From positions 293,522 to 357,521 of the forward strand of contig NW_027192219.1 in NCBI RefSeq assembly GCF_041956535.1: DNA of 64,000 bases, written 5' to 3'. The translations under genes and the position numbers were made by a program. Positions 1-64,000 of the stretch are shown here, piece by piece. The DNA comes from Calcarisporiella thermophila CBS 279.70. Lineage: Eukaryota > Fungi > Calcarisporiellomycota. Below the pieces are notes generated by a model, which was not told the origin of the DNA, made no database searches, and was given only the letters and a program-made list of their open reading frames with translations. The first letter of the stretch is position 1. The number at the start of each line of letters is the position of its first letter.

Positions 1-766
1 AAAATTTGAATGTTTCCATAATGTAGCGTGCTGCTTGATCAAAAGTTTTGAATACCGGAAGAAATCAACCCCACTGAACTGTATTAGAGTAAAGTTATTG
101 CTATAAGTGGACATATATGTCATTTTTTTTAAAATATGTGGCCCCAGTATTCGCTTACAATATTAAATGTACGTTGTATTTCTTCAAAAAGATTTATAGA
201 TCATGGTAAACATAGACAATATTTTGAACTACAGTAAATTAAAGAGTGTAGTGGTGAACTCAGACGGCTTTTCGTGCAGCAACGAAAGGAGGTGGAGGAG
301 CTCAGTGGTGTCGAGTTACATGATCTGCGTGTCTATGATCCTTTTTCAATACCCGCTGGTAAGGAATTTTAGCTAAGAACCGAGAATACACCAAACGGGT
401 TCGATTACTCTAATTTCATGCCTTCACAAATGCCATTGAGGATAGTTAAAGCATATCTATATTAGTTGCACCTTCTGATAAAATATCTCCGGAAGTTTTG
501 GAGCACTTTATTTTTTACTTTTACCTAATTATTTTTTTTTATAAACTACGCCCGTAAAAAAAAAGTAAATATTTGAAAAACCCACTTGTGTTGTTACTAT
601 TTCGTATTCAACTGAATACCCTTTACTCTCTTCAAGTGAAATATTAACGTATTTCGGAAATTTTCTTAAATCCAGATATAGAGATTTTACATGGTGCCGA
701 CCTTTTATTCGCTTTCTTTACAGGGGCATTTTAATAAATCCTTTGTATAAATAAAGTGCTCTCCGA

Positions 767-1686
767 CTACCACTTAGTATATCCTTCTCTTGCCTTAATC
801 ACCGCTTGGATCCGTTCTGGCATCGTGCGAACCATCTTCACACAAACCTCCTGCGTGAGCGACTCCCAGATAATATTATCTCATAGATCACCTGGCTCGT
901 TATCTTCAGGAATCTGCTACTTAGACGTCCCTTATAGCTCAGCCCATAAAATTTCTATGGGGTTGAGATCTGGTGATGATGAAGGCCAGTCGAGAACTTG
1001 GATTTGGTTGTTTTCGAACCACCGACCAATAAGTTTGACCTTGTGCTTAGGGGGTTATTGTCATGCTGAAACACTATCTCTTGCTTGCTGAGACTATACA
1101 ACTGGAGCGTAGCTATCATCTCTTCGTCGAGAATTCTTGAATATAACTCAGCGTTAAGATTTTCTATTATACGACATGCTCTTCCAATGCCATGTGGAGT
1201 CATGCAACCCCACATCATAATACTTCCGCCACCGTGTTTGCTTGTTGGCTGTATATGGCGCTCTTGCAATGGTTCATTACATTTCTTCCAGAACTACTCT
1301 CGCGTTTTATTCCCAAAGATACGTATTTGGCACTCGTCGGAAAAAATGGCACGGTTCCAATCTTTAACGGTCCAATTGCTGTATTTCTTTGCAAATGCCA
1401 TGAGTCTCCTAAGGCGATGCCTTTTCGATAGAAAGAGGTTTTTCTCGACCCTAGCTACAAAATCATTACAATGGAGTGTTTCACGAACAGTGTTCACGGA
1501 AATAACCTCCTCAGTCGTCTCGTTCCAAAGTTCTTGCGCCTTGACTCTGTTCTTACACTCTCGTATCGCCACGCTTCTGCATAACCTATGTTCACCACGG
1601 CTTGATAATTTGCGTGGGTGACCCATTTTCATTCTCGGAGGATTATTAAATGCATTCTCTTTATTCTGGAGTATTCTTGCCAACAT
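767..1686 (-). mobile_element. Degenerate Tc1/mariner (DD34E-type) transposase pseudogene
   Basis: Fragments in several frames on the minus strand: HTH region (GHPRKLS...ISVNTVRETL), 'AIFSDECQI' (first D), 'KHGGGSIMMWGCM', 'VFQHDN' (second D), 'WPSSSPDLNPIEILW' (catalytic E) and a typical C-terminus 'IKAREGYTKW*' ending at 767. It is broken by stops and frameshifts. No TIRs identified. Confidence 0.9.
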
Positions 1687-2319
1687 GGGAACGCCGCATG
1701 AGTAAACATGGTGGAAATAGAACTGAGATGTCTACGAACCTTGGATATATTCAAAAGACTTTATCGATTTCATCCTTCATATAGGCACACTGTTAAACAC
1801 GAGAGAAGTGAATGCTGTCTTTTAAAACTGTTTCTTTACTTGCAATATATTTTATTATCCGTTGATTGTTCTTATCGATCACTTCATATATAATATAATA
1901 TTCTACTGCTTTTTCTCTGATCCAATATGTCTGATCATTTGAAGGTATCCATCGACTCTTTGATCCATTTCGAAGGAAAAATTTGGTCACAGCATCCCAA
2001 GGCCAGGGACTCTTGAAATTGGACAAAATTGCACCCTGTTTTTTTTTCCCAAGTATATCGTCGTGTTTACTCATCTCTTTTAACAGGGTTCCCAAGGATG
2101 TTTCTCACAAAGTTAGGCGCTAAGCTTACGAGGTAAACAGCCGCCACCCCGTATTTGAATATGTGATGAGGCTTGCAGGATAGACGTGCAAGTCTGGTAA
2201 TTTAAATGGACCCCCAATTTTAAAATTGGTATCAAGGAGCATCCTCTTTTACATGGCTTTGATATTCGGATTGAAAAAATGTATATATCTCCAGAATAGA
2301 TGAGTGATATTACATCAAA

Positions 2320-3534
2320 TTATCGTAGTTTTTCGCCTAATCCGGCGACTTTATTGACATCCCGAAGCACCCAAGGATGCGGCTCTTTAGCCTGCGTGAA
2401 TGGCATTTCTTTGCCCCCTCTTAAAGTAAGCGTGTTGACCAAGCGTATATTGGAGACCCGTTCCCGGAAATAGGCGTCCTTCAGTTTGAATTCGCCTTTT
2501 TCTAACCGGAACACCGCGATATCGGCAGGGCCTCCTAGGTGAAGCCGCCCAAGTTCCGGACAGCCGATGGCCTTGCTTGGGCTAAGGGTGGCCCGCGCGA
2601 TCACCTCGTGCAGCGGCACCCCAAGGTGCAAGAACTTGGAGAGCGTGGTGGGGAGGTCGTACAAAGGCCCGAGTGCAGAGAGCTGGTGGAGATCGGAGCT
2701 GATCACATCGGGCAGCTGGCCTTGCTTGACCATAGCTTCGGCGACGGACCAGCTGAAGCTCCCGGACCCATGCCCCAGATCGAGAAGGATGCCGCGGCTT
2801 CGCATCTCCTCCACCACCGGTTTCAGGCGGTAATTCTCGTCGACCAGGCTCTGCGAATGTCCTGTACAGCAGTGGGTCAGGATGTCGCCGGGCGCCATGA
2901 TGCCAACCACGTCCTCAAGCGTGGGCGGGGCCTTTGCAATGTGCACCATCACCGGAAGGCCCACTGCGTCCGCCACCTCTCTTGCCTTTTTCAAGGCCTT
3001 CACGCCTTTATCACTGCCCTGCGATGTATCCGCGTCCACGCGCACTTTGATTCCCTTGATATGGTCGCGGTTGGCCTGAATGGTCGCCACCGCAAGCTCC
3101 ACGTCCACGTTCTCCTCGTGACTCAGCTCGAACGTGCGGCCCGTCAGCCCGATCGCCGAGATATGCAGGAAAGAGAAGACGCGGGTTAGACTCTGGGAAA
3201 TGATGAATCGTTTGAACCCCGGGAAAGTATAGGCGCCAGCGCTCCCCGCGTCCACCACGGTGGTCACGCCGGTGCGGGCACATATGGGGTCCGCCTCGAG
3301 CCCCCAATAGGTGGAGCCCCAGTATACGTGCGTGTGGAGGTCCACTAGCCCCGGGGTTACATACTGCCCCGTTGCGTCCACTATACAGCGGGCATCGCCC
3401 GAGAGATTGGGCCCAATGTCTGCAATTCGGCCATTTGAAATGGCTATGTCGGCGAGGGACTCTGTCTTGGAGAGAGTGTCGATGAGAGTTCCTCCCTTGA
3501 TGAGGACATCGTAATCAGCATTCGATGAAGCCAT
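2320..3534 (-). CDS. Amidohydrolase/deacetylase-family metallohydrolase (COG3964 / EF_0837 / Atu3266-like; often misannotated as dihydroorotase), intronless
   Basis: 404-aa uninterrupted ORF with 'PGLVDLHTHV' (HxH), 'GVTTVVDAGSAG', 'IKGIKVR' (carbamylated Lys position), 'VMVHI', 'GDILTHC', 'DLGHGSGSF' and 'ISSDLH', which is the signature set of this mainly bacterial family. Confidence 0.9.
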   Translation of the reverse strand: MASSNADYDVLIKGGTLIDTLSKTESLADIAISNGRIADIGPNLSGDARCIVDATGQYVTPGLVDLHTHVYWGSTYWGLEADPICARTGVTTVVDAGSAGAYTFPGFKRFIISQSLTRVFSFLHISAIGLTGRTFELSHEENVDVELAVATIQANRDHIKGIKVRVDADTSQGSDKGVKALKKAREVADAVGLPVMVHIAKAPPTLEDVVGIMAPGDILTHCCTGHSQSLVDENYRLKPVVEEMRSRGILLDLGHGSGSFSWSVAEAMVKQGQLPDVISSDLHQLSALGPLYDLPTTLSKFLHLGVPLHEVIARATLSPSKAIGCPELGRLHLGGPADIAVFRLEKGEFKLKDAYFRERVSNIRLVNTLTLRGGKEMPFTQAKEPHPWVLRDVNKVAGLGEKLR

Positions 3535-3848
3535 AAACCTGAGAATTCCACCTGCGCGTGAAAGATAGAGCTCAGGCGCGTGGGCAAGAAAAGCCCCGCA
3601 GGTCTATCAGGGAAAGTGTGGGGGAGCGGGGCTGGACTCCAAAAGGTTTACCCTATTATCTATCTGTTGCTCCCAACCTTAATCTCTTTCTTCGATAGAT
3701 GATCAAGATGACGGGCCAATGGGTGCCGAGTCGGAGCTGCCAATGGAAGGCCAGACCCCACTAAAAATAGGCTTGACTCTTGACATACCCTTTTTTCTCA
3801 AGCGTGTTCCCTTCCAATCTCGCTCTTCTCGCTCTTCTCGCTCTTCTC
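3535..3848. promoter_or_regulatory. Bidirectional promoter with clustered GATA (HGATAR) sites
   Basis: 314 bp between divergent ATGs. AGATAG at 3563, CTATCA at 3604, TTATCT at 3656, CTATCT at 3660 and CGATAG at 3693. A (CTCGCTCTT)x3 pyrimidine repeat lies just upstream of the ATG at 3849. Confidence 0.55.
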
Positions 3849-5303
3849 ATGGCGTCCCTTCCTCCGCAAACCTCCATCCCCGCATTCTTCCCTCCCGACT
3901 TTTACGCGGAGGCCAAGGATCGCCTTCGTAAGCAGTACGTGGGGAAGAGGCTCGTCGACATTCGTTCCCCGGCCCTCGTTGTTAATCGCGCCATTGTCGA
4001 GCGAAATGCACGTCGATTTGAGCAAATTTCGGAGCGCCTTGGGGTGAAAATGCGAGTCCATGTTAAGACGCACAAGGTAGAGATAGGCAATCCTTTCGAT
4101 GCTTACGCTCGGCATTTAATTCCATATTTCAATTGCTCTGACAGACTATTGAAGCCACGGAGATCCAGCTCTCTGAAAAATGTGATTCCATCATTGTCAG
4201 CACTATGGCCGAGGCAGATTTTTTGATCAACTCCCATCTAGTCTCGACTAAAAGGCTCCGGGATGTAAGTTTGCCGAATTCCAGACAAAACAAAAAGGCA
4301 TCCGTTATCAACGGTATTGTTGACAGGTCCTCCTCGGCCTCCCGATCAGCCCCGATAAACTGCAAGAAGCCGCGCTTCTTGCGAAGAAAGTGCCCGTGTT
4401 CAACCTCATGATTGATAATCTGGAGGCATTGGAGGCTGTGGAGAGCTTCTGCGTTCAATGGGGCCAGGACAAGGGGGAGGAGCTGAAGTTCCACGCGTTC
4501 TTGAAAATAGAGTGCGGAAACCAGTACGTCTTTTGCTAGTGTCATCCCCGCTGCTGAATTCATCCAAATGCATTCTCAAATTTAGGCGCGCAGGAGTCCC
4601 TCCAAACTATGCGCCCACGCTTGAACTGGCCCAGAGGCTTCAGGCCAGCCCCCACGTCCATCTGACGGGCATCTATTCCCACGCCGGCCACTCCTATGGA
4701 GGGCGCGACCCCGGATCTACGCAAGACTTTCTTCACCAGGAACGCGACGCGGCTCTTGAATTCAAGCAGTATCTCGAGAAGAACGGGGTGAAGGTTGGAG
4801 AGATATCCATCGGCGCCACCCCGACCGCTATGGCCGCGTCGCTTGAGAGTGTGGAGGGGCTAGGCGGAATCACGGAGCTGCACGCGGGCAATTACATTTT
4901 CTTTGACCGGCAGCAGATTGCCACCGGCCTCGTGGCCCCGGAGGACTGTGCTGCAACAGTCCTGTGTCGGGTGTTGAGTCACTATCCGCTTCGCAGCCAA
5001 ATCCTGGTGGATGCGGGGGCATTGGCCTTCTCGCGCGATGCTGCTCCCCAGGGGGGGTTCGGCACCGTCCTGGGCCACGAAACATGGGAGTTTGCCAAGA
5101 CATCGCAAGAGCATGGGATCATGACCGTGCCGGTGGAGGAGTTCAGCAAGCTACCCATAGGCACTGCGCTGCACGTGATCCCGAACCATGCGTGCTTAAC
5201 CGCCGCGTGTTTCCCCTTCTACATTGTGGTGAGCGATAGCGGGAATTCAGCCTTGGACCAATTGGTGGTGGAGGATGTGTGGGTCCCTTGCAAATTTTGG
5301 TAG
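3849..5303 (+). CDS. DSD1: DSD1-like D-serine dehydratase / D-threonine-aldolase family (fold-type III PLP enzyme)
   Basis: Exons 3849-4076, 4145-4264, 4327-4523 and 4586-5303, joined by GT-AG introns in one frame. Motifs: 'SPALVVN', PLP lysine 'RVHVKTHKT', 'VSTMAEA', 'KIECGNQRAGV', 'YSHAGHSY', 'SIGATPT', 'ELHAGNY', 'DAG', 'SQEHG' and the Zn-ligand motif 'PNHACLTAA'. Confidence 0.9.
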
Positions 5304-5633
5304 AGCGGCTGGGCCCATCCCAATGGACAGGAAAGGGATTCAACTAATATTTAATACCTTGTCATTTTTTATCATGTTGTATCTGTACGCTATAAAGTGA
5401 GTAACTCCTCCCCCCAAGGATAAAGCAATAGCCGCTGCCTAATTCTATCTATGGAAAACTCTCCTCTCTTGCCCACGAGGACTTTCTGGATCCCATTCTA
5501 CGAATCACCTGGATGACTAAGAAAATGGTGGAATTCTCGAGACCACGTGCACAGGGTGGGAAAATAGCACGTATTTAAATCGAACCCGCAGATTACTAAG
5601 TCGCGGTTGGAATCGCGTCAACTTAGTAGCACG

Positions 5634-6118
5634 ATGGCTAACATCAACAAAAAATTCATTAACACTGAGCAGACAGTCCTAAGCAGCGCCAATCGCGCAG
5701 CTCCATTGTCACAAGCTGTGGTCATTAATGACCTGGTGTTTTGCTCGGGAATTATCCCCCAAACCCCTGAAGGTAAGTGGCAAGCCCCCTCTCTTTCGAC
5801 CACCCCCCCCCCCCATGGACTGCTTAACATTCTCGGCACTAATGTGGGTCATATATAGGGGATCTTGTCGAAGGTGACATTCAGGTTAAGACCCGCCAAA
5901 TCATAAGCAATTTAAAGGATGTTCTCAGTGCTGCAGGAACATCACTTGAGAAGCTTGTGAAGGTGAATGTATACCTCAAGGATATGGGAAACTTCAGCTC
6001 TATGAATGAAGCGTATAATGAGCTGCTGCCAGAGCCGAAACCTGCGCGAACATGCGTTCAAGTGGCCAATCTGCCGAGGAATGTGGATATTGAAATAGAA
6101 TGCGTGGCCCACCTATGA
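5634..6118 (+). CDS. RidA/YjgF/UK114 (Mmf1/Hmf1-like) enamine/imine deaminase
   Basis: Exons 5634-5772 and 5859-6118. Translation includes 'PLSQAVV', 'CSG', 'LVKVNVYLKDMGNFSSMNEAY', the catalytic Arg in 'KPARTCVQV' and 'IEIECVA'. The second exon is absent from the ORF track. Confidence 0.93.
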
Positions 6119-9100
6119 ATTAGATCCAGTGGAGACACTCTTTTCTAAATTCCATTTTCTCTATCCAATAAACATATACTTGAAGAGGTACACCCGCGAC
6201 CTCCTATGCCCTTTTACATTGGCCTCAAGTGGAGCTGGCTAAAGACTCCCTTTTCCCGGGGACAGGCAGTTGGTTATTATTGGAGAAGGCAGCAATACAA
6301 TGAGATCTGTCAGCCCAGGGAAGCTTCATGCCACTGGTTGTGGCCTATTCTGAAAAGGCTTATGTGATGGACAATGGTTCTCTTTTTAAGAAAAAGATAG
6401 ATAGGAAAAGCCCGCGTTTATTGGCAACGCTAAAGACACTGCACCTATTAGTTTCGATAACGAGCTTCTCCTTATTAGCGCCTATTGAATACTCTAGGCA
6501 AGACATTGGTTATGAGAGGCCTGACCAAATGAATGGTAAAGAATTTTGTAGAAGAAAGGAAGGAGCGCTGAATAAATTAAGTGCTGGGTAACCAGGGTTG
6601 AAGCACAGCCGGTATCGCGATATATGAGATGATAAAGAGGTCTGCTAGTACAAATTTTCTATTTGCTATGGAATAGATAGGAGACTCAATTCAAGGACTG
6701 AAGATAAAATAAAATATAGAAAATCCTTGCACAAAATAGCGCGTTGCTGACATGTAATATATTGCCTCTTTGGTTTCTCAGGCTAACCAGCTGCTCTTCA
6801 ACCGCATGGCATCCTGGTTGATTCGAGACTCTTTGACACTACCCGGGCTTTAATGAGAATTTCATCCTGACGCGCACATGGTGCTGAAAACTGGGTCGTC
6901 GATCCGATTCTAAGTTTCCTTCATAAAGAACCATTTCTTTGACCCTCTTGGAGAGTATGAAAAACACGCGTCTGCTGTGCTTAGAGCTTGCTCACTGGAT
7001 TCCATCGATTTCGAAAAGGCAGTCACGTTCATTCTCCGTTTCAAAGGTTTGTTTACATGTTGAAATTCGGGTATAAAAGTGACCAGATTTTTCACTTATT
7101 CTCCTTACTCTCTTCCTCTTCTCTACTTTTTCCTATCTCTTCTTCCTCCATCTCTTTCTATCAACCCCATTATGTATTATTAACTACCCATCCGCGCTAA
7201 TACTGAATTGAGTATGAGGTAAATAGGCCTGTTCGAATTTTCTATTTTTTTTTGGGGGGGTGGTTTATGATGAGATTTCAAGAGGACAACGTCTTCTTTC
7301 CCCGTCCTCGCCTTAACTTATCGACCATGGTGAAACAAACCACCGGCGCCCGATTTGTTTGGGTTGTCGGTTGTACTTGCCAGTATTTTTTTCTACTGAT
7401 TCATCACCCTTTCAGCTCCCACTGCATTCATGTTGCGAATTCAAGGATGATTACTAATGTTTTATCCTTCATTAGATTGTACATTTCTGCCCTCATCTCG
7501 TCAGTACTATAGTATTAGTATACTATTAGGTAATTATCCACTTATGCGCAGGGGGGTTTTGGAAAGGGGATTTAGGGGATGATGTTTATTCCTAATTCGC
7601 AGTTTCCACCAAAAGAGCTTGACGCTCTTGTGATGGTTAAAGCACCTTCCTTGGATGTCTGATAAATCCTTTATCCTAAAACCCTCTGGTTTTCGCCATG
7701 GTTGAATCCGTTGACTAATGATTTTACGGTTTTAGGTTTTACGATGTCCTGTTTACATCGAGGTTAACGAACTAAATATCAATAAAAAATAATTTAGTCT
7801 AAATCGTTCTTTCGAATTACCAAGAGTAAATGTTATTTGACCCCAATGAACTATCTCCTGCCAATGCTACAGTTAAAAAATTGGGTTCAAACATGAATAA
7901 TTTTGTGATATCCTCAGAAGCTAGTGATGGCATGGTGTTTATTAATGGATTCGCTCGGATGCGATTTCTACATTCTTGTTTCATGGTTGAAATGTATGGT
8001 TTAAAGGGCGCATCCCTTGATTTATGAATAATTTTGTATTTTATTCAATTATCTTTGCCAAACTTTTAAGCTGTACTATGAGGCGGCAGGGTCAAAAACA
8101 AAACAAGCACCACCACCCTGTACAATTCAGAAAATAAACCAAGATCAGCATGAATAAACTATTTAAGCCATAGACAGTCGATATAGAGTTAATAAAACAA
8201 AGAGTCTTTGGTAATTGGCCAAAGCTTCGCGGGTGAGCATACTACTCTGGTATTGCTTGGTATAACACATAAGATCATCCAAGTTCGGAAAACTTAACTA
8301 ATTTTCATCCTTTAAGGGCTGTTGCGATGAATCAGGGCTTTTTTTACTTCCTGATCATCTTTGGTGATTCTGCTAGAGTGGGTTTAGGTTTTAAGGGTAG
8401 TTCATAGAGAGAAATATTCTTTCCAGCACCTTCGAAGCCCATTTCCTCAGGATCAGATGCATGCCTATCCTTTGCACGACCTTGCTTATGCAAACCTGTT
8501 CTCGAAAAGGAACACTCTGTTACTTCACCCCTCCTTGCTTGCATCGAAACGGACGGGAAAATCCGCCTACCTTTATTGGGCTTGGGTTTTGGAAGATTTG
8601 CCATAACCATAGGCATATTCATCGGGGATATGCCAATACCCATCCACGGATACACTTGGACGGGCATCCACATGGGTGGGGGCTGAATTTGAATAGCAGG
8701 TTGACTAGGTTCTGGCGCGGGTGCTGTAGTTGCGGCCACGGGTGGTGCTGAAGCGGGGAGTGAAGGCGCAGGAGGATTGGGAACAGCAGGAAGGGGGAGG
8801 AATGTCTGTTAGTTTCCGGTGGAGGCGCCAAAGCTAACACTTTTAACTACTGGACCAGATACAGGCCGCCCAATAGAGCTAGCTGATATAGGGAGGGGTT
8901 GGCAACCTTTGCCAAAGGGCTGCCACCGTGGGGTCATAATAATAGTGCTAGATTTACGCAGTTTCATCATGATAACGCAGGACAATAGGCCGAGTTTAAG
9001 CTCCTCCGTGAACATCCACGTGCAATGAAATAGATCCGAGATGGACGCATCCACAGCATGTGCACAGCGCTTGGTTATGAGCGTGCAGGACGCGACGTCT

Positions 9101-10653
9101 CATAGCGGGGCGGGCATTGGCGAGACCAATTGCACCCAAGACCCGGAGATTCATGGGAGGGTTTGTTTGCTTGGGGTATCTTAATTTTCCTATAGATTGA
9201 GGTGGGTGATGATACAGGAGGAGCAGGCAGCATGGGTTGCCAGTTATTCTTGGCCCTGTTTTGATAATGAGCACGAAAAGTGCAATACAGAGGGCTGCGC
9301 TTTATCGGAGGGAACTGGGGTTAAGATAAAACAGCCTTTCACACTCAGTCGATGCCCTCGCCGACTGCGGGTGCGGCGATTTCAAAAGCTCAATGCCAAT
9401 AGTTTAGGAATGCAATTCGGATGGTAGGCTGGAGCATTCACGGCCAGTATGAGCTTCTGTATAAACTAGCTCTGCACTCGAATGCCGATGCATTTCAGTC
9501 TGAGCCTCAAGAATGAGTCGGGTGGGTCCAGCAATGCCGGGCCGAGAAAACAAACTAAGGCTAGAAGTCCCAAGCTGTCCCGAAGGCAAATAGAACGGGA
9601 ATAAAAACGCGTTGAGTGCGGAGAATTGGCGCGCGCTTGTTGCTGTGTAACGGAGTCAAATTGGAAGGGGGACTCTCGGGATCGTGCAATTGTGGCAGGT
9701 GAGCGCGAGGTACTCTCGGGAGAGGAGGGCGACAATAAGGGGGAATCAGGAAAGGCCAAAGACATTTTCAGAAAAGCGGAGGCCGGTGTTTGGGATTCCT
9801 AAGGGGAGAAACATTCCGGCCAAACTCGTCGCATAAGGAGCGGCTCTCCTTTTTGGACACACCGGATTGTCTTAATCAAATTCAGGCTTTCCTGTTCTTT
9901 TCTCGCCAGCCACAGGGAGAGCCGAGTCTTGTGCCCTTGGGCTGAGGACGAGCAGCGGCGGGCGGGACAGCGTGAGGCCGAGGTCCCCCCGTGGATGGCG
10001 GCGCCTTCCAGCTGCACGGCCGAAGAGCGATGCAGCTGCGCGGTGGACGCGGATGCCGCTTGGTGCGGGAGGCGCGCCTGGGCCTTGGGGAGGTGCGTGC
10101 AGAGCCGCGCGGGCAACCGCTAGTCCCGCGGAGGCTCTCAGACACCGGCCAGTGGGCGGGGGAGGCGGGCCGGGGAGTTGGGCCCTCGCGCCTCATCCAC
10201 TATGACTTTTAAATCGCTAAATTAAAAACTGCCCCTCGCCCCCCTTCGATTGATTTCTTCCTTATAAGGGCATGCAGATTCTGCCGGCTTGTCACCAGAG
10301 TGGTAGAGGGGACAAGCCGCGTTTTGCACACAAAAAAACTTTTTTTTCCAGCCAGGTTCTTTCGGAGAACCGTGCACCCGCTCCCTTCCCTCCCCCCTCG
10401 CTCTCTTTGTTTTCCTTTGCGGCTCGCCCCGTTGCGCTCTCATCGCACTCTCATCAGCATTTCATCTGCGCCTGCCATCGACCCAGCTGCTTGGCCTGTT
10501 CCGGCTCCTGTGCATCCCCGCATTCGCATTGACACGCATTCGTGGCCCCGTTCCCTCGTTGTTCCCATTCATTCTCCCCCATCCCGCCTCTGCATCCGCC
10601 AATTTCTATGTTCTCAGGCATCGCCCGGATGCTGGTTACGACATAGGTGAATC

Positions 10654-13297
10654 ATGAGAGGTGGGTTGATGCGGAGCTCGCATGCCTGAGCTTGGCCATA
10701 ACTCTAACTCCCCATCTGCTCCATTTCGTTCTAGAACTAAGATACATCACCCCCAACGCAGCCAATGCAATCATCTCGCAGGTCGGCGACTACCGCATCT
10801 CGTCGGATGCCCTCCGCGCTATAAACACGCTCCTAGATGAGCTCCTCTACTCGCTGCTTGTGACAACACGCTCGCTGGATCTCACGCGCATCAAGCAGGC
10901 CGTCACCCAGCTGCTCCCCAACAGCCTTGGAAAGAATGCCGTCGTGGAGGCCGAGCTAGAGATGAAGGACCACCTGGACAGCGGCGCTCCCGTCGACTAC
11001 GCCGGGCTGGCCCGCACCCGAGACCTGCATCCCCACGCTTTCCCCCTCGACCAGACCTACTCCGTGCTGCGACGCAAATGCGCATTTCGAAGCGCGCTTG
11101 GCGACGGAAGGGAGCTGGAACTCCCCACGGCAACCCCCGTCGACGGCGGCGGTGTCGTGACGAGCCTGCATGTGGTCTACGTTACGGCCATACTGGAGCA
11201 TGTCGCCGACTATGTGTTGACGGCGGTGGCGCGCGTCGCGGATTTGTACGATGCCGACTTTGTGAGGGTGAAGGATGTGTACGCGGCCATGCTGGACGAT
11301 CGAGAGATTGGGGGAATGTTCAAACGAACCAAGCTGAAGCTCTCCCTCGAGGTATGTAGTTCTAAGAGGCGCAGTCTCCGCCCGCTCACGGCTCCCCCCC
11401 CCCCCCTAACCTGGTATGCATGCTCTCTCCACGAACCTTGTAGAAGCGGCTGGGCTCCTCCCCCGACCAGGTCCGCTCCTCGCTCGAGCTTGCCCAGGAG
11501 CAATTGTCGATGGACCGGGTGATGGATCTCGTGGATTTCGTCGGCAACGGCAGCGGCAACGGCAACGGCTTCGGCAGCAAGCGCACCCCGCCCCACTCCC
11601 CCACCTCGGCCAACCAACTCTACCCCGACAAATCCCCCACCAATCCCTCCTCCGTCACACCCCCCCGCAGCAAGCGCTCCCTCTCCGTCAGCTCGAATGG
11701 CTCGGCAGCAAGCGGGCAGCGATCGCTCCCCACCGTGGCCAGCCACACCAATAATGCAAAGCTGAACCCGTTGCTGGGGAGGCCGAGCGTATCGAGCCAG
11801 ACTAGCTTAGCCAGCTTCGGCTCCAACAACACGGCCGGATCCGGCCGTGGCGGAATCCTCGGGTTCCTCGCAAGAATACGCGTTAAAAAGGCAAGGCGAA
11901 GCGCTTCCTTGTCGTCCATCTACCCGGGCATCGATGCTCCAGAACAGCAGCAACAGCAGCAGCAGCAGCAGCATCTTCAGCAGCAGTCCCTGCAGCAACA
12001 GCAGGAGGAGGAGGGAGAAAGACGGGTGCCGAATTTCGACGAGGTCCTTCAAAGCGGAGAGACGATGAAAGTCACCCTCACGCCCAATCGCCTGCGCTCC
12101 ATCGTCCAGCGGCCCATCTCCCCTATGCCCTCCCTGGGCGCCATGAAGGCTCCCACCGCCAAAATCACGCCCGCCGCGCCGGTGGGATCGGGCTCTTCGC
12201 CCGGCAGTCAACCGCGGTGGGCCAAACCGGGCTCCTCCTCCCCGGAGCATCCCCCGCTCACGGTGCCCTCTTCGGGGGAGCGCGATCTCCCCCCTATCCC
12301 GCAGCAGGGTGAACCCCATCGCCGCCAGTCGGTCCCGATTTTTGTCACTCCTGCGCCCGACCCGACCGACCGGCCATCCTATCGGCACCTCGGCCCGTCC
12401 TTGAACCGCCCTAGCGCCGAGGGAGCCATCCCCGCGGCGGCCTCCCCTTCCGAGATGCTCGACAAGAAAAAGCATGCGCCCCAACCGCGACGTTCGGGAG
12501 CCGACGAGACCCGCACGATGACCCGCTCATTAACCGATCCAACCTTGTTAACAAGTAGACCCTCGCTGAGGCGGCCTTCGAGCTTAGCTATACCCGACGA
12601 CAAAGAGCTGGCGGAGGAAGAGGAAGTCGACGAAGCAGACAAATCGCGGACAAGCGAGTCAATTCAGCGTCAGCGCGCACAGAAGGTAGCGGCATTAAGG
12701 GCGCTCTTCGAAAACGGTCAGGAGCGGAGCGTGAGCCCGCAGGCGAGTTCCGAGCGACTGACCGCAAGGGTGGAGGAGAAGGAAGCCCCAGAGCTCAAGG
12801 AAAACGCAGATGACAGCGGCATGGCCCGGGCTACGCCACCTGCGAAAGCGCCTGAAGAGGAAAAGGAGGTGGGGAAGGAGGAGACGGGGGTGGGGTTAAG
12901 GGAGGAGGAAGGAGAGACAAAGCCTCTGGCCCCCGACGCGATGGAAGCGAAGCCCACCCATGTTCAACAAAGGCAAGCACCCGAGCCTGCTGATACCAAG
13001 CCTGATGGTGCCTTCTCTGCCGACGAGTTGCATTCACTGATTGCTTGTCTACGTATTGCAGCATCAAGTGTTCTGGTCGGAAATAGCGATCGCGTTGCAG
13101 TAGAGAATGCGGTCGATGCGGCATTCAAAAGATTTGTAGGGCGGAGTAAGAAGGAGGAGGAGGAGGAAAAGGAAGATCATACAGGTAAGAGTGCTTGTGA
13201 AGCCGAACAAGGGGAAAAAGTATCGGAGCAGGAGACTCTGGTGGAGCCGCTAGATATGGGGGAGCGACAGGTGGTCGACTGGCTTCTCTGTTGTTGA
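10654..13297 (+). CDS. Uncharacterised protein with an N-terminal histone-fold-like region and a long disordered Ser/Pro/Gln/Glu-rich C-terminus
   Basis: Exons 10654-10660, 10735-11351 and 11444-13297 give MRELRYITPNAANAII... 'VYVTAILEHVADYVL...VKDVYAAMLDDREIGGMF' resembles the H2A / SOS histone fold. Confidence 0.8.
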
Positions 13298-14862
13298 TTT
13301 TGTTTACCATGCAATGTCGTTTAGCGTTCTTTTATATACATATCTATCTATCTATCTATAAATATGTGTTATTTGGAAATAATTTCTCCTCAACTTCTTG
13401 TTATTCCAGTTCTTATTTCTCTATCTATGTGAAAGTTTTTGTCTTCCTTGTTTCTTTTCGTCCCCCCCCCCCCCCCGATTCCTTGCGCTTTGTAGCAGTA
13501 GTTCCATGTTTTTAGTTCTAGTCTTAGTCCTTATCAATAATATGCACCTTTCGATCCTTACCCAATGCCAGTTGACATAAGAGGAAATTCGGACTAGCTA
13601 AAACCTTATTCGACTTAGGCTTTCCCATAGAACATTTTTAGGGGGAATTTCGTTTGACGGCACGAGGAATTGATTGCGTCGTTCTCATCGATTCTCTTCT
13701 CTTCGTTTCACTTCTCTTCATCATCTTGTTCTTTCTTTCCGATTTTTCTCCTGTCCATTTTGAGCGCATCCGTCTTTATTGCATATATTGAGGTAGGTAT
13801 ATGTGCGCTATATGCGCCCGCCCCCTTATTCCCCTTTTTATAGAGCTGTTTTATTAGATTGTTTTGTGGTGGTGCGGCTGTTTTTTCCAAGGCTACTATT
13901 ATTAACTATCAGTGACTTAAAAAAAAAAAGAGAAAGACATGGTCCATGATTTCTAATCGCTCTTTTTTTTTTTATATTACTCTTTTATTCAGACTGTCGC
14001 ACTCTTTCGCACCCGGGTGGTTTCTTGGCGAAGTCGCGCTTTTTCTTACAAGCCTGTCAGGAGCAACTCAAGAGAGAAACCTAGTTGGCTCTATACCTCC
14101 TAACAAAAAAAAACCCTTCAACCGCCTAGTGATTAAGGAAATCGAGAAGAATAGTACAGTAGAGGAGAAGAGGTGCGGAGGGGCTCCCTTAATATCGTTT
14201 AATATCCCCTTCTGTTTCTGTACTCTGGATCAATTCACCCTCAGGGGGAAGGAAGATTATCTTCCATTTCCCTATTGCTTTCTCACTTAACTCCTACACC
14301 TTGAGCTCGAGCTTTCGCTTCTCTCTACTTTAAGGTGAGTGGACCTTTAGCTAGTGACGCGTCGTCTCTTCTCATCGGTCCTCATCTGGCTTCAATAGGC
14401 TCTGCTTCACCTTTACTCTCCTTTACTCAAACTCTATCTCCCTAATCCTTCACTTATACCTCGCTAGTGTAGTTGGGCTTTCTTTTGCTTCTCTCTGTTA
14501 TTTCTTTTGTATCATAGCATATCATTCCTTTTTGTTTTTTTTTGTTCCTCTTCTTCTACTCTTACTTGATCGATATTCTGTTGTTTTTTTTTTCTGTCTT
14601 ATTCTTCCATTCCTTTCATCTTTCCTGTACTTTCCTTATGAAATATTGAAGCTTTTACTTTTATTCATTACCATTCTCTCATTTTTTTTTTCATACTCTC
14701 TTTTCTATATAACCTCCCTACCATTACTACGTCCATCGCCTCTACTTATTTAATTTCATTTCATTCATTTGCCTTGATTTCTTTTGCTCTTCCCCCGCTA
14801 CGTATTGATTCAACCCAACGCCACGTTGAGAACTCTCCCATCTGAATATTTTTCCTCTGGTG

Positions 14863-17704
14863 ATGATCGGTCTTCAGCAGCATCTGCAGTCCCCGTCGAC
14901 GGAGCAAGCGCATCCGCCACAGGAAGAATGGCTGCCTTTTAATATCGGCGTGGTGATCGAGGATCCCGCCTCGAAGTACGCGCTGCACTTGCTTGCTCCC
15001 CTTGGGCAAGGCTCGTATGCGATCGTGTACAAGGCACGCGACACTATCAGTGGGCGCCTCTTCGCGCTCAAGTGTCTCTCCAAGGCAGCTCTCACCACCG
15101 AGCAGCTTCACATCCAGATGAATGAGGTATGGCCTGGACGGCGCTGTGTTCTATGAGTTGGTGGGGGGGGGGAGCCTAACTGGATGCTAACTTTTTTGCA
15201 GGTGCACATACACCGGTCGCTTCCCAAAAACCTACGTATTGTCACCTTCCACGACTATTTCGAGACGGACGACTGGCTCTTTCTGCTGCTTGAGTACGTG
15301 AATGGGCGCGATCTGTACTGGTTCATCACCCAGTCCCACGACCAATTTGACGATAGCGGGCGCCGTCTCTCGGAGCGTGAGCGCTACGAGCTTGCCGTCC
15401 ACATCTTCGTTCAGTGTCTCGACACTGTCGGCACGATCCACGAGCGGCACATCGCCCACCGAGATCTAAAACCGGAGAACTTCTTGATTGACCGGCATCG
15501 GACGGTGTTGCTTACGGATTTCGGCCTGGCAACCAACGAGGCACGATGCTACGACTTCGATTGCGGGAGTAAGCCCTACATGAGCTATGGTAAGAGCTAA
15601 ACCCCTTTTTGCCAATTCACTACCCCAGCTCAATCGGTCGTGCTTGTAGAGTGCCGTAATGCGGACGCGGGCGACTCTTACGACCCCTTTCAGGCCGACA
15701 TCTGGTCCCTCGGCATCATTCTCCTCAACCTGCTGTGGCACCGCTCGCCCTGGTCTGACCCCTGTCCCGACTCGTGCGCATCCTTTGCCGCTTTCCAGCA
15801 GGAGGGCGCGGAGTTCTTCCTGGACCGCTTTGACCGGATGCCGATGCGCATGGCGAGGTTCCTCGCGAAGCGCGTTTTCTGCCCGGCTGGCGATCGCCGC
15901 ATCAAGATCAAGGAGTGGAAGAAATGGTGTGGCATCCTTGTGGATATGCTCGTAGACCCCGATGCAGACAACGTGATGGACGACGAGTGGACCGCGGAGC
16001 CGCCGGTCACGTCGGCCAAGAAGGCACGCTTCAGTCTGGGCCCCCTCACGCTGACACTTTCGGGGCGAGCCCGAAAACTCAGCGCCACCTCCAAGAAAGA
16101 GAAGAAGGAGGAGAAAAAGGCCCAGGCGCCCGCGCCACCCACCCCTCCAAAGTCCCCCGCCAACACCGCCGTATACCCTTCGGAAGCTGCAGCGAGATGC
16201 GCCCCCCCTTCGGCTTGGGAGCTGCTTCGCTCGTCTTGGTCCGATGACATCGATAGCCCGATGGCGACGGGGATGATGGATTTTTCCAGCCCAGTGGCCT
16301 TCCACGATCAACCCGACGTCCCCAGCACCAGCGGGGACGAGGGCAGCGAGACCCATGCCCCTTACCAAGCGCAGCCCCAGTTGCCGCATACCCCATCCTC
16401 CTCCCTTCCCAACCCGTCCTCGATGGCCGCCATCGAGGAGGAGCACAAGCTGGAGCCTGTGCGAAGCGACGCCGACAGCGGCTTCGCGACAGACGACGGG
16501 GAGCGCATTGAGGATCGGCGCGTGCCACGCCCCTACCAATCCACCCCCTCCCTGCTTCTCTCGAAACATTTCAAAGCAACCCCCTCCCACCTCGTGCCCC
16601 CGCCCCCTCCTGTCCACAGCCAGCAATACCCGAGCCACCTCGTCTCCCCGACGAACCCTCGCCGCCAGCGGTCAGCATTGGGCCTGAGGTTTGGGCAGAA
16701 GCGCCTCCACGTGGTCACCGGGAAGCGCGCCATCCCCTATACGCAGCACCAAACGTGGCTTTCGCTCGAGGATGCTCACTCCGCGTCGCGCGGCACCTAT
16801 GTGGTCGGCGTGGGGGCGTACGCCTATGGGAGGCGGCCATTCGCCCCTCCCCCTCCCTGGCGTAACTGGATCGACCGAACCAACCATCACCAGCAGCTGC
16901 ACCACCACCACCACCAGCACAACCTCTACCACCAGCACCTCCACGCGGGACATGGACCCTCTGCGAACGCCCCTCAGGACAGCAGGCCGACCCATGCTCA
17001 GCGGGCCCCGCAACAGGCGCAGAAGCCCGCCCCGCGCAATCGCCGCCGCTCCTCCACCGTCTCCTCCTCGGCCACCTCCTCCTCCATCACCATTTTCAAC
17101 GGCCCAATGCTGGGGATGACGGTGCGCAGCAACAGCAGCTGCAGCACCGCCACCCAGCGCCCGCGACGCCGGAATTCCGCGCGCACCCCCGGGAAATCGT
17201 CCTTCTCTCCGCCTGCGAAGCAGCACGGATTTGGCGCGGAAAAGATGGGGGTCACCCCCGAATATGCGCCCTCCGAGGATCAGATCGAGGCCATCCCCCC
17301 CCCTGCCCCAACTGTGCCTGGCGAGCCACCGGGAGCCGGGCCCTGGCGCCGGCGTAGAAGTGTGCTTGATCCCGCCGACGCCGACTTGCTCCGAATCAGC
17401 TGGAACTGAGCATTCGCCGCCGCCGCCGCCCCCGGAGTCGGAAGAGTGGGCCCAGTGCGATACGGGTGGGTCGGCACCGACCCCGGTGAAAGGCGTCGAC
17501 ACCATCCTTGAAAACGCCGAGCCCCCCTTGGACGACAGCGGCGAGAGTGCTGACGTGGCGCAGGGTGCCGGCGCCGAGGGAGGCGAGGATCGTAAGCCTC
17601 CCAGGGTGGGCAGGTCGACCATGCAACAGCTCGGAAGCCTGTTGCGCGGCATTGTCGGGTACAATCGTCAAATCAAAGTGGGAGGCCTCCAGAACGCAGC
17701 CTAG
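14863..17704 (+). CDS. Ser/Thr protein kinase, RAN1/Pat1/Ksp1/Sks1-like
   Basis: Exons 14863-15126, 15202-15589 and 15650 onward. Motifs 'LGQGSYAIV', 'FALKCL', 'HRDLKPEN', 'DFGLAT', 'CGSKPYMSYEC' and 'ADIWSLGI..LNLL...SPW'. As written the frame stops at 17409; the true end is probably 17704 through a frameshift in a C-run at about 17295-17303. Confidence 0.9.
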
Positions 17705-18304
17705 CGCGGATGATGACCTTGATGATGACGTTACTTGTTTTCGTCTCTCCCTCAGAGACATGCTCTTATTTTATTCTATATTATTCCCTCGCTGTTCTCT
17801 TTTTTTTTTTATTCTTCCTCGTCCTTTTATACTCGATAATCCTTTGTTTTTTTTGCATTTTTTTTTTTCCTCTCTTCTTTTCCCCTTTTCCCACCGAAAA
17901 GCGGAAAACAATATACAATTAAGAGGTGAAATAGCGTTTTTTTTTTCCTTACGATTTTTCCTCTTATTTTCTTGGACATTTTGTTTTTTTAACAATCTGT
18001 TTGATTCCTTCTTTGAAAATATATATTATATATTATATATATTATAATTATTGCTATAAGAAAAAAAAAATGGGAAAAACAATAATAACAACAATAACAA
18101 CAACAAAAATAGCGCCATGATGAAGCGAGCGATCTTTGTTGCCGACTACAAAACAGAGTGCGTCGAGGAGAGGGGGGGGGGGAGGGGTCAGTCCCGCTGG
18201 CAGGGGTGATATTTCTTGATAGTGTATATAGAACAAAAGGCACCAACACAGCATAGACAGATTCATTGAGAAAAGCTGGGGTGAGTATGCCTAGGCTCCC
18301 ATCC

Positions 18305-20187
18305 TCAAAGGAGGCCCTTCTCCGGAAGGATCTCCAAGCCCTGGGTCCGCTGCATCCACCCGGTCTTCAGCCGCTTGAGCTCCCGCTCTTCTCGTGCATC
18401 GTCGTCATCGCCGTGGTCTATAGCGGGAGCCTCAGCCAACTTTTGCTTTTCCTTTTTCACCGCATCATTCCCCCGGCGCCGGCCCCTCTCCCTCTCCCTC
18501 TCCCTTGCCCTTTCTCGTTCCCCGCGCTTGGACCTGTGCGCCCGCCCCTCCACCAGCAGGCTCGTCAAGAGCTCCTTCTCCACCACCAGCTCGTCCACCA
18601 TCTTCTCGAGCTGCAGCCTGCTCTCGCGCTGCCGCCGGGCATCGGCTGCCTCCTTCTCCAGCTGCGACAGGCGCAACTCGAGCTCCTCGTTTTTTGTCTG
18701 GAGCTCGAGTTGCTCCCGCGAGGGCGACGCCTTCGAGTAGGCCGAGGAGGAGGTGGAGCTTGAGGCGGATTGGGGCGAGCCGGGGACATGGGAGGGGGGA
18801 GGGGGGTGGGAGGGGTAGCATGCGGCGAGGCAGGATGGCGAGAGCTGGCGTGGAGGGGAGATGCGATCCCCGACCCCCGAGGGGATGTGGATGGGGGCCA
18901 CGACCGGCTTTTGCCTTCGATGGGCCCCCCCTCGGTCCAGGGCGGAGAGCGGGGTTTCCCGCTGGGGCGACAGGGCGCCTGCGGCGGGAGAGGAGGCGGT
19001 GATGGCGGCGGCGGCTGCAGAGGAGAACGCAGGGGGGTGAGAGGGGGGCGGTGCGGTTGCCACGGGGGCGTGTCCCGACGCAAGCGTCTCGGGCGACAGG
19101 GCTCTTGCGGGCTTGGTCCTTAGGGGCGAGCTAACGCTTGGCGAGAGAAGGCTCCCGCTCTTTCCGCGGGCGCTCATGCAGGCACTCCGACCCTCCGTGC
19201 GCATGTGCCGATTCAGCGCATCCAGCCGCGCGAAGCTGCGGTGGCACACGTTGCAGACGTGGGGCCGCTCGCCCGTGTGAAGTTTTTGGTGCCGCTTGAG
19301 ATCGTGCTGGCGGCGGAACTGCTGCTTGCACTCAGAACACTGCAAAGTAGAAGAGAAAAGAGAGGTCAAAGGCCATGCATGAACAGGGAAAAGACAGGGG
19401 GAAAGCGCATCATCGAGCAGCGGGAGAGGCGTGAAAAGGAGAATGCGGCGAGAACACTCACCTCAAACGGACGCTCCTCGGTGTGGGTAAGGTAGTGGGA
19501 TTTGAGATTGTGCTGTCTAGTAAAGGTCAGGTCGCACCGGTCGCAGGCGTATGGTTTTTCCGCGGCGGATGCCAGCGGGATGCCCGCGGAATTGGGCATC
19601 GACATTGGCGATGTCGCGCTTATTGCGATTGGCGAATTCAACCTCATCATCCCGATTCCACTTCCGAGAGCGGCGGCGCCCGAGCCTACGGTCGGCGTCA
19701 GCGGAGAGAAGCGGCCCACCCCGGCCGCGGACGCCGGATACTCCTGGCCCAGGGGGGTCAAAGCATGCTGGGCCTGCGGCTTCGGCTGGGGATCGGGCGG
19801 CGAGAGGGAGGGGAAGTGGGCGGAGGCGAGGGAAATGAATTTCGAGGGCGGCGGCAGGCGGGGGCGGTCCAAGGAATTTCTGCGCACGGGGGAGAGTGGC
19901 GTGGGAAGGGGGGGATTGCAGGTGGAGTAGGAGAGTGGCGGCAGCATGTGAGGATGGGCCATTGGGGCGGCGTCGGGGAAGGCGGAGGATTGGGAGGCCG
20001 GCATGGCCAGGGGCGAGGTCGGGGATGAGGCCGAGGGGAGGCCGTGGATCAGGGGGGGGATGGCGGGGGGCGGCAGGAATTTGCCCTGGCCGATGGCTCT
20101 TGTGTTGGAATGGGCCATGGAGAGCGGCGCGCAAAATGATTCCGCCCTGTTGTGTAATGGGAACAGAGCAGAAGTAGCAACCACCAT
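18305..20187 (-). CDS. C2H2 zinc-finger transcription factor (3 fingers plus a C-terminal coiled coil)
   Basis: Exons 20187-19462 and 19339-18305. Fingers: CDRC...HYLTH, CSEC...HQKLH and CNVC...LNRH, with TEERP/TGERP linkers. The start codon is uncertain (20187 or about 20118). Confidence 0.9.
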
Positions 20188-21781
20188 AGCCGCGCCGCGT
20201 GGCTTGAAATAAGTTGGGCCTTCCTCTTGCGCACGAAATCTTATTTCTGGATTGTATTATGCTGGTGTAACCTCTCCATTCCAGAACATTCAAGTGATCT
20301 GAGCCCTATCTGCATTGGATGGCGGCCGGCCCCCCACCCATCCAGCGTGCAGGGGAAAAGACAACACCCGGGGTGGCGCAAGGCCGATGTAACACCGGAA
20401 AAATTGGGTTGTTTGGCCGCAAACCTGCTCTGCACGCCCCCGCCCCGCTGAAACGATCATGGAGCGATGGCCTGATTGATATCTGCAGCCCTCACCCGCA
20501 TCCGGCATCGGCGCGCCGCCCCCTCTCTCCCTATAAAGCGCCCGGGGGATTGCGCGCGGGCCCGGGGCTGACCAGACCGCACGGATGGCCGCCAGCGAGG
20601 ACCGCGAGTTTCTTCTTTCGAATCCCAACCACTCAGCGCCCGCCCCCCGGGGTTGGTGGCTCTGGTGGCTGCGTTGGCGGCTGACGTTTGGAAGGGGGCA
20701 GAGACGCCGAGTCGAGCCGCTACCGGAGGGTTTTGAGGCAGAGCCTAGGCTGCAAGGCTCACTGCTCCTGGACCGGAAGCTTAGGTTGGGGGCGGAGCGG
20801 GGACGGGCGGGTCGACGCGATTAGTCATGGCCAGCGCCGGGGAGTGGAGAAGGCCTGGCGGGGCCGGAGGAGTTCGAACCTGGATGAAGCTTCTTGGTTG
20901 ACGGGCCTGCGCGCGGGTCCCGCGCTGCTACTCGCGCCTGCCGAGGCTGGACGCGAGAAGATTCTATAATGGGCGTGGGGCGGCTCCTCCACTCAAGCCC
21001 AGCCAACCCTTGCCCCAATGCATGTGCGAATTCAGGGTTTCAAGCCCAGCCCCCCCCCCCCGTCCACAAAGCCTTCGCCATGCTCTTTACACAAGCACAA
21101 TGCGGTGCCACAAATCTTGGCGTGTCGACGTCACTGCCCCGCCGCCCTATGAGAGCCGGGCACCGCCCGTGGGGGGGAAGAGGGGCACCCTGCCGTCACC
21201 CCTCGCCCTGCGCTGGGCCGTCGGAGATGCCACAATGCTCTCGCCCCCCGGCCCCCATGTCACCGCCATGCCGGCCGCGCCAAGGCATGGCCTGGCTATC
21301 CCCCTCTTGGGCCGAATTCATGCGTCCTGCGCGGGCTAACCTGTAGGGTAAACCGCTCGGGCGCTGACGTTTCTCCCCTCCCAATATTACGTGATGATGC
21401 GGCTGGGCTCTCGACCAACCGGCCAACCCCCACGGCGTCCGTCGGGGCATGGGGGGAGGGGCCATCCACGGCTCGTGGCCGAGTTGATACGTCAGTTTTG
21501 AGTTGCAGGGTGACAACGTGCAACGGCCCAGCAGGAATCAGCTGAAAAGCTTCAGGGGAAGCTTGTGGCCATGTTCTGCTGGACAAGGTTCCCTGAGAAG
21601 CTTTCAGGGTTTTTTCCCCCCTGCCCGCCCCCATGCCGCTATTTCAGGCGGGCGGGCTATTCAGGTGTATATAGAGTATGTCTATATTGGGGAGGAGGCC
21701 GCGGCCTGGCTGACAAAGTCATCAAACAAATCTTTGGACACATGACAAAAAAAATCAATAAAGTAAATGCATCATGGCTGC

Positions 21782-23712
21782 TCAGGCTATGCCCTGGAAA
21801 GAACTCGAGAGGAGTGTTTGAAGCGACCTAGTGTGCTCCCGATGCGCAAATCGGCGTGATAAATTTCGCGAGCGCATGGCTCGATACGCATCGACCAGAT
21901 GATGGAACGAGCTCCGGCGGATCGCTGGATTTGGATGATGATGGGCGGAATAAAAATGAATGCGGCAGGCCAGCATGCTTGCCCCCATTGCCAACGGGTT
22001 ACAGCCCAGATCGTGCTTGACCATGTCACAGAGGCGGAGAGTGATCTTCCCTGCCGCCTTAGCACTCTCATCGAGTGCAACGGCACGCAGAGTGCGCATG
22101 ATGGGCGTGTCCAGGCGCTCGGAGGACGGTTTTGAACACCTTGGCTCTAACAGTTCAAACCACGTTTTTGCCCATGCTCCCCAGTACATCATCTCAAAGA
22201 AGCAGTCCAGAGATGATCTCGTTTCAAGAGATGCCTCTGCCCTTGAAAGCAGGCTACCCACCGTGGTGGTGATGGATGCCATGGCGTCCAGCACCTCTTC
22301 GTCCGACCCGGCAAAGTCAATGCCCGGGAGTTTGACGAGAGCGGTGTACCACTCCGCCATCCGCGTCACATACAGCTATGTTATCCACGAGAGTTCAGAG
22401 AAACTGCGGCCTAGAGCCGTCGAAAGATTCTCAATCATTACCAAAGTGTCTCGAACCTCTTGCCCTTCGTGCGAGAGGGGCGACGGTTTGCACTCGTCCA
22501 GATCCCGTAGGATCAGGGCCGACGCCGGCTTTCCCCTGTAGAGCACAAAAGAGAGCTCCAAAATATAGAGGAGCCACCTGCAGGGGGAATCGTGAATATG
22601 GCCGTTGAGAAGGGGTTTCAGGTGAAAGCCAAGTTGCTTAGTTACCAGAGTCTCCTTCTTCGCTCCCTGCACGCCGGGCTGCTTTCCTTCGCACTCTCCC
22701 AATTCAGGCTCGGCGGTTGAGCCAGTGTGATGGCGAGATTCAGGTAAGAATAGGCCTCGCGCGCTGAATAGGCATCAAGATAGAGGGTCAAATTATAGGC
22801 GGCAAGAACGGTCATTTCGGAGGGGTCATCGAGTCTATCCCTGACCTGGCCCATAGCGACGTTGGCACAGGTCTTCTCAAGGGACGAAAGATCGGCTCTA
22901 GAATAATCGTCCCCGTGGAAAGTCTTGGCGTGTTGAGCAGCAAGGGCCATGGCCGAACAGAGAAACGCCATATCGAGTGTGCCACGCAGGAACTGATCCA
23001 TTAGCATGTCTCTCTCAAAGAGAATATGATTTGAAAAGCATTGGGGGTCGAGGTATACGCGGAAGAGTCGATTGGCAAGCGGGTTGTAGACGAGTTGCTC
23101 ATGCTCTAATACGCCACGAGCAGATGTTAACTCTCTACTAATGTTGTTGGGATGGGTATTGGGCGCCGCTTCAGGAGTGTATCGTTCGAAATCGAGACGC
23201 CTATGAGTGGCCAATGTGGATGAAATTAAAGGAAGCTTCAGCGTGGCAGAAGCTAATCGAGTGTCGAGTGGTTTGTTGATGAGATAATCCCTTAGAAATT
23301 CATGAAGATCCCCCAGGTTATTCAGCATGATGTTAATTCGGAGACTTTGGTCGAGCAGAGTCGCTTCCAATATTGGTCGACTGTGTTCGGCGTGTAAATT
23401 CTCGGGGATTGGATTAGACATCGGCCTAGGCGAAAGTCGTTCGCGGCACGACTTTAAATTACAATACCTGTTCCGGAGTTCAGCGATGAAGTGATTTGCA
23501 AGCTCGACATGGTGACTCAGTTCGGCCACCCGAGCCCAGAGATTCACGCCGAGGTCCTCAATGGGCACCAGTTCTCCACGCAACTCACCGTCTTTCATTA
23601 TGCAGGCCTGAGGCTGCGAAAGGAGACATGGGTCAAAACGAGGCGGATGGCTTTGGCTCAGCTGTATTCGTTGGAACGTGCTCGTGTCACTCGCGAGCAA
23701 ATCCAATGGCAC
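21782..23712 (-). pseudogene. Fungal-specific transcription-factor (Fungal_trans/MHR) domain gene with an in-frame premature TAG
   Basis: 'AFLCSAMALAA', 'AYSYLNLAITLA' and 'RERRRRLW|WLLYILE' across intron 22645-22578. A TAG at 22378-22376 is followed by an in-frame ORF running to 21782. 5' exons and any Zn2Cys6 domain were not found. Confidence 0.7.
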
Positions 23713-24719
23713 CCTGTACTTTAATAGAATAATGCCTATTTAGTGTAGGATAGTTTGGGTTCAATAAAGCCGACCATGCTTCCTCGGCCTTATTCTATTA
23801 AGCGCAAGCCGCCTATTCTACTACAAAGGAGGAAAAAAAAAGGCACCATTGAGTGGTGTGGATCAGTATGCAAATGCATTTAACTGCAGCTAGTGTGGCG
23901 ATGAAGCCCAGCTGAAATGAATCGGCTTGGATTTTTTCATAATATCGCAACCCATCCGATTATGGACCTCTAGCTGCACTCAAAGGGCATAATAGTACAA
24001 TGATAGACTTGGTACTTTCAAAAAAGGTTATAATGTGAATTCCTCGCCTGTTCTACTATTAGTAGGAACTTTTGTGATCCATCCTAAGGATAATAGAATG
24101 AGCCAGTTCAAGGCAGGGTGGTTCAATGAATATCTGTGATGAGGGCATTTGGATAGTAAGTCGGCGTTCAACCTCTGTTGTGACCGATAACGCTTGGGCA
24201 CTGTTTTGAAGAGTAAAGTAGGGAAATGAAATATGAGGCATAGCCCTAAATAGGCTATTACCTGCACCTTTCACTCATCACTTCTAAATATCTCCCATTG
24301 GGTATCATAAGGTGCCCTATTAAAACTTTGGTTCGCTCCATCATTGATATGCGTGGCCATTATGTTAAGCAATCCTTTTTACGATTTGGTGTCTACCGTA
24401 AAATATGTTTAGAGTGACCCGGAAGTCAACGCGGCTACACATCAAGGGCCCCGTATTAAACAGCCTAAACAGTGAAAAAATCGAGAGCAGCTGATTTTCT
24501 AAGCTCTCAGCTATACCGTTGCTGATGTTTCTTGCAATATCATTACGAAGCGACCAATCTATCTGTTCCATGACGCGCAGTTACCTTATATTTTATAATA
24601 ATTATTGGAATTCCTGTTGTCGTCGACCTTGAGAGATTCTTGCGGCTTAGATGTTCGACTCTTTTGAACTCAGCAGCAACTTAAGACAGCTTTCTAGCAA
24701 GGAATAGTGGATCGGGATC

Positions 24720-25926
24720 ATGATCGGCTATATCATCCTGATATCAGCCCTTGTGGTGGCCTACAAGACCAATCCTACGGAAGCATCGTTCCGCAACTAC
24801 ATCTCCAATGCTTCTTCTCAGAATGCTAATCGTGCGACCCTCTCATCCTGGCTCAACACCCTCCTCCCAACCCGCCCTGAATTCACGCACACGGACTACG
24901 TGTTCTTTAGCATTGTATCGGCGAAGCGGTCGAGTGCAACCTATCTTGGCTGCTTTGGGCAATGGTTCCTGGTAAGCGAGATGGTGCAACGACAAGAGGG
25001 CGGAAGAGGCGGCAGCGAGCAAGAAAATCTGGAGATGGAGGAGCGGGCCAATGCTGAGAAGGATGCGGCGGTGAAGGCAAAGGTGAAGCGGGATTACAAG
25101 GTCGCAGGCGACAGATACGTAAGCGCGGCAAAGAAATTTGAAATGGGGATGGGCGAGTACCAGCAGATGGAGGCGGCCATGTGCTATGAAGAGGCCTACA
25201 AAGCATACAAAAATGCAAAGGAGCCCGAGAGCCTAGGTGAGTGGCCGAATGGTGACTTTGTGATTTCGGGCTAGGTGAGCACTGACGCGCTTTCCATTAT
25301 TTTTCTGCTTCGCGACTCTAGAAAAGGCCCTAAACTGTCTCGACACGGCCGCCAAGCTCTTTGCCGCCCAAGGAAAACAACTCTCTCGTGCGGCACGGCT
25401 CTTTGATACCCTTGCCGAGAACCACCACCATCATCCCTATCAACCGAACCTCGACAAGGCTGCCTCCTACTACGCACAGGCGGCGGACTATTATGAGGCG
25501 GACGGCGATGGCCGCGCGTTGTTCTCGCTCTCGAAACAGGTGGAGCTGCTCCTGGAACTGAACCGATACGACCAGGCGCTCAAGCTCCTCGAAAGAGTGG
25601 TGGGAGAAGCTGAACGCGATTCCGCGCTGCAATTCAAGGTCAAAGACTACCTCCTGTGGGGACTCTTGTGTGGGGTCGGTCTTGGAGACTGGGAGGAGGT
25701 TCGGAAGATGCTCGACCGGTACGAGACGCAGCAACCGACATTTTCGGATACACGCGAGTGCACGCTGGTGCGCCAGCTGCTTGTCGCACGAGACAATGTG
25801 GATCCTGATGGGTATGGCGAGGCGTGCAAGCGGTACGACTCAATCTCGCCTCTGAAGCCGTGGCAGATTACCGCTCTGCTGAGTGGGAAGAAGGAGCTAG
25901 AGACGGAAGAAGGGAGTTTACGCTAG
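24720..25926 (+). CDS. Alpha-SNAP (Sec17)-like TPR protein fused to an N-terminal signal anchor and a DUF4359-like domain
   Basis: Exons 24720-25236 and 25322-25926. SNAP-like motifs 'AGDRYVSAA', 'AAMCYEEAYKAYK', 'SRAARL', 'YYAQAADYYE', 'FKVKDYLL', 'PTFSDTREC' and 'YDSISPLKPWQITALL'. N-terminus reads 'ILISALVVAYKTNPTEASF...DYVFFSI...YLGCFGQWF'. Confidence 0.8.
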
Positions 25927-26460
25927 AGTCCCCGCCCCCACCTTCCATGGACCGCACATTCATAACCCTGTTAGAAATAGTCGATTACCCTCCCCTCCTC
26001 TCCCCCTTCAATGTATTATTCTGCGTTAGCTGCTTTTCTATTTTCTAAAGGAAACTTTTTAATATTTTTATTTCGATTCAAAAAGAAATATGAATAGGAA
26101 CTCAAAAATAGAAGGTTTGCATAGTGAAGAAAATGAAACATGGATAAAAGAAAGAACAAAATAAAAAAGGGCCGGAACAAGGTAGACAAAAAATGGTGGG
26201 GGGCGGGGGGAGGCTAGGTGGTTGGAGAAAGTGAGCCAAACATGACACCTAGCCATTTTTATCTCAGTCAACTCCTTCTCTTTCATCTATGGACCAGTGA
26301 TGAGATGGGAAACACCATAAGGAATTGGTGGGAGAGGGGTGGGAGTAGTATAGACGCGGAGCTGAGAAAGAGAGGAAGAGAACAGAAAAAAGAATTAGAA
26401 GACCAAAAATGCTATACAAGGATATCAGGCTATATATTGCGATGCTGCTGTATGTGAAAG

Positions 26461-27541
26461 CTAGTTTGCGAGATAGTTTCCTCCACGATACCCTGTCATG
26501 TCCAGGCACCGCTTTGGAAGCACTCCCTTCACATTGCCTCGTGTGAGATTGATTCCCTGCACCCAGCCATCGTCATACTCGGTTAGAACGGTGACCTGAT
26601 CGCCCGGCTGCACTTCGAGCTCGTCTCCGAGCGTGGGGGTATAGGTTGCCACCACCGTGTAGGTTCCCTTGGGGCGGCCATTGCCCGGCTTGACTTGACC
26701 CTTTTCGCGCTGAGAGGGGGAGTCGCCGAACTCGGCCGCCGACTTTGCGATCAAGGCGCTGGTAATTTCACGACGACGACGGTACCGGGCGTACGAGAAG
26801 AATCCCACCGTCATGGCGATAAGGCCGCCCGCGCACCCGAGACCCGCGATCAGGCCGGTACTGATTCCGGTGGAGACCTGCTGTCCCTCCGCCGCGTTGA
26901 TCGATTGCATGGTGCTTTGTGCTCTTTGATGATCGGCCAGGGTGGTGCCGTGCCCTGGCACTTGGGGGCCGGGAGAAAGGGTGGGCATCGCGTTCGGCGG
27001 AAGAGCCTTTTGCCCGACTGTATCTGCCACTGAAACAATAAAGAAAATCGTTTAAAAATACGGGAAAATAAACAAAAAGAGCGCTTTGATGTTAACTACC
27101 CATCTTCTGGCCCGGAGGCGGGAGCTGGGGCACCTGCCCGCCTGGTGGAACTACCGGCCGCTGCACCTGCTGCTGCTGTTGTTGCTGCGGCAAATGGGGC
27201 GCCTGCTGCTGCTGCTGCTGTTGCTGTGGTGGTGGTTGCTGTTTTGCTGGTTCTGGAGCTGCTGCACCTACAGGTTTAGCGACATTTACATTGGCATTGG
27301 GCTTGTTTTCACCAGCACCCACGGCCGGCCGGTTGTTCTCCACGCGAGCCGGCTCTTTTGCATTGCCGGCATCACGCGGTGGCTCCGGACCTCCGGCAAC
27401 CGCTCTTTCTAAGAGGCGTCCAGCTGGGAAATGGGCTAGATGCTGGTGAGATGGAACGGTGATATCACTCTGGGTGGCAGAGATCAAAAGGATTGAGTAA
27501 GTGGCACAGAGAATAATTACAATACAATAGACTAGACGCAT
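26461..27541 (-). CDS. Single-pass membrane protein with signal peptide, Gln/Pro-rich ectodomain and cytoplasmic SH3 domain (Fus1-like topology)
   Basis: Exons 27541-27100 and 27029-26461. Hydrophobic N-terminus, TM segment 'GLIAGLGCAGGLIAMTVGFFSY' followed by RYRRRR, and SH3 motif 'YTPTLGDELEVQPGD...YDDGWVQG...GVLP'. Confidence 0.88.
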
Positions 27542-28820
27542 AGTATAGTATGTCTAAAGATGGAGGCGAAGGGCTACAAGCATTAAGAAAAGATCAGTCA
27601 AGACAAAACAAAAACGGTATGAAAGATGGGGGGCGGAAAAAAAATCTGATGAGATCCTAAGTTGCAAAAGGAGGGGCAAGATGGGCCTAAAAGATTTCCC
27701 CCTGGATTAGGCTTTAATGGGGATGGAATTGACGCGTAAGGACACAAAGGGAACAAAAGATGCCTGGCAGTACGAACAAGCAATTTGGTTTCCCAAGAGA
27801 GATGGGCAAGGAATAAATAGGGGAATGGCGATGGGGACCAAAGGAAGGAAGAATGGCGATCGATTGGGGGAGGATGGTGGAGGAGAAGCAAGCTTATAGA
27901 AAGTAGAAAACAAAAAAATAGGTACCACTGTAGCAAAGACCTGTTTTAATTAGGTGTGGCCAATCAACGCAGCCTGCATTCGATTACTTTCCTTAATGAA
28001 AACTGGGAATTCGAATTTCTCCCACTGTAGTTATAGAGGGGGGATATCCTGACTTTGCCACGATAAAATACTGACTTGGCGGACCACACTGTATTCAAAC
28101 AAAGGCATGCGTCTCTCCGCCCATCCCATCTGCTTCGTCTGCCTTCCGGGAGGCGATTATCCTTACGCGTACATCGCGTCTCTGCCCTCCTACGATTCGC
28201 ATCATGATGGAAAAGGAAACCGGCATGTCCTAAAGAAAGCGAGATGGAAGAACTGGAAAATACGTGCGGATTTCCTATTTGGTTGATGGGGATCAACCGT
28301 ACAAGGATTGGATGATCGCTCCCTTTTCTATGCGTCTATTTTTAGGCTTATTGGAAGCCATTGAAATATCGGGGTCAACCCGTGTAAAAAAGTTTTCACC
28401 ACACCGCAAGCATTCAACTACGCCGCGTAGTTTGAAAGAGTATTCACTCGAATTTACCCTCCAATGCATTTGAACACGTGTAGCTAAAAAAAGCGGCCAT
28501 TTTCATATACCAGTTTTTCTTTTCTTAGCATATTATAAGGGTAAAATGGGAACGGTTGAAGAAAACATGGGCGTCGTTCAAGGGAAAGAGACCAGTTTAA
28601 GAAAGAAAAGAAAAAAGAAATATCTACAAAAGAACCACCTAGTAATATAGAGAAATCCCTGGCCCCAGAAGAAACAAAAATGCAATAGTAAAATAATTAA
28701 AGCTACCTATGAAAGCGAAAAGGAAAATAGAAAGATATTTGATGTAAAAGACATGTAATCAATGAGGTATATAGAAGGAGGAAGAGAAAAATAGAAGGAA
28801 AAGAGGATCCACGTTGCCTA

Positions 28821-30845
28821 TTATTCTTGCTCAGCCATTTTTTTTATGACAATCCCCGGAACATATCCCTCATCGGCCCCGGGAATGGCGAACAGTGCGT
28901 CGCTTAGCTCCGCGTTGGGATTGTAGTTCGCAAAGGTGACCTCGGCCGAGAGGGTGGGAAACACGGGGATCGAGGCACGCACGGGGAAACCGGGCGGGAG
29001 TTTTGCGCTGATGAAGTCCCGCAACTTGCTTGCAAGGCGGTTCGAGCCCATGCCTAGCACCTCCAGCACAGGAAGAAACTGTTCGATTTTAAGGGGGAAG
29101 CCGCGCTGGCCCTCCCCGGCGCTCTCGTCGCACATCCACAGTGTGGCGCCAAGCACCTTGGTGCTCTCCTTCATGGCGAGAGGCCGCCCCAGATGCAGGT
29201 ACTGCGTATCGTCGGGGTTGAAATAGTCGTCGTAGGACACGCCAGGGGGAGAGGGGGGAGTCAAGGAGGGGCGAAATGTCCGTAGTTGCTTCAGCTCAGC
29301 CTCGGCCTCCTCCATAGCCGTTTCAAAGGAAGTATCATCCACCTCGTCCACCATCTCAGACCCATTGCATCGACTGGAACTAATGCTCAAGCGGGAGGAA
29401 ATGTCATCACTGCTGTGCTGCGCAATGCTATCGATATTGTTGTAGGATTTCTTGCGTGACTCCGCAGGGGTCCTCTTTTTGCGGGGGAGCCGGTGCTTGA
29501 GCTGCTCCAGGTTTTCCAGGTGTTCAGTACGCACCCGGGTGCGCAGCTCAATGCCCTCCATCCGCCAGACGGAGCACTCAAATTCGCCCACTTTCTCTTT
29601 GCGATTTGAGCGGAAGCCCCAAAGCCCTGCTTTGGAGCGCACGAACCGGATCGCAGACATGGGTATATTGGTAGCGGACTAGGAGGTAGACAGGAGAATA
29701 GAGGAGGAGGAGGAGAATGTGAGTTTTTAGTGTTATCCACTAGGTCACTAGTAAACATCGACATCAACTTACAATTTCGCTATTAAGGTTAAAGGATATA
29801 CTCTCCGCAAGATCATCCTCCAGCACGGGAGAGAATGTGCCCATCGGTGAACAAAACAGTCGTTGAGTATATTTCTTAACATGGTCCACTACCGTCAAAG
29901 TTGGCCCTAAAAACGCATAGGCGGTTAGGCGAGTTTCTCTTTGGGTCAACGGAGGAGGAAAAGCTAAGGGGGAAATACCAGTCTTCTCATCCACTTTAAA
30001 AATGAAACTAAGGCGCCCTCGGATCCATTTTAGTTTTTCAAAGCCAACTAATAAGGAAGGAGAGGGGGGGGAGTGCAAAAAATATGGGTAGAGAGAGGAT
30101 TAGAGGCCTGCAACGAGTGTGGAAATGCTTGAAATTCATCTACCTAGGGTGGTATCCATCCGTAAAGAAGAGCCTTTTTTCCAAATCAGATAGGTATCAC
30201 TTGGGCAGAGACTTGAAACAAAAGGAACTAAAATATTTAAACCGGATCAATTTGCATCATGTTCAGATAACATATCATATAAGCTTACCCCAACTCTGGA
30301 ATTGCCTAGAGTAAGGACAAAAAGAGGAGTTCAGTAATGAATATACGGCGAAGATATGAGTTATAGATTTACCAATGCAATTCCATGTAGAAATCATTCA
30401 ATTCTTTCGATAGGTTTTTAACGAGCTGTGAGGCGCGCTTCTGGAAGAAGCCGTTGAGTTCCTCCCTTTTTCTTCGCATCTATTGTCGGAGATGTCATTA
30501 AGATATCAGGTGTATATCTCCTCTATCTTGTCTGTTCATCCTTACCACAAGCTCTATTACAGTTCTATCCCCGTAGCTTGTTGCCTCTTGTAGTGCACTC
30601 CAATTTAATTTATTCCGTGACGAGGCTGACGCGCCGGCCTGTAGTAGTAATTCCACCATCTCCACACGGCCAAGCTGGACGGCTAGATGGAGAGGCGGCA
30701 TTCCACGATGGTCGGGATCATCAATGCCAGGGTAGGGCTTCTCGCGGGTATGAAATGCGAGAAGTTTGCGTAGCCGATCAAAATTATTTAGGAAAATAAG
30801 ACGATGCAGGTGCTCTGGGCCTTCGTTGAGATTGGGCTGTGTCAT
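28821..30845 (-). CDS. ANKRD13-family protein (ankyrin repeats plus GPCR-chaperone domain), multi-exon
   Basis: N-terminal ankyrin repeats 'GMPPLHLAVQLG...NWSALQEATSYGD', middle 'GFEKLKWIRGRLSFIF', 'RVRTEHL', and C-terminal 'KLRDFISAKLPPGFPVRASIPVFPTLSAEVTF'. Internal exon limits are approximate. Confidence 0.87.
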
Positions 30846-31428
30846 GAAGAAAAAGAGTGTTTGCAAAAACTATACTTAGTCAGCACTAGTGAGTCGGGGT
30901 GTGATTATCGATTAAAACTTAGTGGAAGGATTAACAAGATTAAGGTGATAGGAAGGGGGAGATGCAATATAAGCTATGGGAGAGGTATTGAACAAAGAAT
31001 GTCGATTGGAAGGAGAGACCTTTTTTGTTTTGCGACCAAGATGGAGAATTTAATTGAAACTCAGCAAGCTCATTGTTCTCTTCTTGGATCGAGTTACGTA
31101 TATGAATGACGTCGAACTTTCGTGATCACTGGTGATAAAGGGGAAAATCACCGCATATGACCGGCTCATCATGCTCTCCTGATAAAGGTGATAACCACGG
31201 CTGTTTTCCCTGCTTAATTCTTTAATTTATTCCATGACATGATAAGCACATGTATTTGGTAAGAAAGTAGGGGATGTGACTAGAGTTTCGGCGTATTATC
31301 CATAAATATACATTAAAATTCTTATCCGATAACTAAAGCCAAGCAAAAAGGATGGATGCGAAGAAAAAGGTTAAAATACATATTAAACATGGTACAAATT
31401 CTCTAATAAAACCAAAGGAAAGTGCCCA

Positions 31429-31752
31429 TTAAACGCCCCTGGTGCCTGATTTGGTTTTCGGCTCGAGACGAGGAGGCGAATGCACACTTGCCACGGCATG
31501 ATTGGGATGGAAGGAGCGAAACCGGCGGGTGCGGCGAATAAGATAAGGACGAAGGCTCAGCTTTCTCTTAGGACGGAGCCTACATTTGATATCATTCAGT
31601 GTGGGCCTCCAGTGACAATCAATATCCTGGATCCTGTTCTGAGGTAACAGCTCTCCTAACACGACTTCTAGTTTGGTAAGGATATCTTCGTTCCCTTGCG
31701 CGACTCCAGCCATGCTGAGAGCCAGGAGAAGTAGGCTAAAGAGGACTTTCAT
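31429..31752 (-). CDS. Small secreted basic protein, orphan-like (107 aa)
   Basis: Signal peptide 'MKVLFSLLLLALSMAGVAQG', two Cys and an Arg/Lys-rich C-terminal half. TATATAAA lies upstream on the minus strand (about 31901-31908). Confidence 0.6.
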   Translation of the reverse strand: MKVLFSLLLLALSMAGVAQGNEDILTKLEVVLGELLPQNRIQDIDCHWRPTLNDIKCRLRPKRKLSLRPYLIRRTRRFRSFHPNHAVASVHSPPRLEPKTKSGTRGV

Positions 31753-32785
31753 ATTCAAAGGCAACATTGATTGATCTCAATCTCGAGCTGTTAGATAGCT
31801 GAGAAAATTGGATGAATGTATCGTAGAGAATCGAATAAATACAGATGTTATATTTGACTAATTTTTCTCTAAGTGAGAAGACCGCCATGGAGTAGAGATA
31901 TTTATATAAGAATACCCGCTTGAAAATCACATCTTCCATCATCCTTACTTCTTCTCTATTAGGCGACATGGTATATCAAAATGAGCGATGCCTGCGGCTC
32001 TTCGCGTTTTATGTACTTCATAATATTCGACTGGATCAATATCAAGATGGAGGGTCAATGGTGCGTATGGAGGATGCACTCGGATCGTGAAAAAGAGGCA
32101 GCATTTACGTCACATTGGATAGCAGCTTGCACAAAATACTATGCAACCGTTATGTTTGTCATTAAACATTCAGCACTGTGGCTTTCCCTTCATTAATTCT
32201 TTCTGAAGGAAAGATGAATTCTTGGGCGAGGCCAGTGTACTTTCCATCTCGGAAATAGCTCTAAGTAGCCAATTTCCGATCAACACTGAACTGGGGCAAA
32301 TCTGCAAAGATTTTCCTCCAAAGATTTAACGTTATCTGACTCCTGTCTACACTTTGTCGATCCACAAGAAATTGAATGGATTCTTGCATGTCCGGTGTCT
32401 TTTTTCTTTCCTGCTGACTTTGTATTTTTATAGTGTGTACAGAATGTTTGTTTGATAATTCCGCACCATGGTTGCAAATCTGTATTTGAATCATTGTAAA
32501 GCTTATATAGGTTGCACCCTAAGCAATCGATAAACAAGAGTCATTGAGGAGATGCATTCTGCACTAAAGGTAATTTAGTATTATCTGGAAGCAACCATGG
32601 AGGATAGGCAAACAATGAATTTAGGATAGGTGGAGTATAGCAATTGCCAGAATATTGGCTAAGCAGACAACCATCAAGGAAGGGAAGGGGAGAAAATTGG
32701 GGCAAAACGCAGCCACAAATTGCTGTCGAAGAGCCCATCGTAATTTTCCTGCTAAATAGAGAGTTGAATTATTGTTGAGTGAATT

Positions 32786-34226
32786 ATGGGCAATCGGGAG
32801 GAAATCCAGGATCTAATCGCGAAAATCGATCCATTGCACACAGAGTTCAATGTGCTCCTACCGAAAGAGGCCGAGTATTATAATGCTAGTTGTGAATTCC
32901 GTGTTATCGAAGAGGAGCGCGCGCAGCCCCTCCGTAAGGCTGTATCAGAGGCAGAAATGAAAACGTAAGTTTTGGGATTAGCATCGGTGCCTCATATTGT
33001 TCATCGAATTGGGCATACTGCTGCCCATGTGTTAATGCCATTCCCGTCCTCACCACTGAATTAACTTTACATTTATCAAACCAAACAATTTTAGAAAATT
33101 GTGGAAATTAAAGCAACAGGATTTGCAGCGTTGGAGTCTCGTGTGGTTTTTTGCATGGATTATGGTACGCTTCAGATTTTGGTTCATTTAATTCATTATC
33201 AACTCATCTTATACCCAGTGTGACTGGAAACGCCAATGGGAAGAATCAGAGCGAGGATTAAAGAAAGCACAAAAGCGTGAGAATGATGAGCGGGATAATC
33301 TTGCAGCCGTGGAGGAAGTGCTCCAGGCGCGGAAAGATAAAGTGGGTCTAGTCTTTTGTGATGGCATTTTAAGAAAAAAAAATTCGATCTCTCTCATTTC
33401 ATTTATCTATTGTGTTGGGTAGATGGATCAAATTTCAAATGACTTTGACCGATTAGAAAGCATCAGGAACGAGGCTCATATCAAACTCGAGCAGGTAATA
33501 TTTTTTGGATCTGTCTATCCTACCATTGAGCCAGAGCTTAATTTGTGACTTTAGGTGTTTACTAAGCTCTCGTTAGAGGATGGGAAATCGTCTGCCCTGA
33601 AGGACGAGATGGATCGATTGCGAGAGCAAATCCAAGCGGTTTGTGTACTTTGTGGCCGTATTACTCGCAATGGATGCTAACTCCACACTTTTGCCTCTTA
33701 AAAGCTTACCACTGAAAATACTAAGATAGAGCGGGTGGTTGAGCTACTGACCACGGCTGACAACGCCATCTTAGAGGCCATCCTGGACCATCGCAGCAAG
33801 ACTGGCGGTGGAGCTAGAGATGGAGGGATCCTATTTCCCGATGAGGCCTACTATTCCATTCTCGATGCGCGCAAGCTGTTGCCTGAGCTGCCCGCCATCC
33901 CCAAGCCGGAATATTACAAGGAGAAGCCGGATGAGACGGGGAGTAAGTACATTTGCCTCTCGATTTTATTGGAGCCGGGCCGCTGATTAGACTTCTGTGC
34001 ATGTTTTTTCTTGTTCCTTTTTCAACCAGATTACTATACGGTTTTACAAAGTTATCTCTGGGATGTGCATGAAAATGGCGTGAAAATGCTCATCCGGTGG
34101 TGTCATGATGAAAAGTTGCGAAATTATCAGAGGGCTGCTAAACTCAGGATCGAGCTCGGGCGCACAATGTGCTCTTTGCTCAATACCCGCTATGAAATTT
34201 TACGGGGGCAGACAGAGGCTCATTAA
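32786..34226 (+). CDS. Multi-exon hypothetical coiled-coil protein
   Basis: A chain of short coding-like exons separated by GT-AG introns, from 'MGNREEIQDLIAKIDPLHTEF' to 'LLNTRYEILRGQTEAH*'. No family recognised. Confidence 0.7.
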
Positions 34227-35528
34227 TGTGCTTATTTTATTTTTTCCGTTAAGTTTTGATTTTTATTTATTTATTCTTTTTTTTTTTGCGTCTATCTAGT
34301 TTATCGCATAGCGTAACTATTTTTAATTCTGACTGATTGTATCATAACTCAATGTTGGTGTGTGTGTTTTTTCTTTATCTAGAATGGATATTCAATGAAT
34401 AATCAGGCTTGTGCCTCTAGAATTCTAATCTCGAATCAAATGAATCCGAGAAGTTCTAGTAAAAGAAGGAAATATGCTCTATATTGCTTAGCTCGCACAA
34501 TCGGCCAAGGTTTGTGTCGTTGGTTGCCCGGCCTCTGCTCTATTGCTTTTGCCCTTTGCGGGGAAGACGGGCGGACATATGGCCGAAAAAAAAAACATGT
34601 GTTGTGATACTTCTCCAGATCTTTTCCTATAACCGCAATTTCAAGCTCACAAGGAACCAAGGCGGGGCGATGGTCGCTCGAGGGGAGGCAGGGAGAAGGC
34701 TCCAGGGCAAAGCCCCGGGGCCCCTCACCCTCCCCCCCAAGAAGGCCGAAGAGGCTGGCCGAGTGGGCAACGCCTGGTTGGTCAAAGCCAAGGAGGCCAG
34801 TATCAGGGTTTGGAAACAGAGTTAATTGCGAGGAATAAGATCCAGAGAAGCAAGAAAGAAAAATAGAATTTAACAGTCGGGAGTTCCGCTTGAATTGGAC
34901 TAGTCACCGTAGCGTGATTCTGGTCGTGGCATTTGCTGCACCATCGAGGACACAATACGGGCTGAATTTACAGTCACACCAAATGGGTGCGGCGGCAGAA
35001 GAAATTCAGTGGCCAGGCCTTTATTGGGAAAAAACGATAGTCGATGCGCAATCCCGCCTTTAGAGTCCGAAGTAGATCAGAGGAACCAAGCATTTCCTCT
35101 CGCTCTGCCACTAACCTGTATTTTTAGGTTGGGGCGGGCTATTTTTATTCTCACTAGCCCCCGGCTGGCCGCGCTCATTCGGAGGCAGCGCCTCGAAGAT
35201 TTATTGTCTAACTTTTTTTCCCAAAAGTTTTCGCTGGTTATGGAATATTGGTACTGAGCATTTTTTATTTGAGTTGTACTTTAGTCTTTGATGTGCAACC
35301 CAGCACAGCGTTCTCGTTCATCCCGAGGGGAGGCCCCCAGCCCGGAAGGGAACACACGCATGCTCGCAACCATTAGCGGGTGTTCAACTGCCCATCGCCA
35401 TTGTTTAAATACCAGTGCCCCTCTGCCCTCCCCCGGCGTTTTCTCTTTAACCTTTTTCCCTCCTCTTGACTACCCACTCTTTCTTAGCATCTCTCTAATT
35501 TCCCTCACCGCTTCTCTCCTTGTCAAAA

Positions 35529-36113
35529 ATGAAATACAACAACCTCCGCTACATCCTCTTCTTCCTCGCCGTCCTCGTGGTTGCCGTTGCCGCCTCCCCC
35601 GCCATGGTTGAGGGCCAGAACGCCGTCGGCATGGTCGCCTTCGACAAGCGTGCTCCTCAAGACAAGAAGGAGGACAAGAAGGAAGACGACAAGAAGGACG
35701 AAAAGAAGGATGACAAGAAGGACGACAAGGCCGGCAAGGACAAGCAGGCTGGCGCCTCCTCCGCCGCTGCCTCCGCTAGCGCTCCCGCCTCCGGCTCTGC
35801 CTCGGCCTCCAAGCCCGCCACCGGTGCCACCTCCCTCCCCAGCGCCTCTGGTGTCTCCTCCGTCTCTGCTCCCTCTGGCTCTGCCTCGGCCTCTGGCTCT
35901 GCTTCTGCCTCGGCATCCGCCCCTGTTTCATCCGCAGCTGCCTCCTCTGCTGCCTCCTCCAAGCCCGCCTCCTCGGCTGCTTCTGGCTCCTCTTCTGCTG
36001 CTGCCCCCGCTGCTTCTGGCAACCCCCCCAAGTCTTCCTCCGCCATGTCCGTCAAGCCCGCCGCCGTTGGCTTCGCCGCCATCGCTGGCTTCGTTGCCAT
36101 GTACCTCCTCTAA
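35529..36113 (+). CDS. Secreted Ser/Ala-rich, probably GPI-anchored cell-surface protein
   Basis: Signal peptide, Kex2-like 'DKR' site, a K/D/E repeat block, an S/A-rich stalk and a hydrophobic C-terminal tail after 'SSSA'. Strong codon bias; TTTAAATA upstream at about 35404. Confidence 0.85.
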   Translation: MKYNNLRYILFFLAVLVVAVAASPAMVEGQNAVGMVAFDKRAPQDKKEDKKEDDKKDEKKDDKKDDKAGKDKQAGASSAAASASAPASGSASASKPATGATSLPSASGVSSVSAPSGSASASGSASASASAPVSSAAASSAASSKPASSAASGSSSAAAPAASGNPPKSSSAMSVKPAAVGFAAIAGFVAMYLL

Positions 36114-37228
36114 AATATTTAATTTCCTATAGATAATTTTGGTCGGGTGCCTTAGTTTTTAATTACATGGAAGTGGTTAATGTTTTGTTCTAGGCGAGTA
36201 GAGTTTGTTATTATGAGTCGAGGTTCAAGTAGCTCGTAATACTTTTATTTCGTTCGTACTTTTCTCTTTTGTCCAGAGGAGGCCTGGTTCCTCCTTGATA
36301 TCCTCTTTTCTTCTCCTTTGTACGTTTTCAATATTTATTAAAACCTTTTCTATTAAGACGCTTCAAATCTCAAAGGTTTGTCTATACATTCCCTATTTTT
36401 AAGTTTTCTCTTTGCTCCGCAAGTGTATCAATTAAAGCGAGGTTGCACAAACTCTCGTCTCCCATGACTCGTCAGCGGAGCACTAATGGAAGATGCACGA
36501 ATGATGGCGGCCCTAGTTTTATTGTTAAGTAACGTTTTCTTGTTGCGGAGATCTCCGCGCTTTTTCTCACCTCCATTTGTTGTGACGTTTGGTGCGGATC
36601 GATAACAGCGTTGCGAAACTACGCTGTGAATGCCTCTAAGTAGCGGTGGAGGGAAAAGGAGCTCTTCTACGTTGGAATTTGAATTCCAGCCAATTGGCCG
36701 GAATTTTTAATTTCTAATTTTTGGAAATCTCTGCTTTATTATGACTGTTGCGAACGGTATTTATTTGTAATGGTATGCTATGGAAAGGGTAATTGCCAAC
36801 CAGGTTCGGGTTGCGTCACGAATGCGCCAGAGAGGGTTTGGCCTAGAGTTCTGTGGTAATTAAAAACGGTGCATACGTAAATTCTGCGATGGCCGTATTG
36901 TCGCCAAAGTCGCGTAAATCCCATTCTGAACGGGATCGTAGCTCACTGCAAAGAATGTTATTTCTCTACTTGAAAACGGGAGGAAAGCGCTTTTGTTTCT
37001 TTTACACTTCAATTGCTCCCTGGTGGACAGTCTCCCTCATCCTTCACACACCCCACTTCACCCCCCTTTCCTTCCCTTTGTATTATTGCACTTGGAAGGC
37101 TTTAATATCTATTCTATTCATTCATTGCCTTGTAGAAGCGCTTTGACATAGTTGCCATCCATATACTCTCGCAACATCACGTTTATTTTTACCTCTGGAC
37201 ATATACCATTATATACAGTAATCAGCTT

Positions 37229-37678
37229 ATGAGGAATTTTATTGTATTTGTGCTGACCGTCAGTTGTATTGCTGGCCTCACCACGGCCGCCTCGCTCCAG
37301 TACCAAACTACTGAGCCAGACTTGTTCTCATCGAAAGGGGCTGGTAAGGTGGCGAATGGTCGGCAGCAGAAGCGTGGGCTACTAGACGGCCTTTTTAACA
37401 ACCAAAACTTTTTCGATCATATTGACCTATTGGGGTCAGCATTGAACTCCAATAGTGAGGTGGCGGAGAACCGCAACGCCAACACGAAGGCCACCGGTCC
37501 GGGCGACAACGCCATCTATTTGAAGGATGACGGCGAAGGTCACTACCGGAAGGACCGTCACCGTCATCACGGACACCATCGCAACCATCGTCATCATCGC
37601 AACCGCCATCGCCATCATCATAGGCATCACCATCACCACCATCATCCGCATCATGATACAGACTACGGGGAGTCCTAA
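37229..37678 (+). CDS. Small secreted protein with a histidine-rich C-terminal tail
   Basis: Signal peptide 'MRNFIVFVLTVSCIAGLTTA', a 'QQKR' Kex2-like site, and the tail 'HRHHGHHRNHRHHRNRHRHHHRHHHHHHHPHH'. Confidence 0.75.
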   Translation: MRNFIVFVLTVSCIAGLTTAASLQYQTTEPDLFSSKGAGKVANGRQQKRGLLDGLFNNQNFFDHIDLLGSALNSNSEVAENRNANTKATGPGDNAIYLKDDGEGHYRKDRHRHHGHHRNHRHHRNRHRHHHRHHHHHHHPHHDTDYGES

Positions 37679-38381
37679 TGTGGAGAATGCTAAAGGTTCT
37701 CCATACCACTGCTTTCCCTTCTTTATCTCGTTAATATTATTAGTAGTGGATGCTTAATGTTTTATATCGCCCCTCCTAAGTTGTTTCCTCCTCCTTCTCT
37801 ATTCTCTTCGTATTGCAAGTGTACCAATCTAGATGATGGGTTTACTTTGCCAATTTCATTCTTCGTGTATGAAAATGGACTGTTATGACTTCTTTTAATA
37901 AGAAAGTGCTGTTAAGTTTCATTCCTTTAGGTTTTGGTTTTTCTATTGTTACTATTTTCACTCTAGAGTTTATCCAACTAGCTTATGATATACCATTTCT
38001 ATATAAAAGAAAATTGATACTATTATCGATTGCTTAGAAAGAAAAGTGGGAGAAACACACCCGATATTAGGTCACATTCAAGTGTTGGAGACAGAAAGTT
38101 ATGAAAAGCTTTGATATTGTGCTAATCAAAGCGATATCAGATCGTAATCCTGAGAGGGGCTGGAATTTCCAGGTCTATCTTCACTAAAAATCGCATTGTT
38201 TGTGACTATTGTTGTGACTACTAAATTTCGCCGTCCCAAAGTAAACAATTTCATTATAAGCTTTTAGAACACTACATAACCGAGTTTGAGGGATCCCATA
38301 TTGAATCACTTTGTAAATTACTGTAATCCTTACCCGTTCGTTTCAAGATTATTTTTTACTCTCATTGGTAAATGATCTGAA

Positions 38382-41300
38382 ATGAGCACAGGAAAGGATC
38401 TAAATACCCGCGAGGGAAAGAACCGGTTTAAGGTAGGCGATTATTTATTGTAGAATCGTTTTCTTCTCCCTGAAATCTCATGCCATGACTCCGTAAATTG
38501 ATATAGTATCAATCCTTCAAAACTCGCGTTGAGAGCCTGAAAATCGATGTAGTGCATCGTGTGCGAAGAAAAGATGACGATCCAGAAGTAAGTGATATTC
38601 CAAAATTGTCTAATTTGCACCGAGATATAGATTATTTGGAATAGAAGTGTTAAAGAAATGACTAATGTCAATCTCCCTCTTACTTCAGGAATTCGGCTCC
38701 TATTTCAACGAGGCACTACAAGAATGGAAGGAGCTTAATCTAACCCAACATTTTGTTCGCTTCGTACGCGAGATCGAGAAATACTCGCAATCGCTTGCTA
38801 TGATACTTTACCACAAGGAAAAGATTGTCGACGTTTTAGAACGGCATATTCAGGTACCAGATAGCTTAGCGATTGAACCATTATTAGAGTAAGTGTGCTT
38901 GCAAAGTGGTGCTGGGTTTTTGTGCGTGGATTACCTGAACACAATCATTCTATCTTGTTAGCCTTGTGACAAAGTTAGCAAAGGATTTGGGTGAGGAATT
39001 TTTCCCATATTATGAGAGAATATTTTCTGTCATTATACCACTTGTAAAGCATCGAGATGTGAAAATTTTGGAGGTACTCTATTTTTCGCTTATGATTATA
39101 GGTAAAGATGGTTCTTACGAACTTTCATTTTCATTTTCTTTACTTTTATAGTGGACGTTCAACTGTTTTGCGTATCTGTTTAAATACCTTGCAAAACAGC
39201 TCTCGGCTGATTTACGACCCACTTACCGGTAAAATAATTCTTTGCCCCCGAGCTTTACTTAACTATTGACATCGTTCTTATCTTTTCAGTTTAATTGCTC
39301 CACTACTTGGAGAGCACCAACACAAGCCGTATATCCGACACTTTGCTGCGGAGTCGTTTGGCTACCTCTTACGGAAGCCGCGTGCCAAGGAATTAAAGGT
39401 CATCATTGCATACATCCTTGAATCCTTGCGTACAACGCCTACCGAGGATTATGTAGAAGGTTTGTCGATGCTGTTTTTCGAGAGTATTAAGGTAAGCCAC
39501 ATTTCGATTGCATTCATATATTTGCTACCTTTTTCTCATGGGTATTTTTTTTATAGCAAGTGGATGGTAGACTGCATTCCCGAGGGTTGGCTTTATTGTC
39601 CGAATTGATGGAGCAACTACATCTTGAGCAAGCAACTTCTGAAGCTATTGGTAATCTCCTTTATTACAAAAGGCTATCCTATGCAAAAAGTTTAATCTCT
39701 TTTTGCAACAATGTAGAAAACAATTCAACCTATCGCGTAGTATCGAAAACATATATTCTCCTAGTGCATCATTGCAAAAAAGAGCACTTTGGTCCGATAA
39801 CCGAACATCTTTTGGAAGAGGCAACCAGAGCGGCCAAGCAAATGGAGGAGGACATTAATGAAACTACTGTGATGGGAGTTGCAAAAATTGTATCCATGAT
39901 TCGAATTTGCGTAGCGGTCCGAAAAGCTAGCCGTATCCAGGGTATGTCTATAATGTTTATTTTGCCAAAAATATTCTAACCTTATTTTGTCCCTCTTCCT
40001 TATTATCCAATTATAGATCTCAAATCCGTTTTCAATGTTGTAAAAAATATTTCCCGCATGGTGTTTTCGAAAGAATTCACACCTACGGCATCGCTATCCT
40101 TCCTCATTTCACAACTTCACAGACTTACAACGCTACTTTTGACGCTGGGCAAACTAGAAGAGATTCTTGTGGGTGGAAAAGCAATTCTCAACTCCGTTTT
40201 CGAATATAATGACCCCGTTCCTGTAATGGCCTTTACGCTTAATCTCGCTACATTAAAATGGGAGCATTTCACTCAAGTGATGCTGCCATATATTTTGAAG
40301 TCAGTAACCTATTTTATTTTTGTTCGGAATGACTTATGAAAGTTAAAATTTTATTTTGATAATTTACCAACTAGCTTCATGACTGCTCACTGGAAAACCC
40401 ACTCCTCGGCCCTGTGTATCTTCTTCGCTCGACTTGTGGCTTTGCGCGCCCTCACTATCAATTCAGGAATGATTTCATCTTTTGTTACTCAAGATGGACT
40501 GATCCGGTTTCCCTCACAAAAGAAGGGGGGTGCATCCCTTGTGGTTAGTGGTTTGTTGCAGATATTAAAAGAGGAGCGAGACTGGGCAGCCGAGGTTGAT
40601 TCACTTAGCAAGATGGATGTAACAGAGGTTTGTTCAAATCAAGGGACACTGATGACTTGTCAATTTGTTTTATTCATAAAATGGTCTTTTAGGCTTCTGT
40701 TGAACCGCCAGCCCTCACCATCATCACCTCCGCAATCACCATCTTACCTCATATTTCTACCCCACTTGATGATACAATTCGCGCACTTAATAGCATATTT
40801 AAATCTCTTCTGCATTACCTTAATTCACATCCACCTCATCCGGCCCGGCGCGGCCAAAAGCGCCCGCTCACACAAGGCCCACCCTCGGTCCTGGCTGAGA
40901 GTTTACTCGGCAATGTGATTGAGACTATCGCCCTAATAAGCCGGCGGTCTGCGAAGAACAATGAAGAATCTCTCGAGAGCATGTGGGAGGATGTCGAAAA
41001 AGCGCTGCTGAATCACAGTTCCAATGTGGTCATGCTTCGTGGAGTGTTTGCATTCCTTGAGGCCATGAAATTAAGGTAACCAGAGTCACTAGATATACGG
41101 AGTTATGGATTCCTTTTATTAACGCCTAAAGATTGGTTCCACTTTAGGCCTGGGGGCGAATCTCGATTTACGGTCGAGCGATTGGAAACCTTTGTTTCCA
41201 AGCTCCAGGGGAATCTTGGGGATTTCCGTGGTGAACGTAGGCTTTACACGCTGAGAATCCTTGATCTCTTCCCCAAACTCCAAATGCTTCAAGCTGAAAA

Positions 41301-44300
41301 CTCTGATTCCTCGAATGAGGAACCTGAGTTGTGCGATATCATTTCTCAAGCACTCGTTGTCGAAAATATTCAAACCACCGTACAAACTTATCGTGATAAG
41401 ACGATGGAGATGCGCAAACTCGGCTTGCTTATTTCCACCCGTCGTGTTCCCGCACTATATCGTGAAGTTGTCCCTCGAATCTGCCTGGCTTGGCTGACCA
41501 TTAACTTCAAGCCGCTCTGGTCAGAGGCGATCGATGTGCTAGAGAAAGTGTCCCAGAGTGATAGCGCGATATTTTGGCAACTAATATACCAGGAGCTCAT
41601 GCGGTTCGAAGATGAGCCATCGCTTGTTGAAAATGGGCTCTCATCCGAGGTACTCACACAATACTTTGAACAGCAAGAGGAGCCTCAGCTTCCTCCCATC
41701 AACAAGATTGGCGGGTTGCAATTCGGCTGTCCCACTCTTAACCGCTACGAGAGCAACTTTGAGCGCTCGATGGAATTTATGGAAACTGAGTTCAGCAAGA
41801 GCTGTGTAATGCAGTTTGTAGATATGTGGGGGATGAAGCAAGAGCGCATTGACTATGCCAACTATTACGGATTGCTGCTGAAGGCCCTGGTTCGTGTGCC
41901 ACACGTTCCCGAGCAGCGTTCGAAACAATTGGTTCCCCTCTTTTTCAAATTCCTTGAAAACGAGTACGAGGCGGCGCTTGAGGATGGGCGTGGGGACAGC
42001 GGGGACCCAGATGAAATGGAGAACAATGCACCAAAATCCACGCAGGCTGATGACCAGATGGATGTTGACGAGGAGGATCGGGTGATAGTGCTTGAGCACT
42101 CCGCTCGTATGGCCAAAGTGAAGATGGCTCACTTCCTTGAGCTCTTTGCTAAGTTCAAGGCCATCAAATCCATTTCTCAGAGCGAACGGCTTGAAAATGT
42201 GTTCTTGAGATTGTTAACCAAAGGTGATATCAAGCTACAGCGGCAAGCCTTGGACTGTGTGCTCGCATGGCGCGCAAAATCGCCCGCAGTCACTGGGTAT
42301 GCGGATCATCTACGAAACCTTGTCGACGAGGTCAAGTTTCGGGACGAATTGTCGACCTTCTCCTTTGACCAGGACGAGAGCCCCATCGAGATGGGCCACC
42401 GTGCTGAGCTGATGCCCATTGTGATTCGGATTATTTTTGGTCGGATGATGGCTCGAAAGGGGAAAGCCTCTGCTACTGCGGGAATGGGCGCGAGGCGCAC
42501 AGCTTCTCTTGCAGCACTGGCTGGTTGTTCCGAGGCGGAAATCGGCTACTTCATCGAGCTTATGTTGGAGCCTTTCAGCCACCTGAGGAGTCTGCACGAC
42601 ATGAATGATGGATCCTTTGTAGTAAAGGACGACATCGAGATAGGGGTAGTGATACGTAAACAAGCCGGTTTCCTACACGTCCTTGGGGATGTAATAAAGC
42701 AGCTGGGAGCGTATGTTTTGCCATTCGTTCCAGACCTCATCAAGATTGTGATCTATCTCACAGCTTGTGCTCAGAAGAAGCTGGAGAACGAGGCCTCTGG
42801 CCAATCTAAGCAGCGGGATGAGGACATGCAGGTTGATGAGCAAGCCGAAGTGGACGAGGAGGACGAAGATGAAGAAGCAATACTAATCGACAAGGCGTAT
42901 TTTTCCCGCCTCCGCGAAGTTCGACAGCTAGGCATCCGTCGTATTGTCGAGTTTTTCAAACTGCGAACCGCGTATGATTACACCGCTTACCTTCCCGCCA
43001 TGTTCAATACGTTCATCACCCCTCGTATCCCTCTATTCCATATCGAAAACACTCAAGCGCCTTCAGTGTTGCTCGAGCTTTTTCTGGCGTGGTCCATGCG
43101 GCGCGAATACGTTGGATTCCTGGCTGCCTACAACGACGAAGTGCTCAGGAAGGTGTATGCTTGTCTCTCTGCGAAGAAAGTGCGGGATACAGTAGTGTCG
43201 ATGGTGTTGCAGATTGCAGAAAATATACTGCGGTTATGTTCGGAGGAGGCCGACGAGCTCTCTGCAGCGCATGAGGAGCTACACACTGGCGACATCACTT
43301 CCAAGGTCCTGTTGCCTTACGTCCCCTGCCTTCTTAACAACTTGGAACATCTTCTTTTGAGATCGAGTGAGCAGGCTTCGTTCGGACGCTCCGAGTTCTC
43401 TTCCCGCCAAATAGCCATACTCTCTCAGATATCCGAACATGTCACCAATGGTGAGCAGGCGTCCCAGATAGTTACGCTGCTTTTGCCGTGTCTGAAGAAG
43501 TCTCCGCGCGCTGTTCCCGAACGCACCAAAGCAAATATCCTCATTATTATTGGGAAATTCCTCCATATCCTCCCCGGCATGACAGATGGATCGCCCCTCT
43601 TCAGTAAACTCTTCACTTCCCTTATGCCACTCTTCGGGACGCTCGCGACTCGCGAATGTCGGTTACAGATGATACCAGTGCTCCGGGAATTCGCGAAAAT
43701 CGACTCCACTTTGGAGGTGATCGTCACGGTGGTTGATGACCTTAATGCCTACTCGCTGAAACGTCTTGACGAACCCGACTTTGACCGCCGCTTGAACGCC
43801 TTCAACAAGGTCAATCTTGAATTGTGTAATGCGTTAAGTGAGTTGCAATGGATCCCCGTTCTGCACAATTTCCTCTTTTTCATGGGCGACATGGAGGAGC
43901 TGTCAGTTCGTACGAGCGCTAGTCATGGTGTTACGCTCTTTATTGACCGGTGCGCAGATGCAGAATTGGATGAGCAAATACGGCTAGCCTTCCAAGGCCT
44001 CTTAACTCACGTTGTCTATCCGGCGATAAAGAGGGGGGTGCGTTCCAACCACGAACAGGTACGCTCGGAATTCGTGGGTGTGCTGGGCCACGCCGTGAAG
44101 AAATGCAGTTTCCTCCCCGCCTTTGCGGATCTGGTCCCACTCCTTGCCCAAGACGAGGAGTCCAATTTCTTCAACAATCTTTATCATATGCAAATGCATC
44201 GTCGAATGCGTGCCATTCGACGCTTGGCCACCGAATGCCAATCTGGTGTTATTCGCTCGGGAACGCTCTTCAATCTTATGGCCCCACTTGTGATGCATTT

Positions 44301-47300
44301 CATCTTCGAAGCCGACCGTATTGCAGATCACAATCTCATTCAAGACTCGATCCAGGCACTAGGAGCAATTGCCGGGCAACTACGCTGGGGACAATATCAC
44401 ATGCTGCTGAAGAAGTTCCTAAAGCTACTTCCGAAGAAGACGCAGCTGGAAAAAGTGCTGGTGCGTACGGTCATCGCCATTTTGGACGCGTTTCACTTTG
44501 ATTTGCGAAGTGCTACGGTCACCGAAGAGACTCTCGCGGCGATGGGAAATAAACAGAGATTGGTGTTGGAACCTATGGAGTTGCCTGACGGGGCTGTTTC
44601 TGGGCAGGCTGGGGATAATGCAGAGGGCAAGCAAGCCCAACCCAATGCAGCTCAAACGGAAGCAAAAGTGGAAGATAAACAGTATGCTGAGGATAAAGTG
44701 GAGGAGAAGGCCGCAGCGAAAGGCCAGAGCCAAGCAGAAGAGGAAGAAGTCGAGGAAGAGGAAGAGGAAGAGGTGGAAGAGCAGGAGGAAGAGGCGGGGG
44801 CATCGGCTTCTGCGATGGATGAGACCGCACTTTCGAAAGAGCTGATTACTCGCATCCATGACACTCTCGTCACCAAACTTCTCCCCGAGCTCCATCGCTA
44901 TCTCACCCAGCGGGACGAGACCAGTGTTATGGTGCGCATTCCCGTTGCGCTGTCAATCACCAAACTGCTAACACAGCTGCCTGAGAGCTCACTGAAGTTT
45001 AATCTCCCCGGTCTCCTCACGTCCGTCTGCCAGATTCTGCGCAGCCGCCAGCAGGAAGCACGAGACGCCACCCGTGATACGCTGCTTAAGATCAGTGAAT
45101 TCTTGGGAGCCGACTACTTTTCCTTCATCGTGAGCGAGCTTCGGGGCGCTCTACAGCGCGGCTATCAGCGCCACGTGCTTGGGTTCACGCTGAACTCGCT
45201 ACTTGTGCATATGGTTCCCCGATTGCAAGTGGGAGACATAGATCACTGCCTCTCCGAGGTGGTTGAGGTCTTGGTGGATGATATATTTGGGGAAATAGCC
45301 GAAGAGAAGGAGGTCGATGAGCTTCGTGGCAAGATGAGGGAGTCTAAGTCTGTGCGTAGTTTCGAGTCATTCGAGCTGCTTGGAAAAATTGTTCGTTTCA
45401 AGAGCGTTGGGGTTGTGCTGATTCCGATTCGTGACATTATGCGCGAGACCGAGAGCAAGGCGGTTACTCGAAAGTTGGATGAGGTGCTGCGTCGGCTTGC
45501 CGTGGGTTTGAATGGCAACGCGCAGTTTGAAACCAAGGAGATGCTCGTATTCTGCCACGGTTTAATCTCCCAAAGTCTGCAGTTCACCAAGATCAAGGAG
45601 CAGCAGCAGAAGAAGAAGGAAAAGAAGAGTGCGCTCGAGGTCAACTTCACCGTGCAACTCAAGCGCGACGTGCGCGAGCCAGTCGATCGGTTCAGTGCGA
45701 ATGCCCACCGGTTTGTAGAGTTCGGTCTCGGGATTCTGAATACGGCGTTAAAGCGCGGACGCTTTGACGTTCAGTCGCAGGAAGAGCTCGAAATGCTGGA
45801 TCCCTTTGTGGATGCAGTAGGAAATGCGCTCTTCTCCAAGAACACAAGCGTGATTTCACTCGCCACAAAGGTTTTAGCCATCTTGTGCAAGCTCCCGCTC
45901 CCGGGTCTTGAAAAGGCGCTTCCTGCGATCATCAAGCGAGTGTTCTCGCTTCTCAAGGGAATGTCGGGCTCGACGACCTCTGAGCTGGGTCAAAACTGCT
46001 TTAAACTCTTGACAGTGGCCATCCGGGACAATAAGCAATCCGAAATCACGGAGCAGCAGCTGGTCTATCTGATCCACCTCATACTGCCCGATTTAGAGGA
46101 GCCCGAGCGACAAGGCACTGCGTTCGCACTGATCCGCGCGATCGTCTCCCGGAAGTTGGTGGCGCCCGAAGTGTATGACATGATGCAAGCCATCGCGGAG
46201 ATTATGGTCACCTCACAAGATGCTCAGGTCCGTGAGCAATGCCGGCACGTTTATCTCCAGTTCTTGCTCGACTATCCACAAGGCCGCGGCCGCCTTAAGA
46301 ACCAGATGGAGTTCCTCGCCACGAACCTCGGCTATCCGCACGAGAATGGTCGAGTTTCGGTGATGGAGATGCTTAACGTTATTTTTGCAAAGTTTGGCGA
46401 AGATATTCTCAACACTTTTGCCGACAAGTTCTTCATTGCCTTGGTCACCAGTTTGGTTAGCGATGAGTCGTCCCGGTGCCGAGAAATGGCGGGTGCGCTC
46501 ATTAAATCACTGATGCTGCGGATGACAAAGGAGCGACTTGGGAAGACCTATGCGATGATGGACAAGTGGTTTGCTCAGGAGGCTCAGAGCGGGCTGCAGC
46601 AAGCTGCTGCCCAGGTTTATGGGCTTGCAGTGGAAGCTTTCCGAGAGGAGTTCCGCTCGCGTCTCTCCGGCCTTTTGGACCAACTAGTAACGGGCTTGAC
46701 CACCAGCAGCGACCTGATAGAAAAGGAGAACGCCCAGAAGAAGGCTAACAGCATTAAAGATGAGACCAGAGAGGATAAAGAGATGGATAGTGACGAAGAG
46801 GAAAGCATGGAGATGGAAACCTCCTCGCCCGCGGCTAACGATACCTGGGAAACCACTCTTCAGATCCTCCTTACTCTCGAGAAGGTCCTTCACCAGTTCC
46901 CGCATCTGATCAACTCCTCTAACACAATTACTCACCACTGGCCACTGGTCCGTATGCACATTCTCCATCCTCAAGCAAAGATACGCCTAGTTGCTATGAG
47001 ACTTTGGGGTATTCGCTTTGCAACTATTGATCCTAGCACCCGCTATCCTAAGAATCAGGAGGACGACAGCACCAGTGATGAGGCAAAATTGAAGAGAGAA
47101 GAGTTACGTGATTTCGTGCAGCTGGGATGTGTGTTGCTTAGAGATGTAGAGCTGAGCGAGGAACTTGCTACTCAAGTGGTGAAGAACTTGTTCTTCGTAG
47201 GCAAATGCCTGTATCATCTCCCCCCTTCGGAGGATATCGCGCGAACTGGTGGTGATGTAGTTGAGGATGAGGAGAATGTGGAGGCTCTCGGAGATTCTAA

Positions 47301-48119
47301 CCCGGATATCCAAGAGGAAGAGAGTGAAGACGAGGAAGATGAAAATGAAGATGGTGATGATGCAAACAAAGAAGAGGAAGAAGAAAATGAGCAGGTTGCG
47401 AGTGAAGATCAAAGTTTGGAAATGAATGGGTCTCCAGTCAAAGAGAAAGCAGGACCCGTATTTATTCGCAAGAGCCTCCTCTGGATGTTCAAGAAGTTTT
47501 CCTTCCAAGCCCGTGGGGCGATGATTAAGGACAAGCAAACCCTACAGGTAGGTTTTAGTCTGGGAGAAGGGAAGTGTCGGAGCCACTTTTAACAGGAGCT
47601 TAATGTTCTATTTGCAATTTTATAGCGTACGTTCATCTTTAAATGGTTTGCAGCCATGTCTAACTACATTGACTCGGAGGATTTGGGACCTTATCTGATT
47701 CCAATCATCTCACCAATATACCGGATGGTGAACGATGAAACAGCCAAAGGCAAAGATATAGGTATGTGGGATGCTACAAGCGGCATGTGAAATTTTCAAG
47801 ACGCTTTAACATTCTTTTTTTTTTTCTTTCAGAGGAATTACGCCGTCTTGGGCAGGAAGTGCTTGATCTCGTACAGAAGCGAGCTGGAACGACGCGGTAT
47901 GTCACAGCCTATAGTCAGGTGCAACGCCGTGTTGCCGAAATGCGACATGAGCGCAAAGCGAAGCGATCGCTGAGGGCGATAACCGACCCCCAAGCGAGCG
48001 CGCGCCGACGATTGCAGAAGAACGAGATGAAGCGCGCCGCGCGAAAGCGAAAGAATGAGGCATTTGCAGCTGGAAAAGTCCGGTTAACAGTGCGAAAGAA
48101 GAGACGGACAGACGCTTAA
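38382..48119 (+). CDS. UTP20: U3 snoRNP / SSU processome component Utp20 (DRIM)
   Basis: Very large multi-exon HEAT-repeat gene with 'SYFNEALQEWKELNLT', 'LAKDLGEEF', 'RNLVDEVKFRDEL', 'DEPDFDRRLNAF', 'LQRGYQRHVLGFT' and 'QFLLDYPQG', ending in a basic C-terminus '...RKRK'. Confidence 0.95.
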
Positions 48120-49378
48120 GATAGTGCCCGCCTCCCTCCCCCCCTCCTTATTTATAGAATACCAAACGGATCGCAAAATTCTTCACCCTTTTTATTTTTA
48201 ATCCCTTCTCTCTCCTATATGTACATAGAAAGAGTGCTCTCTACTCGCAAAAGACGACTATCCAAATATATTTTCTTGTCCCACAGTTATACCATATCTT
48301 GGAAGAAAATGCGAATAAAACTAATAAGTTGCGACATTATTGTCCCGGCCTACTGACAAATCCCGACAAGGCTAAGGGCCGCCTGATACTAGATAGCGAT
48401 TCCAAGTTTCCAAGGTTCTAAGTTAGGTTATCGCAACAAGGTTCAAACCTTTCACCTATCGAAACTAGTGTGAGAATGGGTGGCTTTAGTTTTACCACAG
48501 TCGAGAGGAATGCAGCACATCCAAGAGCCGCCGGCCACAACACACTTTGGCCGCGGACTCACCCGTTTGAGGCATGGCCTCTATTTGCAGCACGAGAGCT
48601 CTTTCTCTCCAACCCAGCTTGGCATGATGGCTGGGCCCGCTTTTCTTGCGTTCATGCACCCGTGGCTATCCACGGCTATTCCTCGCATATCCCGCATTTC
48701 GTCAGTCAGCCCGGAAGCGCCTCAGGGCCGAGTTTAGCTTTGTGAGTGACGGAGCCGGCCCAAATAGGCAACCGCAGGAGGGGCCTGCTGTCTTGATGGC
48801 CGCAAACTTTTTCATGACCTCCAGCTCAGCTTTATGCGTGTCAAGCTACCAAGCCCAGCCCTAAAATTACGCGGCTCGCTTAATTAAATGTCAGCCTGTG
48901 GCTGATCCTTGGCCCCATTTGACTCCCCCCGTCACACCCACGCATAAACTCAAAGGCAAGACGGCAAGCGAGCGCTCCAGCCGCCGGCTCGGGCGCCAAA
49001 CCGGGCTCACGGCGGTGCGGAGGGCAAGAGGCAGGGGGTAGCGCCGGCCGGAGGGGTTGGAAGAGGCAGAGGGAGCGGGTGCGGGGGAACCTAGAGAAAC
49101 CTAGCGTGCCATGTAAGGTTGGCTGCTCGGAGAAAGATAAGGAAATGACGAGCCATGCGAAGTTTCTTGATATGCTTCTCTAATTTGATAGAGAACCAAA
49201 GCAAAGATAAAATTGAGTTTCTCCACTTTTCATTCTTCCTTTTATGCACCAAAAGAGAGTTGCCACTCCCCCCTTCTTAAAAATTTCGCACGACGCGACC
49301 CTCTCTTCGAGATTCTTACTCTTCTATATCCCGGAATTCTTCCTTTCTGAATAACACCTGCACTATATCACCAAAAGA

Positions 49379-49546
49379 ATGCATTTCATCCTCGATCTCA
49401 TCAGTCTCGCCTTCCGCAACATGGCCATCGTGACCATCCTCCTCCCTCTCGTCATCCTCATTGCAACCGACACTTTCGCATTTGCATTGGTGCGTTGCGC
49501 AGAGGTCGTCGCCCCGCACAGGTTAACGAGAATAGAGGGTCGCTAG
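49379..49546 (+). CDS. Putative 55-aa single-TM microprotein (below the ORF-track size cut-off)
   Basis: MHFILDLISLAFRNMAIVTILLPLVILIATDTFAFALVRCAEVVAPHRLTRIEGR*. C-ending codons match the host genes, there is a pyrimidine-rich leader and a GC-rich region upstream, and an AT-rich 3' flank. Confidence 0.5.
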   Translation: MHFILDLISLAFRNMAIVTILLPLVILIATDTFAFALVRCAEVVAPHRLTRIEGR

Positions 49547-50418
49547 GGATGTCGTCATTGCATTTCGTGCTTGCTCCGGTCATGCGAGCCAAAATTAAAA
49601 AGAGCGAAATTCTATACTCCTGGGAATTGTTTCATGTTTATATCGTTATGTTGTCATTTTATCATGTACATATTATATTCTTCGAATTATATTTAATTAA
49701 AAAAAAAGCCTTCCTCCGATTCATCTACACGCAAGCAATTGTATTGACGGATACAATATTGCTGTTAATAAACACAAGCAGATATACAATGCAGTTAAGG
49801 TGATGCAATGAAGGGCAGAGTCTGGTAGTACATTGCTAGAATCCTTTTACTACTGAGCTGTGTTCGACTTTTCGTGGTCCACTGTGTCTCGAGTTCTTAT
49901 AATGGACATGGGATACGAATTGGTGGGAAGGGGAGGCAATTTTCTACCTTACTACATTCACAACTTTGGAAAGGGGAGCCGGCTCTTATTTTATGCTGTC
50001 TCCCATCGATAGATTCTGCTGTAGTTCAAGTGGTCCTCAATATCATCAATATCACCAAAGTATCATTATGGGCAAAGGCAACTACACTACGAGACTTCAT
50101 GAATCCATCTCAACAGCCCTTAGGGAAGCAAAAGGTTAGCTCTTATATCTGTTTGCGTGATGGGCAAAGATTATGTATTGGTTTTTTATTGAAATGTGAA
50201 CCAAAGCTGATCGTAAGATGTTATCGTCACTATTGAGGTAGCCATTCCTAAAGAAATACGTCTGATTACCTCCCGTATTTACAATACAAGGGAATTGTTC
50301 ATAACTACATCCAGAAAATAATAGCTTACTAGTTTAGAAAGGCGGACAATGAAAGGCTCGGCTTTCGATGAGAGCTTTGGATTCAAGGGGGGCACTAGTC
50401 CACTCTACTATACTATAG

Positions 50419-50454
50419 GGCGGATGGGCGGATGGGCGGATGGATGGATGGGCA
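50419..50454. repeat. Short tandem repeat (GGGCGGAT)n/(GGAT)n
   Basis: 'ggcggatgggcggatgggcggatggatggatgggc' read directly from the sequence. Confidence 0.7.
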
Positions 50455-50696
50455 TTTAACTTGGATAATCTATAGAACACTCACTTCGAGCCATCCCTAC
50501 TCCAGGTTACTGCAGCATGCATCCAAGTCGCCCCCAAGAAGGTGGGATCCGCAAGTAGGTATATTAACCTTGAAGAAGGATGGATATGTCTGAAACTTGC
50601 TGCGCCTTTCTGAAATATTGAACACATTGCGTTCTCGTGAACCACGCTTCGCTTTTCGAATAAATTTAAGCATCAAAGAATAATGCCCTTCTAAGA

Positions 50697-53600
50697 ATGA
50701 TGGAGAGTTTTTACATGTATTTTCAGGACAAGCGCCATGAGACAATGGCTAGGCCAGCATCTCAGATCGTATCCCAACAAGAATGGCGCATGAAGGAAAG
50801 GCTAAAAACCGTTTCGGTGCTAATATTGATCTGCCTCAATATTGGTGTCGATCCGCCGGACATCGTAAAGACTCATCCGTGCGCGAAATTAGAATGCTGG
50901 TTTGATCCTGAATCAACAGCGCGTGGAAAGGCAATGGAAGAGATTGCAAAGCGATTACAAAGCCAGTATGAGGCATTACAACCCCGAGCGCGGTATAGAT
51001 TAGGCTTAGATCCATCCGTGGAGGACGCGCGCAAACTTTGTCAGCAGCTGCGCAGAAATGCCAAGGATGAGCGCGTACTTTTCCACTACAATGGACATGG
51101 AGTTCCAAAGCCAACCACAAGTGGAGAGATTTGGTTATTCAACAAGAACTTTACACAATATATCCCAGTATCCCTCTATGATATCCAAGGGTGGTTGGGT
51201 GCGCCATGCATCTATGTTTACGACTGCTCAGCTGCGGGTAATATCCTATTGTCATTTAATAAGTTTGCAGAGCAACGCGATCAAGAAGCTCAGCGTGCTG
51301 CCGCAAGGAATGCTTATTCTTCTTCCACTTCATCCCAACAACCACCGCAGCTCCAACAGCAGCAACAACCTCAACTTCACCCTCAACAACAGCAGCAGCC
51401 ACAGCAGCAGCAACCTCAACCTTACCATCCCCACCACCGACAAAACCAACCACAGCAAAATGGTGGAAATATACCCCATGCACCTTTTCCGAGTATGAAC
51501 GATAGCATTCAATTGGCAGCCTGCGGGCCAAATGAGATCTTGCCTATGCATCCCGATATGCCTGCTGATATGTTTACATGCTGTTTAACCACCCCCATCG
51601 AGATTGCCGTCACCTATTTTGTGCTCCAAAATCCACTCAAACTCACCAATCTCTCCTTGGCAAAGGTGCGCAAGATTCCCGGGCGAACAGATGACCGACG
51701 GACTCCGCTGGGCGAGTTGAACTGGATTTTTACGGCCATCACCGATACGATTGCTTGGAATGTGCTGCGTGACGAACCCGAGTTATTCAAGCGTCTGTTT
51801 CGACAGGATCTGATGGTGGCCGGCTTATTCCGCAATTTCCTACTGGCAAATCGAATTATGCGAACCTACAAATGCACCCCGATGTCGTCGCCCGTCCTAC
51901 CTCCAACCCACAACCACCCGCTGTGGGATGCGTGGGATCTGGCGGTCGATATGGTGTTGGCTCAAATGCCGGCTCTACTAGAGGCGGAAGCTAATGCAAT
52001 CCAGCCTCTGCCCTACAAAAATAGCAACTTCTTCGAGGATCAGCTGACCGCATTCGACGTGTGGCTCCGGAAAGGGGCAGTAACCCGCCAGCCTCCCGAA
52101 CAGTTGCCCATTGTACTCCAGGTGTTGCTCAGTCAGGTGCATCGTGTTCGGGCCCTTGTGCTGCTGAGCAAATTTTTAGACTTGGGACCCTGGGCAGTGC
52201 ACCTTGCGCTCTCCGTGGGCATCTTCCCTTATGTGCTCAAGCTTCTACAGAGTCCAGCGGCGGATCTCAAACCCGTGTTGGTGTTCATCTGGTCGCGCGT
52301 TCTGGCGGTCGACCGCTCATGCCAGATGGACCTGCACAAGGGCAATGGCTTCCTCTACTTTGTGAACATTCTTTCACCCAAGCATAACCTCCCGCTCCCA
52401 AATGTTGCGGACCACCAGGCCATGTGCGCATTCATTCTCTCCGTGTTTTGCACGGATTTCCCTCCCGGGCAGCAAGCATGCCTAAAAAATAATGTGATGG
52501 GTTTCTGTGTCGAACACATTGGCCATCACGACCCGTTGCTCAAACAGTGGGCATGCCTGCTGCTTGGACAGCTGTGGAGGCACCACCCAGAGGCGAAGTG
52601 GACCGCGATCCGTGATAATACTCACGTGCGCCTGCTTGAATGTCTGGCCACCCCAGAGAATGTTCCTGAGGTTCGCGCCTCAATCCTGTATGCATTGACC
52701 ACCTTCATTGGTGATCTAGATAAAACTGAGCAGGTTGTGGATATAGAACGCATGATCGCGGTGACTGCGCTGGTAGCGACCAACGACCAGTCACCCGTGG
52801 TGAGGCGCGAACTTGTGATCCTACTTTCGGCCATTGTACACGAATATCTGCCCAAATTTATTCTTGCAGCTTACGAGCTCACTGAAGAAGACAGACAGAG
52901 AGCTGAAGATCAACGGAGTAAACAACAGCAGCATCCGCAGCAACAAGGGCAGCCGCCACAGCAACAAAGACGCGAGCGCCGCCGTATCTCTGATGGAGTA
53001 TTCCGTTCCCAAGGCCACCACAGCACAATCTATGGGAGCATTTGGAAAGCACTCCTGACCCTCTCGGTGGATCCACACCCTGAAGTACGCGAGTCGGCAA
53101 CCAAGATCGTGGACTACGTTCACTACCAGCTCATTTGTCAACCACCCTCGGAGAGCATTGTATCTTCCCTCTATCAGTTGGTCAATTCAGCGCCATCCTC
53201 AACGCCTACTCTGGCCAATACACCCTCCACGACTTCGGTGGCGTCTGCCGTGGGAGGAGGGGGCTCGGTCGGAGGAGCAGGAGCAGTAGGTGGAGGAAGA
53301 CCCGCTCTTCCACCGAATGAGCGATCTCTGTCGTTCCATGGCACTGCAGGTGGAAGTGGGGCGGATCCAGTGACAACTGCCGCTTCACGCGTGGCTTCAA
53401 CTCTAAGGCGTTCAGCCTCGTTTGTTTTCAAAAACTTGTACTCCCACTCAAACGGGGATACATCCTCTATGGACGAGCACCATCATCCCGAACGGGCGCA
53501 CACGCCGCCTCCTGTAAGCTTAAAGAGGGTAGGCACTGCGCCCTCCTCAGGGAGGATATCTCCCGTGCCCACTCCCCTAGAGGGAAGTCGAGGAGGATCC

Positions 53601-55053
53601 TCCACGGTGTCGACGGATGGCGGGGAAAACTGGGAATCTTTGAGGCTACCCCTGAAATCGGAATTTTTCGAGTGGAGCTGCGAGTTCTTTACCGAGCCCC
53701 AAATCCAAGTATTTATTCTCATTCATACTATAACATTTTGTATCTGGGTTATTTATATTTTGTTCGCTTTTACCCTTTTTGCTTTCTCTAAGCCTTCTGA
53801 GTCCGACGAGCCCGGAAGCATCACCTATAACGAGCGGTTGTGGCGACGCAACCGGAATGAAAAGATTATTGCGCAGACACAAACCATAAAAGAGAGTGCA
53901 GGTTGGTTGAGTTACTGTTACTAGGATTCGTCTCTGGAAACAAAAGACACTAACGCTATATTCTGTTCTATTATTCAATAGGAGCGAGTGCATGGGATCG
54001 AACTCTTCGGACGATGGGTGTGGACATCATTCCATCCAAGATGACATTCCATCAATTCGAACCCCATTTGATATTTGCAGATAATCAGCACACTCTGAGG
54101 TAGGTGAATTGGTACAGGGAGGAAACTAAGGGGCAAATACCCAAGGCTTAACCTTCCACTTCTTATCCTTCAGTGTATACAACTGGGAGGACGGAACCCA
54201 CCTCAACTATTTCGCCAATGGCAATCCTCCTCGTAGCCATATATCATCGATTCGTCTGATCAACGAAGAGGACATTGCCATGCTTATGGCTGGCTCGAGT
54301 GATGGCGTTGTACGCATGTACAAACATTATGACCGCATGGGACAGGCAGAGCTCGTTACCGCTTGGAGAGCACTTCCTGAGATGACTCCAGCTTCGCCCG
54401 GAGTCGGACTGGTGATGGAATGGCAGCAGCGTGGCGTGCTCTTTGTGGCTGGAGACGCCAAGGCGATAAAAATATGGGATGCTGCCAGGGAGTTGTGTAT
54501 AAGTGATGTCCACACACGCAGTGGGAGCTTTGTTACCTCGCTTAGCAGCGATCAGATGGGCGGGAACATTTTTGTGGCTGGGTTTGCGGATGGGGCCATT
54601 CGCGTCTACGATCGGAGAATGGATCCCCGGGAGTGCATGGTGTGGCAATGGAAGGAGCACAAGAGCCCGGTGATAAACGTTTCGATGCAGCAAGATGGAA
54701 ATCGTGAGCTTGTGAGCGGTGGGGCTGCAGGCGACGTTCGCGTGTGGGATGTTCGGATGGAATCCTCGGTCCACACCTGGGAAGCACACATGTCGTCTCT
54801 CTCTGCAATCGCAGCCCATCCAAGTGCCCCCGTTATTTCGACGGGCTCACAGCACCTCGTCAAGGTCTGGAACACCTCTGGCACACAATTAAGCATCCTA
54901 CGACAACACACCGGCTTTTTGGGACAGCGAATAGGGCCTGTTACAGCTCTGGCTTTCCACCCCCACAAGGCCGTTTTGGCGGCGGCAGGAGGTGGTGACC
55001 ATTATGTAACCATACAGTGCCCTCATATTAGCGAGGACGGGAAGAGAGCGTAG
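50697..55053 (+). CDS. KOG1: TORC1 subunit Raptor (Kog1/Mip1)
   Basis: RNC domain 'WRMKERLKTVS...CLNIGVDPPD', 'RVLFHYNGHGVP', 'LFRQDLMVAGLFRNFLLA' and 'PPEQLPIVLQVLLSQ', then HEAT repeats and a C-terminal WD40 region. Introns at about 53710-53791, 53902-53981 and 54100-54173. An additional 5' exon is possible. Confidence 0.96.
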
Positions 55054-55150
55054 GGTTTGGTCGGATGAAGAAGGCATGTGACCTGATTAGACTACAGATT
55101 TTTTTGTTGATGTAAAAAAGGATTCTATATATATATAAATATATACATAA

Positions 55151-55210
55151 ATTTATTCTATTTTTATTTTTATTTTATTTTATTTTCATTTTTATTTTTA
55201 TTTTATTTCT
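55151..55210. repeat. (TTTTA)n microsatellite in the KOG1 3' region
   Basis: Repeated ttatt/tttta units seen directly. Confidence 0.7.
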
Positions 55211-55578
55211 TTTTTTCTTTCCTTCTTTATATTCCTATTTTATTATTTGCATTTGAGAAAGTTTTTTCCTCGATCCCCCCTTCTTTCTTCATTGTATGAG
55301 TGAGCCCTCTCTTTATTTTGCGTTATGTACCTTTTGATAAGAGAGTACCCGGTCTTTTCTACTTGTTATAATAAACCCTTCTCTAGAATTTATCAGATTA
55401 CACTTGCATGGTTTGGCTCGATGCCATTTTAATAAGAGACTAGCGTTACACAAGATCGCAATCAAACATGTTTATTCCACATTATTGAGAGTCACGTACA
55501 GGATATACATTAAATTATCCCATTATATGGTATAAAAGTCATACTACACGCCCGTATGCTCTTCGCGTGTCGGTGTGG

Positions 55579-56463
55579 TTATGCTTTAAGCACTCCCTCC
55601 TGGAGCACCTTCATTATAACCCAGACCATCTCAACCAAACTCTCCGGTTGCGGAGCGGTGATTAACCGCCCATCACATACTACGTGAGGCCAAAGAGGGG
55701 CCGGCCCTTCTATGAACACGCCTCCTGCCTTGCGTAATTCATCTTCGATTTGAATCGGCAGAGTGCCATAGGTGCCCAGCTTTTTATCTTCAGCGTTGGT
55801 CCATGCGGTGCAGCGTTTGTCAAGTATAAGTGGGGTTGAGTCCGAAAGTGTGGCGTGTACGAGAGCAGCCTGGCCATGACAAACAGCGCTAACTAGTCCA
55901 CCGTTTTTCTCATAGACTTTTCGGATGAGGTCGTGGATTGGCTTGTTATGCAGCATGTCAAAAACTGGGCCTAAAATAAACCAGAAATTAATGCAGTTAA
56001 TATGACCCATCCACTACCCAAGGGTTCACTAAAACTGCCTCCAGCATATGGAAGATTCTCTAAATACATACCACATCCTCCCGGGAAATGAATCCCTACC
56101 ACGTTGCTTAGATCCTCTTTTAAGACCTCGTCCACGCTCCGTACGTTATCCCCAGGTTTTTCGCTCAAATACTGTTGACAATAGGGGTAGTTGCTCATGA
56201 TTTCCACACTGAGGGGGTCTAATGGTATTTTCCCGCCTTGTACTGAGCATAGCTCAACTGCAAAACCACGGGACTTGAGAAAGTAATACGGGACGGCAAT
56301 TTCAGGGAGAAAATTACCGAAGTATTTTTCTACAAATATTGGAGTATCAACGAAGAATAAGAAAGAGAATAGAGTGAATGGATTCATCATACATACCGCC
56401 ATTCGGATTGTGCGAAAAAGATGTACAAACAACGAGGAACTTGTGGTTTGTGGAAGGGGCCAT
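55579..56463 (-). CDS. DJ-1/PfpI superfamily, Hsp31-like glyoxalase III / class I GATase-like protein
   Basis: Exons 56463-56397, 56329-56072 and 55970-55579. Motifs 'FLVVCTS', 'FLPEIAVPY' (catalytic Glu), 'GGKIPLDPLS', 'FPGGCGPVFD', nucleophile 'VSAVCHG' and 'VVCDGRLIT'. Confidence 0.88.
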
Positions 56464-58305
56464 TCTTGAATGTTTTCTTAGTGATATCAAGTGTTTACAG
56501 GGGTAATATCGCGTATTAGCAAAGGATGCTCAGGTCAATTTATAGAAACGATGGCCTCCTTTATGAATCACATTTAGCCGCCCCGGAATTTGCCTAAAGT
56601 TTTTAAAGGCAGTATTCCTTGCTGGTTTCAAGGCGGATCAGAGTACAAGTGCAATGTTACGTGCGAAGTACAGTCTAAATTTAGTACCAACTTTGGGCAC
56701 AACTCCATATTAGATTTCGAAATATGATATTTTACTCTTATTTCGAAATAATGTCCGCTTGTAAATAGATATGAGATATTTTTAGATGCGGCTTTGAGAG
56801 AATCTGATTTATAAGCGCATTGTAAAATAGCAGGATTTGAAAGCAATATCATTAATTACACAGCCCATCTTAAAGTATTCTAATGTGACTTATTTCATGT
56901 TTATGATATTTTTTCATCCGAATCCTCGCAAAAACTCGCATTATATTGCAGACTCATGTACATGCTAGAGTGTTTTCAAACGTAATTTGAAATATTGAAA
57001 GAGTATGTTAATACATCGAGTGCGCTTTGCATGCCGTATAGCTATGCACCGAAAAGCGTCAGATCATTCAGCGAATTTTCGTGACATAAGCTTTTGTGCT
57101 AGTGGCGACTATGCTCTAAAGTAAAACTTATGGACATGGTTTAAAACTCCAGTAAAGTGGTTCTATCTGCAGACAGCTGGTTTGCACTGATTCTACATTA
57201 GTCTATATGTACTCTTAGTCGGATTTCTCATTGCTTACTATTAGATCAGCAGGCTTTGGTTCTCAATGAACTTTTTGAGGGGTTACTTGTTATACCCTTT
57301 TGGGTATATTACTAACTCTCACATCTTCAGGTGTTTTGCATCCAATATTTTTCTATAAAAGTATTTCAACTAGATTTAAATCAGGTATAGAATATATTAG
57401 CTCACTTCAAACCTAATAAATCGCTTTTTGTGAATAACCAGGGTCACAATAAAGCGGCCTAGTTACGCTATAAGATGCGTGACTGGCTTTTTTATAGTAT
57501 ATCTACTATTGTCCATATTTTTTAGTTGGCTGTGACTTTATCACTATAATGTTGTGTACCGTAACTCGTACTAACCTCTTCGGCAACCTAATCTGCTGGT
57601 ATTGCACGTGGCTTTCTCGAATATTGACGGCAAATCGGGAGTTTGAAAGATCTGAATTGAGTCGGATTTGGAGCCTACTTCTGAACAAAAGTATGAAGTA
57701 TTCCTCTTAAGTTGCATGGTCTATGCGATATTGTTGGTATTAAAGTCTGAAAGAAACATGCAGAATAGCATAGCTTTAACACTAATTTCATGTACCAAAA
57801 TTGCTATTGCCTTTCGTCTTGGTTTAGTATTGTTTAGCTACCTGCTCTAGGTAGGTTCTCAAAAAAAAATCCATTGTTCAGCAAATATTACTATTGTGAC
57901 CACCACTCAGGCAAATTGCAATCACTGATCAAGCGTGATTTACAAACCGAACCCGCTCGAAAGATAAAGCTTTAGCTTGGCTGTGAGGCCATCTTCTCTA
58001 TTTTGAAGCTTCGACTCTTAACACCGGCTCAACGGCTGGGTGCATGTTCCCATGGTTGATCGCCAGCAGGTCTCCTTCTAGAACGTTCAAGTAGCTGATA
58101 AACGTCGAATATATAATATATAACACGTGCACATTCTCTCAATTATTATATCGAGGGTGGCTAAGCCTTGAGCTTTCGATATGAGATTTTATGGAAATAT
58201 CGCGACATTTTGGGAAGTTAGGCAGTGCTGAAGAATGGACGAAGGAGTAGTAGGGGTAGTCCTATTTAACTTTCCTATTCTGTCCTTCTAGCCATCCATC
58301 GAAAT

Positions 58306-61300
58306 ATGCAAGAGTTTAAGTTGCATGGAGTTATCTTTCATTATAATGAAGGTCAAGGCGATGAATTCGAGCCACAAGCTCTCGCGCTACAGCGAAAATC
58401 GCAGAACAATGTATTGATGAGAAAGGGAGAATCTGCTTATGGTATTGTAGAGAATATTCCTCGGTTTCTTGAACAGGTGCAGTGTACGGAGAAGTTGGAA
58501 GATCGAGATTATTATGTTCTTGCCACAGAGCAAGACAATAAGCTCGGATGGATGGTGGTTGAGTTGCACGTGGTGAATAATCTCTATAGAGGGTCAGTTT
58601 TCAGGCGCGATCAATATCCAGAAAATGTAGTCATAAGGTAAATTTCGAGCTTAGACATAAAAATGACTAAGCAAATTCTTAATTCTTGTTTTTAGATATT
58701 TGATGGGGATATACCAGAGAGCAATGCAAAGTGTTTTCGGGGTAGAATGTGATAATGCATCTGGTTTTGCAGTATCTAGTGCGCATTAACAAGTGGATGA
58801 ATCTACCGTGAAGCTTTTATTCCACACTGTGTCGCGCCTGAAAAACAAGAGTAACCAATTATTAGTATTTGAGAATATACAACAGGAGAAAGCCTTCATC
58901 GAAAAGGTAAACCAGCTGACAGTAATAGAGTGAGGCGTTTCGATGGTTAAATGGGCTATATTTGTAGCTCCATGAATACATTGAATACGATGATCGAAAT
59001 CTCAACGAGTGTGCTAATATTTTATATGGAGGAAACCAACCTGAAAAAAACATGTAAAATGGAAATAGCGCGTTTCGTTTACTTGGAAGCATCCGCAGCG
59101 GACACGCAGAATCATTGCTTATGGTCGAGAAGGAACTCGGCGGTCGCTTTTGTAGTCCGTTAGATCACTTTCCTTTAGTTACCCAGTCAATCTATACAGA
59201 AACAGCGGTTGAAGTGCTAAAGCTATTTCCTGTTCTTACGGTAAGAACGGAACCAACTATAGCGGTGGTACACAAGAATTGGGAGCATGTCATTAATTCA
59301 TTTGCACCTAATGTTACTAATGGGATATATCCGGTCACGTCCTCACTGGTTTCTGGGTCACGGCTACCGCCCTTGAAATGTGTTCCCTTACCTGATGATG
59401 GGGAGCTTATTGGCAAAATTCGATCCAAATATCCTCACTGCCCTAGAATATATGATGTTGTGCAATTCGCAGAAGTGAAGGGACTGAAGTTGCAATGCTA
59501 TACACCTTGGAATGAACAAGTTCCGGATACATGGGTGTTTCGTTTTTATCCTAGTACTAGTAGACTGGAGACTACCGAGTGTATGCACGTGAGTCAGGGG
59601 AGTCAGATTATCTGGACCTGTGTGCCGATGGACAGCTATGCGAATACAAGCAATATGCGCGTCCGTCTGTCGGATACGGTGCCCATACATTCAGGATTCG
59701 GGAAACTAGTATTTCGTTGCCTGGATCCAATATGCCCTAAAGAAACATATATAGATGAATATGGAGCGAGTTGGCCTTATAACATGTTGCCTTACCTCAC
59801 CCCACCCGACATGTTATATCGCGTTGTTCATCATGAGGGCCTTGCTGGTGCCGCTAAGTGGCTTGTTTCGAGGTTATGCGGTCCTGATAGCCGTCAACCC
59901 AAGCTCGCATATCTTCCTCTGTTGGACAAATGGGTAGCATGGGATGGAGTGGTTTGGAGAAGATATACTGAAATTCCTGCAGAGCTTTCGATGGGGTGCT
60001 CACGATATGTCGAACGTATACGTGCTCAACTTCCTGTTCGAGCAGAAGAGGATGCGGTCACAACCGGATTGATTCGAATCATGGATTTTACTCTCATGCG
60101 ATTTTAACACTATTTAAATATCCACAAGAACCTGGAAAAGAATGTGGACAAAATGCTCTATGAACTTCCGGGCGAAATATTCGACACAGCCTCCTCCTTA
60201 CTTGTCATCAATAATAGATACCTTGATCTTAAGCAAGGTCGTTTCGTTGAAACGCGACCTAATCATTATATAACTCACAGTGTGCCTACCTACTATGACT
60301 CCGAGGTAGATCTCTGTCATGACACAGGTTCGCTACCTCTTGTAGATGAATTCATGAATTCCTTATTCGAAGATCGTGAAGCCGACGAACGGGTTTCGAC
60401 AATCTCCTCGCTTCAAACTTTCCTTGGATATTCATTGACTGGAGAGGCTAGTGAACACCTTTCTCTCATCCTGTATGGCGAGGGGAGAAATGGTAAGGGC
60501 GTTTTAACCCGCGCTATTCGTGCGGTATTCGATATAGCAGATGAGCGACCGATACAGGACGCCTCAAGCACTCAAATTCTGAAGCGTTCGGAATTACGCC
60601 AGATGCTAGCATACCCAACTCATGATGAGTTACTTACCCAGACATGCCCAATAAAAAGGAGATACTCTGTCGCGACTTCCCAGCATTTCCTCTATACCAT
60701 TGTCGATAATAAACTCATAGCTAAGACGGCAAAAACTAGCAAAAATGCACACACAACACAACCTGTGAGCTTAGTTGGAGCTCGTGTTGTATTAGTGAAT
60801 GAATTGGATGTGAATGCACAGCTTGACGAGGCGAAGCTCGAACGATTGTCGAATGGAGATCCACTTTGCATTCGGAAAATTTATGGAAGGACAACATTTA
60901 CTATCTCTAGCCCAACTCACACTCTTCTAATTGACACCAGTACCATACCTAATAGACTAATTGGGCGATCATTGAGTTCGCATACTCGGGTTCTCAGATT
61001 TAACCTATACTTCAATGCGAACAAAAAGCCGGGCGATCCGCTCAATACCAATGAGCGAGTAGCGGACACTTGGATGGAAACTAAAATTTTGGATGTATCG
61101 TTTCGACGTCAACTCTTGCGATGGCTTTTACGCGGTGCCCATCGATATTATCAACAAGGGCGTTTACGCTGGGCCAAATCCATTGAGCAGGACACGCGTG
61201 CATTTTGGGGCGAAGATGACTATTTCGATCGATTTCTGATTGAAAAATGCGAAATGGCCAAGAAATTGCTTCCGTTAGAGGAAGCCATCCAACGCAAACT

Positions 61301-61499
61301 ATACACACCAGCGTTTAGCCTCTATGACAGGTTTCGTAACTATGTGCGAGAGCAAGGCAATGTCGATAGTGCCAATATACTGAGTAAGAAGGCCTTTATT
61401 TGCCGTCTAGGGAGCCAGCCATATATATTTAAGAAACGCACAGCCCAAGGGGAATTGAGTCGTCAATGGCATTACTTTGGTTTGCATGTCTTAGAATGA
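58306..61499 (+). pseudogene. Virus/mobile-element-derived AEP (PrimPol-like) primase, Zn-finger and D5-like SF3 helicase gene; intron-containing, with three premature stops
   Basis: Exons 58306-58637, 58696-58906 and 58968-61499 form one frame. TAA codons at 58787, 59055 and 60105. Walker A 'LYGEGRNGKG', Walker B 'GARVVLVNE', 'GDPLCIRKIY', D5_N-like 'WVAWDGVVWR...NNRYLDLKQG', Zn-finger-like 'FRCLDPIC' and AEP-like 'AFRLLGS'. Confidence 0.8.
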
Positions 61500-62640
61500 A
61501 ATGCCTAATACCTCGACTTATAATGAATTCGAACGAATGCTGCGTGTGTCTCCCCCTGAAATTTCAAGTCACAGACTTCTGTTGTCTCTATCAGAAAAAA
61601 AATGTTCGAGAGTTCTTATTTCATATAATTTAATCTACATTTGAATACGCCTTATTTTTTTTCTGCTTCCTTGATCAATGAAACCAAATCCAATTCGTTG
61701 TATTTTTCCATTCGAATTAATCCAAAATATTTTATAATTGATTTATCTATTTTGAAACTGACAAGTGCTAAGTTTGCCTCTCATGAACACGGCATGTGAA
61801 CAAGAAACAACAGCACATCGATATTTTTAACCTCATTCTTCTCGAACCTGGTAGATTATGGATGAGAATATAGTTTAAAAGTGACCCAGAACTAGCATTA
61901 TTCATAGTTGTAACCTTAGTTTATTATTAGTATGCAATCATAGAATCGACGGGGAGTCAAAGTGATATGCAAATATAGATTTTGCTTTGTATTACCATAT
62001 TTACATAATACAATATCAATACAATAACCATTTTTTATTTTGATTCTACTTTCTCGCTAAATGAGTGATTGAAATTTCTTTGCAATGTACCTTCACACTC
62101 GTTCCTCAGTAATAAGGTCAGGCTGTTGTCAAGGAGGATCCAACAATTATCATTTTTTCATCCATATTTTGGAAATGGGAACAGTGTGATTGGAACTATT
62201 GCTATTTTAGCTAATCAATTTTGATATATCGACCCCATATTACATCGTTGTCGTGAGACGAATATCCCAACAAAGTAAGTTACTTTCCTAATTTTCCTCT
62301 TGAACTCTAATATCAATCATATTCTTTTATTAGGATGCCTCCAATAATGAATTCGCCATTGGTGTTTATTTTCCACATCCTTGTTCTAACTTTGCAAATA
62401 TTCTCATCGCACAGACGCAAATGGTTAAGTGCATTTCATTCTTCTTCAGCAGCTTCAATAAATTACTGCCTATGGTATGCTAAACTATAAAAAATCTTGT
62501 ATCATTTCACTGAGTATAAATAAAGTTTATTCACACTGCCAATATTAAAAAAAGATCATAAATACAATTCAACCAGCTAGTATTCCAGTTAGAATGAGCT
62601 GAGAGTTGCTTCAATACCAGTGAGTATTGCTTTGGGGAAT

Positions 62641-62958
62641 CTATTTAGGGCAAGTTTGCTTCACTTCGGGGGTGCCCTTGGCCTGCTTGCAGAGCTTGGA
62701 GAAGTTCTTCTCCTGACTCTTGCAGTCGCCTGAACCTTTGTAAACGCATTTCCAACCGCGGATGGAATACTGCTTGCAATCATATTCACCAGACAAAGAG
62801 GTGGCCAACTTTCGACACTGCTCTGTGCCTGTACCATAGCAGACTGAATTTTCTTTGCCGTACTCGCCGGTAAGCCCGCATGCTGCCTCGCCTAGGGCCA
62901 CGCAGATCAAAAATACGGCCGCTACGAAGAGTAGCTGCGAGATGCCCATTTTAGCCAT
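62641..62958 (-). CDS. Small secreted cysteine-rich protein (105 aa, 8 Cys in the mature chain)
   Basis: Signal peptide 'MAKMGISQLLFVAAVFLICVALGEA' followed by a Lys/Gly/Cys-rich mature region. TATAAA on the minus strand at about 63088-63093. Confidence 0.8.
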   Translation of the reverse strand: MAKMGISQLLFVAAVFLICVALGEAACGLTGEYGKENSVCYGTGTEQCRKLATSLSGEYDCKQYSIRGWKCVYKGSGDCKSQEKNFSKLCKQAKGTPEVKQTCPK

Positions 62959-64000
62959 TATTGAAAAAGTAGAGTAGCGTTTGTGATGAAGACAAAGATA
63001 ATTATCGGAAAGTACCAAGCGTTTGCGGAGGTAAAGGTATAAAACTAGAAAAACATGATGATGTTTTTTGTGAAGAATTTGAGGGCCTTTTATACTGTGG
63101 TGATTGCAAATGCAATATACTAAAAATAGCGTTTTCCTGAAACCCGGAGTAAAATTATTTTTAACAGTCTCAAAAAGAGATGCCAGTGTGGGTGGGCGTA
63201 AACGAGTAGGAACCAGGTTTGCGCTGCGGTGTTGGATTGTATTAAAATCATGCGAAAAATCGAGGCTTGTGTGACTGAGTTTCATAAATAATCATTAAAA
63301 ATAAATCCACCCTGTAATTAGCCGTTGCCCAATCAGGGCGGCCCGTCGGTTCTGGAAACCAAGTACTTCAATTGGGTGTTCTCGCTCTGCCTAATCCCTG
63401 CAGAGCTCTCATGCGTGAGAATTTTGCCGTTAAGTCCACATCACTTCCGCTATTTTTAGGCATTCTTGTCACTCCTGAACTGGGGAAACTGACATGAGCA
63501 GGATGAAAATAGCCCTTAACCTTATGCGACTTTCTATGACGGACATTTGTGCAGCATCTTCCATCCTGGGTTGGTCGCATGGCCTCCTTGGCACTATGCA
63601 AAGCAAACTTGCCCGCGTGCTTTGGAGAGACTACAGCGAGCTCTGATCCATGCTTTCTATCGCTTCACCGAGTTAAGACCAGGAGAGCGCAAGTGTCTTC
63701 TTAGCACCTCTCTTGATGCGCTTTACAATGTTGGCTGCACATTTTCTATATAGAGTATCGTTTTGACTTTTCTAATGAATACTGTGATACCAAAATGACC
63801 TCTATTGGCACGTTAATGAGGCGCTTGGACCTCCTCTCTTTCGACCAATCATCAAAGTAGTAAATGGATATGCACTACGTCATCAGCATCGGCCTTAATT
63901 CCTGAACTTAATGTTGCATTCCCACCTCCAAGCGGGTCGGTCTATACTTGTAATTTTAGCCTTATGAGATTACTATTGCTTAGAGGATCTATTTGGTTTA

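What the first reader, a model, noticed from the sequence alone, without database searches (positions are those of the whole stretch)
2320..6118. Candidate fungal gene cluster for catabolism of an N-acyl-D-amino acid (deacetylase + DSD1-type dehydratase + RidA)
Seen in the sequence: three metabolically linked genes packed into 3.8 kb, the first two divergent across a 314-bp spacer, flanked by a dead Tc1 on one side and degraded DNA on the other. Established knowledge: COG3964 amidohydrolases are deacetylases/esterases rather than true dihydroorotases (from memory, characterised members act on (R)-configured acetylated substrates and weakly on N-acetyl-D-Ser/Thr). DSD1-type fold-III PLP enzymes beta-eliminate D-serine or related beta-hydroxy-D-amino acids to give a reactive enamine, and RidA hydrolyses such enamines to a keto acid plus ammonia. 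Inference: the cluster encodes a complete route N-acetyl-D-X -> D-X -> enamine -> 2-keto acid + NH3. X could be serine/threonine, or D-glucosaminate, which would be a route for oxidised chitin monomer leading to KDG. Similar gene neighbourhoods exist in bacteria, but I know of no described fungal cluster of this composition.
Basis: partly seen in the sequence, partly recalled or inferred. Interest (0 to 1): 0.88.

Follow-up and report, generated by a model that had tools for sequence, protein, structure and literature searches.

The report
Conserved fungal deacetylase–D-serine dehydratase–RidA cluster
Three intact neighbouring genes in the thermophilic fungus Calcarisporiella thermophila (a bacterial-type deacetylase, a D-serine-dehydratase-type enzyme and a RidA deaminase) stay together in at least four other early-diverging fungal genera and probably form a small pathway that turns an N-acetylated D-amino acid into a keto acid, acetate and ammonia.

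Summary
The window is from Calcarisporiella thermophila. It carries an intronless 404-aa COG3964/PRK09237 amidohydrolase (2320-3534, minus strand). A 314-bp spacer separates it from a divergent 4-exon, 420-aa DSD1-type PLP/Zn dehydratase (3849-5303), which is followed by a 2-exon, 132-aa RidA (5634-6118). All catalytic residues are present.

The same trio is adjacent in Umbelopsis, Gongronella, Absidia and Bifiguratus, in three different arrangements and with different flanking genes.

The parts have different histories:
- The amidohydrolase nests among bacterial (Chloroflexota-like) sequences. The fungal copies form one clade, which suggests an old horizontal transfer.
- The dehydratase belongs to the eukaryotic D-serine dehydratase family. 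Cluster-linked copies form their own sub-lineage with a K[IV]ECGN signature. Solitary Mucoromycota copies, which have no amidohydrolase or RidA beside them, read KVDCGY.

Bacteria rarely link these families (one full trio in 80 loci), and they use a different dehydratase clade, so the fungal cluster was assembled independently. The closest characterised analogue is the bacterial ongC/B/D module for oxidised chitin, which uses a different deacetylase family.

The substrate is not established. N-acetyl-D-serine/threonine is the likeliest candidate and N-acetyl-D-glucosaminate is possible. No expression data were available. I rate it a new variant of a known kind, of moderate-to-good interest.

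The parts
2320..3534 (-). Gene A: intronless 404-aa COG3964/PRK09237 amidohydrolase/deacetylase-family metallohydrolase (P0001)
   Evidence: ORF. NCBIfam NF006689 equivalog scores 432 bits against a cut-off of 371. Pfam gives Amidohydro_1 and Amidohydro_3. The best PDB match is 2ogj (Atu3266), E 3.7e-64. The binuclear-metal ligands H67, H69, K163, H198, H221 and D281 are invariant in a 25-sequence alignment. It is single-copy in the genome.
3535..3848 (.). 314-bp divergent A/D promoter spacer
   Evidence: It lies between the A start codon (3534, minus strand) and the D ATG (3849). It holds five GATA cores, all in the HGATAR context. Against mononucleotide shuffles P is about 0.002 for HGATAR and 0.09 for the GATA core, and 12% of 314-bp tiles of the window have at least five cores. 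This is suggestive only.
3849..5303 (+). Gene D: DSD1-type (eukaryotic D-serine dehydratase family) fold-type III PLP/Zn enzyme, 420 aa; exons 3849-4076, 4145-4264, 4327-4523, 4586-5303
   Evidence: The exon translations equal residues 1-76, 77-116, 117-181 and 183-420 of database product P0361, and the split codon CAG gives Q182. Pfam gives Ala_racemase_N and D-ser_dehydrat. It aligns end to end with chicken D-serine dehydratase 3anu, E 5.7e-63, with the HVKTHK motif (PLP Lys K76) and the HAC motif (H383, C385) conserved. It is the only gene of this family in the genome.
5304..5633 (.). 330-bp D-R spacer (tandem orientation)
   Evidence: It holds four GATA cores.
5634..6118 (+). Gene R: RidA-subfamily enamine/imine deaminase, 132 aa; exons 5634-5772 and 5859-6118
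   Evidence: TIGR00004 scores 102 bits on exon 2 alone and 19 bits on exon 1, against a whole-protein cut-off of 106. Pfam Ribonuc_L-PSP scores 8.9e-17. PDB matches include PH0854, yeast Hmf1 and Mmf1, and E. coli YjgF and TdcF, with the Arg of the PAR motif conserved. About four other Rid paralogues lie elsewhere in the genome.

Best explanation
The three genes form a conserved catabolic or salvage module of Mucoromycota-grade fungi. The proposed mechanism has three steps. (1) The amidohydrolase, of bacterial origin and with a binuclear metal centre, removes the acetyl group from an N-acetylated, D-configured beta-hydroxy-alpha-amino acid. (2) The DSD1-type PLP/Zn enzyme eliminates the beta-hydroxyl of the freed D-amino acid and releases an enamine or imine. 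(3) RidA hydrolyses that reactive intermediate to a 2-oxo acid plus ammonia. The likeliest substrate is N-acetyl-D-serine (giving pyruvate, acetate and NH3) or N-acetyl-D-threonine. What is shown: gene integrity, family membership, catalytic residues, conserved linkage, congruent trees for A and cluster-type D, and separate origins of the parts. What is inferred: the order of reactions, the substrate and co-regulation.
For: All three genes are intact, with complete catalytic residue sets. The trio is adjacent in Umbelopsis ramanniana (A+ D- R+), Gongronella butleri (A+ D- R+), Absidia cylindrospora (A+ D- R+) and Bifiguratus adelaidae (D- R+ A+). The window has A- D+ R+. That makes three arrangements with unrelated flanking genes, and always at least one head-to-head pair. 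In Umbelopsis sp. WA50703, A and D carry consecutive locus tags. Where D stands without A (Mucor plumbeus, Dichotomocladium, Endogone), there is no R beside it either. Cluster-linked D shares an E178 signature (K[IV]ECGN) in all five genera, whereas the three solitary D genes read KVDCGY. Cluster-linked D copies also group together: Absidia and Gongronella join Umbelopsis with 99/96 support, not the other Mucorales. This mirrors the A tree. D family members with known activity are D-serine or beta-hydroxy-D-amino-acid dehydratases (PDB titles). The bacterial ongB/ongC/ongD genes encode a deacetylase, a fold-III PLP deaminase that also acts on D-Ser and D-Thr, and a RidA that is essential in vivo. 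They are an experimentally proven pathway of the same logic (PMC9537276). Bacteria independently link A with D in 6 of 80 loci, A with R in 4 of 80, and all three in an operon in L012. From memory of Ornelas et al. 2013, which I could not read, characterised COG3964 enzymes have weak N-acetyl-D-Ser/Thr deacetylase activity.
Against: No activity, metabolite or expression evidence exists, and no RNA run was listed. From memory, the best known substrates of COG3964 enzymes are O-acetyl esters such as acetyl-(R)-mandelate, while N-acetyl-D-Ser/Thr turnover is poor. Most bacterial A genes have varied neighbours and no D or R, so the family is not tied to this pathway. Basidiobolus has A without D or R beside it. 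The cluster-specific E178 change hints that cluster D may not be a plain D-serine dehydratase. No transporter or regulator is conserved beside the trio.
Confidence: 0.55

Rival explanations
1. The pathway logic is the same, but the substrate is N-acetyl-D-glucosaminate (GlcNAc1A), the C1-oxidised chitin monomer made by LPMOs or chito-oligosaccharide oxidases. A would give D-glucosaminate, and D with R would give 2-keto-3-deoxygluconate plus NH3. This would be a fungal counterpart of the bacterial ong pathway.
For: ongB/ongC/ongD have the same three-function composition, and OngC is a broad fold-III enzyme that also takes D-Ser and D-Thr. Cluster-type D is a distinct sub-lineage with an E178 signature, which would fit a changed specificity. 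These fungi have chitin- and chitosan-rich walls (general knowledge).
Against: A is not of the OngB/D-aminoacylase family. D-aminoacylases match only its N-terminal ~90 residues, with E about 1e-8. No KDPG aldolase (PF01081) was found in the genome, although the controls responded. No sugar-acid kinase, aldolase, transporter, GH20 or LPMO is linked in any of the five fungal loci. D sits in the eukaryotic D-serine dehydratase family, and its relationship to the OngC clade could not be tested.
Confidence: 0.17
2. Only D and R work together, in D-serine detoxification or catabolism. A acts on an unrelated ester or amide, as Atu3266 does on acetyl-(R)-mandelate, and is merely a conserved neighbour.
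For: From memory, COG3964 enzymes prefer esters. Bacterial A genes mostly lack D and R neighbours. Basidiobolus carries A alone.
Against: Adjacency survives three rearrangements and different flanks in five genera. R is beside D only where A is also present. The A and cluster-D trees are congruent. Independent A-D and A-R pairings recur in bacteria. In Kwoniella a non-homologous D-aminoacylase-type amidohydrolase sits beside DSD1, so a deacylase-dehydratase pairing has arisen at least twice.
Confidence: 0.13
3. The substrate is another N-acyl or otherwise masked beta-substituted D-amino acid, such as a D-threo-3-hydroxyaspartate derivative. Alternatively, A itself releases an enamine from an N-acyl-dehydroamino acid, which RidA then quenches.
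For: D is also related to D-threo-3-hydroxyaspartate dehydratase (E 4e-46). Some bacteria have R-A pairs with no D within 8 kb (L054, L059, L062).
Against: There is no specific evidence for it, and it does not explain why D is always present in the fungal cluster.
Confidence: 0.12
4. The genes are decaying passengers in a transposon-rich, AT-rich region and no longer function.
For: The cluster is flanked by a Tc1-like remnant and by AT-rich DNA without recognisable genes. No RNA evidence was available.
Against: All reading frames are intact, the introns are canonical, every catalytic residue is conserved, and both A and D are the only copies in the genome.
Confidence: 0.03

Closest known systems
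ongCRBD module of the oxidative chitin utilisation (ong) cluster, Pseudoalteromonas prydzensis (PMC9537276; PMC12017989)
   Same: It has the same three functions side by side: an amidohydrolase-superfamily de-N-acetylase, a fold-type III PLP deaminase/dehydratase that also accepts D-Ser and D-Thr, and a RidA protein needed in vivo. [quoted passage not shown]
   Different: OngB is a D-aminoacylase-like enzyme of about 480 aa (amidohydrolase subtype V). A is a COG3964 enzyme of 404 aa. OngC is reported as its own clade, while D belongs to the eukaryotic D-serine dehydratase family. The bacterial cluster also has a regulator, transporters, a GH20 and a KDG kinase, none of which is linked in the fungi. 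The window is eukaryotic, its genes have introns, and the cluster was assembled independently.
COG3964 amidohydrolases Atu3266 (PDB 2ogj) and EF_0837 (PDB 2ics), described by Ornelas et al. 2013 (paper not readable here)
   Same: A passes the NCBIfam equivalog model for this family. Its best solved relative is 2ogj (E 3.7e-64), and it has the full set of binuclear metal ligands.
   Different: A belongs to a fungal clade that is sister to a Chloroflexota/Thermomicrobiota clade and is about 45% identical or less to the alphaproteobacterial members. The physiological substrates of the family are unknown.
Eukaryotic zinc-dependent D-serine dehydratase (yeast Dsd1p, chicken DSD 3anu)
   Same: The domain pair, the PLP lysine motif and the His/Cys zinc ligands are the same, and D aligns with it end to end. 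D falls in a fungal clade next to Dikarya proteins that UniRef names D-serine dehydratase.
   Different: Cluster-linked D forms a sub-lineage with Glu instead of the otherwise conserved Asp in the K-x-D-C-G motif, and it is embedded in a three-gene cluster. From memory, yeast DSD1 is not clustered with a RidA or an amidohydrolase.
Bacterial D-R-x-A operon in a Thermomicrobiales MAG (L012) and A-D pairs in Actinomycetes MAGs (L061, L063, L065)
   Same: The same three families are linked, and A is 45-52% identical to the window's A.
   Different: The bacterial D genes belong to a separate bacterial clade, about 30% identical to the fungal D. The fungal trio is therefore not a transferred copy of such an operon.
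Fungal catabolic gene clusters (e.g. DAL, GAL, nitrate and quinate clusters; general knowledge)
   Same: It is a small cluster of co-oriented or divergently transcribed catabolic genes, kept together across genera and lost as a unit.
   Different: It occurs in early-diverging fungi, includes a horizontally acquired bacterial gene, and targets a D-amino-acid-type substrate.

Membership tests
COG3964 / NCBIfam NF006689 (PRK09237) amidohydrolase/deacetylase family metallohydrolase | Whole-protein score above the curated equivalog cut-off | tested here: met
   432.4 bits against a cut-off of 371, covering residues 7-378.
COG3964 / NCBIfam NF006689 (PRK09237) amidohydrolase/deacetylase family metallohydrolase | Binuclear metal centre ligands (HxH, bridging Lys, two His, Asp) | tested here: met
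   H67, H69, K163, H198, H221 and D281 are invariant in 25 fungal and bacterial sequences.
COG3964 / NCBIfam NF006689 (PRK09237) amidohydrolase/deacetylase family metallohydrolase | Deacetylase or esterase activity on (R)/D-configured acetylated substrates | not testable with these tools
   This needs an enzyme assay. The key paper (PMC3542638) is not held.
Eukaryotic DSD1-type D-serine dehydratase (fold-type III PLP, Zn-dependent) | Ala_racemase_N plus D-ser_dehydrat domain pair | tested here: met
   PF01168 scores 2.3e-19 and PF14031 scores 2.7e-23 on P0361.
Eukaryotic DSD1-type D-serine dehydratase (fold-type III PLP, Zn-dependent) | PLP-binding lysine and His/Cys metal ligands | tested here: met
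   HVKTHK (K76) and NHAC (H383, C385) align with the same motifs of chicken DSD 3anu.
Eukaryotic DSD1-type D-serine dehydratase (fold-type III PLP, Zn-dependent) | Phylogenetic placement with eukaryotic, not bacterial, members | tested here: met
   The Mucoromycota clade (99) is sister to Dikarya DSD1 (99), and the named bacteria lie across a branch with support 95. The exon-4-only tree is less resolved at depth.
Eukaryotic DSD1-type D-serine dehydratase (fold-type III PLP, Zn-dependent) | All residues that are conserved across the family | tested here: inconclusive
   Of 51 columns conserved in at least 88% of sequences, 49 are kept. T40S and D178E differ, and D178E is shared by all cluster-linked copies.
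RidA subfamily (TIGR00004) | HMM score above the cut-off, and the conserved active-site Arg | tested here: met
   Searched exon by exon: 102 and 19 bits against a cut-off of 106.25. The PAR motif Arg aligns with solved RidA proteins. A joined model was not searched.
ong-type GlcNAc1A catabolic cluster | OngB-type (D-aminoacylase-like) GlcNAc1A deacetylase | tested here: not met
   A matches D-aminoacylases only over residues 7-98, with E about 1e-8. OngB structures 9KB1 and 9KB3 are not among its significant full-length hits.
ong-type GlcNAc1A catabolic cluster | OngC-clade deaminase | not tested
   No OngC sequence could be obtained. The class-level genome search landed in a Chloroflexia-like class.
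ong-type GlcNAc1A catabolic cluster | Downstream KDG kinase / KDPG aldolase | tested here: not met
   None is linked in the fungal loci. PF01081 was not found in the genome, although the controls responded.
Conserved fungal metabolic gene cluster | Linkage kept across genera despite rearrangement and different flanks | tested here: met
   Five genera, three arrangements.
Conserved fungal metabolic gene cluster | Co-expression | not testable with these tools
   No RNA run was listed.

The most novel reading that the evidence does not exclude
The trio is the missing eukaryotic route for C1-oxidised amino sugars (N-acetyl-D-glucosaminate and D-glucosaminate from LPMO or oxidase action on chitin and chitosan). 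It would have been built convergently with the bacterial ong pathway from a horizontally acquired Chloroflexota-type deacetylase and a neofunctionalised D-serine dehydratase lineage marked by E178.
Probability: 0.17. Interest if true: 0.8.

Novelty: new variant of a known kind. Interest (0 to 1): 0.6.

Why it matters
D-amino-acid and oxidised-amino-sugar catabolism is well worked out in bacteria and barely at all in fungi. This is a compact three-gene module that can be tested directly. It is conserved across Calcarisporiellales, Umbelopsidales, Bifiguratus and the Mucorales genera Gongronella and Absidia (A homologues are also present in Hesseltinella and Halteromyces). One part came from bacteria, and another is a specialised branch of a native enzyme. 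It would add an example of a metabolic gene cluster in early-diverging fungi. It would show a pathway architecture assembled convergently in bacteria and fungi from non-orthologous parts. It would also suggest a physiological context for the poorly understood COG3964 amidohydrolases and for a pathway-dedicated RidA. The enzymes come from a thermophile, so they could also be useful for D-amino-acid biocatalysis.

Tried and rejected
- RNA evidence: the look-up of sequencing runs listed no run, so expression and splicing could not be checked by reads.
- The COG3964 paper (PMC3542638) is not held. Its content is cited from memory only.
- Searches for the PDB codes 8JE0, 8WZY, 2OGJ and 2ICS gave nothing useful. 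A literature search for a fungal D-serine dehydratase/RidA cluster found nothing relevant.
- OngC comparison: I tried to centre a class-level search on L062, which is labelled 'Klebsiella'. Its genome falls in the same class as a Thermomicrobiales MAG, so 401 Chloroflexia-like genomes were searched instead. This showed that D-like genes are common there (246 of 401) but at most 38% identical to the window's D. No OngC sequence was obtained.
- A tally of the immediate neighbours of 80 bacterial A genes was varied and pointed to no substrate: SDR 5, aldo-keto reductase 4, PhyH 4, class-V aminotransferase 4. Longest-ORF calling in GC-rich DNA undercounts real genes.
- A RidA tree on 85 residues was unresolved.
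- Pfam found nothing in the right-flank ORFs and only a sub-threshold Tc3 HTH hit on the left.
- PF01081 was not found in the genome.
D was analysed through the database's own product P0361, and R was analysed exon by exon. A joined R model was left out.
- No structure or complex prediction was run, because no claim here depends on one.


Full report
**What is there.** The window is from Calcarisporiella thermophila. A Raptor/Kog1 ORF at 50697-53924 is 100% identical to a protein NCBI names from that species, and the taxonomy is Calcarisporiellomycota. A GC-rich island at 2.3-6.1 kb lies between AT-rich flanks and holds three genes.
- A (2320-3534, minus strand) is an uninterrupted 404-codon ORF.
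- D has four exons: 3849-4076, 4145-4264, 4327-4523 and 4586-5303. All introns are GT..AG, of 62-68 nt. Each exon translation is found, in order and without gaps, in a 420-aa database protein (P0361) returned by the representative search. The split codon CAG supplies Q182.
- R has two exons (5634-5772 and 5859-6118) and an 86-nt intron. It was searched exon by exon, and a joined R model was left out.
- The A-D spacer is exactly 314 bp.

**Family assignments.**
- A passes the curated NCBIfam equivalog for 'amidohydrolase/deacetylase family metallohydrolase' (PRK09237: 432 bits, cut-off 371). Its best solved relative is Atu3266 (2ogj, COG3964), followed by 8wzy, 8je0 and EF_0837 (2ics). True dihydroorotases, allantoinases and D-aminoacylases match only the N-terminal ~90 residues. 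The six metal-centre residues are invariant.
- D carries Ala_racemase_N plus D-ser_dehydrat. It aligns end to end with chicken zinc-dependent D-serine dehydratase (E 5.7e-63) and with D-threo-3-hydroxyaspartate dehydratase (E 4e-46). The PLP lysine motif (K76) and the His/Cys metal ligands (H383, C385) are conserved.
- R is a RidA-subfamily protein with the active-site Arg.
- In the 28-Mb genome A and D are single-copy. R has about four paralogues elsewhere, so the cluster copy is an extra one.

**Linkage in other fungi.** Linkage is there.
- The trio is adjacent in Umbelopsis ramanniana, Gongronella butleri and Absidia cylindrospora (all A+ D- R+) and in Bifiguratus adelaidae (D- R+ A+). The window has A- D+ R+ (checked by tblastn).
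- Flanking genes differ between lineages, and every arrangement keeps at least one head-to-head pair.
- A and D of Umbelopsis sp. WA50703 bear consecutive locus tags.
- D stands alone, with neither A nor R nearby, in Mucor plumbeus, Dichotomocladium elegans and Endogone, where the contig is short.
- Basidiobolus has A without D or R beside it.

**Origins of the parts.**
- A: the eleven fungal sequences form one clade (SH-aLRT 99-100). With more distant bacterial homologues included, this clade is sister (98) to a Chloroflexota/Thermomicrobiota-dominated clade and nested among bacteria. The nearest Atlas clusters are 100% bacterial. Identity to Chloroflexota (54-56%) equals identity to the other fungi.
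- A has no intron in Calcarisporiella, Bifiguratus and Basidiobolus, but gene lengths imply introns in Umbelopsis, Gongronella and Absidia. Its GC content matches that of the host genes. This points to one old transfer from bacteria. The root is a midpoint root only, so the direction is likely but not proven.
- D lies in a Mucoromycota clade (99) that is sister (99) to Dikarya proteins named D-serine dehydratase, within a eukaryotic group. All named bacterial sequences lie across a supported branch (names). Chloroflexia-like genomes often have D-like genes, but these are at most 38% identical.
- R could not be placed on 85 residues.

**A distinct cluster-type D.** A tree of the large last exon was built with seven cluster-linked and three solitary Mucoromycota D genes.
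- The Mucorales genera that carry the cluster (Absidia, Gongronella) group with Umbelopsis (99/96) and then with Bifiguratus. They do not group with the solitary Mucorales genes.
- All cluster-linked copies fall on one side of a branch, with weak support (63/91). This order mirrors the A tree.
- A sequence signature agrees. All five cluster-linked genera read K[IV]ECGN, and the three solitary genes read KVDCGY. The Asp is kept in at least 88% of 25 other eukaryotic members.
- The window's D keeps 49 of 51 family-conserved positions.
- Either an old duplication produced a cluster type and a solitary type that were then lost differentially, or the cluster moved between fungal lineages. Either way, A and cluster-type D have travelled together.

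**Bacterial context.** Among 80 bacterial A loci, D lies within 8 kb in six and R is directly adjacent in four. All three occur together once, in a Thermomicrobiales MAG, where D and R overlap by 4 bp and A follows after about 1.2 kb. These bacterial D genes form their own clade far from the fungal D. The fungal trio is therefore not a transferred operon but an independent assembly of the same three functions. Other bacterial A neighbours are varied.

**Known precedent.** In Pseudoalteromonas prydzensis the ongCRBD operon encodes three relevant proteins (PMC9537276):
- OngB, which deacetylates N-acetyl-D-glucosaminate.
- OngC, a fold-III PLP deaminase that forms KDG plus NH3 and also takes D-Ser and D-Thr.
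- OngD, a RidA that is essential in vivo.

[quoted passage not shown] OngB is a D-aminoacylase-type enzyme (PMC12017989), a different amidohydrolase branch from A. A second fungal case of such pairing turned up by chance. In Kwoniella dendrophila the DSD1 orthologue lies directly downstream of a 553-aa amidohydrolase whose exons best match PpOngB and D-aminoacylases.

**Mechanism and substrate.**
- The best-supported reading is deacetylation, then beta-elimination, then enamine hydrolysis.
- D's family favours D-serine or D-threonine, so N-acetyl-D-Ser/Thr is the leading candidate.
- N-acetyl-D-glucosaminate stays possible. In its favour are the ong analogy and the specialised D lineage. Against it, no KDG-handling gene is linked and no KDPG aldolase was found in the genome.
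- The A-D spacer has five HGATAR sites, a weak hint of nitrogen control.
- Nothing here shows activity or expression.

**Verdict.** The searchable literature showed no description of this fungal cluster. It is a new variant of a known kind of system.

Noticed in passing
L136:3102-7867 (Kwoniella dendrophila CP144102.1): The DSD1 orthologue (6001-7867) lies directly downstream, on the same strand, of a 553-aa Amidohydro_3 gene. That gene's exons best match PpOngB (9KB1) and D-aminoacylases. This is a second, non-homologous deacylase plus DSD1 pairing in a basidiomycete. No RidA lies within 6 kb.
   Followed up: partly
window 4500-4523 (D residues 176-181) and the equivalent sites in L001, L002, L008, L009, L134, L135, L137: Cluster-linked D genes read K[IV]ECGN and solitary Mucoromycota D genes read KVDCGY. 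In all eight fungal genes examined, the translation after this motif runs straight into stop codons, which suggests a shared intron position. The structural role of the Asp/Glu residue is unknown to me.
   Followed up: partly
P0124 (labelled Bradysia odoriphaga, an insect): This protein nests inside the Umbelopsis D clade with a short branch. Fungal contamination of the insect assembly is more likely than an insect gene.
   Followed up: no
L062 (MAG labelled 'uncultured Klebsiella sp.'): Its A gene is nearly identical to one from a Singulisphaera MAG, and its genome falls in the same class as a Thermomicrobiales MAG in the genome collection. The label looks wrong.
   Followed up: no
L054, L059, L062: In these bacteria a RidA gene lies immediately upstream of the COG3964 gene and no DSD-type gene lies within 8 kb. 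This hints that some family members may feed RidA directly.
   Followed up: no
L012:1802-5898 (Thermomicrobiales MAG): This is an operon-like D (1802-3016), R (3013-3480, 4-bp overlap), an unidentified ~1.2-kb stretch, then A (4663-5898). Pfam finds nothing in the gap.
   Followed up: partly
window 955-1686 (-): A broken Tc1/mariner-like transposase: a Tc3-type HTH hit at 28.5 bits in one ORF and a GGGS..WGC-type catalytic-domain remnant in the next frame.
   Followed up: partly
window 60144-61499 (+): A 451-aa ORF has a weak D5_N (primase-helicase N-terminal) hit, E 1.1e-6. It may be a relic of a virus or mobile element.
   Followed up: no
L135:5160-6870 (Endogone sp.): The annotated 125-aa gene upstream of the 289-aa 'serine dehydratase domain' protein is in fact the N-terminal part of the same D gene, so the gene model is split.
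   Followed up: partly
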